Source: a virus
DNA length: 64,000 nt
Reading direction: 5' to 3' (one strand)
IMG/VR virus record: IMGVR_UViG_3300046779_001412
Location: 1 to 64,000 of that record
Shown here: positions 1 through 64,000 of the stretch, one piece after another
Position numbering within the stretch: the stretch's first letter is position 1
Layout: every line of letters begins with the position of its first letter
Notes under the pieces: model-generated
Told to the model about the DNA's origin: nothing
The model's database searches: none
Seen by the model: only the letters and a program-made list of their open reading frames with translations
Translations under genes and position numbers: made by a program

Positions 1-1
1 G

Positions 2-1585
2 ACTTACACCAATCGAGCGTAGATCCTGTCCTTGTGTGGTTTCTAATTCAGGCTCGTCACGTTCTTCTTTCCAGAGTTTTTCGTTTTCTGCTATCTCGTC
101 TTCAGTCAGACCTAGGAATCGTTGCATCATGAATCTCTTGCTCATGTAAGGCAACTGTTCTAGCGATGCAAAACTACTGATCCGACTAGCATCCAGTTCG
201 CTTTGACGATAACTGGCAAAGTTCTGCGGTGGATTAAACTTAAGATCAAACAAGCCCGAATCAATGTTAAATCCGCGCCAGGCCAAGAACATCTTGAATT
301 CATCATCAAGCTTCTGCACAATGGCCTGCTGCAAGCGTTCACAATATTGATTAAAGCGATATTCTTGGATCAGTGCTGTACCCACTTTGCCATCATTCAG
401 TGCACGATCTGAGTCGTCTGGTCCTGTGGGCAAATAGCTTGAAGGCACTCGTAATCCACGTGCCATTTTGTTGTTGAAATACTTTAGATCGTCAATCTCG
501 CCTAGATTCTGTCCACCAGGCAGGGTTTCTACTGTGCTTCCCCGGCCATCAGCTGTTTGGGGGAAAAAGTAATCTTCACCAATACTCAAGGGATTGTAAG
601 CTGAATCCATGATGTTTTGTCCGCCGCCGCCCACTGTGGGAATACGACGCTGATGCATCTCGTTTTTCACACGTTCCACAAAAGCCATGGCCATATGGCT
701 GGGCATGTTGCCCACATCAATCTTAAAGATTCTGCGCTCAGGAGCACGTTGTACACGATAGATCAAGATAGCATCTTCCAGCAGTTCTTTCTGCTTGAAC
801 ACCTTGAAAATGTTTTCTAGGATGCTCTGTCCAAAAGGCCAAAATGGATCAAGTCCTTCGTTCAAACTCATATGCACTACGTGCTTGGCATCAATACAGC
901 TTTCGTTCATGGCTCTACTAAATCGCCCGGTGTTGGTCTGTGTGTTGGGCATTGTATAGCTAAGATTGGTCATGTTACCGCCGGTTGGCGGATTTACCAT
1001 GTAGTCCTGAGATGTTTTTTGCGCAATGGTCAGGCTCTCAAAGTTGGGATTGATGTCGCGTATGATATACTGCTCAGGACGCTTGCCCTCGCTTTCGTTT
1101 ACAATAATACGTGATACCTTGGTCATGTCAACCCAGTACATCTCAAAAGTTTCTGGATCGCGTACAAAAACCTGATCGCCATACTTAATGGAGTTACGGA
1201 ACAGTTTAAAGATTCTTTGATCTAATTGATTGAGTTTAACCCACTGCTGTAACTGCTTTTTGATGATTTCTATTTCGTGATCAGTGGGAGTGTCTCTAAA
1301 CTTAATTTCAAAAGGAGTTTCGTTTTGTTCGTTGAGCTGTGTGGAAAATTCTGCAATGATGTCAAGACAAGCATTGATTTCTGAATCACTATCCATCATT
1401 TCATATTGATTGTAACGTTCAATACGATTGGGATGTCCGGTATACACCTCAGGCAGTCTGCTTGCATAGTTTCTAAATGCAAAATCTGTCTGTGCTGAGT
1501 AACTTGAATACCCTTGATTCCTACCACTGATAGGACTCATTGTTCCTGTGGTGTCAGCTATCTTGAAATACTTGCGCCATGTCAT
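2..1585 (-). CDS. gp20: Portal protein (T4 gp20-like), 3' end runs off the window
   Basis: Not in ORF track. Hand translation from ATG at 1585 gives MTWRKYFKIADT...HPNRIERYNQYEMMD..., with gp20 motifs RAPERRIFKIDVGNMP and EDYFFPQTADGRGSTVETLPGGQNLGEIDDLKYF. Confidence 0.92.
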   Translation of the reverse strand, partial: MTWRKYFKIADTTGTMSPISGRNQGYSSYSAQTDFAFRNYASRLPEVYTGHPNRIERYNQYEMMDSDSEINACLDIIAEFSTQLNEQNETPFEIKFRDTPTDHEIEIIKKQLQQWVKLNQLDQRIFKLFRNSIKYGDQVFVRDPETFEMYWVDMTKVSRIIVNESEGKRPEQYIIRDINPNFESLTIAQKTSQDYMVNPPTGGNMTNLSYTMPNTQTNTGRFSRAMNESCIDAKHVVHMSLNEGLDPFWPFGQSILENIFKVFKQKELLEDAILIYRVQRAPERRIFKIDVGNMPSHMAMAFVERVKNEMHQRRIPTVGGGGQNIMDSAYNPLSIGEDYFFPQTADGRGSTVETLPGGQNLGEIDDLKYFNNKMARGLRVPSSYLPTGPDDSDRALNDGKVGTALIQEYRFNQYCERLQQAIVQKLDDEFKMFLAWRGFNIDSGLFDLKFNPPQNFASYRQSELDASRISSFASLEQLPYMSKRFMMQRFLGLTEDEIAENEKLWKEERDEPELETTQGQDLRSIGVS

Positions 1586-1592
1586 GATGTAT

Positions 1593-1598
1593 TATTTA
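1593..1598 (-). promoter_or_regulatory. Putative late promoter (TAAATA) for portal
   Basis: TAAATA on minus strand 7 nt upstream of the portal ATG; resembles the T4 gp55-dependent TATAAATA and recurs before other structural genes. Confidence 0.55.
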
Positions 1599-1601
1599 CC
1601 G

Positions 1602-3998
1602 TTAAGCCCGCTGGTGTTGTAACATTCGTCCTAGCAAATCGTTTTGATCTCGCTGCAAACGCACCATGTCATTAAGACGTTCAACTAGAACTAACACACT
1701 GTCTGAAGCACTGGCGTTGTTACCAAGATTGCGTATGCTTTCAGTAATAGTCTGTACCATTTTTTGCATGTTCAAGGCCACTGGTACTGACTCGCCGTTA
1801 GGTAAAGGAATTACAGCTTCTCGATTATGTAGTATAGCAGGATATCCAGAATCTGGTCCATCAAAGATGCCTCCCATTCTAGCTTTAGGTATCTCCACGT
1901 GAAAATGCCCGCCAGTTGATCCTGAGCTTGGATTATGATATTCGTCAAGAATGTATTCTGCGCCTAATGCCTTAAGAGTTGACATTATCTGCTCGGCTCG
2001 ACGCTTACTTGGTTGCTTAGTAAGTGTAAAATCTAGTGCAAGACCTTGATTGTGTTGACTAGCTTTGTTCTTATGAAAGTTATCATTAAAGCTAGAAAAA
2101 TAGTTAAACTCAGGAATGCTTGCCTGAATCATTTTGGCTAGATCAATTAATCTTTGATCAACATAGGCATCTTCCCGCTGAACATCGCCCCGCTTTATTA
2201 CTAAACCTGAATCTTTCAGACTTTGAGCTGACATTTTTTGTTGAGGCGCGGGTGCAGCCTCAGCGCCACTTTTTGGTGCTTCAGGCTTGCCTCCTGGGTA
2301 GGTAATTGTTCCACTTTTTTGACGTTTGCCTGCTTCGGCTTCTGCACGATCTGCATCAGCTTTATCTAACTTAACCATGCCCCAAACACCATACCATCCG
2401 TCGTCTTTCTTCTCAACTTCACTGGGGTAAAGATCATCAAGCCGCACTTTAGACCCAACAGCGGCACCACCAGACTTAGCAGCACCAGTTTTACCCTGTG
2501 CAGGTGCTTCTGGCCGCGGCTGTTTCAATATCTCGTACTTGATGAAATCTACAGCTGAGGTTAATGCCTTGAACATGTCTTTTATAGTGCCAGTGATAAA
2601 ATTGAACAACTTACTCAGCCCACTGGTCAATGTTGATGCCATATCAGTGAAATTGCTAATAATTTCCTGCATAGACAAAGCTGTGTTTTTCTGTTCTTCT
2701 CTTGTTTCTGCCTGGGCCTTGACGCCTTTTTCTGTATTTGTAATAATTCGCTTTTGCTGCGCTTCTGCTTTTTCAAGCATCTTGCCAAGATCTCCAGCTC
2801 CCATGCTACCAAAATCTAACATTTGTGAGAAATTGGGTAGAAATTCGTTTAGCTTGTCATTGAATTTTGCTGTTTGAAGGAAACTCTGGGCCACACGGGT
2901 AACTGTCTGTTGCATTCGTGTAAGATACTCTTTTTCGTCAATCCGACCTTCGTTCAGATCTTGTTGCAATTTAAAAGCTTCACCATTGGTAGCATTAAAC
3001 AACTTTTGAGCTGCCACAGTTCCAAGATTTCCAGCAGTCAAATCTCTAAAACCTTGCGCCAGTTCTGGCATGCTTTCTGACATTACAAAATTAATTTTAT
3101 TAAGTTTGTTGATTAACTCCAGACTCCGCTCATCTCCCCTGTTTTTCAGTTCCTCAATTGTGGCACGGAAACGTTGCTCTCCAAGAGCTCGCTTCATTTC
3201 TTCTTCGTAAGCTTGTCGTTGACGACCTGTAATAGCAGCTAATGCTTCGGTTTCTATGAGATATTTGTTGGCGCCTTCTGCAATTTTGTCAAATTGCATT
3301 TTTTGAGCAATACCAAGGCGCGATTGTAAATTGATGTACTGAAGAAGTCCTTTGTTTTGCTCGACTGTATTGATTCCGAGTTTTCTTAGATCTAAAGAAT
3401 ACTTTGAAAAATCGTCACCAATAGCACCTAAAGCTTGACGTCCTGAAAAAACTGTGCCTTTAAACATTGCAAGGCCCTTGGCATTTTCATTGATAAGGGA
3501 CGTAAATTGTGTTAGACCTTCATTACCGTCGGCAATAACATAACCAAGACTTGCAGCATCGTTTTTTAAGCCTTCAAGTCCGTCGGCTGCAATACCACCA
3601 ACATCAGCTAATCTGGTATAGGCTTCGTATTGTGAATCAAGCTGTTTTGATGCTAGACCAATTGCTTTAGCTATACCAATCAAAGCAACACTTACTGCTT
3701 TGACTATTGGCCCGCCCATCAACAATCCAAATGCAGCCACAGCGGTGGCAGTGGTTTCTACAGCATCGTTAAATACCGACATGCCTTGAGCACCACTGTA
3801 GAGCTGTTTGGTTAAATCAGTATAAGCTTTGGTTACATCCGTGGCGCTTGTGCGTACTTGTTTGCTAAAGCCCTTGACCCCAACCTCTGAATCACGGAGA
3901 GAATCAGCAGTGCTAGCGTGCAGTTGGCCATACTGACGCATTTCTTCCATTAGTTGGCGTTGTAAGTCGGCTCGTTCTTGTTCGGTATAATCTGCCAT
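1602..3998 (-). CDS. Tail tape measure-like protein with C-terminal LAS/M15-type peptidase domain
   Basis: 798 aa, Ala/Gln/Lys-rich helical composition; SQHNQGLALDF (H-x6-D) and GGHFHVE (HxH); tape-measure-type C-terminal GGIFDGP...EAVIPL; adjacent to the gp26-like gene. Confidence 0.75.
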   Translation of the reverse strand: MADYTEQERADLQRQLMEEMRQYGQLHASTADSLRDSEVGVKGFSKQVRTSATDVTKAYTDLTKQLYSGAQGMSVFNDAVETTATAVAAFGLLMGGPIVKAVSVALIGIAKAIGLASKQLDSQYEAYTRLADVGGIAADGLEGLKNDAASLGYVIADGNEGLTQFTSLINENAKGLAMFKGTVFSGRQALGAIGDDFSKYSLDLRKLGINTVEQNKGLLQYINLQSRLGIAQKMQFDKIAEGANKYLIETEALAAITGRQRQAYEEEMKRALGEQRFRATIEELKNRGDERSLELINKLNKINFVMSESMPELAQGFRDLTAGNLGTVAAQKLFNATNGEAFKLQQDLNEGRIDEKEYLTRMQQTVTRVAQSFLQTAKFNDKLNEFLPNFSQMLDFGSMGAGDLGKMLEKAEAQQKRIITNTEKGVKAQAETREEQKNTALSMQEIISNFTDMASTLTSGLSKLFNFITGTIKDMFKALTSAVDFIKYEILKQPRPEAPAQGKTGAAKSGGAAVGSKVRLDDLYPSEVEKKDDGWYGVWGMVKLDKADADRAEAEAGKRQKSGTITYPGGKPEAPKSGAEAAPAPQQKMSAQSLKDSGLVIKRGDVQREDAYVDQRLIDLAKMIQASIPEFNYFSSFNDNFHKNKASQHNQGLALDFTLTKQPSKRRAEQIMSTLKALGAEYILDEYHNPSSGSTGGHFHVEIPKARMGGIFDGPDSGYPAILHNREAVIPLPNGESVPVALNMQKMVQTITESIRNLGNNASASDSVLVLVERLNDMVRLQRDQNDLLGRMLQHQRA

Positions 3999-4031
3999 GG
4001 TGCTTTCGTGAAATATAAGTACTTTACCTTA

Positions 4032-4038
4032 TATTTAT
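4032..4038 (-). promoter_or_regulatory. Putative late promoter (ATAAATA) for tape measure gene
   Basis: ATAAATA on minus strand ~33 nt upstream of ATG 3998; a variant ATAAGTA at 4015-4021 (+) precedes the divergent gene. Confidence 0.5.
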
Positions 4039-4891
4039 GGACATAAAAATGAACCAATCTGCTAACCCACTAAGCCAATTTTTCCGTCAACCTTCAATCT
4101 ACGTTCGGTTGCCCAGTGCCGGTAGGTTTTGGGCTCAAGGATCAATTGAAATACCCGAAAACGGCGAATTACCAGTTTTGCCTATGACAGCAATAGACGA
4201 AATCACGTATCGCACACCTGACGCACTATTCAACGGGCAGGCCGTGGTGTCGGTGATTCAAAGCTGCTGTCCAAATATTAAAAATGCCTGGGCAACACCG
4301 TCAGTGGATATTGATACGATTTTAACTGCTATTCGCATTGCCAGCTACGGGCACGATCTAGAAATGGCCAGCAAATGTCCGTCTTGCCAACACGAGCAAG
4401 AATACAGTATGGATCTACGCACAGTGCTTGATAGTCTGCGCTTACCAAACTATGACAAAACTGTAGTCACTAGCGATCTAGAAATTTATTTTCAACCAAT
4501 AACCTACAAGCAAATGTTTGACAATAACTCTTTACAGTTTAACGAACAACGAATTATTCAAGCTTTGCCTGACGCTAACATTTCCGAAGAAGAAAAAATC
4601 AGAATGCTCTCTGATGCCCTGTCCAAGGTCACCGAACTCACAATCAAGACTTTAGCCATGACTATTGTGTGTGTCAAAACTCCCGGGACATTAGTTGACG
4701 ACAAAAACTACATCGCTGATTTTTTAAAAAATTGTAACAGACAACTGTTTAATCAAATTAGAGATCATGTCGTAAGCCTAAGACAAGACAGTGAGCTAAA
4801 ACCTTTGCAGATCAAATGTGTTGAATGTCAGCACGATTACCAACAGCCTTTTACACTTGATCAAGCAAGTTTTTTCGCACCCGCCTCTTAA
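4037..4891 (+). CDS. Baseplate hub assembly protein / tail chaperone (T4 gp26-like)
   Basis: NPL..FFRQP.IY..LPS.G, MTA.DE, D.D.IL.AIRIASYG, two CxxC pairs, ends ..SFF; true start may be ATG 4049. Confidence 0.75.
   Translation: MDIKMNQSANPLSQFFRQPSIYVRLPSAGRFWAQGSIEIPENGELPVLPMTAIDEITYRTPDALFNGQAVVSVIQSCCPNIKNAWATPSVDIDTILTAIRIASYGHDLEMASKCPSCQHEQEYSMDLRTVLDSLRLPNYDKTVVTSDLEIYFQPITYKQMFDNNSLQFNEQRIIQALPDANISEEEKIRMLSDALSKVTELTIKTLAMTIVCVKTPGTLVDDKNYIADFLKNCNRQLFNQIRDHVVSLRQDSELKPLQIKCVECQHDYQQPFTLDQASFFAPAS
4870..4876 (+). other. Candidate -1 programmed ribosomal frameshift site (T TTT TTC)
   Basis: In-frame X XXY YYZ heptamer 4 codons before the stop; -1 frame is open and continuous with ORF 4918..5106. 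Confidence 0.65.
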
Positions 4892-4917
4892 CTTCTAGTC
4901 CGGAAGAAATTGAGGCC

Positions 4918-5106
4918 ATGGTCACTAACATGGACAAAGAAGCTGCTGCTTTGAAGTTTGAAGCTTTGAAGCTCAGCTGGTACATGCGTGGTGGCATTAG
5001 TTATGAGCACGCCCTACAGTTAAGCTACAATGAACGTCAAGCAGCAAACGAGATAGTTAAAGACAATTTAGAAACTACCAAAAAATCTGGTTTACCTTTC
5101 TTCTAA
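4918..5106 (+). CDS. Small baseplate/tail assembly protein (gp51-like); probably the frameshift extension of the upstream gene
   Basis: 62 aa, LSWYMRGGISY...LSYNER motif; in the -1 frame relative to the upstream gene. Confidence 0.65.
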   Translation: MVTNMDKEAAALKFEALKLSWYMRGGISYEHALQLSYNERQAANEIVKDNLETTKKSGLPFF

Positions 5107-5603
5107 TGGATTTCAATCAAGCACAAATAGATCTACTGCTATGGATCACTGGATTTGTAGAACAACCCAATGCACAGCTTCAAGGCTGGCCACCATGTCC
5201 GTACGCACGCCGAGCACGCCTAAGCGGCGAGTTTGAAATCAGGCAAGGGCGTGTTGATCCTTACCTAGATCTACAACAAGTCAACATGAATGAAAAAACA
5301 GTTGTGGCCTATGTGTATGATCCTCAAGATTTTCAAGGTGAGGAATTCAACCGTTTGGTAGATCAAGTTAATCAGGACTTTTTGGTGTCTAGAGATCTAC
5401 TGGCATTGGCAGATCATCCAGACAGTCCAGAAATTGTCAAGGGCGTGAAATTTAACCAGGGAACCTGGGCTGTGGTGTTTGTGCAACCACTGACCAAGCT
5501 AAATGAATTTGCCAAGATGCTAGCAGGTCAAGGTTACTACAAAGATTGGCCTGAAGATTATCTTCAGGGACTGTTTGCACATCGTGAAGATCCTAGAACA
5601 TGA
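5106..5603 (+). CDS. DUF1415-like hypothetical protein
   Basis: W...FVE.P......CPYA and LADHP motifs recalled from DUF1415; start overlaps upstream stop. Confidence 0.5.
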   Translation: MDFNQAQIDLLLWITGFVEQPNAQLQGWPPCPYARRARLSGEFEIRQGRVDPYLDLQQVNMNEKTVVAYVYDPQDFQGEEFNRLVDQVNQDFLVSRDLLALADHPDSPEIVKGVKFNQGTWAVVFVQPLTKLNEFAKMLAGQGYYKDWPEDYLQGLFAHREDPRT

Positions 5604-6040
5604 ACTATAAATTTGCACGCATACAATTAGATCATACCAATTACACGCCCACTGTGTTCTGGGCGTATCTAGACAAAACAGACTACAACATTGCTGCCTG
5701 TGAAGAAATCTATAGGCAGTACTGTACCTACAAAAAATTTGCATCAGTGATGCCTTTGTTTCGCAGCAGATTTCACGATGTCATGGCTGATGTAATTGGT
5801 TACTGGGATCAAACTAACCTTGTGGCTTTTAGCCTGATACGTAGATTTGACGAAACTAATGCATTGTGTGATCAGTTTGCTTGGACCTATCATAATCCAG
5901 ATCTGCACCTAGGCATAGAAACTTTAAAAACCGAATGTGCCATATACAAGCAACGCGGGTTTGAATATCTTTACCTTGAGCAGGCACAACTTTACAAATC
6001 ACAACTCAACGGCTTTGAACTCTTGGGACCAATTACATGA
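5600..6040 (+). CDS. GNAT-fold protein resembling the arginyl-tRNA-protein transferase (ATE/Bpt) C-terminal domain
   Basis: LHLGIETLKTECAIYKQRGFEYLYL...YKSQ..GFE matches the ATE_C-type SLG....L.EI..A...G..YLYLGY....YK pattern; ATGA-coupled. Confidence 0.55.
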   Translation: MNYKFARIQLDHTNYTPTVFWAYLDKTDYNIAACEEIYRQYCTYKKFASVMPLFRSRFHDVMADVIGYWDQTNLVAFSLIRRFDETNALCDQFAWTYHNPDLHLGIETLKTECAIYKQRGFEYLYLEQAQLYKSQLNGFELLGPIT

Positions 6041-6372
6041 GCGACCTATATACAATCTGGGCTGACAAACAAGGTGACATCAGTGATCTAGACTGGGTGA
6101 CAAACATGCGCAGTTTTTTTGACCATCTTGTAGAAGAAAACAAGATGGAGAGCTATCGTATCACACGTTGCAAGATGGGATTTAGATCAATACCTGACAT
6201 GCCGGAGTGGATGATAATCATGGAATTCACTGGTATGGCACAGATGGATGAAGCCTTTCGTCGAGTAGCGCCGCTGGAAGGTGAACTAGAAGACAAACAC
6301 CGCAGCTTCAATCAATTTGTAGCAGGCAACATTCAACACGCACTGTTTCGTGATTGGCCTGATCAGTTATGA
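6037..6372 (+). CDS. DUF6614-like (dimeric alpha-beta barrel) protein
   Basis: YTIWAD...SD...HL.EE...ESYRITR.K.GF...PEW.I.MEF..MAQMD.AF; ATGA-coupled. Confidence 0.5.
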   Translation: MSDLYTIWADKQGDISDLDWVTNMRSFFDHLVEENKMESYRITRCKMGFRSIPDMPEWMIIMEFTGMAQMDEAFRRVAPLEGELEDKHRSFNQFVAGNIQHALFRDWPDQL

Positions 6373-7391
6373 CTCAAATAGTGTGTGTCACTGGCACTCA
6401 CAATGTAGGCATAACTTTTCTAGATTGGAGCCTACATTGGCTTAGTGGTCATAACAGCGTGTATCACTGGCAACATGGCTGGCAACCAATCACCACAAAT
6501 CCATTAACTGGTTTAAATGCACACGCACACTACAAAAATCATTTGAGTGGCATTGCTGCTACTCAATCCGCACTTACACAATTATATTCCGTTGATACCA
6601 CATGGCATAGTATCTATCCTGTGGGGCCTGCTGTGGACCAACGAGCTAGAGATCTTGGTTATACAGCAGATGTTGTTCATGACGACACTGCATGGCAACA
6701 CATAATTGATCTGTGTGATCAAGAGTATGCCGAGGTCTGGAACTATTGTGCGCAACAGAACTGTGAACGAGTGTTTGTAGCTACCACAGTGAACAATGCG
6801 GTATATCATGCACACACCTTGGACCGAGCACAGCACGCGGTGATGTTTGCTGACCAACCACAATCTGATACCTTTCTGCGCATGCATGAATTGTTTTTTG
6901 CGCAGAGTCTGGCCACTGTGTCAACTACATGGGATCGCAGAGAACTCTTGGCTTTGAACCTACAACTGCATAGAGCACGCCTTGGGCACGAGCATCTTGA
7001 CTTCACCAAGCCGCATCATTGGATCAATTGTCACGAACTCTGGTATCATGCTCATCAGCTAGTACCAGTACTCATGAATCAACTTGCAATCCCGTTGCAA
7101 TGGGATCGGTGGGATCATTGGCAAACTGTGTATCAGAATTGGCAACAGATTAATTATCGCTGCGTGAAATTTCAATATGAACTAGATCATATTGTGGAAG
7201 CCATAGTCAACAACTGGTCATACCCGTTGCTAGAACTTAGTTTCCTACAGGAAGTAATGATTCAACATGAACTGCTTTACAAACACGGGCTCAACATCAA
7301 GAACTGGCAACTTGAACGTTTTCCGGATAACACACAAAAGCTACATCAGCTGCTTGAGATCAATCATCACCAGTTAAGATCTACTACGTAG
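6369..7391 (+). CDS. Hypothetical protein (His/Trp-rich; possible sulfotransferase-like P-loop start)
   Basis: 340-aa ORF coupled to the upstream gene; N-terminal IVCVTGTHNVGITFL. Confidence 0.6.
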   Translation: MTQIVCVTGTHNVGITFLDWSLHWLSGHNSVYHWQHGWQPITTNPLTGLNAHAHYKNHLSGIAATQSALTQLYSVDTTWHSIYPVGPAVDQRARDLGYTADVVHDDTAWQHIIDLCDQEYAEVWNYCAQQNCERVFVATTVNNAVYHAHTLDRAQHAVMFADQPQSDTFLRMHELFFAQSLATVSTTWDRRELLALNLQLHRARLGHEHLDFTKPHHWINCHELWYHAHQLVPVLMNQLAIPLQWDRWDHWQTVYQNWQQINYRCVKFQYELDHIVEAIVNNWSYPLLELSFLQEVMIQHELLYKHGLNIKNWQLERFPDNTQKLHQLLEINHHQLRSTT

Positions 7392-7439
7392 ATCTATTGA
7401 TTCGCTTGCGCTCATCAATGTGTTCGAGCAGAGCGAGAA

Positions 7440-7765
7440 TTTAGTTATCATCTAGATTTTTTGGTCATACTTGCCCGTTACCGGGCAAGTAGTCATCATC
7501 TGAGTTCGAACGATCACTTGTATAAAGAGATTGTGTTTCCACACGGAGGCGGTTGCGCTGTACCTCCTACTCTAGCCTTGACTCGCAACGGAACGCAGGC
7601 GACCCCATACAAGCAAAGTCCCTTGCGCCGCGGTTGTATCTTGTTCACATAGCCGCGATCATTTAGCCTAAGTTAGCCTATTCTTTGACACCCAAGATCC
7701 GCTGGCAACGAGCCTTACCTCGGCTAGCTCAATGGGGCTAAGTCACAACACTTAGCACAGAGTCT
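7440..7765 (-). ncRNA. Candidate large structured non-coding RNA of unknown class
   Basis: Largest intergenic gap in the window; at least six stems, GNRA tetraloops on the minus strand (GTAA closing a 10-bp stem at 7468-7491; GAAA at 7532-7543), long-range pairing between 7607-7614 and 7516-7523. Confidence 0.6.
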
Positions 7766-8778
7766 AATTGTGGTTTTAACCGGGAATAACAAAAGTTTGC
7801 AAAAGCAGTGTGTTGTATGGGGCCTGGGTGTGATGCATCTGTGCCTAAATCAAGCCAGTGTTGACGTATTTGCCTGTTGATATCAATGCGAATTGGATGT
7901 TGATAGTAATGAAAGTGTGGTATTTGCCTAAGTGATGTTATATATGCGTCCAGGAAGTTTGCGTTGAAAATTAATAATCTAGCACCAATTTTGTCACAAA
8001 AATTGGCCACTGCTTTGATGCAGTGTAATGATTGATACAAAGTGGTATCGCTGGTCAAAGCACGCAGCGGCCAGCTGTGTTCTAAATCTGGGTCTTCAAC
8101 ATGGCTATGCATGTTTAGATGCAGCATCTTGCTGTGATTTATAATCCATTGGCGATAAGGCCCAGTAATACCCCAGACCACAGTGTCACGCCAACGAATA
8201 TCAGATCTAAGTATCTGATCAGCTTGCCAAGCGTTACTGGCGCCGAGTTCGGCTAATACTGAATACTGAATGTTCAGCAATTTGGCCAAGGCGTAGCTCC
8301 AGGTCTGCGCAGGGTCAACTCCAATGCCAGCTGTGATACTACAACCTGCGGTCCATAGCTGCGGAGCGGAAGTTCGACGTTGGTCAACTAAGGGTAATAG
8401 CTCCTCAGGACGATGAATGTTTTCCAAACGATTCAATACTTTGTGATTTACATGCCGCTGTATTAGATATTCTGTGATACCACGAATACTATCATATGGA
8501 TCCAATGCATTGATTTTTTTATTGTCGCTCCATTGATGATCGGGCGGCGGACAGTACTCAATTACATCTGACAGTGCTAATAACTCGCAAAACTTATCAA
8601 CGGCTAGATCGCCCAATGATGTGTACACTGTGACATCTTCATGATCAGTGCGAATGAACTCAGCCCAGTTGGCATCATGAATTAAAAAAGCCATGGGGTC
8701 ATTTTGTCTAGCCGCTGCTCTTAGATAGGCATTTACATCACCAACATAGGTTGTTAGAGTGCCTTTAATCATGCACAC
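7738..8778 (-). CDS. Hypothetical protein with SGNH/GDSL hydrolase-like C-terminal domain
   Basis: AGCSITAG (block I-like), GASN, DASHPG (DxxH); probable start ATG 8772. Confidence 0.55.
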   Translation of the reverse strand: MCMIKGTLTTYVGDVNAYLRAAARQNDPMAFLIHDANWAEFIRTDHEDVTVYTSLGDLAVDKFCELLALSDVIEYCPPPDHQWSDNKKINALDPYDSIRGITEYLIQRHVNHKVLNRLENIHRPEELLPLVDQRRTSAPQLWTAGCSITAGIGVDPAQTWSYALAKLLNIQYSVLAELGASNAWQADQILRSDIRWRDTVVWGITGPYRQWIINHSKMLHLNMHSHVEDPDLEHSWPLRALTSDTTLYQSLHCIKAVANFCDKIGARLLIFNANFLDAYITSLRQIPHFHYYQHPIRIDINRQIRQHWLDLGTDASHPGPIQHTAFANFCYSRLKPQLDSVLSVVT

Positions 8779-9284
8779 AATACTTTCACACTGTCTGCAT
8801 TTATCTCCCAGAACAGATCATAATCCATGATCATCCAGTGTCCGTTGAGTCCACTAGCATAGTTAAAATGCCTAGTAAACATCAAACTAGATGTATTGGG
8901 CTGTACCTGCACAGCCACAAATTGGCCCTTGCGATTGAACTTCATACATAGAATGTTGAAATCTTCTGCATCAGCAACCTCAATACACTGTTGAATCCAA
9001 GTGTCTAGAGTTTTACACGATCCTTGAAACAACTGATGAAATGGAAAGTCTTTGTAGCTCTTGCACTCACAGTTGAACCTAGGAAAACTTTCACCGGGTA
9101 TGATGTCGCCTTTGAAACTGCGGATCTGCCCTTCGTGTAATACCTGTTTACGATGACTATTAGCGCCGCCAATATAAGCACCTGAATGTGGCACTCGTAT
9201 AAATGTTTCTCCGTAGAGTGTAGTGAGATGTCGTGCAACAGTATTCTCCCAGGTATTGCCTTTGATTTTTTGCGGACTAGTCAT
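8769..9284 (-). CDS. Holliday junction resolvase (PD-(D/E)XK, Hjc-like)
   Basis: K.KG..WE, R.P.SGA, GDI, ECKSYK motifs; downstream of gp46/gp47. Confidence 0.8.
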   Translation of the reverse strand: MTSPQKIKGNTWENTVARHLTTLYGETFIRVPHSGAYIGGANSHRKQVLHEGQIRSFKGDIIPGESFPRFNCECKSYKDFPFHQLFQGSCKTLDTWIQQCIEVADAEDFNILCMKFNRKGQFVAVQVQPNTSSLMFTRHFNYASGLNGHWMIMDYDLFWEINADSVKVLCA

Positions 9285-9293
9285 GTGTTTTAG

Positions 9294-10331
9294 TTACCAT
9301 TCCTGCGCATATTCAGCAGTTACTTGATCGGCAGCACACTTGGTTTGGCATTCTTGCCACGCATAAGATTGAAATTTAGTAGACCAAAAAGGATCTGCCA
9401 GCACTGACATTAAATCACGCTTTTTTAGATCAAACTGATTGCCCAGCTGTTGCCATTCTTCGTTGTGTTCATAGCGATTTGCTACCCAACAACAGGGAAA
9501 TAATTGCCCCTGTGCGCTGATATACAGACCCTTGTTTCCAATGGCACACAATGGCTTTACACCATTCACTGTGGTGGTATTTTGATATTTTTCTAGATTA
9601 ATAGGCCATGCTGTACGAGCACGGTTTTGAAACGCATATACTTCACGTTCAAATCTGTGGCTTTGACTAATCAAAGCAGGCATAGGCTCAAGACTGTCCT
9701 TAGTGCCATAGTGAGCATATACACTGCCAAACTTAGTGCTCTTGGTCAGTTGGAATCTATCAAACCCAAGATCCAGCGCCTGATTTTTCATGTGCTGAAT
9801 ATACTTTTGATTAAATTTAAAAGCAATTGCAGCCCAGATCATCTGGCATCTACTATGTGCACGTAGAGTCTTTGCCCCTGAGATAATGCCGTCATAGTCA
9901 CTGTTCACACGATACTGATTATTGCTTTTGTTATCCCAACCGTCAATACTAAAATGCACACTGTCTGTATCACCAAGCTGCAGGGCCAAGCTCTTCCACC
10001 AGTATTCAGATTTGTGACTACCATTAGTAACAATCACGATCTCAATATCTGACTGGATGCTTTTGAAATAGGCAATCACTGGTATTAAATCATGCGCATA
10101 TATTGGATCACCGTCATCACCACAGAAAGTAATCTTACGCACATGCTGTTTTACAAAGTCAGGTTTGAAGTTACGTTCAAAAAAGTCAAAGTCTAATTCG
10201 GTGTTTACCAGACTGTGAGGAACTTCCTGTCTAGCACACCGAGGACAGCGCAGAGTACATTTGCTGGATATCTCAATATGCCAGTGCCATAGAGCCAGAC
10301 TGTTAGTCGCCTGCATAGGAAGTGAATCCAT
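9294..10331 (-). CDS. Radical SAM protein with C-terminal twitch/SPASM domain
   Basis: CTLRCPRC, CGDDGDP, TNG, FSIDG; C-terminal C-x7-YISAQG.LFPCC...C-x3-C. Confidence 0.85.
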   Translation of the reverse strand: MDSLPMQATNSLALWHWHIEISSKCTLRCPRCARQEVPHSLVNTELDFDFFERNFKPDFVKQHVRKITFCGDDGDPIYAHDLIPVIAYFKSIQSDIEIVIVTNGSHKSEYWWKSLALQLGDTDSVHFSIDGWDNKSNNQYRVNSDYDGIISGAKTLRAHSRCQMIWAAIAFKFNQKYIQHMKNQALDLGFDRFQLTKSTKFGSVYAHYGTKDSLEPMPALISQSHRFEREVYAFQNRARTAWPINLEKYQNTTTVNGVKPLCAIGNKGLYISAQGQLFPCCWVANRYEHNEEWQQLGNQFDLKKRDLMSVLADPFWSTKFQSYAWQECQTKCAADQVTAEYAQEW

Positions 10332-12054
10332 TTTCTTTAACCACTTTCATGATATTTTCCACACGTCCTGCTAGTTCATCACGGTGACTAACAAGCCATA
10401 TGCTTTTGTGACGTTCGCGTCCCATTTTCTTAAGAATGGCCAGAGCATTTTCAACACCCTGTGTGTCAAGGCCCGAGTCAATCATTTCATCTACAAACAG
10501 TAGATTCACCGGACGATATAAGCTTTCCCATACATCACGGAATGCCCAGCTCATGCTTAGAATCAATCGATTGCGTTCACCTCGACTGAGATTGTCAAAG
10601 TCAAGATCTCTACCAAGTTCGGTAATCTCTACCGACAGATCATTTTGAAACAGCACCTGATGCGGCAATCCAATGCGATCAAGATAGTATACTAGTCTAC
10701 TGTTCAAATAAGATAGATTTTGATCAATGATCTTTTTGCGTATAAACGAATCTTTGTTGGTTAGAAGTTTCAGCAAAAAGTCTTGATGGTCTTGTAGTTT
10801 GGTCAGTTCATTGAGATGATCGTAGGACACGTCTTGTAAAGCTTGACCACGCATGTCTTGTATCTGTTCGGTATAAGGATCAGTTTCACTGCTGCGATTT
10901 TGTAGATTAGTTTGCAGGGTTTCAAGACTGTTGCGATGATTCAAGGCCTGTTCTAGGTTGTCATAGAATACAGTTGGTGCAACACCAAGCTCGCCTAGGT
11001 CATCAAGTTCGTTTTGATGTTCACTTTTTTGTGTGTCATTGGTGAGCAGTTGCAGTGCTAGTTCCTGTAGTTCTTTTTGTTTTTTGTCTTTTACAGTGTC
11101 AAGACTGTTGTCGTGTATTTCGGTGCCACAGGCAAAACAACGATGCGCCTGCATCTGTTCAAGATCCTTTTGCAGTTGAGCACGTTGCTTATTGAGTTTT
11201 ACATTGTCTTGATCAATCTGTCGGATCCAGCGATTGTGTTCGTCAATCTGCTTTTTATTGGAATGATAAATTTCAAGATCACGATGCGCTTGGATTTCTG
11301 ATTCAATGTCAATGTGCTCCAGCGCACTAATAGCCTCACGCACTTTGTCGCAGTCTTCCTGTTGTTTTTTAATCCAAAGATCTCGACGTTTTTCTAAACT
11401 GGTGATCTGTTCTTCAATGCGTTTGTTTGCTTCTTGCACAGCACGAATACGCATTTCTTCTTGACCAATTTCTTCCTTGGTTCCACGATTCAGTTCGCGT
11501 ATGCGTTCGGCCCGCTCACTGAGCTGCGTGATTCCCAAGAGTTGTTCTATGATTTCTCGTTGATCATTGGCACGCAGATTCAAGAAGGGCTCTGTATAGG
11601 TATTCAAGGCCACAATGTGACGAAACATATTGTGACTCATACCCAGCAAGCGTTCTACGGCTTCTTGTGTTTCGCGTGAGTCGCCTTGTGCATCATCAGT
11701 AGCAAGTTTTTCTTCGTTGTTTACAAAGAATTTTAATACATTGGGACGACGTCCACGTTCAATACGATAGCCCTGACCATCTACTACAAAGTCCAGACTC
11801 ACAACCATTTGTTTGCCATTGGTCTTGTTGATAAGATTGTCTTTTTTGATATTGGTCAAGGCCATGCCAAACAGTGCAAAACTTAGAGCATTTATAATCG
11901 TGGTTTTGCCTGTGCCATTACGCGAACCGTCACCGCCAAGATCTAGATTCTCTCCCAGTACCAGAGTAAGGTCGCGACGATCAAAGTCCAGAGCCTGTGT
12001 GGCATTGCCTACACTCATAAAGTTTCGTACTGTGAGCTTATTGATTATGATCAT
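10303..12054 (-). CDS. gp46: Recombination endonuclease ATPase subunit (T4 gp46 / SbcC / Rad50)
   Basis: NFMS.GN, Walker A NGTGKT, coiled coil with CFAC zinc hook, signature LSRGE, Walker B LFVDE, VSH. Confidence 0.95.
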   Translation of the reverse strand: MIIINKLTVRNFMSVGNATQALDFDRRDLTLVLGENLDLGGDGSRNGTGKTTIINALSFALFGMALTNIKKDNLINKTNGKQMVVSLDFVVDGQGYRIERGRRPNVLKFFVNNEEKLATDDAQGDSRETQEAVERLLGMSHNMFRHIVALNTYTEPFLNLRANDQREIIEQLLGITQLSERAERIRELNRGTKEEIGQEEMRIRAVQEANKRIEEQITSLEKRRDLWIKKQQEDCDKVREAISALEHIDIESEIQAHRDLEIYHSNKKQIDEHNRWIRQIDQDNVKLNKQRAQLQKDLEQMQAHRCFACGTEIHDNSLDTVKDKKQKELQELALQLLTNDTQKSEHQNELDDLGELGVAPTVFYDNLEQALNHRNSLETLQTNLQNRSSETDPYTEQIQDMRGQALQDVSYDHLNELTKLQDHQDFLLKLLTNKDSFIRKKIIDQNLSYLNSRLVYYLDRIGLPHQVLFQNDLSVEITELGRDLDFDNLSRGERNRLILSMSWAFRDVWESLYRPVNLLFVDEMIDSGLDTQGVENALAILKKMGRERHKSIWLVSHRDELAGRVENIMKVVKENGFTSYAGD

Positions 12055-12878
12055 AATTGTACGTATTGTAACACATTTGTTCTATGACTAGCGACCAAGT
12101 CTTCGCGATGTCGGTCCCAAAGGCGATTGCGTACTTCTGGATTGAACCAATCTAGAACTATTTTGTCTGGTTGTATTAGTTCGTGTAGTAGAGAACCAAT
12201 ATAACTTTGTTCTAGTATAGTAAACTGATCAATATCTTTGATCAGGACCATTTTACTAAGAAATTTTGCGCCTTGATTGATATATTGATAATTGGCAGAT
12301 CTCAACAAAACATACATTTGATCAAACCATGCACCGTTGGGAATTACACGTTGCAAGCAACTGCTGAGTTTGTCAAGATCATCAAAATTTGAATACTCAA
12401 GATTAATTGCCTGACTGCCCGGATGTATCCAAGACAAACAGTGTCCCCAGTCGTGTTTTTTTATCAACCAATAGAAAAAATATTCAACTAGACTATTGGT
12501 GTAATAATCTGTGTTGGTGTTGTGCTGAATGTTGTAACTGCTGCGCCAGTGGTCAAGCAGTTGGCCATATGCTCGTGTGCTGGTACCCAGTGAACTTAGA
12601 TCCTCTGCAAGATAATTGGTTCGAATGCCAATATCGTCAGTTTTTTCAAAGTAATTGTGTAGATACCAAACTAGATTGTTTTTGCCTACATACATGTTGA
12701 TTACATGCGTATCAGGCATATGGTTGGCTATGACTTCGGCTTTGATAACCCATGGCACCTGACTTTGATGAGCAAGAAAATTTCTTCCTTGTTGTTCAAA
12801 TACAGAGTCAGGATCTAGCGCCGCCGACAGCCAGTTTTGATACATGCCAGGCAAGCCATAGATAACATATTGTATCAT
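12051..12878 (-). CDS. Hypothetical protein inserted between gp47 and gp46
   Basis: 275-aa ORF, ATGA-coupled on both sides. Confidence 0.65.
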   Translation of the reverse strand: MIQYVIYGLPGMYQNWLSAALDPDSVFEQQGRNFLAHQSQVPWVIKAEVIANHMPDTHVINMYVGKNNLVWYLHNYFEKTDDIGIRTNYLAEDLSSLGTSTRAYGQLLDHWRSSYNIQHNTNTDYYTNSLVEYFFYWLIKKHDWGHCLSWIHPGSQAINLEYSNFDDLDKLSSCLQRVIPNGAWFDQMYVLLRSANYQYINQGAKFLSKMVLIKDIDQFTILEQSYIGSLLHELIQPDKIVLDWFNPEVRNRLWDRHREDLVASHRTNVLQYVQL

Positions 12879-13897
12879 AAAGTCTGATATATGTGTAGCA
12901 ATAACTTACTATCATATACATCAGACTGAATGTTTAGAATTTGATCAGTGATGATTTGATCTACACTTTCAAATCGTATTTCACCTGGAGCAAGATCCTG
13001 AGTATGTGACAAGTTCTTGTTGGGTATAAGAGCCATTTCTCGCAATTGATAGTCACGAATGAATGTTTCTTTGATATAGTTGGCTTCTTCGTAACTGATA
13101 TCAATATCCAGTTCTACACGCACATGCATCTTGGGACGCAGTATGCTGGCAGCATGATCAATCAAGTGTGCTAAACTTAAAACTCTGTAGGTTGGCTGAT
13201 CAGGCCACGCATGGTATTCTGGTTGTTTGCCCCACTCCATGATCATGACACCACGTTCGTCGTCGCCTGCGTCTGCAAAATTATGCGGAAAGCAGTTGCC
13301 AATGTAGGTTACATTGTTTTTGGTTTGTCGCTTATGAAAGTGTCCAGTATACACATGCTCAAAACCAGATAGATCTTCACGACGAACCGATCCATGATCA
13401 GGCATTTCTACCATGGCATTCATTAGATAACCAGGAAGTTCAAAATGTCCAAACAAGTATTTGCCAGACATCTTTGCCAGACGTTTATGGTCGTCACCTA
13501 CCAACCATGGCGCCACAACAACATCACCAGACTGTACCCAGTCATTACAGATAACCAGATTAGGAAGATGCTTCGCCCACTCCACACTTTGTACATCACG
13601 TTTGTCGCGATAGTATAAATCATGGTTGCCGGGAATAAAGTATACAGTAGAAAAGTTTGCGGAGAGGTGTTCCAGGGCCTGGAGACTATAGTTAAGAGTG
13701 ACAATGTTAATGCTAGCCCTATGATTGTGCCAGTCGCCAAGAAAAAACGCCGTTTCACATCCCTCCTCCAGAGCCTTTGCAGTGGCCCATTTCACAAATG
13801 CCAAACAGTCATCATTGTGTAGTTGACTGTTGCTTTTCAAACCAAAATGTATGTCGGTGAACAACGCCGCTCGATGAAAAAGATTTGCCATAGTCAC
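12875..13897 (-). CDS. gp47: Recombination endonuclease nuclease subunit (T4 gp47 / SbcD / Mre11)
   Basis: Metallophosphoesterase motifs DIHFG, LGD, GNHD, GHFE, GHFH. Confidence 0.95.
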   Translation of the reverse strand: MTMANLFHRAALFTDIHFGLKSNSQLHNDDCLAFVKWATAKALEEGCETAFFLGDWHNHRASINIVTLNYSLQALEHLSANFSTVYFIPGNHDLYYRDKRDVQSVEWAKHLPNLVICNDWVQSGDVVVAPWLVGDDHKRLAKMSGKYLFGHFELPGYLMNAMVEMPDHGSVRREDLSGFEHVYTGHFHKRQTKNNVTYIGNCFPHNFADAGDDERGVMIMEWGKQPEYHAWPDQPTYRVLSLAHLIDHAASILRPKMHVRVELDIDISYEEANYIKETFIRDYQLREMALIPNKNLSHTQDLAPGEIRFESVDQIITDQILNIQSDVYDSKLLLHIYQTL

Positions 13898-13902
13898 ACA
13901 GT

Positions 13903-14793
13903 TTAGTGATCTTCTTGATTTTCTGCAACCGTTATGGTAGAAACAGCGCCGGGGTCGCGTCCTGCGTTTTGACGAGTCCAGGAAGGATTGAGCCCATTCA
14001 TTTCCAAGATATCATCGCGTATGTTCTGCATTTTCTTTTCAATGTTGAGAATACGTGTGAACGAATTGGTTATAGCAGCGGTATAGTAAGCAAAGGGGTT
14101 TTGGCTCTTGCTTTCGTCAAACTGCAACCCAATCTGACTGAGTTGCAGCAGAGCCTGTCCACGCATTTCTTCGTTGTAGGTATAACCACGCCAGTTGCTT
14201 CGAGTGGCATAGCGTTCACATAACTTCATGAACATCTGGGCTAGTTTGCGAGTCATGTTGCCATGCTCGCGACTGTAGTTGCCGATGTCCAAGGTGCCTT
14301 GCCAATGGCTTTTGCCCACAATGTATGGCACTTTGTGTTCATTGATTCTATAGTGAAAAAACGGAGGAAAATTTACTCGCACATGAGTAGGATCTCCCAC
14401 AGGTTCTTCTACTAGGTCTGGTATATCATCACTAGAGACGTCATCCATGTCAAGAATATCTTCTACACGTTTGCGCTTGGCAGCGGCCTTGGTGGGTTTT
14501 CTAGGTGCCATGGGTATGTGTTCCCAGGTTGTGATCCTAAACACAAGATCGGTGTTGGCAATCTTTTTAGGATCAACAATCTCGCCAGTTTCGCGCTTGA
14601 TACGGTCTGCACGATTGCGCCGAGCTTCTGCAATAGTACGCTGATTAATCTTGCTCACAGAAGCAAGAATGATGTCATATTGATGATCTGTTACAGGGTC
14701 AGCAAACACACAGTAGGTATTCTTGCTTAGATGTATTTCTTTAAGTATGTCTCTGTTGTTGAGATAATTTACTCGGGGAGGGGTAGACGCCAA
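13903..14793 (-). CDS. gp55: Late-transcription sigma factor (T4 gp55-like)
   Basis: NYLNNRD.L, NWRGYTYNEEM, FDESKSQNPFAYYT...NSF.R...EKK; TTG start with AAGGAG SD at 14801-14806; upstream of gp47 as in T4. Confidence 0.88.
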   Translation of the reverse strand: MASTPPRVNYLNNRDILKEIHLSKNTYCVFADPVTDHQYDIILASVSKINQRTIAEARRNRADRIKRETGEIVDPKKIANTDLVFRITTWEHIPMAPRKPTKAAAKRKRVEDILDMDDVSSDDIPDLVEEPVGDPTHVRVNFPPFFHYRINEHKVPYIVGKSHWQGTLDIGNYSREHGNMTRKLAQMFMKLCERYATRSNWRGYTYNEEMRGQALLQLSQIGLQFDESKSQNPFAYYTAAITNSFTRILNIEKKMQNIRDDILEMNGLNPSWTRQNAGRDPGAVSTITVAENQEDH

Positions 14794-14817
14794 TGTATTT
14801 CTCCTTAATTTGTATTT

Positions 14818-14845
14818 ATTTTAACATTTTTTGCCGGTTTGTCAA
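14818..14845 (-). promoter_or_regulatory. Sigma70-type promoter for the gp55-gp47-gp46 operon
   Basis: Minus strand TTGACA (14845-14840), 16 nt spacer ending TGT, TAAAAT (14823-14818): consensus -35 plus extended -10. Confidence 0.7.
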
Positions 14846-14879
14846 CCTTTTCCTTTATCATAGCCGTTATAAAACACGG

Positions 14880-14885
14880 TAAATA
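14880..14885 (+). promoter_or_regulatory. Putative late promoter (TAAATA) for the baseplate operon
   Basis: TAAATA 18 nt upstream of ATG 14904, followed by AGGA SD. Confidence 0.55.
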
Positions 14886-14903
14886 ATCAATAGGAAACAT
14901 AAC

Positions 14904-16649
14904 ATGCCCCAGATTCTAATAGACGGTAGATTGGTTGAACTCACGCAAGAACAGTATGACGCCTTCACACGGCCAGGTCAAGGACAAGAAGCTCCTGCCG
15001 GTGGCAGCACTCTACAACTCAATGACAACCCACTAATTCTGCAGCCCAACACATCCGAGGCAATACCAGGGCAGTCTTTGTCTCTAAGAGAAGAAATTCT
15101 TGCCAGAAACAGAGAATTAGCTGCTCGCGAGCTAGGATACGGCACTCCGCCCAATACCACAGTGCCTGCTTCTGATGTGGTCACTGGTGCAGCTTCTAAC
15201 ACCGGGTTTGGGTATATTCCTGAAGATGACTTTATTGGTAGAGTGGCCGTGGGACAACAACCAGGTGTTAGTTCTTATGGTGAGCCACCTGTGCCACCGC
15301 AGGCTCAAGACCTTGAGCTCCAGGTTCGTGGAATTGATCTTGTTGATGTTGATGCCAATCGAGGACAAGGCTTTGTTCCGTATCGCGGCGAAGTTGTAGA
15401 AGAATTTCCCTATGATGGTTCGGCTGCGGCAGCCTTGTCACGATCCAGGCCCTCTGACCCCCCAGGTGGCAGTAGTTACTATCCTGTGCAAGGTGCTGCT
15501 GGTAATCCTTTTGCTAGATCTGAACCTGAAGACACTGACCTTGGCAACAGCAGTTACTATCCTGTGCAGCAAGGGCAGCTTTTAGCTGCTACAGGTTCTC
15601 AAGGTAATCCTTTTGCTAGGCTCCCGCCCGAAGAAACAGACCTTGGCAACAGCAGTTATTATCCAAGTCAAACAACACAAAATCCTTTTGCTGCGCAACA
15701 ACTTGCCATTGAGCCACCCGCAACCAATGCCAGCGACTATTATCCCACTGGACAAACACAGCAAGGTAATCCATTTGCTAACCCAGTTTATACCGATGAT
15801 ATTGCTGCTAAAGTCACACAGCTGAAGCAACAAAATGCCATACGTTCTCAAAGGTCGGCGTTTAATGAGAAAGACTGGCGAGTACGATTGGCACTTGCAC
15901 CTCAAGCACAATATCTATACAACGTGGCGGCACCAGGTGATTTGTTGTTCCCGTTGGTGGGTAAAGGCATTATTTTCCCATACACTCCTGCAATCAGCAC
16001 ATCCTATAAAGCCAACTATACACCTTATGATCTAACCCATAGCAACCTACGTGGCTATTTTTACCAAAACAGTAGTCCGCAAGATATTCAACTCACTGCT
16101 ACCTTTACTGCTCAAGACACCACAGAGGCCAACTATCTTCTTGCTGTGATACATTTTTTAAGATCAGCAACAAAAATGTTTTATGGACAAGATGCACAAG
16201 CAGGCGCACCGCCTCCTCCTCTGTATCTTAGTGGCTATGGAATTTACGGATTCAATGAACATCCTGTGTTGCTGGGATCCTTTAATTATAGTCTACCTAA
16301 TGATGTAGATTACATTAGAGCACGTTCAGAAAATATCAACGGCACTGATCTTACGGTACGACGACCGCGCACTCCAAGTCCGCCAAATACCAGTCCAATA
16401 TATTCAGCTATTACTAGATTGAAAACAATTTTTACGCCCAAAGGAGCGGAGCCAAAACAAAAAGCTGCACAACCTTTTAACACCTCCGGGCAAAGTCTAG
16501 AACTAGGAGGCGAAACACCAACCTATGTACCCACCCAGATGGAAATACAGTTGACATTACTGCCACTACAGAGTCGCAGCCAGATGAGCAAACAGTTTAG
16601 TCTAACACAGTTTGCGCAAGGATCACTATTACGAGGAGGATTCTGGTAA
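14904..16649 (+). CDS. Virion protein: low-complexity repeat N-terminus plus baseplate/tail-tube-initiator-like C-terminal domain
   Basis: C-terminal DWRVRL, GIIFPYTP.I, HSN, FTAQ, HFLRSATKMFYG, PPP.L.L.GYG, LP.DVDYI; first gene of the baseplate module. Confidence 0.6.
   Translation: MPQILIDGRLVELTQEQYDAFTRPGQGQEAPAGGSTLQLNDNPLILQPNTSEAIPGQSLSLREEILARNRELAARELGYGTPPNTTVPASDVVTGAASNTGFGYIPEDDFIGRVAVGQQPGVSSYGEPPVPPQAQDLELQVRGIDLVDVDANRGQGFVPYRGEVVEEFPYDGSAAAALSRSRPSDPPGGSSYYPVQGAAGNPFARSEPEDTDLGNSSYYPVQQGQLLAATGSQGNPFARLPPEETDLGNSSYYPSQTTQNPFAAQQLAIEPPATNASDYYPTGQTQQGNPFANPVYTDDIAAKVTQLKQQNAIRSQRSAFNEKDWRVRLALAPQAQYLYNVAAPGDLLFPLVGKGIIFPYTPAISTSYKANYTPYDLTHSNLRGYFYQNSSPQDIQLTATFTAQDTTEANYLLAVIHFLRSATKMFYGQDAQAGAPPPPLYLSGYGIYGFNEHPVLLGSFNYSLPNDVDYIRARSENINGTDLTVRRPRTPSPPNTSPIYSAITRLKTIFTPKGAEPKQKAAQPFNTSGQSLELGGETPTYVPTQMEIQLTLLPLQSRSQMSKQFSLTQFAQGSLLRGGFW
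15465..15785 (+). repeat. Four degenerate SSYYP...(G)NPFA peptide repeats
   Basis: Visible in translation; DNA blocks GGTAATCCTTTTGCTAG (15501, 15603) and GACCTTGGCAACAGCAGTTA (15537, 15639) each recur at 102-bp spacing. Confidence 0.85.
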
Positions 16650-16948
16650 TGGCAAGCTATTCCGCAACCAGCCCATACTACAACACCGGATACACGCAGT
16701 TTTATCTTGATGTCATGATAGATCGACCTATTCCCAAGGAATCTGATGATCTGCTGATGACTATCAATACAGTGTACGAATATAGGCCAGATCTCTTGGC
16801 CTATGATCTATATGACACGCCAGCCTTATGGTGGGTGTTCTATCAACGCAATCCCAATACATTAACAGCTCCACCTTTAGATTTCAAAGCAGGCGTGAGT
16901 ATCTTTGTTCCAAAAATCAGCACACTGCGTAGTGCTCTAGGATTCTAA
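16649..16948 (+). CDS. Baseplate wedge protein (T4 gp53-like, LysM-like fold)
   Basis: YEYRPDLLAYDLY...LWWVF..RN motif. Confidence 0.8.
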   Translation: MASYSATSPYYNTGYTQFYLDVMIDRPIPKESDDLLMTINTVYEYRPDLLAYDLYDTPALWWVFYQRNPNTLTAPPLDFKAGVSIFVPKISTLRSALGF

Positions 16949-16951
16949 TCT

Positions 16952-19900
16952 ATGGCCACTATAAGTGAACTAGAAAAGCAAATCGCTGATCTTGACAGTA
17001 AGTTAAAATACGGTGTAGGATATAAGCTCAGGGAAAGAAATGAAGCTCTTGAGTTTACTCGACAACAGATTCAAAAAGCCGAAGCCGCAGGCGATGCAGC
17101 AAAGGTTGAGAGAGAAACTCGTGTACTAGGTAATATTTTACAAGAAGTATCCGATCTTAACGGACAAGTCGCATCAATACAATCACAAAAAGACCAATTA
17201 CAGCAAGAATTAACCAATTTAAAAACACAGCAACAGAGTCAAGAGCAAGCCAAGCAAGGCGCTACTGGTGGTGCTACCAGTGCCGGTGCTGTTGTAGCTG
17301 CCAGTGATGATGCTGGTGTTGTTAATCCTACTAAGCCACCAGAAAAGTTCACACCCGACGGACGTGTGGACACCAATGCAGCAGGGACTAATGCAGATAC
17401 CACAGTGACTACAAACACTGCTGCTGGTGAGACACTAGACAATTCGCCTGATAAAAAGATCACAGAGACACAGATTCCCATAGCACCGCCAAACGCAGGT
17501 GAAGTAAAACGTGTGCCTAATGAACCACCGCCTGATCCGCTATCGCCTCCTGCAGGCACATATGGTGTAGGTGTTGGTGCTGCCAATGATGATGCTACCC
17601 CAACAAAAAATCTTACCAGACAAGACATTGAATTAAACTTTAATGAAGATATTAGACCACAGGCAAATATTCTTGATCAATATGCTAGTTATACCTATCA
17701 GTTATCCTTATACCTGTTGAACGAAACAGATTATAAAAAGGTTGTATCTAGTAACAGAACCACAGCTGGTAGAACTGGCATCAACACCGGACAACTGTTG
17801 ATGCAAAGCGGCGGCATAGCTGACACTGGTTCTGTAACTGCAGAAATTGACGGAGTTTCTGGAACAGCAGGTAGTCGGAATCCTTATTTCAATCTTGATT
17901 ACTACATTGAAAACATGTCATTGAGAAATGTTATTCAAGGCAAAGGCACTGGCGGAGCCAACGGCTACACAGATTTAAAAATGACAATCGTAGAACCCAA
18001 TGGCATCAGTTTTATAAACAACTTAAAACAGGCCGTGAAAGACTACTGCGGTATACAAGCCTTTCAAAGTGCTATCTACTGTTTGGTAATACGTTGGATA
18101 GGTTATGATGAGAATGGCAACATTGTCTACGCTGGCAGCACCAATAGTGGTGGTGACAAAACTGATCCTTATGCTATTGCTATAAAATATGTGCCATTTG
18201 CGATTTCTACGCTTAAATTCTCAGTGGCCAATCGTTTAACCACTTACGAGTTGAGTGGCACACCTTTAATGTACAACTTTAGACTGCGGCATACTACACC
18301 ATATAATTTTGAACTGTCTGGTAAAACTGTGCAAGAAATATTAGGAGGATCAGTGATAGCCGGCGCTGACGTAACCGAAGGGCGTGTAAACAGTAATAAT
18401 GCAACGTCAAGACCGACTGCCACTAACGCAAGTTCTCTACGTGAAGCCTTGGATGCTGCTGGGACTAATTCTACTCCAACTACGTCAGGGGCAGGTACCC
18501 CGGTATCAATAAACACTGCTCCTGCTGGTAGTGGCAATCCAGGCCGTGGGTTGATGCAGGCCATGAATGAAACGCAACAACAGTTGGTAAAAGACGGAAC
18601 ATATGAAATAGCTGATGAATTTTACTTGGAATTTGCCAATCCCAGTATTGCAAGTGCTAGTATCAAAAAAGAAGGATCACTGAGTATAGACAAAACTCCC
18701 ATGGGTAGCAATGATGCTAGGTCACTGTTACCTGACGTAGGCAAGGTTCAAACTTCATACAGAAACCTTGGTGTAACTGCTGGACAAAGCATATTGCAGG
18801 TCATGGAAATGGTAATTCGTAACAGTAGCTACATTCAGGATCAGCAGCTAAAAATTATTGATGAAGAAACCCAACAGGAAAAGGATAACGGCACTGCAAT
18901 TGAAACGTTTGCTTGGTTTAAAATTAGTCTAAAAGCCGAGCCCAATGGATTTGATTACAAACGCAATGATTACGCTTATAAATTTACCTTTGTAGTTAGC
19001 ATATATGAAGTGAAAAGCTCCAACAGTGTTTGGTTTCCACGCTCTAGATTTAGAGGTGTACACAAAAGTTATCCCTATTGGTTCACCGGCCAGAACACCG
19101 CAGTGTTGGACTACCAACAGAATTTTGATACTCTGTATTATACAGTTATTAGTGGAGCAGGAGATGCCATTAAAAGAGATCTCACAAGTGCGCTGACTGA
19201 TATACCTAGATATGTGTATCAGCCGCGTAGTGGGCAAAGCAGCCAAGGGGCGGATCAAGCCACCAATGAACCTGCTGCCAATGCGGCTGATTACTTGTAC
19301 AGTCCCAGTGATCTTGGCTCGGCAAAAGTTAAAATTATTGGTGATCCTGCATGGATACAACAGGGTGAGATATACCAAGGTAATGATCCTAGACAGTTTA
19401 ACTTTTCAGCTTTTAATCCTGATGGCGGCATAAATTTTGACAGCCAAGAAATCCTGTTTGAAATCGTATGGCAAAGCCCTGTGGATTATGATATCAATGG
19501 TAGTGGACTCATGGATCCCAACAGATATGCTCAACGAGACAAGGCAGGAGAAAATGGAACCAAGGGATCAGGTTTGCAAAGCTATGTTTTTTATGTCACC
19601 GAAGTGCTGCATGAATTCAGACAAGGAAGATTTGAGCAAACCTTGACCGGGGGTTTGTATATTTTCCCACGCAGCAAAGACAACTCTGGTGCTGCTATAA
19701 CTGGCACCGCTGCAACAGGGGCTGGATTAACCAGTAGTAATTACAATCCTGGCGGATATGCACAGTCTGCTACTGGAGCAGAAGGAGCCGGATCTTCGGA
19801 AATCGCAACATCACAAAAAGGTAAAAGAGTTGGCACTGTGAAAACACAAACCAAGACTGGTACCGGAGCTTCAGGGTTTCCGTTGACAGATTCAAGAGTA

Positions 19901-20029
19901 ACTTTGCCTGTAAAACCAAAAAATCCCGGGGTAGATTTTGCCACAGCGTATTCTTTAAGGAATAGGCCAGGCGGTCCTCCTAAAGTACAAACAACTACAC
20001 CTGGTATACCAGGTAATCGAGAACCCTAA
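16952..20029 (+). CDS. Baseplate hub / tail protein (gp27-like position)
   Basis: 1025 aa; N.L..YASYTY.L.L, I.EPNG.SF, IIGDPAWI, V.H.F.QG.FEQ.L; lies between gp53-like and gp5-like genes. Confidence 0.6.
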   Translation: MATISELEKQIADLDSKLKYGVGYKLRERNEALEFTRQQIQKAEAAGDAAKVERETRVLGNILQEVSDLNGQVASIQSQKDQLQQELTNLKTQQQSQEQAKQGATGGATSAGAVVAASDDAGVVNPTKPPEKFTPDGRVDTNAAGTNADTTVTTNTAAGETLDNSPDKKITETQIPIAPPNAGEVKRVPNEPPPDPLSPPAGTYGVGVGAANDDATPTKNLTRQDIELNFNEDIRPQANILDQYASYTYQLSLYLLNETDYKKVVSSNRTTAGRTGINTGQLLMQSGGIADTGSVTAEIDGVSGTAGSRNPYFNLDYYIENMSLRNVIQGKGTGGANGYTDLKMTIVEPNGISFINNLKQAVKDYCGIQAFQSAIYCLVIRWIGYDENGNIVYAGSTNSGGDKTDPYAIAIKYVPFAISTLKFSVANRLTTYELSGTPLMYNFRLRHTTPYNFELSGKTVQEILGGSVIAGADVTEGRVNSNNATSRPTATNASSLREALDAAGTNSTPTTSGAGTPVSINTAPAGSGNPGRGLMQAMNETQQQLVKDGTYEIADEFYLEFANPSIASASIKKEGSLSIDKTPMGSNDARSLLPDVGKVQTSYRNLGVTAGQSILQVMEMVIRNSSYIQDQQLKIIDEETQQEKDNGTAIETFAWFKISLKAEPNGFDYKRNDYAYKFTFVVSIYEVKSSNSVWFPRSRFRGVHKSYPYWFTGQNTAVLDYQQNFDTLYYTVISGAGDAIKRDLTSALTDIPRYVYQPRSGQSSQGADQATNEPAANAADYLYSPSDLGSAKVKIIGDPAWIQQGEIYQGNDPRQFNFSAFNPDGGINFDSQEILFEIVWQSPVDYDINGSGLMDPNRYAQRDKAGENGTKGSGLQSYVFYVTEVLHEFRQGRFEQTLTGGLYIFPRSKDNSGAAITGTAATGAGLTSSNYNPGGYAQSATGAEGAGSSEIATSQKGKRVGTVKTQTKTGTGASGFPLTDSRVTLPVKPKNPGVDFATAYSLRNRPGGPPKVQTTTPGIPGNREP

Positions 20030-20038
20030 AGGTTTATA

Positions 20039-21538
20039 ATGGCAGATAATGTATTTTCTAACACAGGTCGTCCCAAAGGTTACAAGCTAGATCGCGGTGG
20101 AGTACCTGCAGAAAGTGGACCATTTATCGGTGAGGTCATGAACAATGTTGACAACATTCGATCTGGTCGTTTACAAGTTTATATTGAAGCATTTGGTGGT
20201 GGTGACAAGTACAACAAAAATTTATGGCGCACAGTCAAGTACCTACCACCATTTTATGGTACCACACAAAAGCCAGCAAGTTCTGGGGCAGGATCCTTTA
20301 TTGGTAATCCCCACAGTTATGGTATGTGGTTTACGCCACCTGATATAGGTGTAAAGGTACTGTGTTTTTTTGTTGAAGGTGATCCAACACTGGGTTATTA
20401 TGTAGGTTGTATCCCAGATGCGGGTGTAAATCACATGATACCAGCAATTGGCAGTGCACCACTGGGTGAATACATTCCTGGCAACCAAGCACAGGCCACT
20501 TATTTGGCTGAATCGCCCGCACAGCCTGTGACAGAAATCAATGCCAAAGACAATCAAGTTATTTCTGATCCAAGATTTTTTGCATCACCAAAGCCTGTGC
20601 ATGCAGTGGTAGCAGCCACTATGTTTCAACAAGGGATCAGTAATGACATAGAACGTGGTCCTATTACTTCCAGTTCACAACGTGAAAGTCCAAGTTATGT
20701 TTATGGTATTAGTACGCCTGGGCGACCTGTGTATCAAAGTGGTGCGGCACCCAACAAAATTCGTCAAGATCTGTTGGCCAACAAACTAACTCCACTTGAT
20801 GTGGCTGTTATAGCACGTCAAGGCGGCCACACGTTTGTTATGGATGATGGTGACCTAGAAAATTCTAGTTCGCATATCAGACTGCGTACCAGCAAAGGAC
20901 ATCAAATTACCATGAGTGATGATGGCAATTTTTTCTATATCATTCATGCTAATGGACAAACTTGGATTGAACTAGGAGTAGAAGGCACAGTAGATGTATT
21001 CAGTACTAATTCTGTAAATGTCAGAACCAACGGTGACATTAACTTACATGCAGATCAAGATGTGAATATTTTTGCAGGTAGAAACCTACAGCTCAAAAGC
21101 AAAAAAAACCTTGCCTTAGAAAGCGAAGCCACTATTACAAGTTACAGTGTTGGCAACACCACACTGTACAGTAAAGCCACTGTTGGAGTGAGAGCCGATG
21201 GCAACCTGGCCTTGAAGAGTGCCAATGGCAGTTGGGATGGCGGTGGTGGTCTCAAACTCAAAGCAGGACGCATTGATCTCAACAGCGGCGGCGCAGAAAG
21301 TGTTAGTGCTACCAAACCAATTGTAAAATACACATCGGATGACACAAAATTTGATGCCAGCAAAGGCTGGCAAGTTGAAACAGGAAAACTGGAAAGCATT
21401 GTTACACGAGCACCGGCTCATGAGCCCTGGCCTTATCATAATCTTGGAGTTGATGTTAGTGTAACACTAGGTGAAGGCGGAGTACCCACTCCTCTTGCAC
21501 AACCAGTGCCACAAGGTTTTACTATTACTAAAAAATAA
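20039..21538 (+). CDS. Baseplate central spike (T4 gp5 / VgrG-like OB fold plus beta-helix)
   Basis: D..RSGRLQVYI, YGMWF.PPD.G..VL..F, GGH.F.MDD, RT.KGHQI.M, beta-helical repeats, P.HEPW; no lysozyme domain seen. Confidence 0.8.
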   Translation: MADNVFSNTGRPKGYKLDRGGVPAESGPFIGEVMNNVDNIRSGRLQVYIEAFGGGDKYNKNLWRTVKYLPPFYGTTQKPASSGAGSFIGNPHSYGMWFTPPDIGVKVLCFFVEGDPTLGYYVGCIPDAGVNHMIPAIGSAPLGEYIPGNQAQATYLAESPAQPVTEINAKDNQVISDPRFFASPKPVHAVVAATMFQQGISNDIERGPITSSSQRESPSYVYGISTPGRPVYQSGAAPNKIRQDLLANKLTPLDVAVIARQGGHTFVMDDGDLENSSSHIRLRTSKGHQITMSDDGNFFYIIHANGQTWIELGVEGTVDVFSTNSVNVRTNGDINLHADQDVNIFAGRNLQLKSKKNLALESEATITSYSVGNTTLYSKATVGVRADGNLALKSANGSWDGGGGLKLKAGRIDLNSGGAESVSATKPIVKYTSDDTKFDASKGWQVETGKLESIVTRAPAHEPWPYHNLGVDVSVTLGEGGVPTPLAQPVPQGFTITKK

Positions 21539-22881
21539 TGGCAAAATTTACTTACAATTGGTCAGGACAAACATTTGAAATAGAAGCACCTCCGGGTACT
21601 ACTGAAGCTGCGGCTCGTGCTGTGTTTGATCAACAACTCAACACCGGTGGTTTAACCAACCTCAAGGCTGGTGAATCACTAAATGCATTGTCCCAGTTAA
21701 AAAAAGGACTTACCTCAGCAGCAAGTCAGGTCAAGGGTGCCATTGGATCAGTAGTAAGCAAGGCACAAAATGTAGCCACTCAGTTGGTCAATGGCAAGGT
21801 TAGTAAGCCCATGAATGTGGCAGACTTTGTAAATGTAGGCGGAGCAGTGGGTAACATTGGTCCTCTTGATGGCAAACAGGTACAAGGATTACTAGCTCAA
21901 TCTGCGGCTCTCACAGCACAGGCCACCAGTGCGATTTCTGTAGACAAAGGCATAGGTAAATTTGGTATCAATCCTGATCTACTAGAAAATTCAGGATTTA
22001 TCAAACCAGGAACTATATCACAGTTCGGCAAAGCAACATCAGTTACTCAAGCTGATATTGACGAGGCATCAAGGATCAATGCCAGTGGCGGATCAATTAC
22101 ACCAGAACAAGTGGCAAGAAACACAGCTTTAAACAAAGCCTTGAGTTCGCCCACGGTGTGGACAGGCAAACTTGGTGTCAATAATCTTGGATCCATGCTG
22201 GGTGATGCAACCAAACAACTGGGTGCGCAGGCCGAAATCATGAAAGGTCAGTTTGCTAGTCTGTCAAAATCTGGTGTTCTGCCAACTGGCGTCAGTGGTG
22301 CAGAAGCAGGTGCACTGATTCAAGCAGCAGGTAAAGTTGGTGCAGTACTCGCAGCAGCCTGGAGCAAAGGTGCAGCACCTGCACAAGCAGTGCAAGCCAT
22401 TAGTAATTTGGCCAAGTCAGGTCAATTAGCAGTTAATTTTACTGATTTAAAAGTGCCTGACAGTCTCACAGGTGAACGATCGGCACCCAAGGCATCAAAT
22501 ACTGTTAATAGGCAAGTGTTGAATCAAGCATTCACTCAATTCATTGGCAATGCCAAAGTACCCTCAATAGATTATGGACAACCAGTTTCTGCAGATGAAT
22601 CAACCTCAACTCCGTCTGTGGTCAGCACCGGAGTCCTTGATGAACCGTCGGCAGCCGATCGAGCTGAATTTAAACGACTCACAGAAGAAAAAGCAACATT
22701 AGGCAGGCAGATTGACTTTGACGATCAAGAGTACAATCGCCTACGAAGCATATATGGGCGCGATGATCCACAGGTAATAGCAGCTAGAGACAAGTGGGAA
22801 GCAGACTTAAATAAATTTAGAGCAGTTACTGACGCATTGAGCGCACTGGCGCAGAAGTATCCTGCTTTACTCTATTATTAA
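21538..22881 (+). CDS. Hypothetical virion/baseplate-associated protein
   Basis: 447-aa Ala/Gly-rich ORF coupled to the gp5-like gene, upstream of gp25. Confidence 0.6.
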   Translation: MAKFTYNWSGQTFEIEAPPGTTEAAARAVFDQQLNTGGLTNLKAGESLNALSQLKKGLTSAASQVKGAIGSVVSKAQNVATQLVNGKVSKPMNVADFVNVGGAVGNIGPLDGKQVQGLLAQSAALTAQATSAISVDKGIGKFGINPDLLENSGFIKPGTISQFGKATSVTQADIDEASRINASGGSITPEQVARNTALNKALSSPTVWTGKLGVNNLGSMLGDATKQLGAQAEIMKGQFASLSKSGVLPTGVSGAEAGALIQAAGKVGAVLAAAWSKGAAPAQAVQAISNLAKSGQLAVNFTDLKVPDSLTGERSAPKASNTVNRQVLNQAFTQFIGNAKVPSIDYGQPVSADESTSTPSVVSTGVLDEPSAADRAEFKRLTEEKATLGRQIDFDDQEYNRLRSIYGRDDPQVIAARDKWEADLNKFRAVTDALSALAQKYPALLYY

Positions 22882-22886
22882 AAATT

Positions 22887-23261
22887 ATGACAACATTTAT
22901 TGGATTCAGTACTCAAGGACAGCGTAAAAAATTCACTTTAGTGGATGAAGATCTCATCAAACAGGATCTGATCAACGCCTTTAATATTCGCCAGGGTGAG
23001 CTGGTAGGGCGCCCAGACGTTGGCACTGCTGTGTGGGATTTTTTGTTTGAATCACAAACTGTAGAAACTGAAAATGCCATAGTGCAAGAAATTCAGCGAG
23101 TGGCAGGTGGTGATCCTCGCTTGAAAATTTCAGAAGTTGAAACCTATCCGCAGCTTAACGGTATTCTAATACAGGTGCAAATACAGTTTGTGCCCAGTAC
23201 CACAGTAGAGCGTCTTGCTTTGTTTTTTGATCAAGAAACCCGACGAGCCAGCTACATTTAA
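22887..23261 (+). CDS. gp25: Baseplate wedge subunit (T4 gp25-like)
   Basis: D..LIKQDL.N.F..R.GE....P..G..VWD.LFE, DPRL motifs. Confidence 0.88.
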   Translation: MTTFIGFSTQGQRKKFTLVDEDLIKQDLINAFNIRQGELVGRPDVGTAVWDFLFESQTVETENAIVQEIQRVAGGDPRLKISEVETYPQLNGILIQVQIQFVPSTTVERLALFFDQETRRASYI

Positions 23262-23280
23262 CCACGTGGTTTATTCGCCA

Positions 23281-23287
23281 ATAAATA
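23281..23287 (+). promoter_or_regulatory. Putative late promoter (ATAAATA) for the gp6-like gene
   Basis: ATAAATA 16 nt upstream of ATG 23304. Confidence 0.55.
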
Positions 23288-23303
23288 CCAAAACAGAGAA
23301 ATT

Positions 23304-26300
23304 ATGGCCATAACCACTAGACAAACTGCAATTTTTGGCGTTGAGGACTGGAAACAACTATACCAGACCTACCGAGAAGCCGACTTCCAAAGCTACGACT
23401 TTGAAACACTGCGCAAGAGCTTTGTAGACTACCTAAGGTTGTATTATCCTGAAACCTTTAATGACTACATTGAAAGCTCAGAGTTCATTGCGCTGCTGGA
23501 CGTCATGGCATTCATGGGACAGAGTCTGGCCTTTAGAGCAGATCTCAATGCACGTGAAAACTATATTGACACCGCAGAACGCCGCGATAGTGTGGTGCGC
23601 TTGGCTAACTTAGTCAGCTATACTCCAAAGCGTAACAGTCCTGCGCAAGGTCTACTCAAGGTTACTTCAGTTACTACCACTGAAAATGTCTTGGATTACA
23701 ACGGAATCAATCTCAGTAATATCACAGTGAACTGGAACGACGCTACCAATGGCGATTGGTTTGAGCAGTTTATTACCATTGTGAACTCTGCCTTGGTGGA
23801 TACACAGCGTTTTGGACGCCCGGGTGCAGATCAAGACATTCTTGGTATAGACACTGAAGAATACACTTTGAATATCAGTCCTGGCTACTTGCCAGTGGTT
23901 CCTTTCACAGCCACAGTTGATGGCATCAACATGCCGTTTGAAGCAGTAAGCGTGACCAGTGCAGGACGAGAATATATCTATGAGCCAGCGCCGCGTCCTA
24001 ATGGTGCATTTAATATGCTGTATCGCAATGATTCCTTGGGATTTGGCTCACAGAATTCAGGATTTTTCTTTTACTTCAAACAGGGCAATTTGCTGTCAAC
24101 AGATTTCAATTTGCCAGAGCGTGTGACAAACCGTGTGGTCAATGTCAACATTGAAGGTATAAACAATGAAGATCGATGGTTGTTCCAGCTTGACGATATA
24201 GGTTCTGTGTCAGAAGAGTGGCAGTATGTAGAGTCTGTGTACACAGCAGCAGCAGAGCAAGCCGTTGGACAATTGCGTAAAATATATTCTACCATCAGTC
24301 GTCTAAACGATCAAATTTCTCTAACCTTTGGCGACGGCGTGTTTTCGGCTATACCTGTGGGCACATTCAGAGCCTATGTACGCAGTTCAAACGGACTTGA
24401 GTACATAATTAATCCCAGCGAAATGGCCACCGTGGCATTGCCAATCAACTACGTGAGTCGTACAGGTCGGATTGAGACAATCACATTCACGGTAGGCTTG
24501 ACTGCACCTGTTAGTAATTCACAAAGTCGTGAACTTCTAGACGAAATCAAACAGCGTGCACCTGCCAGATACTACACGCAGAATCGCATGGTTAATGGAG
24601 AAGACTACAATCTATTTCCATTTACTCTGTACAACAGCATTATCAAAAGCAAAGCAGTTAATCGCAGTGCTATTGGCACATCACGTTATCTTGAACTTGT
24701 GGACAACACCAACAAGTATGCCAGTACCAATGTGTTTGGTAGTGATGGTGGGTTGTACAAAGAAAACACATTGCCAACATTTCAGTTCTCATGGTTCACT
24801 ACCAATGACATTGCTGACGCTATCACAAATCAAGTGCAACCAGGTATAAAAACTCCTGGCGTATTACAATTTTACTATGCAAATTTTGTAAGGCCTAATC
24901 TTATTCCCTTGGCAGTAAGTTGGAATCAAAGCACAGCCTTGACAAATCAGTGCACAGGCTACTTTGAGGACAGCAATGGCGATCCAGTTAGTGTTGGTGG
25001 GTTTAGTAGCAACAATACCAAGTACATCACACCAGCTGCCTTGGTAAAATTCACCGCGCCTGATGGTTATTACTTCAATCAATATAATAGATTGTTGCCT
25101 GGCCTGCCTAGTCTAGACACTGACAAAACCACTATTTGGGCCACAGTAGAAGCAGTTATTCTTGATGGTACAAATCAAGGACGTGGCAATCTTGATGATG
25201 GCACTGGCCCAGTGGCACTCAACACCTTTGTGCCTACAGGAGCAGTGGCTAGCCAGATAATTCCGATCTTTATCACTGATCTGCCTAGCACAGTGCTGCA
25301 AAATGCCATTGAACAGATAAGGCTTTATAGAAATTTTGGTCTAGGATTCAACAATCTTACTGGTGAATGGTATGTGATTGGTCAAAGTAATCTTGATGCT
25401 GACGGATCGTTTAGCCTGGTCAATCAACAAAGTACCACAGGTGCTAATCAAGACAGCAGTTGGTTAGTGAGATTTCTTACTGATGGCACGCAATACACTG
25501 TGAGCACTCGCGAGCTGACCTATTACTTTGCCTCTGTGCTCCAAACCAGATTCTTTTTTGAAACCGGTAATGCAATTTATGACAGTCGTCTAGGCACAGT
25601 GATCAAGGATTTCATTAAAGTATTAAAATCCAACAGCCTGCCCAGTAGCAATTCACCATTGCCTTCTGACATAGACATGCAGATTATTGCACAGCCTGAA
25701 GAAAGCGATGGTTATGTTAACGACTTTCAAGTGATTGTGAGTTTTCAAGACAGCGATCAAGATGGATCCGCAGACAACCCTGATTTCTTCCAAGAGATAG
25801 TGGGACCAGATCCCACAGCGAGCCAGAGTGGTAATCTAGTATTTTTAGAAGCCACAGTGGATTTTAATGATCTGCAAAGATATCTTTTAGTAGAGCAAGG
25901 TCGAGTGAATTATCAATATGGTACCTACGCTGAGATTGAAACATATAAGAGTGAATATCTTGATGGGCAAGTGTTTTATGCTTATCTTGAACAAGAGTTT
26001 TGGAGGCTGGTAATTGATACAATTGGTACACGTACTCTAATTCAAACCACAGAATTCTTGGCAAGACTTGGCAGACAAAACCTATACTATCAATATCGTC
26101 ACAACAGTCTGTTAAGCAATAGAATAGATCCGTCAATCACAAATATTATTGATGTGTATGTGGTCACTCAAGACTACTACATTGCCTACCAGAACTATAT
26201 CAAGGACAGCACAGGCACTGTCCCAGAACCTGCACAGCCCACTATCAATGAGTTGACCACGCAGTTCCAAAGACTACAGGATTACAAAATGTTGAGTGAT

Positions 26301-26714
26301 AATGTGATCATGAACTCAGTTACATTCAAGCCACTGTTCGGTAACAAGGCCACTAATGATCTGCGGGCAACAATCAAGGTTATCAAAGCAGCTAATTCAA
26401 CAGCCAGTGTGAGTGAAATCAAAAATGCAGTGGTTCAAAGCCTTAATGATTATTTTACAATAGACAAGTGGAACTTTGGTGATACATTCTATTTTAGTGA
26501 ATTGGCTGCATACATTCATAGAGAAATTGGCACAATTGTGAGTTCAGTAGTGCTTGTACCAATCAACCCACAGAAGGCCTTTGGTGACATGTATGAAATA
26601 CGTTCGGCTCCAAATGAAATATTTGTGAACGCAGCCACAGTGGCTGACGTGGAAGTTATTGATGCGTTGACCAGTACCAATCTGCGCACAGCACCTGGTA
26701 GCGGAGTAATTTAA
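23304..26714 (+). CDS. gp6: Baseplate wedge subunit (T4 gp6-like)
   Basis: DF..YDFETLR, FNDY.ESSE..ALLD, RE.YIDTA.RRDSV..LA..VSY.PKR, FGDG.F, Q.RMV..EDY. Confidence 0.85.
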   Translation: MAITTRQTAIFGVEDWKQLYQTYREADFQSYDFETLRKSFVDYLRLYYPETFNDYIESSEFIALLDVMAFMGQSLAFRADLNARENYIDTAERRDSVVRLANLVSYTPKRNSPAQGLLKVTSVTTTENVLDYNGINLSNITVNWNDATNGDWFEQFITIVNSALVDTQRFGRPGADQDILGIDTEEYTLNISPGYLPVVPFTATVDGINMPFEAVSVTSAGREYIYEPAPRPNGAFNMLYRNDSLGFGSQNSGFFFYFKQGNLLSTDFNLPERVTNRVVNVNIEGINNEDRWLFQLDDIGSVSEEWQYVESVYTAAAEQAVGQLRKIYSTISRLNDQISLTFGDGVFSAIPVGTFRAYVRSSNGLEYIINPSEMATVALPINYVSRTGRIETITFTVGLTAPVSNSQSRELLDEIKQRAPARYYTQNRMVNGEDYNLFPFTLYNSIIKSKAVNRSAIGTSRYLELVDNTNKYASTNVFGSDGGLYKENTLPTFQFSWFTTNDIADAITNQVQPGIKTPGVLQFYYANFVRPNLIPLAVSWNQSTALTNQCTGYFEDSNGDPVSVGGFSSNNTKYITPAALVKFTAPDGYYFNQYNRLLPGLPSLDTDKTTIWATVEAVILDGTNQGRGNLDDGTGPVALNTFVPTGAVASQIIPIFITDLPSTVLQNAIEQIRLYRNFGLGFNNLTGEWYVIGQSNLDADGSFSLVNQQSTTGANQDSSWLVRFLTDGTQYTVSTRELTYYFASVLQTRFFFETGNAIYDSRLGTVIKDFIKVLKSNSLPSSNSPLPSDIDMQIIAQPEESDGYVNDFQVIVSFQDSDQDGSADNPDFFQEIVGPDPTASQSGNLVFLEATVDFNDLQRYLLVEQGRVNYQYGTYAEIETYKSEYLDGQVFYAYLEQEFWRLVIDTIGTRTLIQTTEFLARLGRQNLYYQYRHNSLLSNRIDPSITNIIDVYVVTQDYYIAYQNYIKDSTGTVPEPAQPTINELTTQFQRLQDYKMLSDNVIMNSVTFKPLFGNKATNDLRATIKVIKAANSTASVSEIKNAVVQSLNDYFTIDKWNFGDTFYFSELAAYIHREIGTIVSSVVLVPINPQKAFGDMYEIRSAPNEIFVNAATVADVEVIDALTSTNLRTAPGSGVI

Positions 26715-29700
26715 TGGCAAAAGTTCGTTCAGTTGATTTTCTACCAGAGATCTTTCAAACCAAGACCAATAGACAGTTTCTAGGAGCAACACTGGATCAA
26801 CTGGTGCAGGAACCTGCACTGAAAAAAACTCAAGGTTTCATTGGACGGAAAATTGGTCCCGGCATAAATCCCACAGACGCCAAATACGTAGTTGAGCCCA
26901 CTGCTGAACGCACAAATTATCAATTAGAGCCTGCTGTGGCCATTAAGGTGCCAGATACGGATACTGTTATTGATGCCATAACCTATCCGGGTATTGTAGA
27001 TGCTCTACAGCAGGCTGGCGCAGACGTAACTAGTGATGACAGACTGTACAGTAGTCAGTACTATGCGTTTGATCCCTTGATTGACTATGACAAGCTTGTA
27101 AACTACAGTGAATACTATTGGTTGCCAACTGGGCCTCTGTCAGTGGATGTCACCGGTGGTACTGCTGCAATATCTCGCACCATTGAAGTCACACGCAACA
27201 ACAATTTTTATTCATTTTCTGGCCAACTGGGTCAAAACCCCACGTTGACCTTGGTGCGTGGAGGCAGTTATCGTTTTGAAATTGCGCAGAATAAAACATC
27301 CACGGTTAATCTAAGAGTAACCAATCAGACCAACAAAGCCTATGTGATTGACTATGTACTTAATCCTAACCTTACTCTTGTGCGCGGCAACACATATATT
27401 TTCACACTTAGTATTGCCGGTAATTTTCCTTTCTGGATTAAGACCATAGCCAGCACTGGTGTGGTTAATGTGTACGACAATGGTGTGACCAACAACGGAG
27501 CCAATGAGGGAACTGTGATTTTTACTGTGCCGCAAAATGCTCCGGATCTGCTGTATTACAGTAGTGAAACCAGTGCACAGATGACCGGCACGTTCTCAAT
27601 AATTGATGGGGAAGCTGGGTCAGGTCCACAGTTCTTTATACAAGCGCAACCTGGCATTGACGGACGCATGCCTACTACTCCTAATATTAGCAGCAGAGAT
27701 GTGCTGGGAGTGATCAATAACGGTGAGGATCTAGGCACAGTTACTTTCAATGTACCCAACAAAACAGCACAGAACTTTTACTACACGCTCAACGAACTTG
27801 ATCCTGTAGACTTAGTCAGTGACATACCTTATCGCGATATCAATCATGCTTATGTTGAAGATTTTTTTGCAAAATATCCTGATGGTATTGATGGCATCAC
27901 TGATCTTGATGGCAAGTACATAATCTTTAACATTAAAAGTATTGAGGGTGCAGGTCCTTTTCAAGTCACTCCCAACACTGCTGAAGCAGGTGGATGGCTT
28001 AGAGCAAGTTTTTATAGTCCCACACCCAGTGATGACGAACAACCAGGATACAACGAACGTTCTTTTAGTGAAGTGGCAGAAATTACCAGCCTTGATGAAC
28101 GCTATAGTATCTGGCAGATTAACTATGTGACTGATCAATCAGGCCGTCAGTATCTAAATGTGACATCAGCTAGAGCAGTTAATAAGCTGGAAAAATTTAG
28201 AATCCTTGAAGGCAGTCAGTATAGTAGCACTCAATGGTATCGTACCGACGACAGTTGGTTTGAACAGATTCCATTGCTTACTGCGATCTTAGATACCCTG
28301 TATTATCAAGACAGCGTGGACCCACAATTAGTAGGCGAGCTAAGTTTAATTGAACCAGAAGACGCTAGTGCCCTTAATGTCAACAATATTATTGGCGCTA
28401 AACAATATACCAGTCCCAATGGAGTAACGTTCAGCAATGGCCTAGTGGTTACTTTTAGGGGAGATATCACTCCTGTTGAATATTTAGACAACACGTACTA
28501 TGTTGAAGGGGTCGGCGAAAGCATTGTATTGGTTCCTGTGGTAGACACGATTACACCAGAATCTTACACGGAAAGTGTGAGTGTGTCATTTGACAGCACT
28601 CCCTATGATATTGGCAACTATGACGTCAGCAACAATCAGCCATTGACTCCTGACTATATCACAATCAACAGAGCCAGTCCTGATAGAAACGCATGGAGTC
28701 GTAGCAATCGTTGGTTCCACAGACAGGTCCTTGAAACCAGTGCAGAACTCAACAATAATTCTGCGTTGTTAGATCTACAAAGTCGTGCTAGACGCCCTAT
28801 AGTTGAATTTAAGTCTGGTATGAAGTTGTATAACTTTGGTACCAGCGGCAAGCGTGCAGTGGATGTGATTGACTTTACTACATTGGATGCTTTCAGTGAC
28901 GTCAACGGCACTCCATTGGGTTATGTAATAGATGGCTACAATTTAGTTGATGGCAGCCGAGTGATCTTTGCAGCAGACACCGACCTAGATGTACGCAACA
29001 AAGTTTACAGAGTGCAGGTAATCAGCCCTGACACTGTGAATCCCTTGATCAAACAGCCCATAATCAATTTGGTACCTGCAGAAGACACGGTTATTCTGTC
29101 CAATGATGTAGTGGTTTGTTTAAATGGTGTTTCCAGAAAAGGCCAAAGCTTTACATTTGACGGAGAAGTTTGGACACTCAGTCAACAAAAAACCGGCGTG
29201 AATGATCCGCCGTTGTTTGACATCTATTTGAATGATTTTAGTATTGGCAATCTTGAAAGATATCCAAGCAGTACGTTTAAAGGATCAAAGCTGTTTAGCT
29301 ATGGCATTGGATCAGGAACAAATGATCCTGTGTTGGGATTCCCTGTTGAATATGTGACAATTAACAACGTCGGCGATATTGTTTTTGTAAACAACTATTA
29401 CAAAGATACATTTTCATATGTGGTTAATCGTCAGAGTATTACTGAATCAGTAGGCAAAGGTTTTGCTAGACGATATACTTCACGCACAGAATACACAGAT
29501 CAAATTGGCTGGGCTACCGCTCCATATGCCAGCCAGACCTATCAACAATTTGAGTTCACCTATCAAGGACTGCCATTGTTGCTAGATGTCAAGGTAAATG
29601 ATCTAGTACTTGACTCAAGTCTGCCCAACCCCTATCCTGTGATAAAACTTTATATTGGTGCAACATTTCAGGATCCAGGCACGTACTCATATACAACCAC

Positions 29701-32700
29701 AGCAAATACCACCACTATCAATCTTTCCAACGGTATTGTGCAAGGTGAAAAAATTATTGTATTGATTCTCAGTGACCAGGTTAGTGCAACAGCATTTTTC
29801 CAAGTACCGGCCAATCTGCAGAACAATGCTCTCAACAGTGAAGTGAGTCAAGTAACACTGGGTACCATGCGTAGTCATTATGAAAGTATCTGTCAAAATC
29901 TAATTGATATACAGGGCACGATCAATGGCGCCAACAACAGTCGCGATCTAGGTTACATTGCTAGATATGGGTTGAATATTTTACAACAGAGCTCGCCACT
30001 GACCATGGCAGGATATTTCCTGCGTGATCCAGATTTTGATCTATTTAGGTCGTTGCAATGGAACAGCGCAGAATATGTAAAATTTAAAACACAGATTTTA
30101 GATGGTGTGGCTGCGCAGGACTGGGGTAATGCAACTCCGCCTGAGATTCTAACCGCAGTTGTGAACAACATTAATCTAGGACGCACGCAACAAAATCCAT
30201 TTTACTGGAGTGATATGCTGCCGGTGCGCACAGTGTATGACACAAATACCTATGTGTTTACTCCCATTAGTCAGACAACGTTTAATACTCTGCGAGTTTA
30301 CAATTTTACTCAAAGCAACTATCAAGGTCTATTGATCTATCTCAATGGCAGACTGCTGACTATTAACAAAGACTACACAGTCAGCGCAGACACTCCACAG
30401 GTTACAATTACCATTCCTCTGGCAGTGGGTGATCAAATTGAAATTCAAGAATACTCTAGCACTATAGGGAGTTTTGTACCTAACACTCCAACCAAGATGG
30501 GGCTGTATCCTGCGTTTCAGCCTGAGATCTACCTTGATACCACTTACAGTCAGCCGACTCCGGTCATTCTTGGGCACGACGGTAGTATCACAGTGGCATT
30601 TGACGACATTCGTGATCAGGTGCTGTTAGATTTTGAAACACGTATCTACAACAATCTCAAAGTACGTAGTATCATTCCAATTCAAGAAACAGATATCATT
30701 CCAGGACAGTTTAGAACAACAGATTATACACTGGGCGAAGTCAATGATATTCTCAGTGTTGACTTTCTGACCTGGGTTGGTACCAACAAAATTGATTATG
30801 CTGTGCAGGCATATGATGTAAACAATCAATTCAGCTACAACTATAGCCGCAGCGAAAACAGACTGGACAACGAAGTGCTGCCTGTGGGAGCCTGGCGAGG
30901 TCTGTATCTATGGTTCTATGATACCATTCGTCCTCATCAAGCACCCTGGGAGATGCTGGGCTTTACAGAACAGCCCACCTGGTGGGAAGATCAATACGGA
31001 GCAGCTCCCTATACATCCGACAACCTAGTGTTATGGGAGGATTTAGCAGCGGGCAGAGTTGCTGATCCTGCTGGCGCTTATATTTTGCCACGGTATGCTC
31101 GACCAGGTCTGTTAGATGTATTGCCAGTGAATGCCCAGGGACAGTTATTATCGCCCCTTAACTCTGTGGTTGGTATCTACGACAGACAAACCTTCCAACG
31201 AAGCTGGCGTATAGGTGACGTTGGTCCAGTGGAATATGTTTGGAGAACCAGCAGCAGCTATCCTTTTGCAATTATGCGATTGCTAGCATTAACTCGACCA
31301 GCAGAATTTTTCTCATTATTTGTTGACCGAGATCTATACAAATTCAATACCACAATTGGACAGTACCTATATGATCAAAGATCACGCTTGGTACCAGCTA
31401 ATCTTGAACTCTATGGCAGTGGTGTTAGCAAGGCTAGTTATGTAAACTGGATAGTTGACTATAACACCCACCTTGGCAACAGCAACACATCAAACACTCT
31501 AGGTAAAAATCTTGCCAACATTGATGTACGCCTGGCCTATCGTATGGCATCATTTAGTGACAAAGGTTATATCAAGGTATATCTTGAAAAGCCAAGTCCC
31601 AACAGTCTCAACACTAGTCTGTTGTTACCAGATGATAGCTATGAACTGTTTCTATACAAAAATCAATCTTTCGCTAGAGTCAAATACAGCAGTGTCATGA
31701 TTCAAAAAGTTGTTGATGGCTATCAAGTGTTTGGATATGATGTTTTAAATCCTTATTTTGAAATCTTGACCAGCAAGGTGGCAGGCCCTAAGATAACATT
31801 GTCAGCTGGTGGTAAATCAGTAGCGGTGCCAACTACCTATAGCGACACTATTGCACAGGTACCTTATGGGTACATCTTTACTAATGACAACGCTGTGTGT
31901 GATTTCTTGTTTAGCTATGGTGCATTGCTTGAACGGCAGGGCATGGTATTTGATAGCGTAGAGAACGGCCTCACACTGAATTGGCGTCAAATGGCAGATG
32001 AATTTTTGTATTGGAGTGGTCAGGGCTGGGGACCAGGTAGCGTGATTAATCTTAACCCTGCCAACACCTCTTTAATGGTTAGTCGTCTAGGGGCTGTGGT
32101 AGACAGCGTGATTGAAAGAGATACCACGACCAGTATTCAAGATCAAAACAAACGCAAAATTCTAGTTAATGATTTGATAATTGAGCGTATTGATAATGAA
32201 TTTAAAATGACTTCATTAACCGAACAAACGTTGAACTTTGCCAATCTTAATTTTACTGCGTATGAACACATTATGGTGCTGAAAAACATCAGTGTGTTTG
32301 GTGATTTAATTTATGATCCCGTCACTGCCGCTCGTCAAGGACGCATTCAATTAATAGCTGCAACTAGCACTGATTGGAACGGGCAGCTTGATGCTCAAGG
32401 TTTTATTTTAAATCAAGATAATATAGTAGATTGGCAGGCCAATGTTACATATACCAAGGGCCAGATCGTCAAGTTTAAAAATCAATACTACAGTGCCTTG
32501 ACTATAGTGCAACCTAAGCAAGAATTTGATTATGTTGACTGGACGCTGAGTGATTACAATAAGGTACAAAAAGGCCTGTTGCCTAATCTAGCCAACAAAG
32601 CTGATCTCATTCAACAGACCTATAACACTGTAGGGGCCAATCTAGAACGAGATCAAGATCTCTTGGCTTATGGCTTAATTGGTTTTAGACCAAGAGAGTA

Positions 32701-35700
32701 CATGGCCAATCTTAATCTTGGTGATGTGAGTCAGGTAAACGTTTACAAACAGTTCTTAGGCAGTAAAGGAACTAAGTTTAGTGTGGATCTTTTTGGCAAT
32801 GCTAGTTTTGATAAAGAAGTGGCTGACTACAAGATCTATGAAAATTGGGCAGTACTTAAAGGACTCTATGGTGCGCAGGCAAACCGTAGATTCTTTGACA
32901 TACGATTAAATCAAGCACAGTTGACTTCTAATCCCAGCACGGTTGAGATCATAACACCGTTTGAACAATCAAATGCTGATCAGACCATTCAGGTACAGGA
33001 TCTATGGCGGTCAAGTTGGAATGTAACCAGCCCGGACATACTGCCATCAGCAGCAGCAGCGCGGAATGATCTAAACTTGCCTACTTCTGGGTATGTAAAT
33101 CTGTCAGATGTTGACATCACAGAATTTGATATTGATAATTCTACTAACCTCAATGCCAATATTGACACCATAGGTGTTGGCACCACTGTGTGGATTGCCA
33201 AGATCAATAGTCATGACTGGAATGTATACCGTTGCAGCCCAGTGCCAGGCAAGATCAACAGCATCACCGAAAACTACAACGGCACCTGTGTGGTTGAATT
33301 CAGCCAACAACATGGACTTGATCTAAGTGACGTGGTGGTAATAAAATCATTCTCAGTCGAAGTCAACGGAGCCTATCGTGTATTAGAAGTTCCTTCTTTG
33401 ACGTCTATTGTGATTAGGTTTACCTTGCTCACAGATCAAGTTCAATTGCTAGGGCAAGGCACATGCTTGGTACTAGACACAGTTCGAGTCGCACAGCCTA
33501 GCGACATCGCTGATCTATCATACATTAATTCAGTTACCACTAACAGCTTGGTCTGGGTGGATAACGACGGTGCCGATCAATGGGAAGTTTTACAAAGAAC
33601 CGAACCGTTTGATTTTAATCAAAGACTAGAACCCTTGCGTTCGGTAAACGCATACTGGGCATCAGCAGTAGCACAGTTGGCCAATAATACCTTGATGCTG
33701 GCTTCAGCACCTGGATCAAGCACAGGCATAGTGTATCAATACGGAGTAAATCCGGCAGGCAGTTTGATTGATGGTGGTAGTTTAAGTTTAAATGCCTCCC
33801 AAGTTAGTAATTTTGGTGCTTGCTTGACCGTGGGTGATAATCTGTATGGTGCAGCTGGTGCGCCAAACAGTTTTAATGATGTTGGCTATGCTGCGGTATT
33901 AGCCTATGTGGGAGATTTAGAATCCTTTACTGTAAGTCAATTGCTGTTGGCTATAGACCAACCTGGTCCTAGCAAATTTGGCTCTAGCATGGTCATGAGC
34001 CAAGACGAACGTTGGCTGTATATAGGAGCGCCTGCGCACAACCGCGTGTATGCATACGGACAAGTCCCTGTGCCCACACAGAAAAACACCTACCCAACTG
34101 ATGGACAAACTCGTAGATATTCAACTGCACGTATTCAAATTGACAATCCACAGCAGTTATTGGTTACGGTCAGTGGTCTACCACAAAGACTCAATATTGA
34201 TTACACAGTTGGCAGTGGATTCATTGATTTTGTTGCAACGCCCAGCAAAGGACTAACAGTTGAAATCAGTCGTAGACAATCAACGCAACTTGACTTTTAT
34301 GAATACTACAATATTCTGCCAGCCACTACCACAGGTATTGGCATAGGAGCTGCATTTGACATTGATGTGGTTCGTACTCAATATTCAGCTGTGTTATCTA
34401 CCACAGGGTCAAATTACAGCGTTGGCGAAATACTAACAATTAAAGGCACGCAGATTGGCGGTTCAAGCCCTGCTGAAGACTGTGTAATCACAATCACAGA
34501 TGTAACATTTGCTGGTGCAATTGTTGATTTTACAATTAGCGGTCAGAGGTTAAACATCGTTGATCGTTTTCCTGTGCAAGAGAGTTTGTTCACTGCCACT
34601 AACATTAATTCAGTCACAGTCACAGTGAACAACGTGATTCAACGTCCCAAGATTGATTATGAATGGCTTAAGAGTGACAGTTCGTTGCCTGACAGCACAC
34701 TCAACGATTATGACATTGTGTTTGTTAATTCGCCTGCGGTGGGTGCGACCATAATGTGTTATGCCTCTACATATTATGCCTACAGTGATGTAATCACTGT
34801 AAGTGGGCTAGAATCAGACGCAGGATTTGGTTCATCAGTGTCAACTAATCGCAACGGTAGTCAACTTATTGTTGGATGCCCTAAAGAAAATGTAAACAGC
34901 ACCTTTAGATCAGGAGCAGCGTATCTATTCAACCGTGATATTGAACGTTTTATTATCACAGTAGCATCTGACAGTCCAACTACTATAAACATACCAGCTA
35001 CCCTAAGAGCTCCAACAGCGGTAAAAGTCAACAACCAGTTCTTGAACAACACTGCTCAGTATGGTACATTTGATTCCAACACTTTCACCGTGAACTATTC
35101 TGTCAGTCCAGAAAATGCAGTGAGTGTGACTATTAATCAACCATTAGCCATTGGTGATGTGCTTGACATTGAATCTAATGTGTTTAAACCAGTACAAAAA
35201 ATTGTCAGTGACACTGTGCAAGAACGTGCAGAATTTGGTCACGCTGTGCAGTTTACCTTGGATGACAGTGAAATAGCAGTGGGCACTCCTTATGACAGTG
35301 AATTCATTCCACAAGCAGGTTCAGTAAAAATGTTTGTGAATCAAGCAGCAAGTTATGGCACTATTACCAGCACCAATACTTCACCAACACTGACTGCAGG
35401 GCACACTATACAAATTAATAATCAAGAAATTGCTGTACCAGCAGCGCCCAATAACACAGTTGCAGGATTGGCCGCATATATCAACAACAGTTTTATTCCA
35501 AACGTTAGAGCTGTAGCCAACAACAGTGGCACTTTGACTATTGCAGTATTAAACAAAGACAGTACTCAACCCTATAATAGATTATTGGTTATGCCTGGCT
35601 CAACCGGAACTACATTTACTGATCTTGGGTTTAACACTCTTGAATATGTACAGACTCTCATCAGTCCTTACGCCACCGACGGAGCAAATTTTGGGTTCAC

Positions 35701-38700
35701 GTTAGCATCTTACAGTCAAGATCTAATGATAGGAGCACCAGGTGGAACACCACACATTGCTGTGACCTTTGACGGTGGGACAACTTTCTTTGATGCTGGT
35801 AGCACTACGTTCTATACTGACTTAACACAAACTGGTGTGGTATATGAATTTGATTATTTGCCGGCTGCAAATGAAAGTCTAATGAATCCAGGTAAGTTTG
35901 GATTTGGTGAGCAAATTTACTCATCAGACAGTGTGCAAAATGAAAATTTTGGTGCAAGTATTAGCCAAGCCTGGGCCTATACTCTAGTGGGATCACCCCA
36001 GGCCTTGGTAAGCACTTCCAACAATAATGGTGCAATGTCAGTGTTTATAAACGCAGATCGCACTCCAAGTTGGATTCCAAAACGTTACCAAGTGCCCGCT
36101 GTAGACATCTATAGTTTGAACAATGCGTTGTTGTATGATCGTTTACAGAGTCCTAAGACTTTATTCCTTGACTTCTTTAATCCTACTCAAGGCAAGATTC
36201 TTAGCGCAGCACGTCAAAACATAGATTTTGTAACCACATTAGATCCTGCATTTTACAACAGTGGATTAACCAGTGTGCAAGGCAACAGCTGGGGCCGTGA
36301 GCATCTAGGGCAGATCTGGTGGGATACTAGCTCTGTACGCTATCTTGATGTTGATCAAGATGATCTTGTTTATGCTAGCCGTAGATGGGGGCAGGTGTTT
36401 CCTGGCAGTGTTGTGGATATCTATCAGTGGGTTGAAAGCTCGGTGCCTCCTGCCAACTACACAGGTCCAGGAATACCATTGAATATTGTTGACTACACAG
36501 TGTTGACCAATCTAAGTGAAAACAATGTGTTTGTTTCTAACTTTTATTTCTGGGTACGAAATCTAGACACAGTGGCCTCTGATATAGGCAAGACTCTGAG
36601 CACTAGAGTATTAAGTCAGTATCTTGAAAATCCAATAGCAAGCGGTATACCTTTCCTGGCACCTTTAAATTCTAGTACATTGGCCTTTTACAACTGCCGT
36701 GACTACATCAGGGCCTATGATACTATTTGTCATATTGATTTTGATCAAACTCCCAACGACGCTAACATTCACAGTGAATTTCAACTGTTGGCTGAAAACA
36801 AAGACACAGCATTTCTAACTCCACAGCTCTATCGCAAACTGCAAGACAGTTTTGCAGGTGAAGATCAATCTGGCCTTACTGTTCCTGATCCTAGTCTGAC
36901 TGTAGCCGAACGCTATGGTGTCCAGTTTAGACCACGTCAAAGCATGTTTGTGGACAGATTTACTGCATTAGAAAACTATATCAACAGAACCAATGAGATT
37001 CTAAGTCTATATCCCATTGCCGAAAGCCGTGTGCTGTCGCTGTTAAACAGTCAAGAACCAGTACCATTGCCGCAAACCACAGTGGGTAATATTCTACAAA
37101 CCAATTGGAATCAGGAAGTCGCCAATCTAGAAGAACTTAGCTGGCAGAATATACTGATTGTGCCTGTGGGTTACAAATATTTGGTTCTCAGTGATAGTTC
37201 TAACAGCGGTCGTTGGACCATATATGAAACAGTGGTCAATCGAGGTGTATACAGTCTGCGTTTGGTGCGTGTTCAAAACTACCGCACCAATGAGTTTTGG
37301 CAGTATGTAAACTGGTATCAACCAGGATTCAATCAGGATACCACACCCAACATAGAAGTACCGAGCTATGCTGCGCTGATAGCACAACAGGCCACGGTTG
37401 GTACTGTGGCACTAGTCACTGCCAATAGTCAAGGTAAGTTTGAAATTTATCAATTGTCAGATAGTGGATGGAATCGTGTGGCTCTGCAAGATGGCACTAT
37501 ACAGATACTTGATACAATCTATGACTATGCTCTAGGAAGATTGGGGTTTGATGGTGAAGTATTTGATGCACAGTATTTTGATCAAGCACCGCAAATTGAA
37601 ACACGCAAGATTGTGCAGAGTATCAACCAAGAACTGTTTATTGATGAACTTTTAATTGAACGCAACAAGCTGTTGATACTAATGTTCAACTATATCTTCA
37701 CTGAACAACTGTCACCAGACTGGCTATTGAAAACCAGTCTAATTGATGTGCAGCATAACATTCGTGAGCTGCTGCCATATCAAACGTATCGCAGAGACAA
37801 TCAAGATTTTGTCTTGAACTATCTCAACGAAGTCAAACCATATCACGTGCAGATTAGAGAATTTAATTTGAAATACGCAGGACAAGATTTATTCAACGGT
37901 GATATTGCAGACTTTGATATACCAGCATATTTCAACACTGACTATAATGCCTACATCAGTCCCATTCTGTCTGAAACAGGTACCGAACCTAGCGATGCTG
38001 CATCAAACAACATTATTTGGCAGACTCAGCCTTATGATCAATGGTTCAATAACTACAAACTTGAACTTGAATCACTGATACTAATAAGCGGTGGATCGGG
38101 TTATACCACAGCGCCCACAGTGACCATAACCGGCATAGCCATACGAAATGCCACTGCCACAGCGGTCATTAACAGTGCAGGGCAGGTCAATGCATTGGTA
38201 ATCGCAGACCCAGGCGAAGGTTATCTCACAACGCCTGTGGTAACTATCACAGGTGGTAATGGCACCGGAGCCAAGGCCATTGCATTGTTAAACAATGGGC
38301 TAGTACGCAGTATCAAGACTACCATCAAGTACGACCGTTATCAATACAAAACAGACATACTTGAATGGCAACCAAATATCACGTTTGACAACGGGCAATT
38401 GGTACGCTATGCTGACAAAATCTGGGAGGCTGATAGCCCAGACAGCACAGGTGTAAACACCCCGGAATTCATTCCTGAAGACTGGATTCTAGTACCAGTT
38501 GATGAGCTCAGCGGTGTAGACCGTACCATGGGCTATTACGTTGCCCTAGCAGATCAACCCGGAAGAGAACTTCCTCTGTTGATATCTGGAGTAGATTATC
38601 CAGGTGTGCAGGTAAAAGGGCTGTCATTTGACCAGGATACTGGATATGCTCGTGGCCCATTTGATATGACACCTTGGGATAATCTGGGTTTCAGCGAAAG

Positions 38701-40966
38701 CGGCCGCCCAACATACAGCGATGTAATAATCGATAGTATCTATCAGAGCGAATTTATTGATCAATATCTTGGCACCGGTGTTAATGATGTAATTGTGGAT
38801 GGCGGTGAGTTTATTGATCCTTACTCAAGTCATGCACCTGAAGAACTTGTGCCTGGTAGTGAATTTGATACCTTGGATTTTAAAGTTTTTGTTAGACCAG
38901 GAAGCGATTGGAATGGCACTGGACACGGGTTTGACATACTTACACTGAGATCAACGTTCTCAAGCTCCGACCCAGAAATAGATTGGTCATTGATAGCATT
39001 GTATCAAAATGATGAAATTTACCCAGCTGCTATTAGAGTAAGCAATGCAGGTCCCAATGGCAACCCATTACAGGCCAGCGATCTTGATCCCAGTCAGTAT
39101 AGTGTTGACTGGGTAAATCAAACCATAACAATTACAAGCGGTGCCGCAGATAATGATACCATGGTTGTCACTGTGTACGAAGTTGGTGGCGGTAATCAAT
39201 TGCTACGTGCCAATTATAATGGCGCAGACATAGGCACACATCTTGACATTGATGTAAAGTATAGCGAAATAAATGAACTGGTCATATTTGTAAATGGTCA
39301 ACGACTGCTTGCAAATATTGATTATACCTATGCTGCACTTGCAGTTGGTCGCACACGCATTACATTCACAGTGATATTAACCAGTCTTGATGCAGTTAAC
39401 CTCACAGTCATGGGTTTGCAAACACCGCAATACTCATGGAGTTTACCCACTGTACAAGTCTTTAATATCACTGAAACAGCTCCGCTTTCTACTGCGCAAC
39501 TGACCTATACTCTAACCAACAGTCTGCAGGGGTCAAACCCTGACAACGCTTATGTTACTGTAAACGGCTTCCGTGCTAGACCGCCGCAAGGTATAGAATG
39601 GTATGGAGACGGCAGCAGTGCTGAATTCCTGTTTCCTGAACGCGGTGGCTACAGCCAGGGCCTTGTAGCTGACAACGAAGTTGATGTTTATGTAAATGAT
39701 GTACCACAGACTCTAGGCAGCGACTTCACAGTTGTGCCCTGGGACGGATTTAGCCGACGCTCAATTATACTATCTTACGTGCCTAATATTGGTGACAGAA
39801 TTCTTATCTGCATCAACTCACGCTCAGATTACATAATCTCTGGCAATCAGATCACATTTAGACCCAGTGGCAGCTTTGGTGTGTTCCCAGGAGACACTGT
39901 GGCTGTGACCACATACAACGACACCAGTCAGCAGCAAATTGTGCAAATTGTGTGGGTTGGCCCGATCACAGTGGGTGCTACTGCCGTTGAAGGCTTTGAC
40001 CTGTTGCCATTTGATAACGGTACTGTTTCTGATGAATCCGGTAGTTTTGACTTTAGCGAAGGTATAACTGTAACTCAAAACGATTTTGACCTACGTAGGC
40101 CTTCGCAGTTGGCTGAAAGAATGATTGTAAGCTTGAATGGTAGACTATTATTTCCAGGATTGGACTACACAGTTGTAGTGGATGATGAATTTGGTGATGT
40201 CACATCATACCTTGAGCTGTTGTCAGGGCCAATAACAGCCACAGACGTTGTAGTGGCCACACTGTTTACCAATCAGATCGTGCCCAACGCCATGGCGTTC
40301 CGTATATTCCAAGACATGCGGGGAGTAGCACTGACCTATCGAATTACCGAGCAATCAACCACAGTGCTCACTCAGGCACTTGGAATTAATGATGACATAA
40401 TCTACGTTGAAAATGCCTTGGCATGTGGAGCGCCAGATATTACCAGTAACTACCTTGGCGTGGTAATAATCAATGGCGAACGTATTACATTTAGATCAAG
40501 AGATCTTGTTAACAACACATTAAGTGGACTCATGCGAGGTACAGCTGGTACTGCAATTGCAACTCATGAAGTGAACACACCAGTATACAACATGGGCAGA
40601 GAAAATCTACTATCTGGCGGAGGATATCAGGATCATGTGGATCAAACCACAATATTGTCAAATGGCAGTCAAACTGTGTTCACTGCATCTAATATTAATC
40701 TATTGGGAGTTGACAGCACAGAATGGCTGGAGGCCTTGATTGTCAGCGTGGGTGGTATCATACAACCGTACACTGCCTATGAATTTCTAGGCGCTAACCC
40801 GGCTAGCATACGCTTTTATGAAGCTCCGCCTGCTGGTAGACAGGTCACTCTAGCTGTAAAACGTGCCCAAAGTTGGTATGAGCCAGGCGCATCAACGCCT
40901 AGCAATGGTTTACCATTGCAGTTGCAGACCACTGCGGCTGCTAAATTTTTAAGAAATGCAGATTAA
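26714..40966 (+). CDS. Giant 4750-aa virion structural protein (gp7-like position; multidomain baseplate/fibre scaffold)
   Basis: Uninterrupted 14.25-kb ORF coupled to gp6; FG-GAP-like repeats, Ig-like VNG...DY repeats, two CBM5/12-like W..Y..G..V motifs, KP.H motif, GSGYT.AP.V.I. Confidence 0.8.
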   Translation: MAKVRSVDFLPEIFQTKTNRQFLGATLDQLVQEPALKKTQGFIGRKIGPGINPTDAKYVVEPTAERTNYQLEPAVAIKVPDTDTVIDAITYPGIVDALQQAGADVTSDDRLYSSQYYAFDPLIDYDKLVNYSEYYWLPTGPLSVDVTGGTAAISRTIEVTRNNNFYSFSGQLGQNPTLTLVRGGSYRFEIAQNKTSTVNLRVTNQTNKAYVIDYVLNPNLTLVRGNTYIFTLSIAGNFPFWIKTIASTGVVNVYDNGVTNNGANEGTVIFTVPQNAPDLLYYSSETSAQMTGTFSIIDGEAGSGPQFFIQAQPGIDGRMPTTPNISSRDVLGVINNGEDLGTVTFNVPNKTAQNFYYTLNELDPVDLVSDIPYRDINHAYVEDFFAKYPDGIDGITDLDGKYIIFNIKSIEGAGPFQVTPNTAEAGGWLRASFYSPTPSDDEQPGYNERSFSEVAEITSLDERYSIWQINYVTDQSGRQYLNVTSARAVNKLEKFRILEGSQYSSTQWYRTDDSWFEQIPLLTAILDTLYYQDSVDPQLVGELSLIEPEDASALNVNNIIGAKQYTSPNGVTFSNGLVVTFRGDITPVEYLDNTYYVEGVGESIVLVPVVDTITPESYTESVSVSFDSTPYDIGNYDVSNNQPLTPDYITINRASPDRNAWSRSNRWFHRQVLETSAELNNNSALLDLQSRARRPIVEFKSGMKLYNFGTSGKRAVDVIDFTTLDAFSDVNGTPLGYVIDGYNLVDGSRVIFAADTDLDVRNKVYRVQVISPDTVNPLIKQPIINLVPAEDTVILSNDVVVCLNGVSRKGQSFTFDGEVWTLSQQKTGVNDPPLFDIYLNDFSIGNLERYPSSTFKGSKLFSYGIGSGTNDPVLGFPVEYVTINNVGDIVFVNNYYKDTFSYVVNRQSITESVGKGFARRYTSRTEYTDQIGWATAPYASQTYQQFEFTYQGLPLLLDVKVNDLVLDSSLPNPYPVIKLYIGATFQDPGTYSYTTTANTTTINLSNGIVQGEKIIVLILSDQVSATAFFQVPANLQNNALNSEVSQVTLGTMRSHYESICQNLIDIQGTINGANNSRDLGYIARYGLNILQQSSPLTMAGYFLRDPDFDLFRSLQWNSAEYVKFKTQILDGVAAQDWGNATPPEILTAVVNNINLGRTQQNPFYWSDMLPVRTVYDTNTYVFTPISQTTFNTLRVYNFTQSNYQGLLIYLNGRLLTINKDYTVSADTPQVTITIPLAVGDQIEIQEYSSTIGSFVPNTPTKMGLYPAFQPEIYLDTTYSQPTPVILGHDGSITVAFDDIRDQVLLDFETRIYNNLKVRSIIPIQETDIIPGQFRTTDYTLGEVNDILSVDFLTWVGTNKIDYAVQAYDVNNQFSYNYSRSENRLDNEVLPVGAWRGLYLWFYDTIRPHQAPWEMLGFTEQPTWWEDQYGAAPYTSDNLVLWEDLAAGRVADPAGAYILPRYARPGLLDVLPVNAQGQLLSPLNSVVGIYDRQTFQRSWRIGDVGPVEYVWRTSSSYPFAIMRLLALTRPAEFFSLFVDRDLYKFNTTIGQYLYDQRSRLVPANLELYGSGVSKASYVNWIVDYNTHLGNSNTSNTLGKNLANIDVRLAYRMASFSDKGYIKVYLEKPSPNSLNTSLLLPDDSYELFLYKNQSFARVKYSSVMIQKVVDGYQVFGYDVLNPYFEILTSKVAGPKITLSAGGKSVAVPTTYSDTIAQVPYGYIFTNDNAVCDFLFSYGALLERQGMVFDSVENGLTLNWRQMADEFLYWSGQGWGPGSVINLNPANTSLMVSRLGAVVDSVIERDTTTSIQDQNKRKILVNDLIIERIDNEFKMTSLTEQTLNFANLNFTAYEHIMVLKNISVFGDLIYDPVTAARQGRIQLIAATSTDWNGQLDAQGFILNQDNIVDWQANVTYTKGQIVKFKNQYYSALTIVQPKQEFDYVDWTLSDYNKVQKGLLPNLANKADLIQQTYNTVGANLERDQDLLAYGLIGFRPREYMANLNLGDVSQVNVYKQFLGSKGTKFSVDLFGNASFDKEVADYKIYENWAVLKGLYGAQANRRFFDIRLNQAQLTSNPSTVEIITPFEQSNADQTIQVQDLWRSSWNVTSPDILPSAAAARNDLNLPTSGYVNLSDVDITEFDIDNSTNLNANIDTIGVGTTVWIAKINSHDWNVYRCSPVPGKINSITENYNGTCVVEFSQQHGLDLSDVVVIKSFSVEVNGAYRVLEVPSLTSIVIRFTLLTDQVQLLGQGTCLVLDTVRVAQPSDIADLSYINSVTTNSLVWVDNDGADQWEVLQRTEPFDFNQRLEPLRSVNAYWASAVAQLANNTLMLASAPGSSTGIVYQYGVNPAGSLIDGGSLSLNASQVSNFGACLTVGDNLYGAAGAPNSFNDVGYAAVLAYVGDLESFTVSQLLLAIDQPGPSKFGSSMVMSQDERWLYIGAPAHNRVYAYGQVPVPTQKNTYPTDGQTRRYSTARIQIDNPQQLLVTVSGLPQRLNIDYTVGSGFIDFVATPSKGLTVEISRRQSTQLDFYEYYNILPATTTGIGIGAAFDIDVVRTQYSAVLSTTGSNYSVGEILTIKGTQIGGSSPAEDCVITITDVTFAGAIVDFTISGQRLNIVDRFPVQESLFTATNINSVTVTVNNVIQRPKIDYEWLKSDSSLPDSTLNDYDIVFVNSPAVGATIMCYASTYYAYSDVITVSGLESDAGFGSSVSTNRNGSQLIVGCPKENVNSTFRSGAAYLFNRDIERFIITVASDSPTTINIPATLRAPTAVKVNNQFLNNTAQYGTFDSNTFTVNYSVSPENAVSVTINQPLAIGDVLDIESNVFKPVQKIVSDTVQERAEFGHAVQFTLDDSEIAVGTPYDSEFIPQAGSVKMFVNQAASYGTITSTNTSPTLTAGHTIQINNQEIAVPAAPNNTVAGLAAYINNSFIPNVRAVANNSGTLTIAVLNKDSTQPYNRLLVMPGSTGTTFTDLGFNTLEYVQTLISPYATDGANFGFTLASYSQDLMIGAPGGTPHIAVTFDGGTTFFDAGSTTFYTDLTQTGVVYEFDYLPAANESLMNPGKFGFGEQIYSSDSVQNENFGASISQAWAYTLVGSPQALVSTSNNNGAMSVFINADRTPSWIPKRYQVPAVDIYSLNNALLYDRLQSPKTLFLDFFNPTQGKILSAARQNIDFVTTLDPAFYNSGLTSVQGNSWGREHLGQIWWDTSSVRYLDVDQDDLVYASRRWGQVFPGSVVDIYQWVESSVPPANYTGPGIPLNIVDYTVLTNLSENNVFVSNFYFWVRNLDTVASDIGKTLSTRVLSQYLENPIASGIPFLAPLNSSTLAFYNCRDYIRAYDTICHIDFDQTPNDANIHSEFQLLAENKDTAFLTPQLYRKLQDSFAGEDQSGLTVPDPSLTVAERYGVQFRPRQSMFVDRFTALENYINRTNEILSLYPIAESRVLSLLNSQEPVPLPQTTVGNILQTNWNQEVANLEELSWQNILIVPVGYKYLVLSDSSNSGRWTIYETVVNRGVYSLRLVRVQNYRTNEFWQYVNWYQPGFNQDTTPNIEVPSYAALIAQQATVGTVALVTANSQGKFEIYQLSDSGWNRVALQDGTIQILDTIYDYALGRLGFDGEVFDAQYFDQAPQIETRKIVQSINQELFIDELLIERNKLLILMFNYIFTEQLSPDWLLKTSLIDVQHNIRELLPYQTYRRDNQDFVLNYLNEVKPYHVQIREFNLKYAGQDLFNGDIADFDIPAYFNTDYNAYISPILSETGTEPSDAASNNIIWQTQPYDQWFNNYKLELESLILISGGSGYTTAPTVTITGIAIRNATATAVINSAGQVNALVIADPGEGYLTTPVVTITGGNGTGAKAIALLNNGLVRSIKTTIKYDRYQYKTDILEWQPNITFDNGQLVRYADKIWEADSPDSTGVNTPEFIPEDWILVPVDELSGVDRTMGYYVALADQPGRELPLLISGVDYPGVQVKGLSFDQDTGYARGPFDMTPWDNLGFSESGRPTYSDVIIDSIYQSEFIDQYLGTGVNDVIVDGGEFIDPYSSHAPEELVPGSEFDTLDFKVFVRPGSDWNGTGHGFDILTLRSTFSSSDPEIDWSLIALYQNDEIYPAAIRVSNAGPNGNPLQASDLDPSQYSVDWVNQTITITSGAADNDTMVVTVYEVGGGNQLLRANYNGADIGTHLDIDVKYSEINELVIFVNGQRLLANIDYTYAALAVGRTRITFTVILTSLDAVNLTVMGLQTPQYSWSLPTVQVFNITETAPLSTAQLTYTLTNSLQGSNPDNAYVTVNGFRARPPQGIEWYGDGSSAEFLFPERGGYSQGLVADNEVDVYVNDVPQTLGSDFTVVPWDGFSRRSIILSYVPNIGDRILICINSRSDYIISGNQITFRPSGSFGVFPGDTVAVTTYNDTSQQQIVQIVWVGPITVGATAVEGFDLLPFDNGTVSDESGSFDFSEGITVTQNDFDLRRPSQLAERMIVSLNGRLLFPGLDYTVVVDDEFGDVTSYLELLSGPITATDVVVATLFTNQIVPNAMAFRIFQDMRGVALTYRITEQSTTVLTQALGINDDIIYVENALACGAPDITSNYLGVVIINGERITFRSRDLVNNTLSGLMRGTAGTAIATHEVNTPVYNMGRENLLSGGGYQDHVDQTTILSNGSQTVFTASNINLLGVDSTEWLEALIVSVGGIIQPYTAYEFLGANPASIRFYEAPPAGRQVTLAVKRAQSWYEPGASTPSNGLPLQLQTTAAAKFLRNAD

Positions 40967-41004
40967 GGTTTACCCCTGATATATGCGCAACTAAATATAA
41001 GATC

Positions 41005-41154
41005 ATGGAACAACAGACTAATAACAACGTGCCTGACACTGATCTCCAGGAGATTACAAAAAAGCCCAATGACAGTGGAACTGTACATGTGGATGCGTTT
41101 GTGCGGATACATGATCCAAACACCAAACAGGTATATCACGAGGGTAGAGCATGA
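41005..41154 (+). CDS. Small 49-aa protein (not in ORF track)
   Basis: MEQQTNNNVPDTDLQEITKKPNDSGTVHVDAFVRIHDPNTKQVYHEGRA; TAAATA at 40992-40997 upstream; stop overlaps next ATG (ATGA). Confidence 0.7.
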   Translation: MEQQTNNNVPDTDLQEITKKPNDSGTVHVDAFVRIHDPNTKQVYHEGRA

Positions 41155-41756
41155 ACAGTGCACAGTACAAAATTGATGGTTTTCTAAAGATTTTTGATCC
41201 CCATACTCAAGAAGTATTTTTGGATAAGCATAATGCTATTCATTACGAAAACATTTCTGTGGGCATGGCGCAGACTCTTGCGGACAGAAACACTGGTTAT
41301 ATCTATCAAATGGCATTTGGCAATGGTGGTAGTTCAGTTGATCCTACTGGTGTGATTACCTATCTCCCACCAAACACCGTGGGGCAAAACGCCAGCTTGT
41401 ATAACCAAACGTACCAAAAAATTGTGGATGATGCTAGTGCTGACAACACTGATCCTGTGAACAATCGCATGACGGTGTTGCATACGCCTGGTAAATTTTA
41501 TACAGATATTTTGGTCACATGCTTGTTAGACTATGGTGAACCCGCTGGACAGCAGGCATTTGACAACTCCACTAATTTCAGTGGAGAATTCGTGTTTGAT
41601 GAATTAGGACTGAAAACATGGAATGGTAGTGCTACAGACCTGCGTTTGATTACGCATGTGATATTCCATCCCGTACAGAAAAGTTTAAATCGTCAGATAC
41701 AAATTGATTACACGCTGAGGATACAGACTCTAACAAACCTCAGTAGCAACGCATAA
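41151..41756 (+). CDS. Virion structural protein (baseplate/fibre-associated)
   Basis: NAIH.EN, MAFGNGG, LDYGEP.GQ, FDELGL, THVIFHPVQKSLNR.I.I.YT. Confidence 0.7.
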   Translation: MNSAQYKIDGFLKIFDPHTQEVFLDKHNAIHYENISVGMAQTLADRNTGYIYQMAFGNGGSSVDPTGVITYLPPNTVGQNASLYNQTYQKIVDDASADNTDPVNNRMTVLHTPGKFYTDILVTCLLDYGEPAGQQAFDNSTNFSGEFVFDELGLKTWNGSATDLRLITHVIFHPVQKSLNRQIQIDYTLRIQTLTNLSSNA

Positions 41757-41777
41757 ATAGTAGCAGATTATGTGTGC

Positions 41778-41783
41778 TAAATA
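41778..41783 (+). promoter_or_regulatory. Putative late promoter (TAAATA); second copy at 41753-41759
   Basis: Two TAAATA motifs upstream of ATG 41805. Confidence 0.5.
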
Positions 41784-41804
41784 CTAAAAGGACAGTAGAC
41801 TAAC

Positions 41805-43187
41805 ATGGCTTATCAGATTAATCTAACCGACGGAACTCCATTTGCTACCATTGCAGATGGTACAATCAATACGTCAAGCAGCATGGTTTTGGTTGGAAAA
41901 AACTATGCAGGTTACGGCGAATTTCTAGATGGAAATTTTATCCATTTACTGGAAAATTCAGCTGCTATTACTCCACCCGGAAATCCGCTGACTGGTCAGC
42001 TCTGGTGGGACAAATCTAACAATTTGCTCAAGGTCTATAACGGTACCACGTTTAAAACTATTAGTGCTGCCACCGCGTCAACCACGCAGCCAGCTAGTAA
42101 TGTTACTGGTGACCTTTGGTATGACATTACCAATCAGCAGCTCAAAGTCTATAATGGCTCGGCATTTATTCTAGTTGGACCACAGAGCACAGGAGGTGGC
42201 GGAACCACTGGTGCTGTGCCAGCTACTATTACCGACACTCCTGGCGGTGTTGCTCACACTGTGGTTGAACTTGTTATCAGTGATGCTGTTGTTGGTATAG
42301 TAAGTGCAGATGCAGAATTTACGCCTGCTGGTGCAGGTATTCCTGGATTTACAACCGTCAAGCCTGGTTTGAATCTTGCAACCACAGTAAACGGACAGAC
42401 TCCGTTGTTCCAAGGCACGGCTGCTAATGCAGTGCTTTTGAACGGTGTTGCTAGTACAGGATTTATTAGAAACAGCGGCACAGGTCAAACCATGAGCACC
42501 ACTCTAGGTGTGCTTACAGATTCAGGCATGACCGTGGGCGCAGACAGCGACTTTAAGGTCAGCGTTAGTGGCACCACGGTGCAAGTAGACAATCAAACAC
42601 AGGATGGTAACATAGTGTTTAGAGTAAACGATGGCGGCGTAACCACCACGGTGCTCACACTTGATGGTGCTAATTCATCTGCGGTGTTTGCTGCATTTTC
42701 AACTGCTTCAATTACCAAATCTGGTAGCAACGCAGTGGGTAATATTGGATCATCTAGCAACTACTTTAACAGAGTATTTGCTACAGCTACCACAGCACTG
42801 TATGCTGACGTTGCAGAACGATTTGCCAGCGACACTTCTTATATGCCCGGCACGGTTGTTGAACTAGGCGGCACTGAAGAAATCACTCTAGCTAAAGATG
42901 AACTGTCAGAAAATGTGTTTGGTGTGATAAGTACCAATGCTGCGTTTTTAATGAATGGCGGCGCTGGTGAAGATGACACACATCCGCCGGTAGCAGTTAC
43001 AGGTCGAGTGCCAGTTCGCTGTGTTGGTACCATTAACAAAGGCGATCGCTTGGTATCAGCAGGCAATGGACTAGCTAGATCAGCTATGCCCGGTGAAGCC
43101 ACAGCATTCAACACTATTGGTCGAGCACTATCTAATAAACACTCCCAAGAAGAAGGCACTGTTGAAGCCATTGTAATGATCAAGTAA
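41805..43187 (+). CDS. Tail fibre-like protein with C-terminal intramolecular chaperone-like domain
   Basis: LVGKNY.GYGE...NF.HLLEN, two GQLWWD/GDLWYD...LKVYNG repeats, C-terminal YADVAERF...GTVV..GG...GRVPV...KGD.LV. Confidence 0.7.
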   Translation: MAYQINLTDGTPFATIADGTINTSSSMVLVGKNYAGYGEFLDGNFIHLLENSAAITPPGNPLTGQLWWDKSNNLLKVYNGTTFKTISAATASTTQPASNVTGDLWYDITNQQLKVYNGSAFILVGPQSTGGGGTTGAVPATITDTPGGVAHTVVELVISDAVVGIVSADAEFTPAGAGIPGFTTVKPGLNLATTVNGQTPLFQGTAANAVLLNGVASTGFIRNSGTGQTMSTTLGVLTDSGMTVGADSDFKVSVSGTTVQVDNQTQDGNIVFRVNDGGVTTTVLTLDGANSSAVFAAFSTASITKSGSNAVGNIGSSSNYFNRVFATATTALYADVAERFASDTSYMPGTVVELGGTEEITLAKDELSENVFGVISTNAAFLMNGGAGEDDTHPPVAVTGRVPVRCVGTINKGDRLVSAGNGLARSAMPGEATAFNTIGRALSNKHSQEEGTVEAIVMIK

Positions 43188-43198
43188 AGGAAACACAA

Positions 43199-44164
43199 AT
43201 GACGTATACAAGCGGTAGTTTAATTGAAGCCAGTGACTACAATGGTTTTGTAGCAGGAACTGCCAACGCAAATATAAATGATATCTGGAGCGCCGGGTCG
43301 GGCGACAAAGGCTGGGGCGAAACTGCGGTATCAAATGTTAGTGCTGCCACTAACATTGCTGCAACCAATTGGGCCACTCTTGTAAATCGTATCAGCTCCA
43401 TGGGCTCACAAACCGGTGTTGCAATCACAAGTCGCAGTGCGCCCACCACAGGTGATATTGTACAAATCTTAGCAAATGTAAACACTGATCTAACAAATAT
43501 AACCAGCAGTCGTGGCAATGCCGCAGCAGTGGGAAGTCAATATACAGCATGGACAGGCACCAGTGGTAAAACAGGCACAACCACAGGCGTTAACTCCACT
43601 ATTGTTTTTACTCACACTGTGACTTTTCCCAATGCCAATGCAGCAAGATACTTTTGGAATGCAGGCGGACTGGTAAGAATGCAGTTTGGTAAAAGCAGCA
43701 CAGGCAATTTTGGCGATCCGGACTTTAACACTTTGGCAAGCAATATGGGCACACTTACCATGAATGGACGCTGTGGTAACGTAAGTGCGACTGTGGCAGG
43801 TACAACCTACACAGGATTTACTCGCACAGGCGGCAGTGGCACACCTTCACCAAATTTAACAACCACAGGCTGGTATCAACTAACAACATCAAATCAAACT
43901 TTGTTCACATTGAATTCAAGTACTTCACCTTACACTGGCAACTATATTCAAATTCAGGCAAAAACTGGTAACACTGGAACTACGCTGGATCTCACTACAA
44001 CCTGGTTCAACGCAGAAGGTGACACTATGAGTGGCGGTACAGCTCCTTCGGGAACCACATTTGGCACAGCCCCAGCAACAATCGTTACATATTTTCCACC
44101 CAGCGCAACTTATCTAACCAGTGCCGCGTGGGGCACTCCCACAGTGGCAGCAACAACAACCTAA
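43199..44164 (+). CDS. Thr/Gly/Ser-rich virion structural protein
   Basis: M.Y..G..I.A.DYN, F.....ARYFWNAGG motif; AAGGA SD; last gene before a terminator. Confidence 0.65.
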   Translation: MTYTSGSLIEASDYNGFVAGTANANINDIWSAGSGDKGWGETAVSNVSAATNIAATNWATLVNRISSMGSQTGVAITSRSAPTTGDIVQILANVNTDLTNITSSRGNAAAVGSQYTAWTGTSGKTGTTTGVNSTIVFTHTVTFPNANAARYFWNAGGLVRMQFGKSSTGNFGDPDFNTLASNMGTLTMNGRCGNVSATVAGTTYTGFTRTGGSGTPSPNLTTTGWYQLTTSNQTLFTLNSSTSPYTGNYIQIQAKTGNTGTTLDLTTTWFNAEGDTMSGGTAPSGTTFGTAPATIVTYFPPSATYLTSAAWGTPTVAATTT

Positions 44165-44182
44165 AAACTTACCACTTCTAAT

Positions 44183-44210
44183 AAAGGGCCAAATGGCCCT
44201 TTACTTTTTT
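44183..44210 (+). terminator. Rho-independent terminator
   Basis: AAAGGGCC-AAAT-GGCCCTTT hairpin followed by ACTTTTTT, just after the structural module. Confidence 0.8.
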
Positions 44211-44228
44211 GTATTATAAGTGTATAAT
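44200..44228 (+). promoter_or_regulatory. Sigma70-type promoter for the modification cluster
   Basis: TTTACT (44200-44205), 17 nt, TATAAT (44223-44228); ATGs at 44232/44235 follow immediately. Confidence 0.55.
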
Positions 44229-44231
44229 CAC

Positions 44232-44543
44232 ATGATGAATGAAAACGAATTAATGTCCCATGCACGGGCAAGATTTGATCACGAATCTGCCCGACGTTTG
44301 CTACGAGAAAAATATCAAGCCAAAATGTTGTTTGCCTATCGAGGTGGTATGTGGCGAGCCGGTCCGGAGTTGCATAACACAATATCTACATGCGGGCGCA
44401 TGGGAGAAATTGTGTTACCAGATTTGTATGAAAACCCGGTGCAAGTTGATTCAACGGAACTTATGTCATTAAGCCAAGAACGTTGGAATGAACAAATGAA
44501 CGCTTGGTTGTTGGATTTTGATCAACTGAGCAAACACCGATGA
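44232..44543 (+). CDS. Hypothetical protein
   Basis: ORF track 44220..44543; ATG at 44232/44235 more likely than the upstream GTG; coupled to the next gene. Confidence 0.7.
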   Translation: MMNENELMSHARARFDHESARRLLREKYQAKMLFAYRGGMWRAGPELHNTISTCGRMGEIVLPDLYENPVQVDSTELMSLSQERWNEQMNAWLLDFDQLSKHR

Positions 44544-45334
44544 CTCGAGGCGTACTCTTGGTAGCATTTAATAATAGTCATTTTGACTATGTGAAAATGG
44601 CAGCATGGAATGCTACCCGTATAAGGCACTTTCTTGATGTGCCTGTAGCTCTGGTTACAGATTCACTCGCCCACAACAATCTTGATGCCTTTGATCATGT
44701 GATTTACATGTCGCGACCGCAGTGCGGCAAAAGATATTTTGACGATATTCAAACCACAGTGGATTGGATTAATCATGATCGTAGTCATGCAGCCTTACAA
44801 TCGCCGTTTGAGCATACCTTGGTCTTGGATGTAGACTATGTAGTTAACAGTGATCAATTGAAGTTTTTGTTTGAAATCAATCAAGACTTTGTATGCCATA
44901 GAGACGCAGTCAATGCACGTACCGGCGAGATATTCAACAATACCTTTGGCCAATATCAAATGCCCATGTATTGGGCCACAGTGATGTGTTTTCGTAAAAG
45001 TAAAAAATCACAGATAATATTTGATATAATGGCCATGGTACAACATAATTGGCAACACTATCGCGATCTTTATCAAATTGATAGACCTGCGTTTAGAAAC
45101 GATCATGCCTTGAGTATAGCACTGAATATAGAGTCCGGACACATGTTAACCACCTGTGATATTCCCTGGAACCTAGTCAGTGTGCTACCTGGTGATAAAC
45201 TAACATGTGTTGATCACAATGTGTTTGAAATTACTTGGCATGATACTCGTGCACATCGCGTAACACTCAAAAATCAAGATTTTCATGCCATGGGCAAAAG
45301 TTATCTGGAGAACATAATTGACAATCAAAGCTGA
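44540..45334 (+). CDS. Nucleotide-diphospho-sugar transferase (GT-A fold, GT8-like)
   Basis: RGVLL.A.N, SPFE.TLVLDVD (DxD), WATV..F.K, RND.A.SIA, H.M.K. Confidence 0.7.
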   Translation: MTRGVLLVAFNNSHFDYVKMAAWNATRIRHFLDVPVALVTDSLAHNNLDAFDHVIYMSRPQCGKRYFDDIQTTVDWINHDRSHAALQSPFEHTLVLDVDYVVNSDQLKFLFEINQDFVCHRDAVNARTGEIFNNTFGQYQMPMYWATVMCFRKSKKSQIIFDIMAMVQHNWQHYRDLYQIDRPAFRNDHALSIALNIESGHMLTTCDIPWNLVSVLPGDKLTCVDHNVFEITWHDTRAHRVTLKNQDFHAMGKSYLENIIDNQS

Positions 45335-46046
45335 TCGAGGATTTGTCATACCTGCTTTTAACACTACAAACATAGACTACGAAGCCTGTGCGCACCGACT
45401 CCGCGATTCAATTCTACGTCATCATGAAATAGACATCACAATTCTAACCATTGACGATTTGCCAGAAACTGATTTGAAAGGACAAGCTCTTGATTATTAT
45501 GCGTATCGTCTTAGTCCCTATAGACAAACAATTAAGCTAGAAGCGGACATGATAATCACTGCCCCCTGCGCACATTGGTTTGATATGATGCAACACCTTG
45601 ATGTTTGTGTTAGCACAGGTTGTAGAGATTTATACGGTAATCCTGCTATTAGTAGATTTTATAGAAAATTTATTGACAATAACAATCTGCCAGATGTTTA
45701 CAATGCAGTCACTTATTGGCGGGTGAGTGAAACAGCACAGACATTTTTTGCATGGGTAAGACGTTTGTTTGTGCATTGGGATGAATACAAACGTCTAGTG
45801 AAGTTTCCTGATGATGAACCTAGCACTGACTTTGTATATGCCATGGCAGCGCAGATCATTGGGCCAAATAAGTGCACTATGCCATTTGCGAGCTTTCCAA
45901 AAATAATTCACTGTAAACAACACATACTAGGAACATTAACCGAAGACTGGACCAAAGAACTGGTATGGGAGGACAATCCAGTGAGAATAAACACTGTGGC
46001 CCAATGGGGCGCATTACATTATCTAAATAAAACATGGATGCTTTAG
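45318..46046 (+). CDS. Nucleotide-diphospho-sugar transferase paralog (GT-A fold)
   Basis: RGFVI.A.N, SPY.QTIKLEAD, YNAVTYW, STD..YA.A; clearly related to the upstream gene. Confidence 0.65.
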   Translation: MTIKADRGFVIPAFNTTNIDYEACAHRLRDSILRHHEIDITILTIDDLPETDLKGQALDYYAYRLSPYRQTIKLEADMIITAPCAHWFDMMQHLDVCVSTGCRDLYGNPAISRFYRKFIDNNNLPDVYNAVTYWRVSETAQTFFAWVRRLFVHWDEYKRLVKFPDDEPSTDFVYAMAAQIIGPNKCTMPFASFPKIIHCKQHILGTLTEDWTKELVWEDNPVRINTVAQWGALHYLNKTWML

Positions 46047-46378
46047 ATTTTTGGCAGCAGGTCCAGGCCTTACTTGATCCTGTGCATGATCCCAGGATAT
46101 TTTACAGAGTGTACTACGATCACACAGGCTGTGTTTTATTTTACAGCATGGAAGATCTGCCCGGTAACTACTTGGAGATTGATCAACAGACCTTTGCTCA
46201 CAGTGACGGTAACCTAAGAGTGATTAATGGCAAGCTGGTTAAACCGTCAATACAGGTCAGTAAAAAACTAGTGCCCAGTGATCAAGGCACTGCTTGTCAT
46301 GTTGACAATGTTGCTATTGTGAGTAACTCTCAGCCCGCAAAACTTTGGAGTGTAAAATATTATGACCAAGATAGTTGA
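46034..46378 (+). CDS. Hypothetical protein
   Basis: 114 aa, YR.YYD..G...YSME..PGNY; overlapped in operon. Confidence 0.65.
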   Translation: MDALDFWQQVQALLDPVHDPRIFYRVYYDHTGCVLFYSMEDLPGNYLEIDQQTFAHSDGNLRVINGKLVKPSIQVSKKLVPSDQGTACHVDNVAIVSNSQPAKLWSVKYYDQDS

Positions 46379-47288
46379 TATCGCTGATTTAGACTGTATA
46401 TTTTTAACCTATGATGAACCTAATGCTGAGGAAAATTGGGTACGTGTTCGGAACATGGTACCCTGGGCACGACGAGTGGATGGTATTAAAGGGTCAGACG
46501 CCGCTCACAAAGCAGCAGCGATGGCTTCGACCACTGATCGCTTTGTGCTCATTGATGGCGATAACATCCCTGACATTGGCTTCTTTTCACTTCAGCTTGT
46601 ATTGGACGATGCCTCCCATGATTGTGTGTTTAGGTGGCGTGCCCGTAATAACGTCAATGGACTGATGTACGGCAACGGTGGTGTAAGTTGTTGGACACGA
46701 GACTTTGTGATGAACATGCGCACACACGAAGCGTCGGAGGGCACTGATGAAACTGCTGTGGAGTTTTGTTTTGATCCACGCTACTGGGCCATGCATGATT
46801 GCTATTCTACAACCTATATCAACACCACAGACTTTCAGGCTTGGCGTGCTGGATTCAGAGAAGGCGTGAAGATGTGTTTGATTAAAGGACGCCGGCCTAC
46901 AATACCTGAATTTCAACAACAAGTACACCAACGTAATCTTGATAATCTTACTATTTGGCACAACATAGGTCGTGATGTTGATAACGGTATCTGGGCTATA
47001 GCAGGCGCTAGAATGGGCACATACATGACCATGATCACTGATTGGGACTATACACAGGTGCAATGGTTTGATCATCTAGCGGATCTTTGGAACACAGTAA
47101 AAGATCGGCCACCAGAACAGGTAGCAGGTACTGTGGTTGAAGATTTAATCACGCAGCTTGACTTACCTATTGGGTTTTTTCACAAAGAAGAAAGCGATTT
47201 TTTCAAAAAACATGTAAATCAAAGTTTTAAAAATCGCGGTATTATGACTAAAGAAATAGATGTAATTAGACAGCAAGAAGGCTGGTAA
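46362..47288 (+). CDS. Glycosyltransferase-like protein (GT-A fold)
   Basis: FLTYDEPNA, G.KG...AHKAAA, IDGDN (DxD), N.VNGL.YGNGG, AWRAGFREGVK. Confidence 0.65.
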   Translation: MTKIVDIADLDCIFLTYDEPNAEENWVRVRNMVPWARRVDGIKGSDAAHKAAAMASTTDRFVLIDGDNIPDIGFFSLQLVLDDASHDCVFRWRARNNVNGLMYGNGGVSCWTRDFVMNMRTHEASEGTDETAVEFCFDPRYWAMHDCYSTTYINTTDFQAWRAGFREGVKMCLIKGRRPTIPEFQQQVHQRNLDNLTIWHNIGRDVDNGIWAIAGARMGTYMTMITDWDYTQVQWFDHLADLWNTVKDRPPEQVAGTVVEDLITQLDLPIGFFHKEESDFFKKHVNQSFKNRGIMTKEIDVIRQQEGW

Positions 47289-48358
47289 TGTCTCTAGCTA
47301 TACAGTATCGATTCAAACTAGCATCTATGCCACGAGGTCTGGGGTATCCGCATGCGATAACAAATCATTGCAATGTACCACAACGTGCAGTTTCAGTGGA
47401 CTTTGCTTTGAACTGTTTGATCTGTTTTTGTGATGGTTGGTTGCCTATTCCGGTGGGGTCAGTGTTAGACTTTGAAACTCTAGAGGCGGTGTGGCAATCA
47501 CCTAAAGCGCAGGAGATTCAAGCTGACATACAAGACAAAAAGTTTACATGGTGTGCAGTAGAACACTGTGGTATAATCAGACATCACATTGAATTAGACA
47601 GGGCTACATTGGCAATTAATGTAGATGATAGTTGCAATCTATCCTGTGCAAGTTGTAGGCGTGAAAAAATCATGGTTGATTCAGGCCTTGACTTTGAACG
47701 TAGACAACAGGCTCTGCGTCATATACTTGGTTGGCTTGAAAAATACAACGAGCCAATAAACATTACACTAGGAGGCAATGGTGACCCATTGGCCAGTAGT
47801 GTGATTAGACCTCTTTTCCACGAGTATGTGCCTAAGGCCAATCAGTTGTTTGTGCTACATACCAATGGTTTGTTATTGCGCAAGCAGCTGGCGCATAGTG
47901 CATTGTTACCACAGGTTGGCGCTGTGTTGCTCAGTGTTGATGCTGGCACAGCCAACACGTATGAAAAAATTCGTCGAGGTGGCTCATGGCCTGTTTTAAT
48001 CAACAATCTTGAATTTTTGCGTGAAGCGGGATTGAATAGATCTACCACTTTAAAATTTTGTTTGCAAGCAGGCAATTGGCATGAACTAGAGCAGTTTGTT
48101 GATCTATGTCAGCATTATGGCTTTACAGCACACATACATCAACTTGATGACTGGGGCACATGGTCAAACATAATGCCAGCCTATCCAGATGCATGGACAT
48201 TACGTAACGGTACTTTCATTGATCATAACGTACTAGATCCTGATCACAAAGATCATTCTCGCTGCGTGCAAGTGCTACAGCGTTTGCATTGTGATTACAA
48301 ACCGCCACAGGTGTTTATTGACGGATATATATTAGGCAAATTAAATGAATCAACCTAG
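47288..48358 (+). CDS. Radical SAM protein with N-terminal Cys-rich (twitch-like) domain
   Basis: CNLSCASC, GGNGDP, TNG, SVDA; N-terminal C...C.C..W...C-x4-C. Confidence 0.85.
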   Translation: MSLAIQYRFKLASMPRGLGYPHAITNHCNVPQRAVSVDFALNCLICFCDGWLPIPVGSVLDFETLEAVWQSPKAQEIQADIQDKKFTWCAVEHCGIIRHHIELDRATLAINVDDSCNLSCASCRREKIMVDSGLDFERRQQALRHILGWLEKYNEPINITLGGNGDPLASSVIRPLFHEYVPKANQLFVLHTNGLLLRKQLAHSALLPQVGAVLLSVDAGTANTYEKIRRGGSWPVLINNLEFLREAGLNRSTTLKFCLQAGNWHELEQFVDLCQHYGFTAHIHQLDDWGTWSNIMPAYPDAWTLRNGTFIDHNVLDPDHKDHSRCVQVLQRLHCDYKPPQVFIDGYILGKLNEST

Positions 48359-49721
48359 TCAGTTTTACAGTGATGCTGAGCGTATGAAAGACCTTCTAGG
48401 GCCTGCTCGCTGCTATGCTAAATGGAAACAAGTCAGCCTGCATCTCACCACCGGTATGACCAACAGTTGCTATCATCCACCGCTGCATGAAATAGATGTT
48501 ACACTGCTGGCTGACAACCCCGGTGCATTGCACAACACACCTTATAAAAAAACTCAGCGCAAGATCATGTTGCGCAACGACCGTCCTGGTGAATGTCAAT
48601 ATTGTTGGAACATGGAAGACCTAGGTGAACTAAGCGACCGTCACTATCGCTCAGGTGAGCCCTGGGCTGAAATAGATCTCACAAATTTAACCGGAGATGA
48701 AGATGTTATACCTACCTATGTTGAAGTTAATTTTAGTAATGTTTGCAATCTCAAGTGTAGCTATTGCAGTCCACAGTATAGTTCAACGTGGGCCGACGAA
48801 ACTAACCGACATGGGGCATATCCTACTAGAATCCCTCATAATGAGCCGAGTCATTTTAACGGGCGTCGTAAGCCTATACCTGTTCGCGAAGATAACCCTT
48901 ATGTAGAAGCGTTTTGGCGTTGGTGGCCTCAGCTATATCCAAAACTCAAACACTTCCGTATGACTGGCGGCGAACCATTGTTGGATAAGAATACATATCG
49001 TGTGTTTGATTATGTATTGGCATTGCCTAAGATGGATCTGCACTTAGATGTAACTTCAAACTTCAGTGTTGAACAACCAATATTTGATCGTTATCTTGAT
49101 TATGTCAAGCGATTGTGCAACACACAGATTGAACATTTTATGCAGTATGTCAGTGTTGACACTGGAGATTGGATACAAGCTGAATATATTAGGCATGGGC
49201 TTGATGCCAAAAAATTGATGCATAATGTTGATCAGTATCTCACTGAGGTACCTAATCGCAATAGTCTTACATTCATCATCACACTTAATAATCTAAGTGT
49301 AACAGGATTAGACCAACTATTAGATTATATTTTAGAACTACGTGCTAGGCACAGCAGTACCTATCAACGTGTGTGGTTTGATACTCCAGTACTCAGACAG
49401 CCTCGTTGGCAAAGTCTGCAAATACTACCTGCTGCATATCAAAGGCGAATGGAACAACACATAGAATTCATGCAGCAAAATCTTATGCCTGACAACAGCT
49501 TTGTGGGATTCAAAGACTACGAAGTACAGCGCATGCAACGTGCGTTGGCCTGGATGAAAGAACCACAACAAACATCAGAAATCATTCAGGCTAGAGCAGA
49601 TTTCTATAAATTTTTTGCTGAATATAGTAGAAGAATGGGCCATGATACAGAATACTTCAAAGAGATTTTTCCTGAAATGCTAAACTTTTGGCAGGAGTGT
49701 GAGCACCATGCCAAGGCCTAA
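48345..49721 (+). CDS. N-terminal twitch domain radical SAM protein
   Basis: CYAKW...SCYHPP...CQYCW; CNLKCSYC..YSSTW; TGGEP. Confidence 0.9.
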   Translation: MNQPSQFYSDAERMKDLLGPARCYAKWKQVSLHLTTGMTNSCYHPPLHEIDVTLLADNPGALHNTPYKKTQRKIMLRNDRPGECQYCWNMEDLGELSDRHYRSGEPWAEIDLTNLTGDEDVIPTYVEVNFSNVCNLKCSYCSPQYSSTWADETNRHGAYPTRIPHNEPSHFNGRRKPIPVREDNPYVEAFWRWWPQLYPKLKHFRMTGGEPLLDKNTYRVFDYVLALPKMDLHLDVTSNFSVEQPIFDRYLDYVKRLCNTQIEHFMQYVSVDTGDWIQAEYIRHGLDAKKLMHNVDQYLTEVPNRNSLTFIITLNNLSVTGLDQLLDYILELRARHSSTYQRVWFDTPVLRQPRWQSLQILPAAYQRRMEQHIEFMQQNLMPDNSFVGFKDYEVQRMQRALAWMKEPQQTSEIIQARADFYKFFAEYSRRMGHDTEYFKEIFPEMLNFWQECEHHAKA

Positions 49722-50826
49722 ACTCTATGTTGACAGTAAGTGTGAAATTGCGGAACTGTTACGTCCTTATGCTGACCATGTGTTTAGAGGTTTTGACACC
49801 ATAGCTCACAATGAGAATGATATCTATGTGCTTAGTAGATTGGAATTCAAGAACAATGCTACTCTTATTAGGCCTTTGATAGATCGTGGAGTAAAATTAG
49901 TTTACAGCAATCCATTTGAAGGCAGTGAAACCTTGGCAGGTCAACTCACAAGATTTGGGTTATCAGATCTGTTTTTGGAACGTAGGATTCTTGTGATTGG
50001 TGGTGGTGACATGAGGCTGGAATGGCCAAATCTTAGGTACGATTTGTTTGTTTCTAAACCACACAATTTTGCAGAAAATTTAGCAGCTATTAAGCGCAGC
50101 GATGAAATTTTTTCTCAAGTTAATAAGCCTTATAATTTTTTATTTTTAAATGGCAGAGCGCGAGATCATCGTAAGTATCTAATAGAAAGATTAAGTGATC
50201 TTGGTTTACTTGATCAAAGTTTGTATACTTGGTTAGACACCAGTTCCATACGCAGTCGAGCCTTTGATAGTGCTCTTACCAATCGGCCTAGAGCACATCG
50301 TTTTTTACCCGAGCAGTATGAACATGCAACTTATCAAGCAAATGTTAATCATGTACATGGCACTGACTATGTCAAGCTTGATTTGTTTAATAATGAGTGG
50401 GGAGAAATATACCTAAACGCAGATGCCTATGTTGATACTTATTTTAGCTTAGTAACAGAAACAGTATACAACTATCCGCACAGTTTTAGAACTGAAAAAA
50501 TCTGGAAACCAATAGCCATGGGACACCCTTGGATCTGTGTAGCTAATATGGGTTACTATCGTGACCTTAGAGCTCTTGGCTTTCAGACATTTAACACCAT
50601 AATTGATGAAGGTTTTGATGCCATTGAAGGCAGTGTTGCTAGAATGGAAAGGTGTATTCGGGTAATTGAAGACATCCACCGTAACGGACTTAAAGATTTC
50701 CTTGCACAATGCCAAAATATATGTAAATATAACCAACAACACATGATTGATCTCCGTGATCAAGTCAACAAAGATTTTCCCGATCAATTTTTCAAATTTC
50801 TACGCGACTATGGATGGACGACCTAG
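49699..50826 (+). CDS. Glycosyltransferase-like protein (GT-B, GT10-like C-terminus)
   Basis: FLFLNGR.R.HR; FSLVTET...TEKIWKPI..G.PW...LR.LGFQTF...IDE. Confidence 0.55.
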   Translation: MSTMPRPKLYVDSKCEIAELLRPYADHVFRGFDTIAHNENDIYVLSRLEFKNNATLIRPLIDRGVKLVYSNPFEGSETLAGQLTRFGLSDLFLERRILVIGGGDMRLEWPNLRYDLFVSKPHNFAENLAAIKRSDEIFSQVNKPYNFLFLNGRARDHRKYLIERLSDLGLLDQSLYTWLDTSSIRSRAFDSALTNRPRAHRFLPEQYEHATYQANVNHVHGTDYVKLDLFNNEWGEIYLNADAYVDTYFSLVTETVYNYPHSFRTEKIWKPIAMGHPWICVANMGYYRDLRALGFQTFNTIIDEGFDAIEGSVARMERCIRVIEDIHRNGLKDFLAQCQNICKYNQQHMIDLRDQVNKDFPDQFFKFLRDYGWTT

Positions 50827-52148
50827 AGTTCAAACACAGGGTTCTTGACCCTATATCAAAGAGTTTTTGTGCAGCAAAGTGGTACAATGCAACCATTTGG
50901 CTGGGATCAGGCATGACCACATCATGTCATCACCCACCGGCTCATTTAGTGGAGGCCGATAAGCTCCGTGCTAACCCTGAGTTGTTGCACAATACCCCAC
51001 AGAAAAAACAAGACCGCGAGCAGATGCAACGTGGCCAACGCCCAGCAGGATGTGAATATTGTTGGAAGATAGAGGACATGGGACGCGATGCTGTAAGTGA
51101 TCGTGTGTACAAGTCTAAGATCTACTCACTAGAGGACATAACCTATGCACAGCACGCACCAGTCACAGAAAATATCAATCTACGCACTTTGGAGATTAGC
51201 TTTGATCGTACTTGTCAATTTGCTTGTAGTTATTGCAATCCCGCCTTTAGTAGCACATGGGTACGTGACATATCTCAAAATGGGCCCTATGTGGGACTCA
51301 CAAGCGACGGTCGCAATCATTTTACTCATAGTCACAATAGTGCTCAACTTTATAGATTCGGTGAAAGCAATCCTTACGTGGACGCCTTTTTCTCCTGGTG
51401 GGAATCTGACCTACACCGCACTCTAGACGAACTGCGGATCACAGGCGGTGAGCCACTTATGTCAGGCTATACTTGGCAACTTTTAGATTGGTTCCGTAAT
51501 AATCAAGGCCGTTCAAAAACCAGGTTGGCTATAAATTCTAATCTAGGAACACAAGTTGATATTGATCGTTTGTTTGCAAGTGTGGACACACCCATTGACC
51601 TATACACTAGTAATGAGAGCATGGGCTCTCACGCAGAGTATATTAGAGATGGACTGGTTTGGCAGCCTTGGGTTGATAATATAGAAAAAATTTTAAAAAC
51701 GTATCGAGGAAAACTTCGTGGACTTCACATGATGTGCACTGTGAATGCATTATGTTTAGAAAGCTTGCCTGAGTTTTTAACGAAGTTATTGACTTGGAAG
51801 AGTCAGTATGGTGCAGACTATCCTAACTTTACTCTTAACATTCTGCGCTTTCCTAGCTTTCAAAGTCCATTGGTATTACCAGATGGCTTAAGATTACAAT
51901 ATCAGAAACAATTACAGGACTGGTTCAATGCGTTTGAACATCATATATTTTTCCAACCACACGAACGTAATCATGTTCTTAGATTGATAGATTATCTTGA
52001 CGTAGTTAAAACTCCACATTCGGAAGCTTTTGACATACCTACATTACAACAAGATTTCAAACGTTTTTATCAACAGTATGATACTAGACGTGGAAAAAAC
52101 TTTACAGAAACTTTTAAAGAAATAGGCCAGTGGTATGAGCAAATCTGA
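50814..52148 (+). CDS. N-terminal twitch domain radical SAM protein
   Basis: CAAKW...SCHHPP...CEYCW; CQFACSYC..FSSTW; TGGEP; close paralog of 48345..49721. Confidence 0.9.
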   Translation: MDDLEFKHRVLDPISKSFCAAKWYNATIWLGSGMTTSCHHPPAHLVEADKLRANPELLHNTPQKKQDREQMQRGQRPAGCEYCWKIEDMGRDAVSDRVYKSKIYSLEDITYAQHAPVTENINLRTLEISFDRTCQFACSYCNPAFSSTWVRDISQNGPYVGLTSDGRNHFTHSHNSAQLYRFGESNPYVDAFFSWWESDLHRTLDELRITGGEPLMSGYTWQLLDWFRNNQGRSKTRLAINSNLGTQVDIDRLFASVDTPIDLYTSNESMGSHAEYIRDGLVWQPWVDNIEKILKTYRGKLRGLHMMCTVNALCLESLPEFLTKLLTWKSQYGADYPNFTLNILRFPSFQSPLVLPDGLRLQYQKQLQDWFNAFEHHIFFQPHERNHVLRLIDYLDVVKTPHSEAFDIPTLQQDFKRFYQQYDTRRGKNFTETFKEIGQWYEQI

Positions 52149-53418
52149 ATATAACGATCCACGCCCTATCAAGATAGATTTTGATTCGTTAACAGATCGT
52201 CAGAAATATCTGTTAACTGAAAGCAAAACTTTTTGCATCTATCCTTGGATTCATATGCATGCATATCCAACAGGCGAAGCGCACCCTTGTTGTCACAGTA
52301 CAATGTGGCAGTCAGTGGGCCACTGCAAAAAGAATACTCTTAAGGAAATCTGGAATCAGACTCCCATGCGAAGCCTTAGACGTAATATGTTGGAAGAGCG
52401 CGAAAGTGCCGGGTGTGTGCGCTGTTACGAACAAGAACGCACTGGATTTATGAGTGGACGTCAAGCAGCCAACAAACATCATGGCCATCATATCAATCGA
52501 GTAGATGAAACAGATTCTTCAGGACGCCTTGACAGATTTGAAATGACCTATTGGGATATTCGTTTCAGTAATCTTTGTAACCTACGGTGCCGAAGCTGCG
52601 GTTTTATTTTTTCTAGTAGTTGGTACGCTGATCAAGTGAAACTAGCCGGTCCGGAGTGGGGCAAACAATTTACTCCCATGAACTATGCAGGCAGGACAGA
52701 AGTTGACATGTGGGAGCAGTTGCTTCCTCACTTAGATTATGTTGAGCAGATATACTTTGCTGGCGGCGAGCCTCTCATGATGGAGGAACATTATAATATT
52801 CTAGAAGAACTAGAACGTCGTGGAAGATTTGACGTCAGGCTTATCTACAACACTAACTTTACTCAAACCAAATTGAAATCACGCAGTGTATTTGATTTCT
52901 GGAGTAAATTTGAATCTGTAAGTGTGGGTGCAAGCCTAGATGCCATGGGTCCACGAGCTGAATACATTCGAAAAGGCACAGATTGGGACACTGTAGAACG
53001 CAACCGTGAACGTATGCTAGAAGTATGTCCCAACGTTGATTTCTATATCAGCCCAACTCTGTCTTTAATGAACGCACACCATCTACCAGACTTTCACAAA
53101 GATTGGGTACACAGGGGTTTGATTAGAGCACAAGATCTCAATGTTAACATCTTGCAAGATCCACCACATTATAGAATAGACGTAGCCAGTGCGCAGTACA
53201 AAGATATATTACGAATCAAATTTCAAGAACACATTGAGTGGTTACAACCCTTGGATCCATTCAAACGTGCAAGTCAAGGATTTGAAAGTGCTATAACATT
53301 TATGGACAGTCGCGACAATAGCAAAAGACTTAGTGAATTTTGGGAAAAGTCAAAACAGCTTGATGAAATTCGCGGAGAGGATATATTGCTGGTATTGCCA
53401 GAGTTACGTGATCTATGA
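52135..53418 (+). CDS. N-terminal twitch domain radical SAM protein
   Basis: CIYPW...G..HPCC...CVRC; CNLRCRSC..FSSSW; AGGEP. Confidence 0.9.
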   Translation: MSKSEYNDPRPIKIDFDSLTDRQKYLLTESKTFCIYPWIHMHAYPTGEAHPCCHSTMWQSVGHCKKNTLKEIWNQTPMRSLRRNMLEERESAGCVRCYEQERTGFMSGRQAANKHHGHHINRVDETDSSGRLDRFEMTYWDIRFSNLCNLRCRSCGFIFSSSWYADQVKLAGPEWGKQFTPMNYAGRTEVDMWEQLLPHLDYVEQIYFAGGEPLMMEEHYNILEELERRGRFDVRLIYNTNFTQTKLKSRSVFDFWSKFESVSVGASLDAMGPRAEYIRKGTDWDTVERNRERMLEVCPNVDFYISPTLSLMNAHHLPDFHKDWVHRGLIRAQDLNVNILQDPPHYRIDVASAQYKDILRIKFQEHIEWLQPLDPFKRASQGFESAITFMDSRDNSKRLSEFWEKSKQLDEIRGEDILLVLPELRDL

Positions 53419-54653
53419 CTATACCACACGATAAGTTTTGCATACTGCCTTGGGTAAGTTTAGAAACCAGTCCAATTGGCACTGTGCGCCCTTGTTGTTT
53501 AGCCAAGGATGAAATTGAAGATGAACACGGCACAAAATTCCAACTTAAAACCTCGAGCTTTGATCAAATACGCAATAGCAGTCACATGCGACAACTCCGC
53601 AATGAATTCATTGAAGGTAAACTTCCAGCCACATGTGAGCGTTGTTGGTCTGTTGAAGCCTCAGGAGGAACCTCCAAGCGACAGCACACACTCAAACGAC
53701 TAGAACATATTGTTACTGATACCACCTGGTCAGATGATGCTAAAGACCTTGTATTTCTTGATCTAAAATTAGGTAATATCTGCAATCTTAAATGTCGCAT
53801 CTGTGGGCCTTGGAGTTCAAGTACGTTTGCCTCCGAAGAAGTAGGTAAAATGATGACTTTAGATCGCAAACAAACCTATGCTTATCAAATGCTACGCGAA
53901 GGACGATGGCCTAGGGAAAGCACAGTATTTTGGCAAGAACTTGATGCCATTGCTGATCAAATTCGTTACCTTGAGTTCACTGGTGGCGAGCCTTTTATGA
54001 TACAAGAACATTTTGATTTCTTGCAGCGACTCGTTGATCGCGGACTTGCACACAATATTGAAATACACTACAACACCAATGGAACACACTATCCAGACCA
54101 AGGCGTTAAACTTTGGCCAAACTTTAAGTTAGTTGAAATTGCATTTAGTATTGATGACCTTGGGGCTAGATTTGAATACCAACGCACGGGTGCACGTTGG
54201 CATGAAGTTGTGGAAAATTTAAACCGTTTTAAACAATTACGCAGTGACAGCAACAACATTCAATTGCAATTGTGTTGCACAATAAGCATCTGGAACGTGG
54301 TTTATTTTAACTACATAGCCGAATGGGCTAAATCGTTTTCATGGGATTTTGTTTACTGGAACTATCTGCATGACTCGCCTGTGTGGTGTATTCAAAATGT
54401 TGTTGAGGTAGTCAAAGAGCGCATTATTACTCATTTGATTGCCCAAGACATCAAACATCCTTATGCACAAGATCGCAAACATATCATTGCGTTTATGCGT
54501 GCCAAGGAAGGTTGGATAGGCTGCGGCAATGGTGGCACACTGACTTATGAAATAAGTCGATTAGACAATACTCGTGGCCAAAATCTCAAGGATGTGGCAC
54601 CTGAACTAGCACAGATAATACACTATAATGGCCCAATTGCCGAGTATGAATAA
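53415..54653 (+). CDS. N-terminal twitch domain radical SAM protein
   Basis: CILPW...G..RPCC...CERCW; CNLKCRIC...SSS; TGGEP. Confidence 0.9.
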   Translation: MTIPHDKFCILPWVSLETSPIGTVRPCCLAKDEIEDEHGTKFQLKTSSFDQIRNSSHMRQLRNEFIEGKLPATCERCWSVEASGGTSKRQHTLKRLEHIVTDTTWSDDAKDLVFLDLKLGNICNLKCRICGPWSSSTFASEEVGKMMTLDRKQTYAYQMLREGRWPRESTVFWQELDAIADQIRYLEFTGGEPFMIQEHFDFLQRLVDRGLAHNIEIHYNTNGTHYPDQGVKLWPNFKLVEIAFSIDDLGARFEYQRTGARWHEVVENLNRFKQLRSDSNNIQLQLCCTISIWNVVYFNYIAEWAKSFSWDFVYWNYLHDSPVWCIQNVVEVVKERIITHLIAQDIKHPYAQDRKHIIAFMRAKEGWIGCGNGGTLTYEISRLDNTRGQNLKDVAPELAQIIHYNGPIAEYE

Positions 54654-55941
54654 ACCTGATAACTTGTGCATGGCACCCTGGACACATACGTATCTGTCGC
54701 CACAAACCGAACGTAGAATGTGCTGTGCTAGTCGTGAACCTGCACAAAATTTTCAACAATATATTGATACATCAGCAGGCACCGGTCGTTACGTACCCAT
54801 AACACTTGAACAACACTGGAACGGAGATCACATGCGCAGCGTGCGTCGTCGCATGTTGGCAGGTGAAACACTACCTGAGTGTGAAGTATGTAACAACAAA
54901 TTGTTGAATACTGATGTTTATCGTGATTATTTTAATCACTTGTTTGCACACAAATGGACAGAAGTTCAACGTTCCACTAATGAATCAGGTGCCACTACCA
55001 TGCAGCCAGTGAGTTGGGACTATAGATTTACCAACCTATGCAATTTCAAATGTCGCATGTGCGGAGACATGCTGAGCAGTGCCTGGGAAAGTGAGCGTAG
55101 ACACCATGAGTTAATTGACTGGACAGACTCACGAAACAATTGGATGCGACCTGAAGTTAAACAACAGATTACAGCGTTCCAGGACAGTGTAATTGAACAA
55201 GAGTTCGCTGATGCAGTTGAAGAACACAGAGTTGAGGAAGTATACTGGGTTGGTGGTGAGCCTTTGATGTATGAACAGCATTGGCGTTATATGAAAAGAA
55301 TAGTAGAACTAGGTGACGGACCTAAGGTTTATGCTAGATATAATACCAATCTTTCTAGAATTGAATATCGTGGCGTAAATCTTTATCATGATATTCTGGC
55401 CCATGTAAGAGATTGGCAAATCTGTGCTAGTCTTGACGGAACTGGTGATATTGGAGAATACATTCGCAGCGGCCTTGACTATCAAGCCTGGCTTAATCAT
55501 TTTCGCCAAGGCCAGACTCATCAACAGCACTACAGACAAATGCGTATTGATTTTACTCTGACTCTACCCGGATTACTAGAAGTTCCACGCATTGAAAAAT
55601 TATCATATGACCTAGGCTGCGGATTGTTAGCCAAAACAGTGTTTGCTTTTACCCCAGACAATATTTGGAGTCCGCTGATACTGCCAAGATCAATTCTTGA
55701 AACCATAATACAAGAATTGTTACCACAATTGAGAACCACAGTAATGCGTGACCTTCTAAATCAATTGCTAACTCGTGAAACTTTTAAAGAAACATGGCCT
55801 GAGCTTTATCCAGATGCTGTAGCTAAAGGTAAACAAACTGTGTTACAATTAGAAAAAATTCGTAATCAACCTATTACAATGACAGAGATTATGAATCAAC
55901 ACAAACTTTTAGGATCTTGGTGGAATGACATCCCAGGTTAA
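54628..55941 (+). CDS. N-terminal twitch domain radical SAM protein
   Basis: CMAPW...RMCC...CEVC; CNFKCRMC..LSSAW; VGGEP. Confidence 0.9.
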   Translation: MAQLPSMNKPDNLCMAPWTHTYLSPQTERRMCCASREPAQNFQQYIDTSAGTGRYVPITLEQHWNGDHMRSVRRRMLAGETLPECEVCNNKLLNTDVYRDYFNHLFAHKWTEVQRSTNESGATTMQPVSWDYRFTNLCNFKCRMCGDMLSSAWESERRHHELIDWTDSRNNWMRPEVKQQITAFQDSVIEQEFADAVEEHRVEEVYWVGGEPLMYEQHWRYMKRIVELGDGPKVYARYNTNLSRIEYRGVNLYHDILAHVRDWQICASLDGTGDIGEYIRSGLDYQAWLNHFRQGQTHQQHYRQMRIDFTLTLPGLLEVPRIEKLSYDLGCGLLAKTVFAFTPDNIWSPLILPRSILETIIQELLPQLRTTVMRDLLNQLLTRETFKETWPELYPDAVAKGKQTVLQLEKIRNQPITMTEIMNQHKLLGSWWNDIPG

Positions 55942-56983
55942 AATGATCTTGAGAAACCCAGTGCAAAAGAGCAGCACTGTGGAGGTAATTATCAATGCCT
56001 ATGACACTGTGTTGACACAAGATTGGTTAACTGCACTCCAGACTCTACTGCGTCAGCACAAGATTGAAAAAAACTTTTGCTTCATGGGCTTTCCCAACGG
56101 AGCACGTAGTCTTGAATACCTATGCAATGAACTAAACCATGCCGTAGACACTATCAACCGCAGCAATTTACAATATCAAATCAGTGATCGTGTGAGTGCT
56201 CGTGAACTCATGACAGACAAAACCATATTGAATCATGTTCATAATCACTTTGAAGTTCTGCAAGGAACTGTTAATCATTTAAGCGACTACTACAGGCGTG
56301 CTGACTATGAAACCAAATATGCCATACGTCAGTTGAACACAGTGTGTCACGAACTAGAAAGCCTGGTACTCAGCAAGTTAAGAGAGCAAACAGCGCCTGA
56401 ATGGGTGCGTTTAAGTCAAATCAATACCTGGCTCAACGCACCTCGATATCAACTGCAAGATCATCATCGTAGGCCCTGGAGTATAGATTGTTATGATCGA
56501 CATCTAGGCGAGGTATATATGCATTGGGCACAGATTGGAAAAACACTGTTTGAAGTTTATAGGGATGAAGGTGCACCTGAATTGACAGACACTGTGTGCG
56601 AAGCCATAACTCATTTAGAATACTACAGCGGCGAGTTTGACATAGAATGGGGCAACGACATACGATACAACTCACATGATTGGTGGCAGTTTGAAGTGGA
56701 TGGTTTTTATGATTGGCTACAATCAAATGGATTTGATTACCGTGATCCCAAACTCAGTCTTGGACACCTGCCTATAGCCTGTGTTGATCTACAGGCCTCG
56801 TTTGGCAGCACTGATTATCGTAAGATATGGCCAATATTAAATGATCATCTTGATGTGTTTAAAGTAGAAGTCAATGGTGTTGTTAGTGAGTATGATTATT
56901 GTTGGACTGACAGTGACTACAAGCAGCAACAAATTGAACAACTTCGTCCTGGATATGATCATTCTTCAAAGGAACTAACATGA
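55925..56983 (+). CDS. Hypothetical protein
   Basis: 352 aa; LN..H..FE, A...LN..CHE.E, YMHW..IGK motifs; in operon. Confidence 0.7.
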   Translation: MTSQVKMILRNPVQKSSTVEVIINAYDTVLTQDWLTALQTLLRQHKIEKNFCFMGFPNGARSLEYLCNELNHAVDTINRSNLQYQISDRVSARELMTDKTILNHVHNHFEVLQGTVNHLSDYYRRADYETKYAIRQLNTVCHELESLVLSKLREQTAPEWVRLSQINTWLNAPRYQLQDHHRRPWSIDCYDRHLGEVYMHWAQIGKTLFEVYRDEGAPELTDTVCEAITHLEYYSGEFDIEWGNDIRYNSHDWWQFEVDGFYDWLQSNGFDYRDPKLSLGHLPIACVDLQASFGSTDYRKIWPILNDHLDVFKVEVNGVVSEYDYCWTDSDYKQQQIEQLRPGYDHSSKELT

Positions 56984-57081
56984 AGTGGATAATAACTGCG
57001 TGGAAAAGATTACTGTTAGAAATTAGGTATCGCAAAAAGTTACGTGAACTTAGAAAACGTGATCCATTTATATACAAATGA
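56980..57081 (+). CDS. 33-aa basic peptide ending DPFIYK (not in ORF track)
   Basis: MKWIITAWKRLLLEIRYRKKLRELRKRDPFIYK; AAGGA SD and ATGA coupling at both ends. Confidence 0.65.
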   Translation: MKWIITAWKRLLLEIRYRKKLRELRKRDPFIYK

Positions 57082-57209
57082 ACTTTTTCTTCTTTAATCT
57101 TTATTTTTATTTTGCTATCCTGGCTTCAATACGCATGGGCGATTGGGCAGGATTTTTAATGGTGGTAGTGGCATATTGGGGCATGTTAGGTTGGTTGAAA
57201 AGAGAATGA
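57078..57209 (+). CDS. 43-aa hydrophobic (membrane) peptide (not in ORF track)
   Basis: MNFFFFNLYFYFAILASIRMGDWAGFLMVVVAYWGMLGWLKRE; ATGA overlaps with both neighbours. Confidence 0.55.
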   Translation: MNFFFFNLYFYFAILASIRMGDWAGFLMVVVAYWGMLGWLKRE

Positions 57210-58699
57210 AACATATACTAGGAGTCAGTGCAGGTTTTCATGACGGCGCACTTGCTGTAGTTGACCAACAGGGAGACATAGCATTTGCAGCTCACAGCGA
57301 ACGTTACAGCAAGTTCAAGAACGATGCTGGTATCAGTCCTGACATGATGTATGACATTAAAGATTATGATATTGACACATTGGCGTTTTACGAACGCCCT
57401 TGGTTACACAATGTACAGCAGTTCATAAGTGGTCAACGAGAATACACAGCCTGGACTCTAGCAGGGCGTGTTCAAGAACTAATGCCACGGTCATGGCTAA
57501 AAAAACAAAATCCTCAGATAGTTAATTACCCACATCATTTGAGTCATGCTGCTGCTGCATTTCAGACATCTAGTTTTAACAGTGCCGCAGTTGTGGTTAT
57601 TGATGCTATTGGTGAACTGGATACTATTTCAATCTATCGTGCAAGTTACGATACACAGGGTCGCGCACAATATCGTCGGGTATGGCGACATCTTTATCCG
57701 CACTCGGTGGGCTTGTTTTATTCAGCAGTAACCAAACACATTGGGCTCAAACCCATGGAGGACGAATACGTTACCATGGGCATGAGTGCATACGCCAGTG
57801 ATAAAAAATATGTTGTAGCGCAACAGATGCATCAACAAATCATCGATGATATACATACAGCTACTTTTTTGCGAAACCTACACATAGGTCTTGATCCTAA
57901 CGAGTATCCCTACGAACCAGAAGACATGGCAGGTGCTGTACAAAGACTTACTGAACAAATGGTACATTATATAGTACAATTGGCTCGCAAGCTCACAGGC
58001 GAACGTAATCTTTGTTATGGCGGAGGTGTTGCCTTGAACTGTGTGGCTAACCATCAGTTAGGTTATCTTTTTGACAATGTCTGGATTATGCCTAATCCTG
58101 GAGATGCCGGCGCCAGTCTTGGTGCTGCTGCACTGTGCCACGGCGGCCGACTAAACTGGAACAATGCATTTCTTGGACATTTTATCAACGGCGATTACCC
58201 TGTCAAGGCGTTGCTTGATGAACTAATCAAGAATCAGATAGTGGGTGTAGCATCAGGCCGCGCAGAATTTGGTCCACGTGCGCTGGGCAATCGTAGTCTG
58301 TTGGCAGATCCACGCGGTAAAGATATCAAGGATAGAGTTAATGCAATCAAGCAAAGACAAAAATTTAGACCTTTCGCTCCTGTTATATTGGAAGAAGTGG
58401 CTAATGAGTACTTTGATTTTGGCCCTGGGTGGAGTACTAGTCGTTATATGCAGTCAATTGCTGTTTGCAAGCATCCTGATCGTTTTCCTGCTATATGCCA
58501 TGTTGATGGCACCAGTAGAGTACAAACTGTACCGCAAGATGATTCGGGTATAAGAAAGTTACTGGAACAATGGTATTTGCTCACTGGATGTCCTATGTTA
58601 TTGAATACCAGCTTAAACATCAGAGGACAGCCCATGGTCAATGATCGCTATGATGCCTATGAGTTCAGCAAGCAGTATGGCATCAAAGTTTGTACCTAG
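57206..58699 (+). CDS. O-carbamoyltransferase (NodU/CmcH/TobZ family)
   Basis: GVSAGFHD, ERYS..K.D, HHLSHAA, DAIGE, GGVALNC, GRAEFGPRALGNRS, RPFAP, LNTSLN; start moved to ATG 57206 (MKHILG). Confidence 0.93.
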   Translation: MKHILGVSAGFHDGALAVVDQQGDIAFAAHSERYSKFKNDAGISPDMMYDIKDYDIDTLAFYERPWLHNVQQFISGQREYTAWTLAGRVQELMPRSWLKKQNPQIVNYPHHLSHAAAAFQTSSFNSAAVVVIDAIGELDTISIYRASYDTQGRAQYRRVWRHLYPHSVGLFYSAVTKHIGLKPMEDEYVTMGMSAYASDKKYVVAQQMHQQIIDDIHTATFLRNLHIGLDPNEYPYEPEDMAGAVQRLTEQMVHYIVQLARKLTGERNLCYGGGVALNCVANHQLGYLFDNVWIMPNPGDAGASLGAAALCHGGRLNWNNAFLGHFINGDYPVKALLDELIKNQIVGVASGRAEFGPRALGNRSLLADPRGKDIKDRVNAIKQRQKFRPFAPVILEEVANEYFDFGPGWSTSRYMQSIAVCKHPDRFPAICHVDGTSRVQTVPQDDSGIRKLLEQWYLLTGCPMLLNTSLNIRGQPMVNDRYDAYEFSKQYGIKVCT

Positions 58700-59739
58700 A
58701 GATACGTTTCAAGACCGCCGCTGCGACGAATGTCCTGTGTACAGCAGCTAATGCCACCATCCCAGAAGTAACTGTGCCTAAGTTCACAAATAATTGGTTC
58801 AATGTGATGTTTGTTACAAAAGTCAAAGACTGGTTGGTTGTATGCACTAAAAATTACATGCGACTCATCTAGCACTAGACAGTTTACGTCAAACACAGTT
58901 TCGCTCACAAATCCAGTCCATTCACTAAGATATGTATCCACAAACCTACAAAACTCTTCAGTAGGAGTCTGTCCTGTTACATACCAACGGCCATTGAAGT
59001 TTTCCTGTTTAAATTTGCCAACCTCCATGGCTGCCCAAATACTACTGTCCCATACCTTACAGACTTCCCAACCAGGAAAGTCTGCCGCAAGATCTAGTTT
59101 GTCATCGTGCTTGCTGCTGAGTATCACGCCAGGTTTCAGTATGGCAAACACAGCATCGCCATGTCCGTCGGTTACTGCTTCGTGTATTCGGTAATCAGGC
59201 CCTAGTATGTTATCCACTATCCAACGAGTCTGCTCTGGTTTCAACCATTCACTGTTGTCAAAGAATACATCACGGCCTACACGTACAATACACGAAGCAC
59301 TTGCACCATTGAGTACGCAATCACTACGCCAGGATCCACCATGTGGATTAATCACTGATCCTGGCTCATGTGTTTCATATTCATTACAAAGATTGTCAAG
59401 TTCTTGTACAGGCAAAACTCTCAACAATTTGTTGCCCAGAGTAATTTGCCAGTCTCTTGGTGTTAATGGCGGCAAAGCTATGTTTCCAGGCTGACGTGTT
59501 TGTTGCCAATAAAAGAATCCACGATCCGGTAGTGCTGGACGACGTACCACAGCTCCATATTTCTCAATGGTGTTAGCAAGGTTGTCAAGATCTTCGGCAG
59601 TTTCGGCTAGGATCTGTTGTAGTTGATGCCTGACCTGAGCATTATCAACAAAGTCAAAGTAGTCAGCATCATATGCTCGGCCAACAATTACTTCCTGTAA
59701 AGGTTGCCAACTGGTGTGTGAATTAATCAAGTGATTCAT
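58696..59739 (-). CDS. Amidinotransferase (glycine / inosamine-phosphate amidinotransferase family)
   Basis: S.T.W.PL.EVIVG, PRD, GH.D....L.PG, DVN.L, C-terminal GGISCCT.D..R carrying the catalytic Cys. Confidence 0.8.
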   Translation of the reverse strand: MNHLINSHTSWQPLQEVIVGRAYDADYFDFVDNAQVRHQLQQILAETAEDLDNLANTIEKYGAVVRRPALPDRGFFYWQQTRQPGNIALPPLTPRDWQITLGNKLLRVLPVQELDNLCNEYETHEPGSVINPHGGSWRSDCVLNGASASCIVRVGRDVFFDNSEWLKPEQTRWIVDNILGPDYRIHEAVTDGHGDAVFAILKPGVILSSKHDDKLDLAADFPGWEVCKVWDSSIWAAMEVGKFKQENFNGRWYVTGQTPTEEFCRFVDTYLSEWTGFVSETVFDVNCLVLDESHVIFSAYNQPVFDFCNKHHIEPIICELRHSYFWDGGISCCTQDIRRSGGLETYL

Positions 59740-60892
59740 ATAGTTTGTTTTTCAGTGTATTTAATTGTTGAATTTTAATATCTAAAAACAAACGCTGATT
59801 ATGTTCAGCGTCTTGTTGACATTGGCTGTGCCATGTTTTTAGATTGTTTAACAATATTTGATCTAATGTGTGTTTTACAGCCGTCCATCTACGATCGTTG
59901 TCTAACTCAAGATCATAGCTGTTATCAATTATGTTGTCAAACACTTTATATCCGCTATCACGTAGAATCTGCAGACTGCCAGGAGCACCAACTATTACAA
60001 AAGGCACAGCATGTTTGATGCACTTGTAGGTTTTTTCAGTTATAAATGCACCGTTGCTACCACCTAGATCAAACATGGTTTCTAACACTAGATGAAAGTA
60101 AGAACTAACATATAGTGATGGATCAAGTAGATCGTGCTGATTGTGCTGATCACTAGTTAGTGAATCACAGTAATAAGGCACTTCTTTCATGAATGCTTCT
60201 AGTTCAGGACGTATGCCCGGAATAGCTGCCAAACGCAAAGGATTATCACACGGTTGATCACCTATGTCTTGATCGCCATAACTCCATTGGCATTTTTGCA
60301 ATCTACCACTGCGTTTTAAGTCAGCCATAACCGTTGCTCTCCACCACTTGTGGGTGCGATTAAGTGCAGTGTACCTAAACCTACGTGTGCGATTGTGCCA
60401 GGGCAGAGCCGCATGATGCCTATTTTGTCGCCAATATAGTAGTTCATGATCTGAAAAATACACGAAATTTTTAATTAGAGCGGCACTGCTGTTGGCACTT
60501 ATAAAACGATAGCACGTTAGTGGCATTTGATATTGTTTACACAACTGGTCTAACCTAGATTTGATAGTATAAGGATTGTCACCTTCATGATAGTAAAACA
60601 ACAATGTTAGTTTGCGATCTCGTAAACGCTGTATCACTGGTTCTGACAATAAGGCGAACCAATCAACTTTAAAATCAAACCAGGCCAAGCTTATCAAATA
60701 AAATGTGTCTTGGTCAGTGTGATTATCTAGTGTTGTTACCTTGATAGGCCATTGATGATCCTGTGCATAGTATGCTAGTCTTGGATAACTGGTATATGGC
60801 CATTCTTGCTCATGGCTTAAACTTTGAAAGTTTGCCACTAGATTTGGCACAATCATGTTGCCATTAATTTGGTCAAAAACTAAACGTAACAC
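59723..60892 (-). CDS. Glycosyltransferase-like protein (GT10-like C-terminus)
   Basis: ALNR..K.WR; FHLVLET...FITEKTYK.I....PF.IVG..GSL..LR..GY.VF...ID.SYD; start placed at GTG 60892 to limit overlap (ORF track extends to 60997). Confidence 0.55.
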   Translation of the reverse strand: MLRLVFDQINGNMIVPNLVANFQSLSHEQEWPYTSYPRLAYYAQDHQWPIKVTTLDNHTDQDTFYLISLAWFDFKVDWFALLSEPVIQRLRDRKLTLLFYYHEGDNPYTIKSRLDQLCKQYQMPLTCYRFISANSSAALIKNFVYFSDHELLYWRQNRHHAALPWHNRTRRFRYTALNRTHKWWRATVMADLKRSGRLQKCQWSYGDQDIGDQPCDNPLRLAAIPGIRPELEAFMKEVPYYCDSLTSDQHNQHDLLDPSLYVSSYFHLVLETMFDLGGSNGAFITEKTYKCIKHAVPFVIVGAPGSLQILRDSGYKVFDNIIDNSYDLELDNDRRWTAVKHTLDQILLNNLKTWHSQCQQDAEHNQRLFLDIKIQQLNTLKNKLYESLD

Positions 60893-61967
60893 GAATATCC
60901 TCCAACATGTTGGTAAGTTCTTGCCATAGAATATGTTCAAAGGCTCCACTGTAAAAGTGTTGATAATTATGTTCCAACACAGGCCGTGTGGCATCAAACA
61001 ACTTTTGTTTCTGATCTATACTCATAATATCTAGTGTGGCCACTAGGTCCGCAATCGCAGATAACCTTGTGTTATCATCCGAAATGTCATCATAGCTTTC
61101 GTCCCAAAACGCATTAAAGGTTTGAAAACCATATGATCTTAGAAACGCAAGACTACCTTGAGTGCTGGCTAGTACAAAAGGCATGCGTAGGCATATAGGT
61201 TTGAATACTTTTTCAGTTAAATGATGACGTTTTCCAGTTGCTACAGTTTCAGTAACAAGGTATAAAAGGCTTTGTTCTGCAAATGTTACCAGGTCAAGAT
61301 TGGCACTGGCCCAGCTTGGCACCTGACCAGAGTGGTCTAGTACCAATGGCAAACGTTCCACAGGGAATCTCTGCCAATTGCAATCAAGATCAGTTAAGGC
61401 AGATTGAATTGTGATATTTGTTCCAGGGCATATATCAGGGCAACTAATATGATTGCTACCTATATTACGATCAAACAGATAGTTCAATAATTTAAGACGC
61501 CATATTCTTTCGCCGGTTACTATGCGATTAGGCATTAGAAATGTGGTGGTTATCTTTCTACTACTAGGCGCACTTAACAACCAAGATCTGTTGTATCCAC
61601 GAAACCAATCCAGTGCTGCCCAACCGTTAAAAAAGTACTGTGCTGAATGCCAATTATAAAATTGACAACATCTTTGTACTGTGTTACTATTAAACTCGCT
61701 GGTGACCAAGGCAGCATGACTGACACCAGGCAAAAAATTGTGCACAGATGAAACTGCCTGTGCAAACAACTCTTTGTTCCTTTGTAAATCCAAGGGCTCT
61801 TGATCAAAGAACAATATATAGTTGTGATCTCTAGGATTGTGAATGAATGAACAAAGATTTTCTACATCAATGTGGCCAGGCGGGTCAAGATACAGTAACC
61901 GTGTATTAGGTATCTGGGCATGAACATAAGGCCATATGTGTTTGTAAATTTCGTCAACTCTAATCAT
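60873..61967 (-). CDS. Glycosyltransferase-like protein (GT10-like C-terminus)
   Basis: DQEP; LYLVTET...HLTEKVFKPI....PF......GSL..LR.YGFQTF...WDESYD. Confidence 0.55.
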   Translation of the reverse strand: MIRVDEIYKHIWPYVHAQIPNTRLLYLDPPGHIDVENLCSFIHNPRDHNYILFFDQEPLDLQRNKELFAQAVSSVHNFLPGVSHAALVTSEFNSNTVQRCCQFYNWHSAQYFFNGWAALDWFRGYNRSWLLSAPSSRKITTTFLMPNRIVTGERIWRLKLLNYLFDRNIGSNHISCPDICPGTNITIQSALTDLDCNWQRFPVERLPLVLDHSGQVPSWASANLDLVTFAEQSLLYLVTETVATGKRHHLTEKVFKPICLRMPFVLASTQGSLAFLRSYGFQTFNAFWDESYDDISDDNTRLSAIADLVATLDIMSIDQKQKLFDATRPVLEHNYQHFYSGAFEHILWQELTNMLEDIRVTFSF

Positions 61968-63570
61968 GTTTGATGTTTTTTATCTAGACCAACCAACTGG
62001 ATTGTTCGCTCACGAAAAACCTGCGCGGAGCATAGAGCATGCTCGGGATCAATCTCGTACAAGATATCTTTGGATTGTTGACTACTTATCTGACTATTCT
62101 AAGTTTGACTTTCTTTGGGAACCAGTGCCTTGGGAAGCTGCTCAATGTCATGCTTGGCCAAGTCAGTGGCAAGTTGAAGGTGGTACCTTCCTGGTTCCCA
62201 AGATAGGATTCACAGATGTAAATCGTGAGCATGATATAGTACCAAAACACACATCTGTTTTCAAGGTCTTGATAGATCATCTAGATAACTCAACCCTAAA
62301 ACTTGATGCAGTGCGTACAGTACGATTCTTTGAAAGTTACTTGGCCACATTAAGACGCATTGCTAATTCTGCACAAGAAGAATATCTATGGATATGCAGT
62401 AGTGTATGCGATTACTCTAACTTTGATTTTACCTGGCATCCTGATCCTTGGCAAACACAAATGTTGCATGTGTTTGCCAGCGAGGATCAAAAGTTTGGCG
62501 ATACTTTTTACATGCATGTGCCAAGTGCAAGGCAAAATTTAGCTAAGGTCAAGCTGCTTGATTGGTATGCTTTAAACTTTGTTAACGAGCAACCTGTCCC
62601 ACGCCGACACATGCCGGTGAATTGGCATCAAAAGGATAGTCATGTCAGCGCAGTGCTATCGCATACTTGGAGTGCACCCTTGGAAATTTTTACGTGTACC
62701 AATGTTGATCGTAAAATGCCTGTGGTAAGTTTATGGCAGGATAACGCTAGGACCATAGTGCCTCTTAGCGCAGGCGCCAGTGCGGTAATTGTGCCTAAGA
62801 TAGCAGCTTCTATGATTCGCTCACAACTGTACGACTATCCACACGTAGATAAAACACATGCAAATACATTTGAGGATCGTGAGCAAGACGTCGTGTTTAT
62901 TAGCAATGGTGAGCCCATGGCTGAGGACAATTGGCAAAAATTGCAATCAATATGTCCACGTGCTGTGCGTAGCGATGGCATAACTGGACGTGAAGCTGCG
63001 TACAAAGCAGCCGCACAACTTAGCACTACCCCTTGGTTCTTTGCAGTGTTTGCCAAGACCGAAGTGTTGCCAGAATTTAACTTTGATTTTCAACCAGATC
63101 GTATGCAGCAGCCCAAGCACTACATATTTCATAGTCGCAATCCTCTTAATGGTCTTGAATATGGTGCTATGAATATAAACTTGTATAATCGTCAGTTGGT
63201 ATTGGACACCGTGCCTGGACTTGACTTTACGTTGAGTGCTGCTCACACTGTGGTACCTATCTGTGCAAGTATATCACGTTTCAATACTGATCCATGGATC
63301 ACATGGCGTAGTGCTTTTAGAGAAACCATGAAGCTGCGAAGAGAAGTAGATCAAGGAGCAGATGTTGAAATCAGTCATAGGCTACATGTCTGGTGCACAC
63401 AAGCTCAAGGCGAGAATGCCCAACACTGTATACAAGGTGCGAATGATGGTGTTGAGTATTATGAAGCTGTGAACGGTGATTTAGAAATGCTTAAACTGAG
63501 TTTTGATTGGCAATGGTGTCAAGACTACTACTTTGACAAGTATGGTTGCCGTCCTTGGTTAAAACTTTGA
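61966..63570 (+). CDS. Multi-domain glycosyltransferase-like protein
   Basis: Repeated SRT.YLWI...DY..FDF.W.P.PW units; C-terminal domain homologous to 46362..47288 (FISNGEP, AYKAAA, NPLNGLEYG, TWRSAFRE..KL). Confidence 0.6.
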   Translation: MFDVFYLDQPTGLFAHEKPARSIEHARDQSRTRYLWIVDYLSDYSKFDFLWEPVPWEAAQCHAWPSQWQVEGGTFLVPKIGFTDVNREHDIVPKHTSVFKVLIDHLDNSTLKLDAVRTVRFFESYLATLRRIANSAQEEYLWICSSVCDYSNFDFTWHPDPWQTQMLHVFASEDQKFGDTFYMHVPSARQNLAKVKLLDWYALNFVNEQPVPRRHMPVNWHQKDSHVSAVLSHTWSAPLEIFTCTNVDRKMPVVSLWQDNARTIVPLSAGASAVIVPKIAASMIRSQLYDYPHVDKTHANTFEDREQDVVFISNGEPMAEDNWQKLQSICPRAVRSDGITGREAAYKAAAQLSTTPWFFAVFAKTEVLPEFNFDFQPDRMQQPKHYIFHSRNPLNGLEYGAMNINLYNRQLVLDTVPGLDFTLSAAHTVVPICASISRFNTDPWITWRSAFRETMKLRREVDQGADVEISHRLHVWCTQAQGENAQHCIQGANDGVEYYEAVNGDLEMLKLSFDWQWCQDYYFDKYGCRPWLKL

Positions 63571-63999
63571 AATGAACCTTTGGTTTAAAAACCAATCAAG
63601 ATATATTTCAATACCTTGCTCGATATCAACTGTGGGCATCCAACCTAGTTCTTTTAGTTTAGAACTGTCTAGTGTGTCACGATTTGGGTAGAAATCGTCG
63701 GCGGGTTTGTATTCTACTCTACACAGAATTCGCTGACGTATTATTTCTGCTGCCTCACTGATTGTACGTCCATTACCGCGTGTGCAGTTATAGATTTCGT
63801 TGGCCGCGCGGTCGTCTAAAGTAGCAGTAACAAAAGCACTTGCCACATCAGTTACAAAACTAAAATCTAATCTGTTGTCGGCGCCATGAACTTCAATCAC
63901 ACGATCAGTTAGAGCTGCCACAGTCATTTTTGATATCACACGCACTACCATGTCGCGTGGACCATACAACGCACTAGGACGCAGAATAGTGTAGTTTAG
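63559..63999 (-). CDS. NAD-dependent epimerase/dehydratase (extended SDR), 5' end outside window
   Basis: Frame open to the window end: LNYTILRPSALYGP, LDFSFV.DVA, IYN, LDSSK...LGW.P. Confidence 0.85.
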   Translation of the reverse strand, partial: LNYTILRPSALYGPRDMVVRVISKMTVAALTDRVIEVHGADNRLDFSFVTDVASAFVTATLDDRAANEIYNCTRGNGRTISEAAEIIRQRILCRVEYKPADDFYPNRDTLDSSKLKELGWMPTVDIEQGIEIYLDWFLNQRFISKF

Positions 64000-64000
64000 G

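Follow-up and report, generated by a model that had tools for sequence, protein, structure and literature searches.

A covarying RNA family with two identical, jointly changing words in giant T4-like phages

Genomic location and extent of the RNA gene

The window, by which we mean the whole 64,000-nucleotide stretch of viral DNA analysed, carries a real gene for a non-coding RNA of ~390 nt with at least 13 helices and two pseudoknots. An initial annotation of the same DNA had described a structured RNA of ~330 nt; its structured nature was borne out, but the conserved block (7376-7765) is longer.

7372 to 7768, minus strand: whole RNA gene, with a conserved block of ~390 nt at 7376-7765

The 5' end of the RNA overlaps the final ~27 nt of an ORF of 346 aa (7738-8778), and at the other end the 3' hairpin runs over the stop codon of ORF 6369-7391, which is convergent. 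To five IMG/VR contigs the RNA is 98.5% identical over 390 nt and the flanking protein shows 79% amino-acid identity. Against a relative with flanks at 51-92% per 100-nt bin, identity is 97-100% over 7372-7768; by sliding comparison, identity per 100-nt bin is 0.92-1.00 over 7401-7800 and 0.51-0.89 elsewhere. In the phage's own 136-kb record nhmmer finds only the copy at 7375-7766, and a match of the family covariance model R1 (described below) at 41491-41590 (15.8 bits, E 0.098) was taken as chance; other copies may exist, because the record is just 39% complete.

Among IMG/VR relatives the position of the gene is fixed at the convergence of a gp47/gp46/radical-SAM operon and a DUF6614/baseplate-hub block. 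The genes flanking the RNA in the window are likewise convergent, and the minus strand has no downstream exon. The gene upstream varies by clade, being the 346-aa protein, a GIY-YIG gene or others (the latter in Salmonella phage Munch and Escherichia phage EJP2). The 346-aa protein had no match in Pfam, PHROGs, NCBIfam or PADLOC, and tblastn against 50,697 GenBank phage records gave nothing; motifs read in its consensus alone suggest that it may be an SGNH-type hydrolase.

This setting raises the possibility that the locus is a cis-acting or DNA element, i.e. a 3' UTR stabiliser or terminator serving the operon upstream, a replication-origin transcript, or simply a conserved DNA target of a neighbouring homing-type endonuclease. 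Its place at a point of converging transcription and its terminal hairpin fit such a role, as does the SegE-like GIY-YIG gene immediately upstream in 72 of the 112 loci that were collected with no neighbour gene as bait, and homing could help to explain the near-identity between diverged phages. However, at least 13 helices, two pseudoknots and strand-specific G-U pairs exceed what a terminator or DNA site needs, the upstream gene differs among clades, and the genes beside the RNA in Munch and EJP2 share its direction. We consider this explanation highly improbable.

Secondary structure and its support

The helices, loops and words of the RNA are listed from 5' to 3'; double changes are changes on both sides of a pair, and permutation counts are the permuted duplexes reaching the observed energy.

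7737 to 7756, minus strand: H1, hairpin GCUAAGU/ACUUAGC; double changes at 6/7 pairs, permutation 0/2000
7691 to 7736, minus strand: H2, CCCA (7733-7736) with UGGG (7691-7694), enclosing H3; 100% paired, double changes at 3/4 pairs
7709 to 7722, minus strand: H3, hairpin CGAG/CUCG; double changes at 7/7 pairs in the majority subtype
7629 to 7657, minus strand: H5, hairpin CGCGG/CCGCG with a large conserved loop; 99.6% paired, double changes at 3/4, permutation 0/2000
7595 to 7626, minus strand: H6, stem GCA.GG.GAC/GUC.CC.UGC; 95.5-97.7% paired, double changes at 5/9
7516 to 7523, minus strand: 3' strand of pseudoknot PK2, AUACAAGU, with partner GCUUGUAU at 7607-7614; 88.6% paired, double changes at 7/8
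7545 to 7589, minus strand: most conserved core, holding PK1 and H7
7584 to 7589 with 7552 to 7557, minus strand: pseudoknot PK1, GUUGCG/CGCAAC; 100% paired, double changes at 2/6, invariant at 4/6
7545 to 7567, minus strand: H7, hairpin GGAGGU/GCCUCC; 100% paired
7570 to 7573 with 7526 to 7529, minus strand: H8, AGAG/CUCU; 93.2% paired, double changes at 3/4
7533 to 7544, minus strand: H9, small hairpin GUGU-GGAA-ACAC with a GNRA loop; permutation 0/2000 (n=60)
7495 to 7501, minus strand: box 1, word AGAUGAU; a short stem closes the loop around it in most relatives
7468 to 7491, minus strand: H10, perfect 10-bp hairpin separating the boxes, loop GUAA; 92.2% paired, permutation 0/2000
7447 to 7453, minus strand: box 2, word AGAUGAU, 48 nt after box 1; closing stem not detected
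7396 to 7419, minus strand: H11, AUUGA-UGA-GC-GCAA-GC-GAA-UCAAU; double changes at 8/8, permutation z -24
7377 to 7395, minus strand: H12, 3' terminal hairpin; double changes at 6/7

Most of these elements had been seen in the single sequence. The stems proposed at 7737-7756, 7629-7657, 7595-7626, 7545-7567 and 7468-7491 all lie there on the minus strand, the GNRA hairpin GTGT-GGAA-ACAC was recovered at 7533-7544, and the 8-bp pseudoknot between the loop GCTTGTAT (7607-7614) and ATACAAGT (7516-7523) has changed on both sides at seven of its eight pairs. The stem near 7711-7725 is the exception: the proposed AGCC/GGCT gives way to CGAG/CTCG at 7709-7722, which, in aligned relatives read by eye, keeps its pairs where AGCC/GGCT loses them, a weak correction because the window subtype has about six sequences. 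To the earlier set we add the second pseudoknot, the helix AGAG/CUCU, the G-A/GCAA hairpin at 7396-7419 and the terminal hairpin at 7377-7395.

The loop of H6 (7607-7614) is the 5' strand of PK2 (permutation z -17, 0/2000), and the CGCAAC strand of PK1 sits in the loop of H7. The 3' arm of H1 contains the UAG stop of the upstream ORF, and H1 is only 69.5% paired because MAFFT shifts one subtype. H11 consists of an outer stem, tandem G-A flanks and a GNRA loop (GCAA). In many relatives H12 is followed by a terminator-like run of U; the U tract of the window is weak, and a simple terminator scan did not call H12 there.

In 59 window-type sequences the 79 base pairs of 15 helices were paired in 92.0% of 4546 cells, compared with 79.4% in shuffles, which do not preserve phylogeny (0/500 reached 92.0%), and 37-48.5% in slid controls. 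Covariation, pseudoknots included, is widespread: 55 of the 79 pairs have changed on both sides, both pseudoknots are supported in the same alignment, and RNAalifold recorded double changes in 33 of its 54 predicted pairs. When partners were permuted, none of 2000 permutations reached the observed duplex energy for any of the 16 helix segments; segment H5 was scored with capped energies, its uncapped result (1842/2000) being an energy artefact. Apart from the short closing stem of box 1, pairings of spacers and flanks were not significant (reached by 1262-1895 of 2000 permutations).

Single-sequence folding energy cannot separate the strands (z = -2.2 for minus and -3.5 for plus). The minus strand, also favoured by the initial annotation, is assigned because G-U pairs are abundant (e.g. 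UG in 48-59 of 59 sequences at five pairs) and would be C-A mismatches on the opposite strand. Taken together, we regard the structure of the RNA, and its membership in the family described below, as near certain.

Could the conservation instead be that of a protein, encoded by ORF 7461..7652 (plus strand, 63 aa), which the initial annotation had named as a possible coding signal, or by another small ORF? Stretches without a stop do occur in the region, 24-106 aa long and in 75/92 members on the antisense strand, but the longest open frames vary in frame and span from member to member, for which reason the antisense ORFs were rejected, and no ORF is conserved among members. Three-base periodicity is not convincing (0.86-0.93 vs 0.99-1.01 bits by phase) and base-pair covariation explains the conservation, leaving the coding explanation practically untenable.

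The conserved core might alternatively be a catalytic centre, with the pseudoknotted invariant letters (GUUCCGUUG ... GGUAC.G..CAACCGCCUC) forming the active site of a ribozyme and the twin words being the two sites at which it cleaves, ligates or exchanges. Conservation here is extreme (in 59 sequences, four of the six PK1 pairs never vary, nor do most letters of the loop), and the size and complexity of the RNA fall within the range of large ribozymes. Nevertheless, it matches no ribozyme family in Rfam, no internal guide covaries with the words, and there is no exon continuity, the surrounding genes being convergent. A ribozyme thus appears very unlikely.

Relation to catalogued RNAs

The window RNA has no family match in Rfam. 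The initial annotation had not recognised the RNA as a tRNA, tmRNA, RNase P or group I/II intron, and neither Rfam nor ARAGORN (0 genes in the window) contradicts this; for group I/II introns there was no Rfam match at E<=10, and the flanking genes are convergent. RNase MRP matched at 7.9 bits (E=5.6) on the wrong strand. The box C/D sRNA sR11 (RF01150) scored 16.7 bits (E=1.3), below its gathering threshold of 39 bits; the resemblance stems from AGAUGAUGA, and Munch and EJP2 have CGUCAA there, without GA.

The proposed novelty holds for the window RNA itself but not for its whole family. At E<=10, RF01718 (Polynucleobacter-1; gathering threshold 37 bits) is matched neither in the window region nor in the whole 136-kb record, whereas sister RNAs in four IMG/VR contigs (L024, L043, L064 and L040) match it at 85-121 bits over all 141 positions. 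In these sisters RF01718 is the 5' third, and ~100 nt past it lies the same 3' module as in the window RNA, comprising the pseudoknot core, the two words with their hairpin, and then the G-A and terminal hairpins. The 3' half, common to both types, aligns between them at nhmmer E values of 1e-9 to 1e-15 (single query) and 1e-48 to 1e-70 (profile). RF01718-type RNAs also occupy the same genomic place as the window RNA, which differs in its 5' domain; the RF01718-type sisters lack H9. The RF01718 model covers about one third of the full-length RNA and leaves out the twin-word module entirely. Because the sister RNAs carry it as their 5' domain, the family has in part been catalogued, as an orphan fragment.

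In the table of Weinberg et al. 2010 (PMC2864571), Polynucleobacter-1 is marked 'y' as an RNA, 'y' as cis-regulatory and '?' as a switch, and its taxa are given as Burkholderiales and fresh water/estuary. Where that table has a probable bacterial cis-regulator, we find a giant-phage gene with its own terminal hairpin. The catalogued portion amounts to one third of a single subtype, listed as a presumed cis-regulator of bacteria. In the literature searched we did not find the full RNA, its phage origin or its twin words in print.

Distribution of the family

The RNA belongs to a large family, for which we use the working name twin-word family, that is carried by giant T4-like phages and is common in those of lakes. 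Two features mark the family and both occur in the window. One is the core, a GGUAC.G..CAACCGCCUC hairpin with a loop that forms a pseudoknot with a GUUG.. strand lying upstream (7545-7567 and 7584-7589, 100% paired in 59 sequences); the other is a pair of identical 6-7-nt words 48-62 nt apart around a stable hairpin. The core pattern is present in at least 120 IMG/VR stretches. From IMG/VR 124 distinct members were extracted, of which 92 align end to end (nhmmer full-length). The 3' module is common to three types of 5' domain, namely those of the window, of RF01718 and of Munch/EJP2.

BLAST of the window RNA against 50,697 GenBank phage records gave no match, and two further queries from a relative (L047) gave chance-level matches alone (E 0.4-10). 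Cultured relatives were reached solely via a covariance model of the 167-position 3' module, built for the family; this model (R1, from the window and RF01718 types) scores the window at 131 bits. It matches Munch twice and EJP2 once, weakly (26-29 bits), in unannotated gaps of 564-740 nt, with a TATAAT-like motif, read by eye, near the start of each gap; this setting speaks for a gene of its own. We accept these weak matches because the hallmarks are visible, i.e. the core and pseudoknot strands, together with twin words that flank a hairpin. Phages PA5oct, Atu_ph07 and Phosso had no R1 match at E<=0.01, a result that does not establish absence. In a bacterial genome collection nhmmer recognised three family members (L316, L273 and L318), and perhaps a fourth (L292, weakly), among 120 stretches with a 16-base pattern; the remaining matches to that pattern are, by estimate, the chance number expected in 596 billion bases.

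Two words that change together

The direct repeat AGATGAT had been noticed at 7495-7501 and 7447-7453 and is indeed present; what had been missed is that its two copies, AGAUGAU in the RNA on either side of the hairpin at 7468-7491, covary directly. The two words are identical in 88 of the 92 aligned members, while the word itself has changed at least 32 times. At word positions 1 and 5 the boxes agree in 92/92 members, with a minimum of 14 and 10 changes on the tree, respectively; at position 7 they agree in 88/92, with a minimum of 12. By manual count from lists, exact twin 7-mers stand at the expected place in 113 of 124 members. Munch and EJP2 have CGUCAA twice, divergent IMG/VR members have ACGAAAU, GAAUGAU, ACAGAAU, AGGUAAU or AUAGCAG, and the duplicated words in distant members are spaced 48-62 nt. 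The letters bordering the word set the two boxes apart in a consistent way (ACUC vs AUCU before it; position 8 identical in just 21/92), which argues against gene conversion.

Mutual information between the boxes is 0.86-0.96, and the next best value for the word columns is at most 0.28; across the 92 members no alignment column besides the opposite box covaries with them. The complement of a member's own word occurred in its own ~509-nt extract in 5/92 cases vs 1.7 expected (7-mer), not a clear enrichment, and complements of shorter sub-words showed no excess within these extracts. Nor was the own-word complement enriched in the fetched loci, mostly ~5-14 kb around members (53 occurrences vs a mean of 36 for other words). 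To our knowledge, no structured RNA has two words that stay identical through at least 32 changes without an internal pairing partner.

Several intrinsic roles for the words were examined and rejected. A Box1-Box2 helix from RNAalifold (UCRGAU with AUCU.GA) and a three-pair contact of a conserved GCUAAC stretch with box 2 are rejected as features of the family, since both lack complementarity in Munch/EJP2 (by eye) and leave the identity of the words unexplained. Since distant words are unrelated (CGUCAA, ACGAAAU, AUAGCAG), we also dropped a K-turn or box C/D motif (from the sR11 match), a tandem sheared G-A duplex between the boxes, URA stop codons, CsrA-type GGA sites, a -10-like GAUAAU and a Shine-Dalgarno-like role. 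An anticodon loop as partner was dropped under general tRNA rules, as the complement would place C at position 37.

Each box belongs to a duplicated unit of ~25 nt (UGAC, 8-12 nt, AYYN, word) that is present in the window, RF01718 and Munch types. Such units could be paired sites bound by an RNA-binding protein, phage- or host-encoded, that is dimeric or has tandem domains, making the RNA a platform, an RNP subunit or a sponge whose words track the specificity of the protein. There is precedent in the nutL/nutR boxB sites of lambdoid phages, which covary with their N protein. On the other hand, 92 close relatives alone account for at least 32 changes of the word, some of them single purine swaps, and in distant members the words are unrelated; the specificity of a protein is unlikely to shift at such a pace. 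Nor did the neighbours include a recognisable RNA-binding protein family. We rate a protein platform as unlikely, if still worth weighing.

Expression and transcript ends

Hints of expression come from assembled contigs, which can contain DNA or break at the edges of a conserved block. Short contigs lie wholly within the RNA in two metatranscriptome runs; further short ones come from one run with a guessed RNA label and from one metatranscriptome run at a 90-95% match. Four RNA-library runs were compared with 6800-8400, uncovered parts of which carry no information. One RNA-library contig ends at 7367, and two cross both boxes unbroken (X15, 7443-7756; X17, 7367-7583), although contigs cannot show transcript ends.

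These contigs bear on a further explanation, that the words are processing sites at which a sequence-specific endoribonuclease cuts twice and frees a hairpin unit of ~50 nt, which could be a small RNA or a circle, or could counter a host RNase as a decoy or in the manner of an antitoxin. Identical words 48-62 nt apart around a very stable hairpin would suit such cutting. Type III antitoxin RNAs are cut once per repeat, and a phage carries a 1.5-repeat mimic. ToxI-like antitoxin RNAs have tandem whole-unit repeats of 34-45 nt followed by a ToxN-family toxin gene, however, whereas the repeat here spans just 7-11 nt, and Pfam and PADLOC showed no ToxN-like or other toxin, nor any defence family, among the neighbours in the window, Munch and EJP2. 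With the unbroken contigs X15 and X17 also against it, within the limit stated above, processing seems decidedly improbable.

A proposed role for the twin words

In the reading that we prefer, the RNA would be made from the minus strand. The window transcript probably arises by read-through from the 346-aa gene, since an upstream motif conserved in relatives is absent from the window, and it would end at the 3' hairpin. The RNA would then act in trans as a rigid pseudoknotted scaffold displaying one 6-7-nt word twice, once in a hairpin loop and once in a single-stranded linker, with a stable hairpin between. One external partner would read both words by sequence; we look for the reader outside the RNA because the words stay identical while changing freely, with no covarying internal position. 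The partner would most likely be a nucleic acid offering the complement twice, or a two-fold symmetric site, and the RNA would work as a bivalent, re-programmable recognition or bridging RNA. We put forward this trans-acting mechanism tentatively, as possible but on balance doubtful. The explanation as a whole, a structured RNA of this family combined with twin-word recognition in trans, is the best that we have, and we hold it about equally liable to be right or wrong.

A more specific version, which we think rather unlikely, is a natural guide in which both words base-pair with two copies of one target. An inverted repeat might supply the two copies as its half-sites, or they might lie on two RNA or DNA molecules from phage or host, and the knotted core would recruit a phage enzyme, possibly an adjoining nuclease. 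Were this so, giant phages would have RNA-guided machinery of a new class, the RNA would be a new programmable recognition system, and the direct covariation of the words would be the footprint of retargeting. Large RNAs that fold intricately and covary strongly tend to have basic roles, and those still lacking an assigned function are few. The proposals can be tested at the bench because the RNA seems to be present, at several copies in each genome, in phages that grow on Salmonella and E. coli.

Comparison with known systems

GOLLD and ROOL are large ornate RNAs of phages and prophages, treated in a cryo-EM preprint (10.1101/2024.12.08.627333). The twin-word RNA resembles them as a large, many-helix, pseudoknotted phage non-coding RNA found by comparative genomics, but it is smaller (390-600 nt) and matches them in neither sequence nor structure. 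We know of no twin-word feature in GOLLD or ROOL.

Matched words recur in T4 gene 60, where ribosomes bypass between take-off and landing codons ~50 nt apart, with a hairpin after the first. Both systems have two identical short words with a hairpin between them, and in both identity outweighs sequence. Gene 60 bypassing, however, requires a translated ORF running into the first word, whereas the twin-word RNA has no conserved ORF and its region is a fold supported by covariation.

Bridge and seek RNAs of IS110-family recombinases also carry two re-programmable segments on a scaffold. Their loops hold different guides and the DEDD recombinase gene adjoins the bridge RNA, whereas the twin words are identical and no DEDD recombinase gene was recognised. 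The resemblance is therefore one of principle only: the shared idea is that of two short re-programmable recognition segments on one structured scaffold.

Genomic setting of the RNA gene

The RNA gene (minus strand, 7372-7768) belongs to an IMG/VR phage record that is a 136-kb fragment, rated 39% complete and with a G+C content of 43%. Among cultured phages, a gp46 comparison places it closest to giant ones, first PA5oct (50% identity), Phosso and Atu_ph07, followed by Munch, 7t3 and EJP2. The RNA is placed between two convergent genes (a 340-aa and a 346-aa ORF), neither of which has a match in Pfam, PHROGs, NCBIfam or PADLOC.

Features flanking the RNA gene in the window
6037-6372, plus strand, DUF6614 gene, upstream of the 340-aa ORF
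6369-7391, plus strand, 340-aa ORF, ending at 7391 (ORF call)
7738-8778, minus strand, 346-aa ORF, ending at 7738 (ORF call)
8769-9284, minus strand, PDDEXK_15 endonuclease, upstream of the 346-aa ORF (profile matches)
9294-10331, minus strand, radical SAM protein, encoded between the gp46 and PDDEXK genes (weak Radical_SAM/SPASM Pfam matches)
10303-12054, minus strand, SbcC/gp46-like protein (profile matches)

Each flanking ORF has its stop codon within an RNA helix: the TAG closing the 346-aa ORF lies in the 3' arm of helix H1 (7737-7743), and the stop of the 340-aa ORF falls, on the opposite strand, in the terminal hairpin (7377-7395). The 346-aa protein has more than 300 metagenome homologues without family assignment, and the consensus of their alignment carries GCS..HG and D..H motifs, which may resemble those of SGNH/GDSL hydrolases. 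The radical SAM protein also matches, over residues 17-140, the viperin model pVip of PADLOC (E 1.2e-8).

Conservation and family membership

A homologue of the 346-aa protein, at 79% identity, is encoded on five IMG/VR contigs, which also carry the 390 nt (7765 to 7376) with 98.5% identity to the window. In 100-nt bins, identity ranges over 0.92-1.00 within 7401-7800 and over 0.51-0.89 elsewhere. Among 80 loci gathered via protein alignment of distant 346-aa homologues, the element lies directly downstream of the homologue in 54 (nhmmer, E ≤ 1e-8; 29 distinct), and RNA nucleotide identities are 67-75% in cases where protein identity is only 33-41%. The most conserved 19-mer, used as a degenerate pattern, matches more than 120 IMG/VR stretches. 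All loci together yielded 124 distinct full-length candidates, of which 92 align across nearly the whole 415-column profile (59 with the 5' domain of the window RNA and 33 with another). A few contigs from bacterial MAGs also carry the RNA (L273, L316 and L318; for example, a 4.4-kb contig in a Methylococcaceae MAG) and probably come from phages, having been binned together with bacterial sequence.

Structure, strand and coding potential

The stems that the initial annotation had listed were all recovered in place. Pairs of a hand-drawn structure model (79 pairs in 15 helices) were counted after aligning the 59 window-type sequences with plain MAFFT, without fitting to any structure. Paired cells made up 92.0% of 4546, versus 79.4% in 500 shuffles (none of which reached the observed value) and 37-48.5% when the partner was slid by 1-3 columns. 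Changes on both sides were found for 55 of the 79 pairs, and the covariation score was 0.362, versus 0.149 for shuffled and at most 0.086 for slid pairings; the shuffles ignore phylogeny, so that significance is somewhat overstated, and the slid controls retain phylogeny. The pseudoknot already proposed between 7607-7614 and 7516-7523 shows double changes at seven of its eight pairs, and a second one (7584-7589 with 7552-7557) is 100% paired, with two covarying and four invariant pairs. In an alignment-free permutation test pitting each member's own strand pair against partners from other members, 0 of 2000 permutations reached the observed energy for each of 16 helix segments (with capped energies for the H5 segment).

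The RNA strand is minus, as had been called initially, since numerous positions hold G-U pairs; folding energy alone does not discriminate the strands. A conserved coding signal, which the initial annotation had set against the RNA reading, was not found: the longest open stretches change frame and span among members, and the codon-phase effect on variability is small. ARAGORN finds nothing in the window. What is shown, then, is a giant-phage gene for an RNA that looks stable, is knotted more than once and includes a twin-word module. That this knotted RNA acts as a ribozyme is improbable.

The twin words

A word of the form RGAURAW occurs twice, either side of the 10-bp hairpin (7468-7491); in the window it is AGAUGAU at 7495-7501 (box 1) and 7447-7453 (box 2). 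The two boxes agree in all 92 aligned members at position 1 (A or G, 46 each) and position 5 (G in 64, A in 28), and in 88 of 92 at position 7. A tree of the 92 members, built from the remainder of the RNA, requires a minimum of 14, 10 and 12 changes at these three positions, respectively, and of 32 changes in the word. Gene conversion is an unlikely cause of this identity, since the letters flanking the word differ consistently between boxes (prefixes ACUC versus AUCU); position 8, just past the word, is identical in only 21 of 92 members.

The word differs in distant members but is again duplicated at a distance of 48-62 nt: Munch and EJP2 have CGUCAA, and divergent IMG/VR members have ACGAAAU, GAAUGAU, ACAGAAU, AGGUAAU, AUGAAGAG and AUAGCAG. 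By our own count, an exact twin 7-mer stands at the expected place in 25 of 32 extra members and in 113 of 124 overall. No other RNA column co-varies with the word columns, and the complement of the word is not clearly enriched nearby. Because the words stayed identical through many changes and no internal column covaries with them, selection acts on their identity rather than on a particular sequence, and their reader probably lies outside the RNA.

The RNA would act in trans, with both copies of the word read by sequence by the same partner; the simplest such partner would be a nucleic acid that carries two copies of the complement, or a site with two-fold symmetry. A dimeric protein that reads both words is a less favoured, rather unlikely candidate, and a role in cis or at the DNA level is improbable. 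That the words are twin processing sites seems doubtful. In most relatives a short stem closes a loop that contains box 1 (0/2000 permutations), which is not the case for box 2. The 10-mer TCTAGATGAT (box 2 plus prefix, minus-strand sense) has a second copy at 62276-62285, which is probably due to chance (about 0.26 copies expected in the record by our own estimate).

Genomic context in relatives and cultured phages

Context was summarized over 112 distinct loci that had been collected solely through the RNA pattern. Upstream of the RNA are gp47/gp46 and a radical SAM gene, and opposite it, in convergent orientation, is a block containing DUF6614 and a baseplate-hub gene; the window matches this layout (gp47/gp46, radical SAM and DUF6614 compared). 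The gene directly upstream encodes a 142-aa SegE-type GIY-YIG (homing-type) endonuclease in 72 of the 112 loci (among loci L092-L210) and the 346-aa protein in the window's clade. The conserved RNA gene may be the cleavage target of the SegE-type endonuclease in rival phages. The genes next to the RNA showed no recognisable toxin or defence family.

In relatives (e.g. L047, L194 and L024) a conserved motif of the type TTAGGCAG precedes the first conserved RNA letters by 10-25 nt, with variants TTTAGATAGGCAGC in the window type and TTAGGCAGTTAA in the RF01718 type; it may be a phage promoter or a true 5' leader. It is missing at 7766-7830 in the window, whose RNA begins within the last part of the 346-aa gene.

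A covariance model of the shared 3' module (R1; 167 positions, 22 pairs) scores 131 bits on the window and, more modestly, 29 and 26 bits at two places in Salmonella phage Munch and 27 bits at one place in Escherichia phage EJP2; at E ≤ 0.01 it has no match in PA5oct, Atu_ph07 or Phosso. The Munch and EJP2 alignments display the core, the pseudoknot strands, the G+C-rich hairpin and the twin words, and each of the three matches occupies part of an unannotated 564-740-nt gap and has the orientation of the neighbouring genes. Cultured Salmonella and E. coli phages thus seem to carry the family. Near the start of each gap a TATAAT-like motif was read by eye (L221 1048-1090, L222 995-1020, L223 950-975), being TGTGATATAAT in two gaps and CCTATAAT in the third, which suggests that the RNA of these phages has its own promoter.

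Expression

DNA runs of several freshwater studies contain the stretch. Four RNA-labelled runs were compared: two metatranscriptomes, one for which the label was guessed, and one metatranscriptome matching at only 90-95%, which probably holds a relative. Short contigs wholly within the RNA occur in all four (7443-7756, 7497-7772, 7367-7583 and 7519-7693). This is a weak hint of expression, because DNA may be present among these contigs and they may be cut off at the limits of the conserved sequence.

Relation to known RNA families

At gathering thresholds Rfam has no match across the whole window, and a permissive search gave only sR11 (16.7 bits, E 1.3) and, on the other strand, RNase MRP (7.9 bits, E 5.6). 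RF01718 (Polynucleobacter-1), which in the literature searched is named only in one table row of a 2010 survey (PMC2864571), has no match at E ≤ 10 in the window or the whole record. It does match, over all 141 positions, the 5' domains of four relatives (L024, L043, L064 and L040, at 121, 113, 106 and 85 bits), and about 100 nt past this domain these RNAs share the 3' module of the window RNA. RF01718 therefore covers the first third, at the 5' end, of a larger RNA in one of its subtypes, and a sister subtype, undetected by Rfam, is present in the window. The novelty claimed initially thus holds for the window RNA, but the family is partly catalogued through RF01718. No published description of such a phage RNA was found in the literature searched. 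The window RNA is real and unusual, a new, uncatalogued subtype of a family publicly known only as an orphan fragment.
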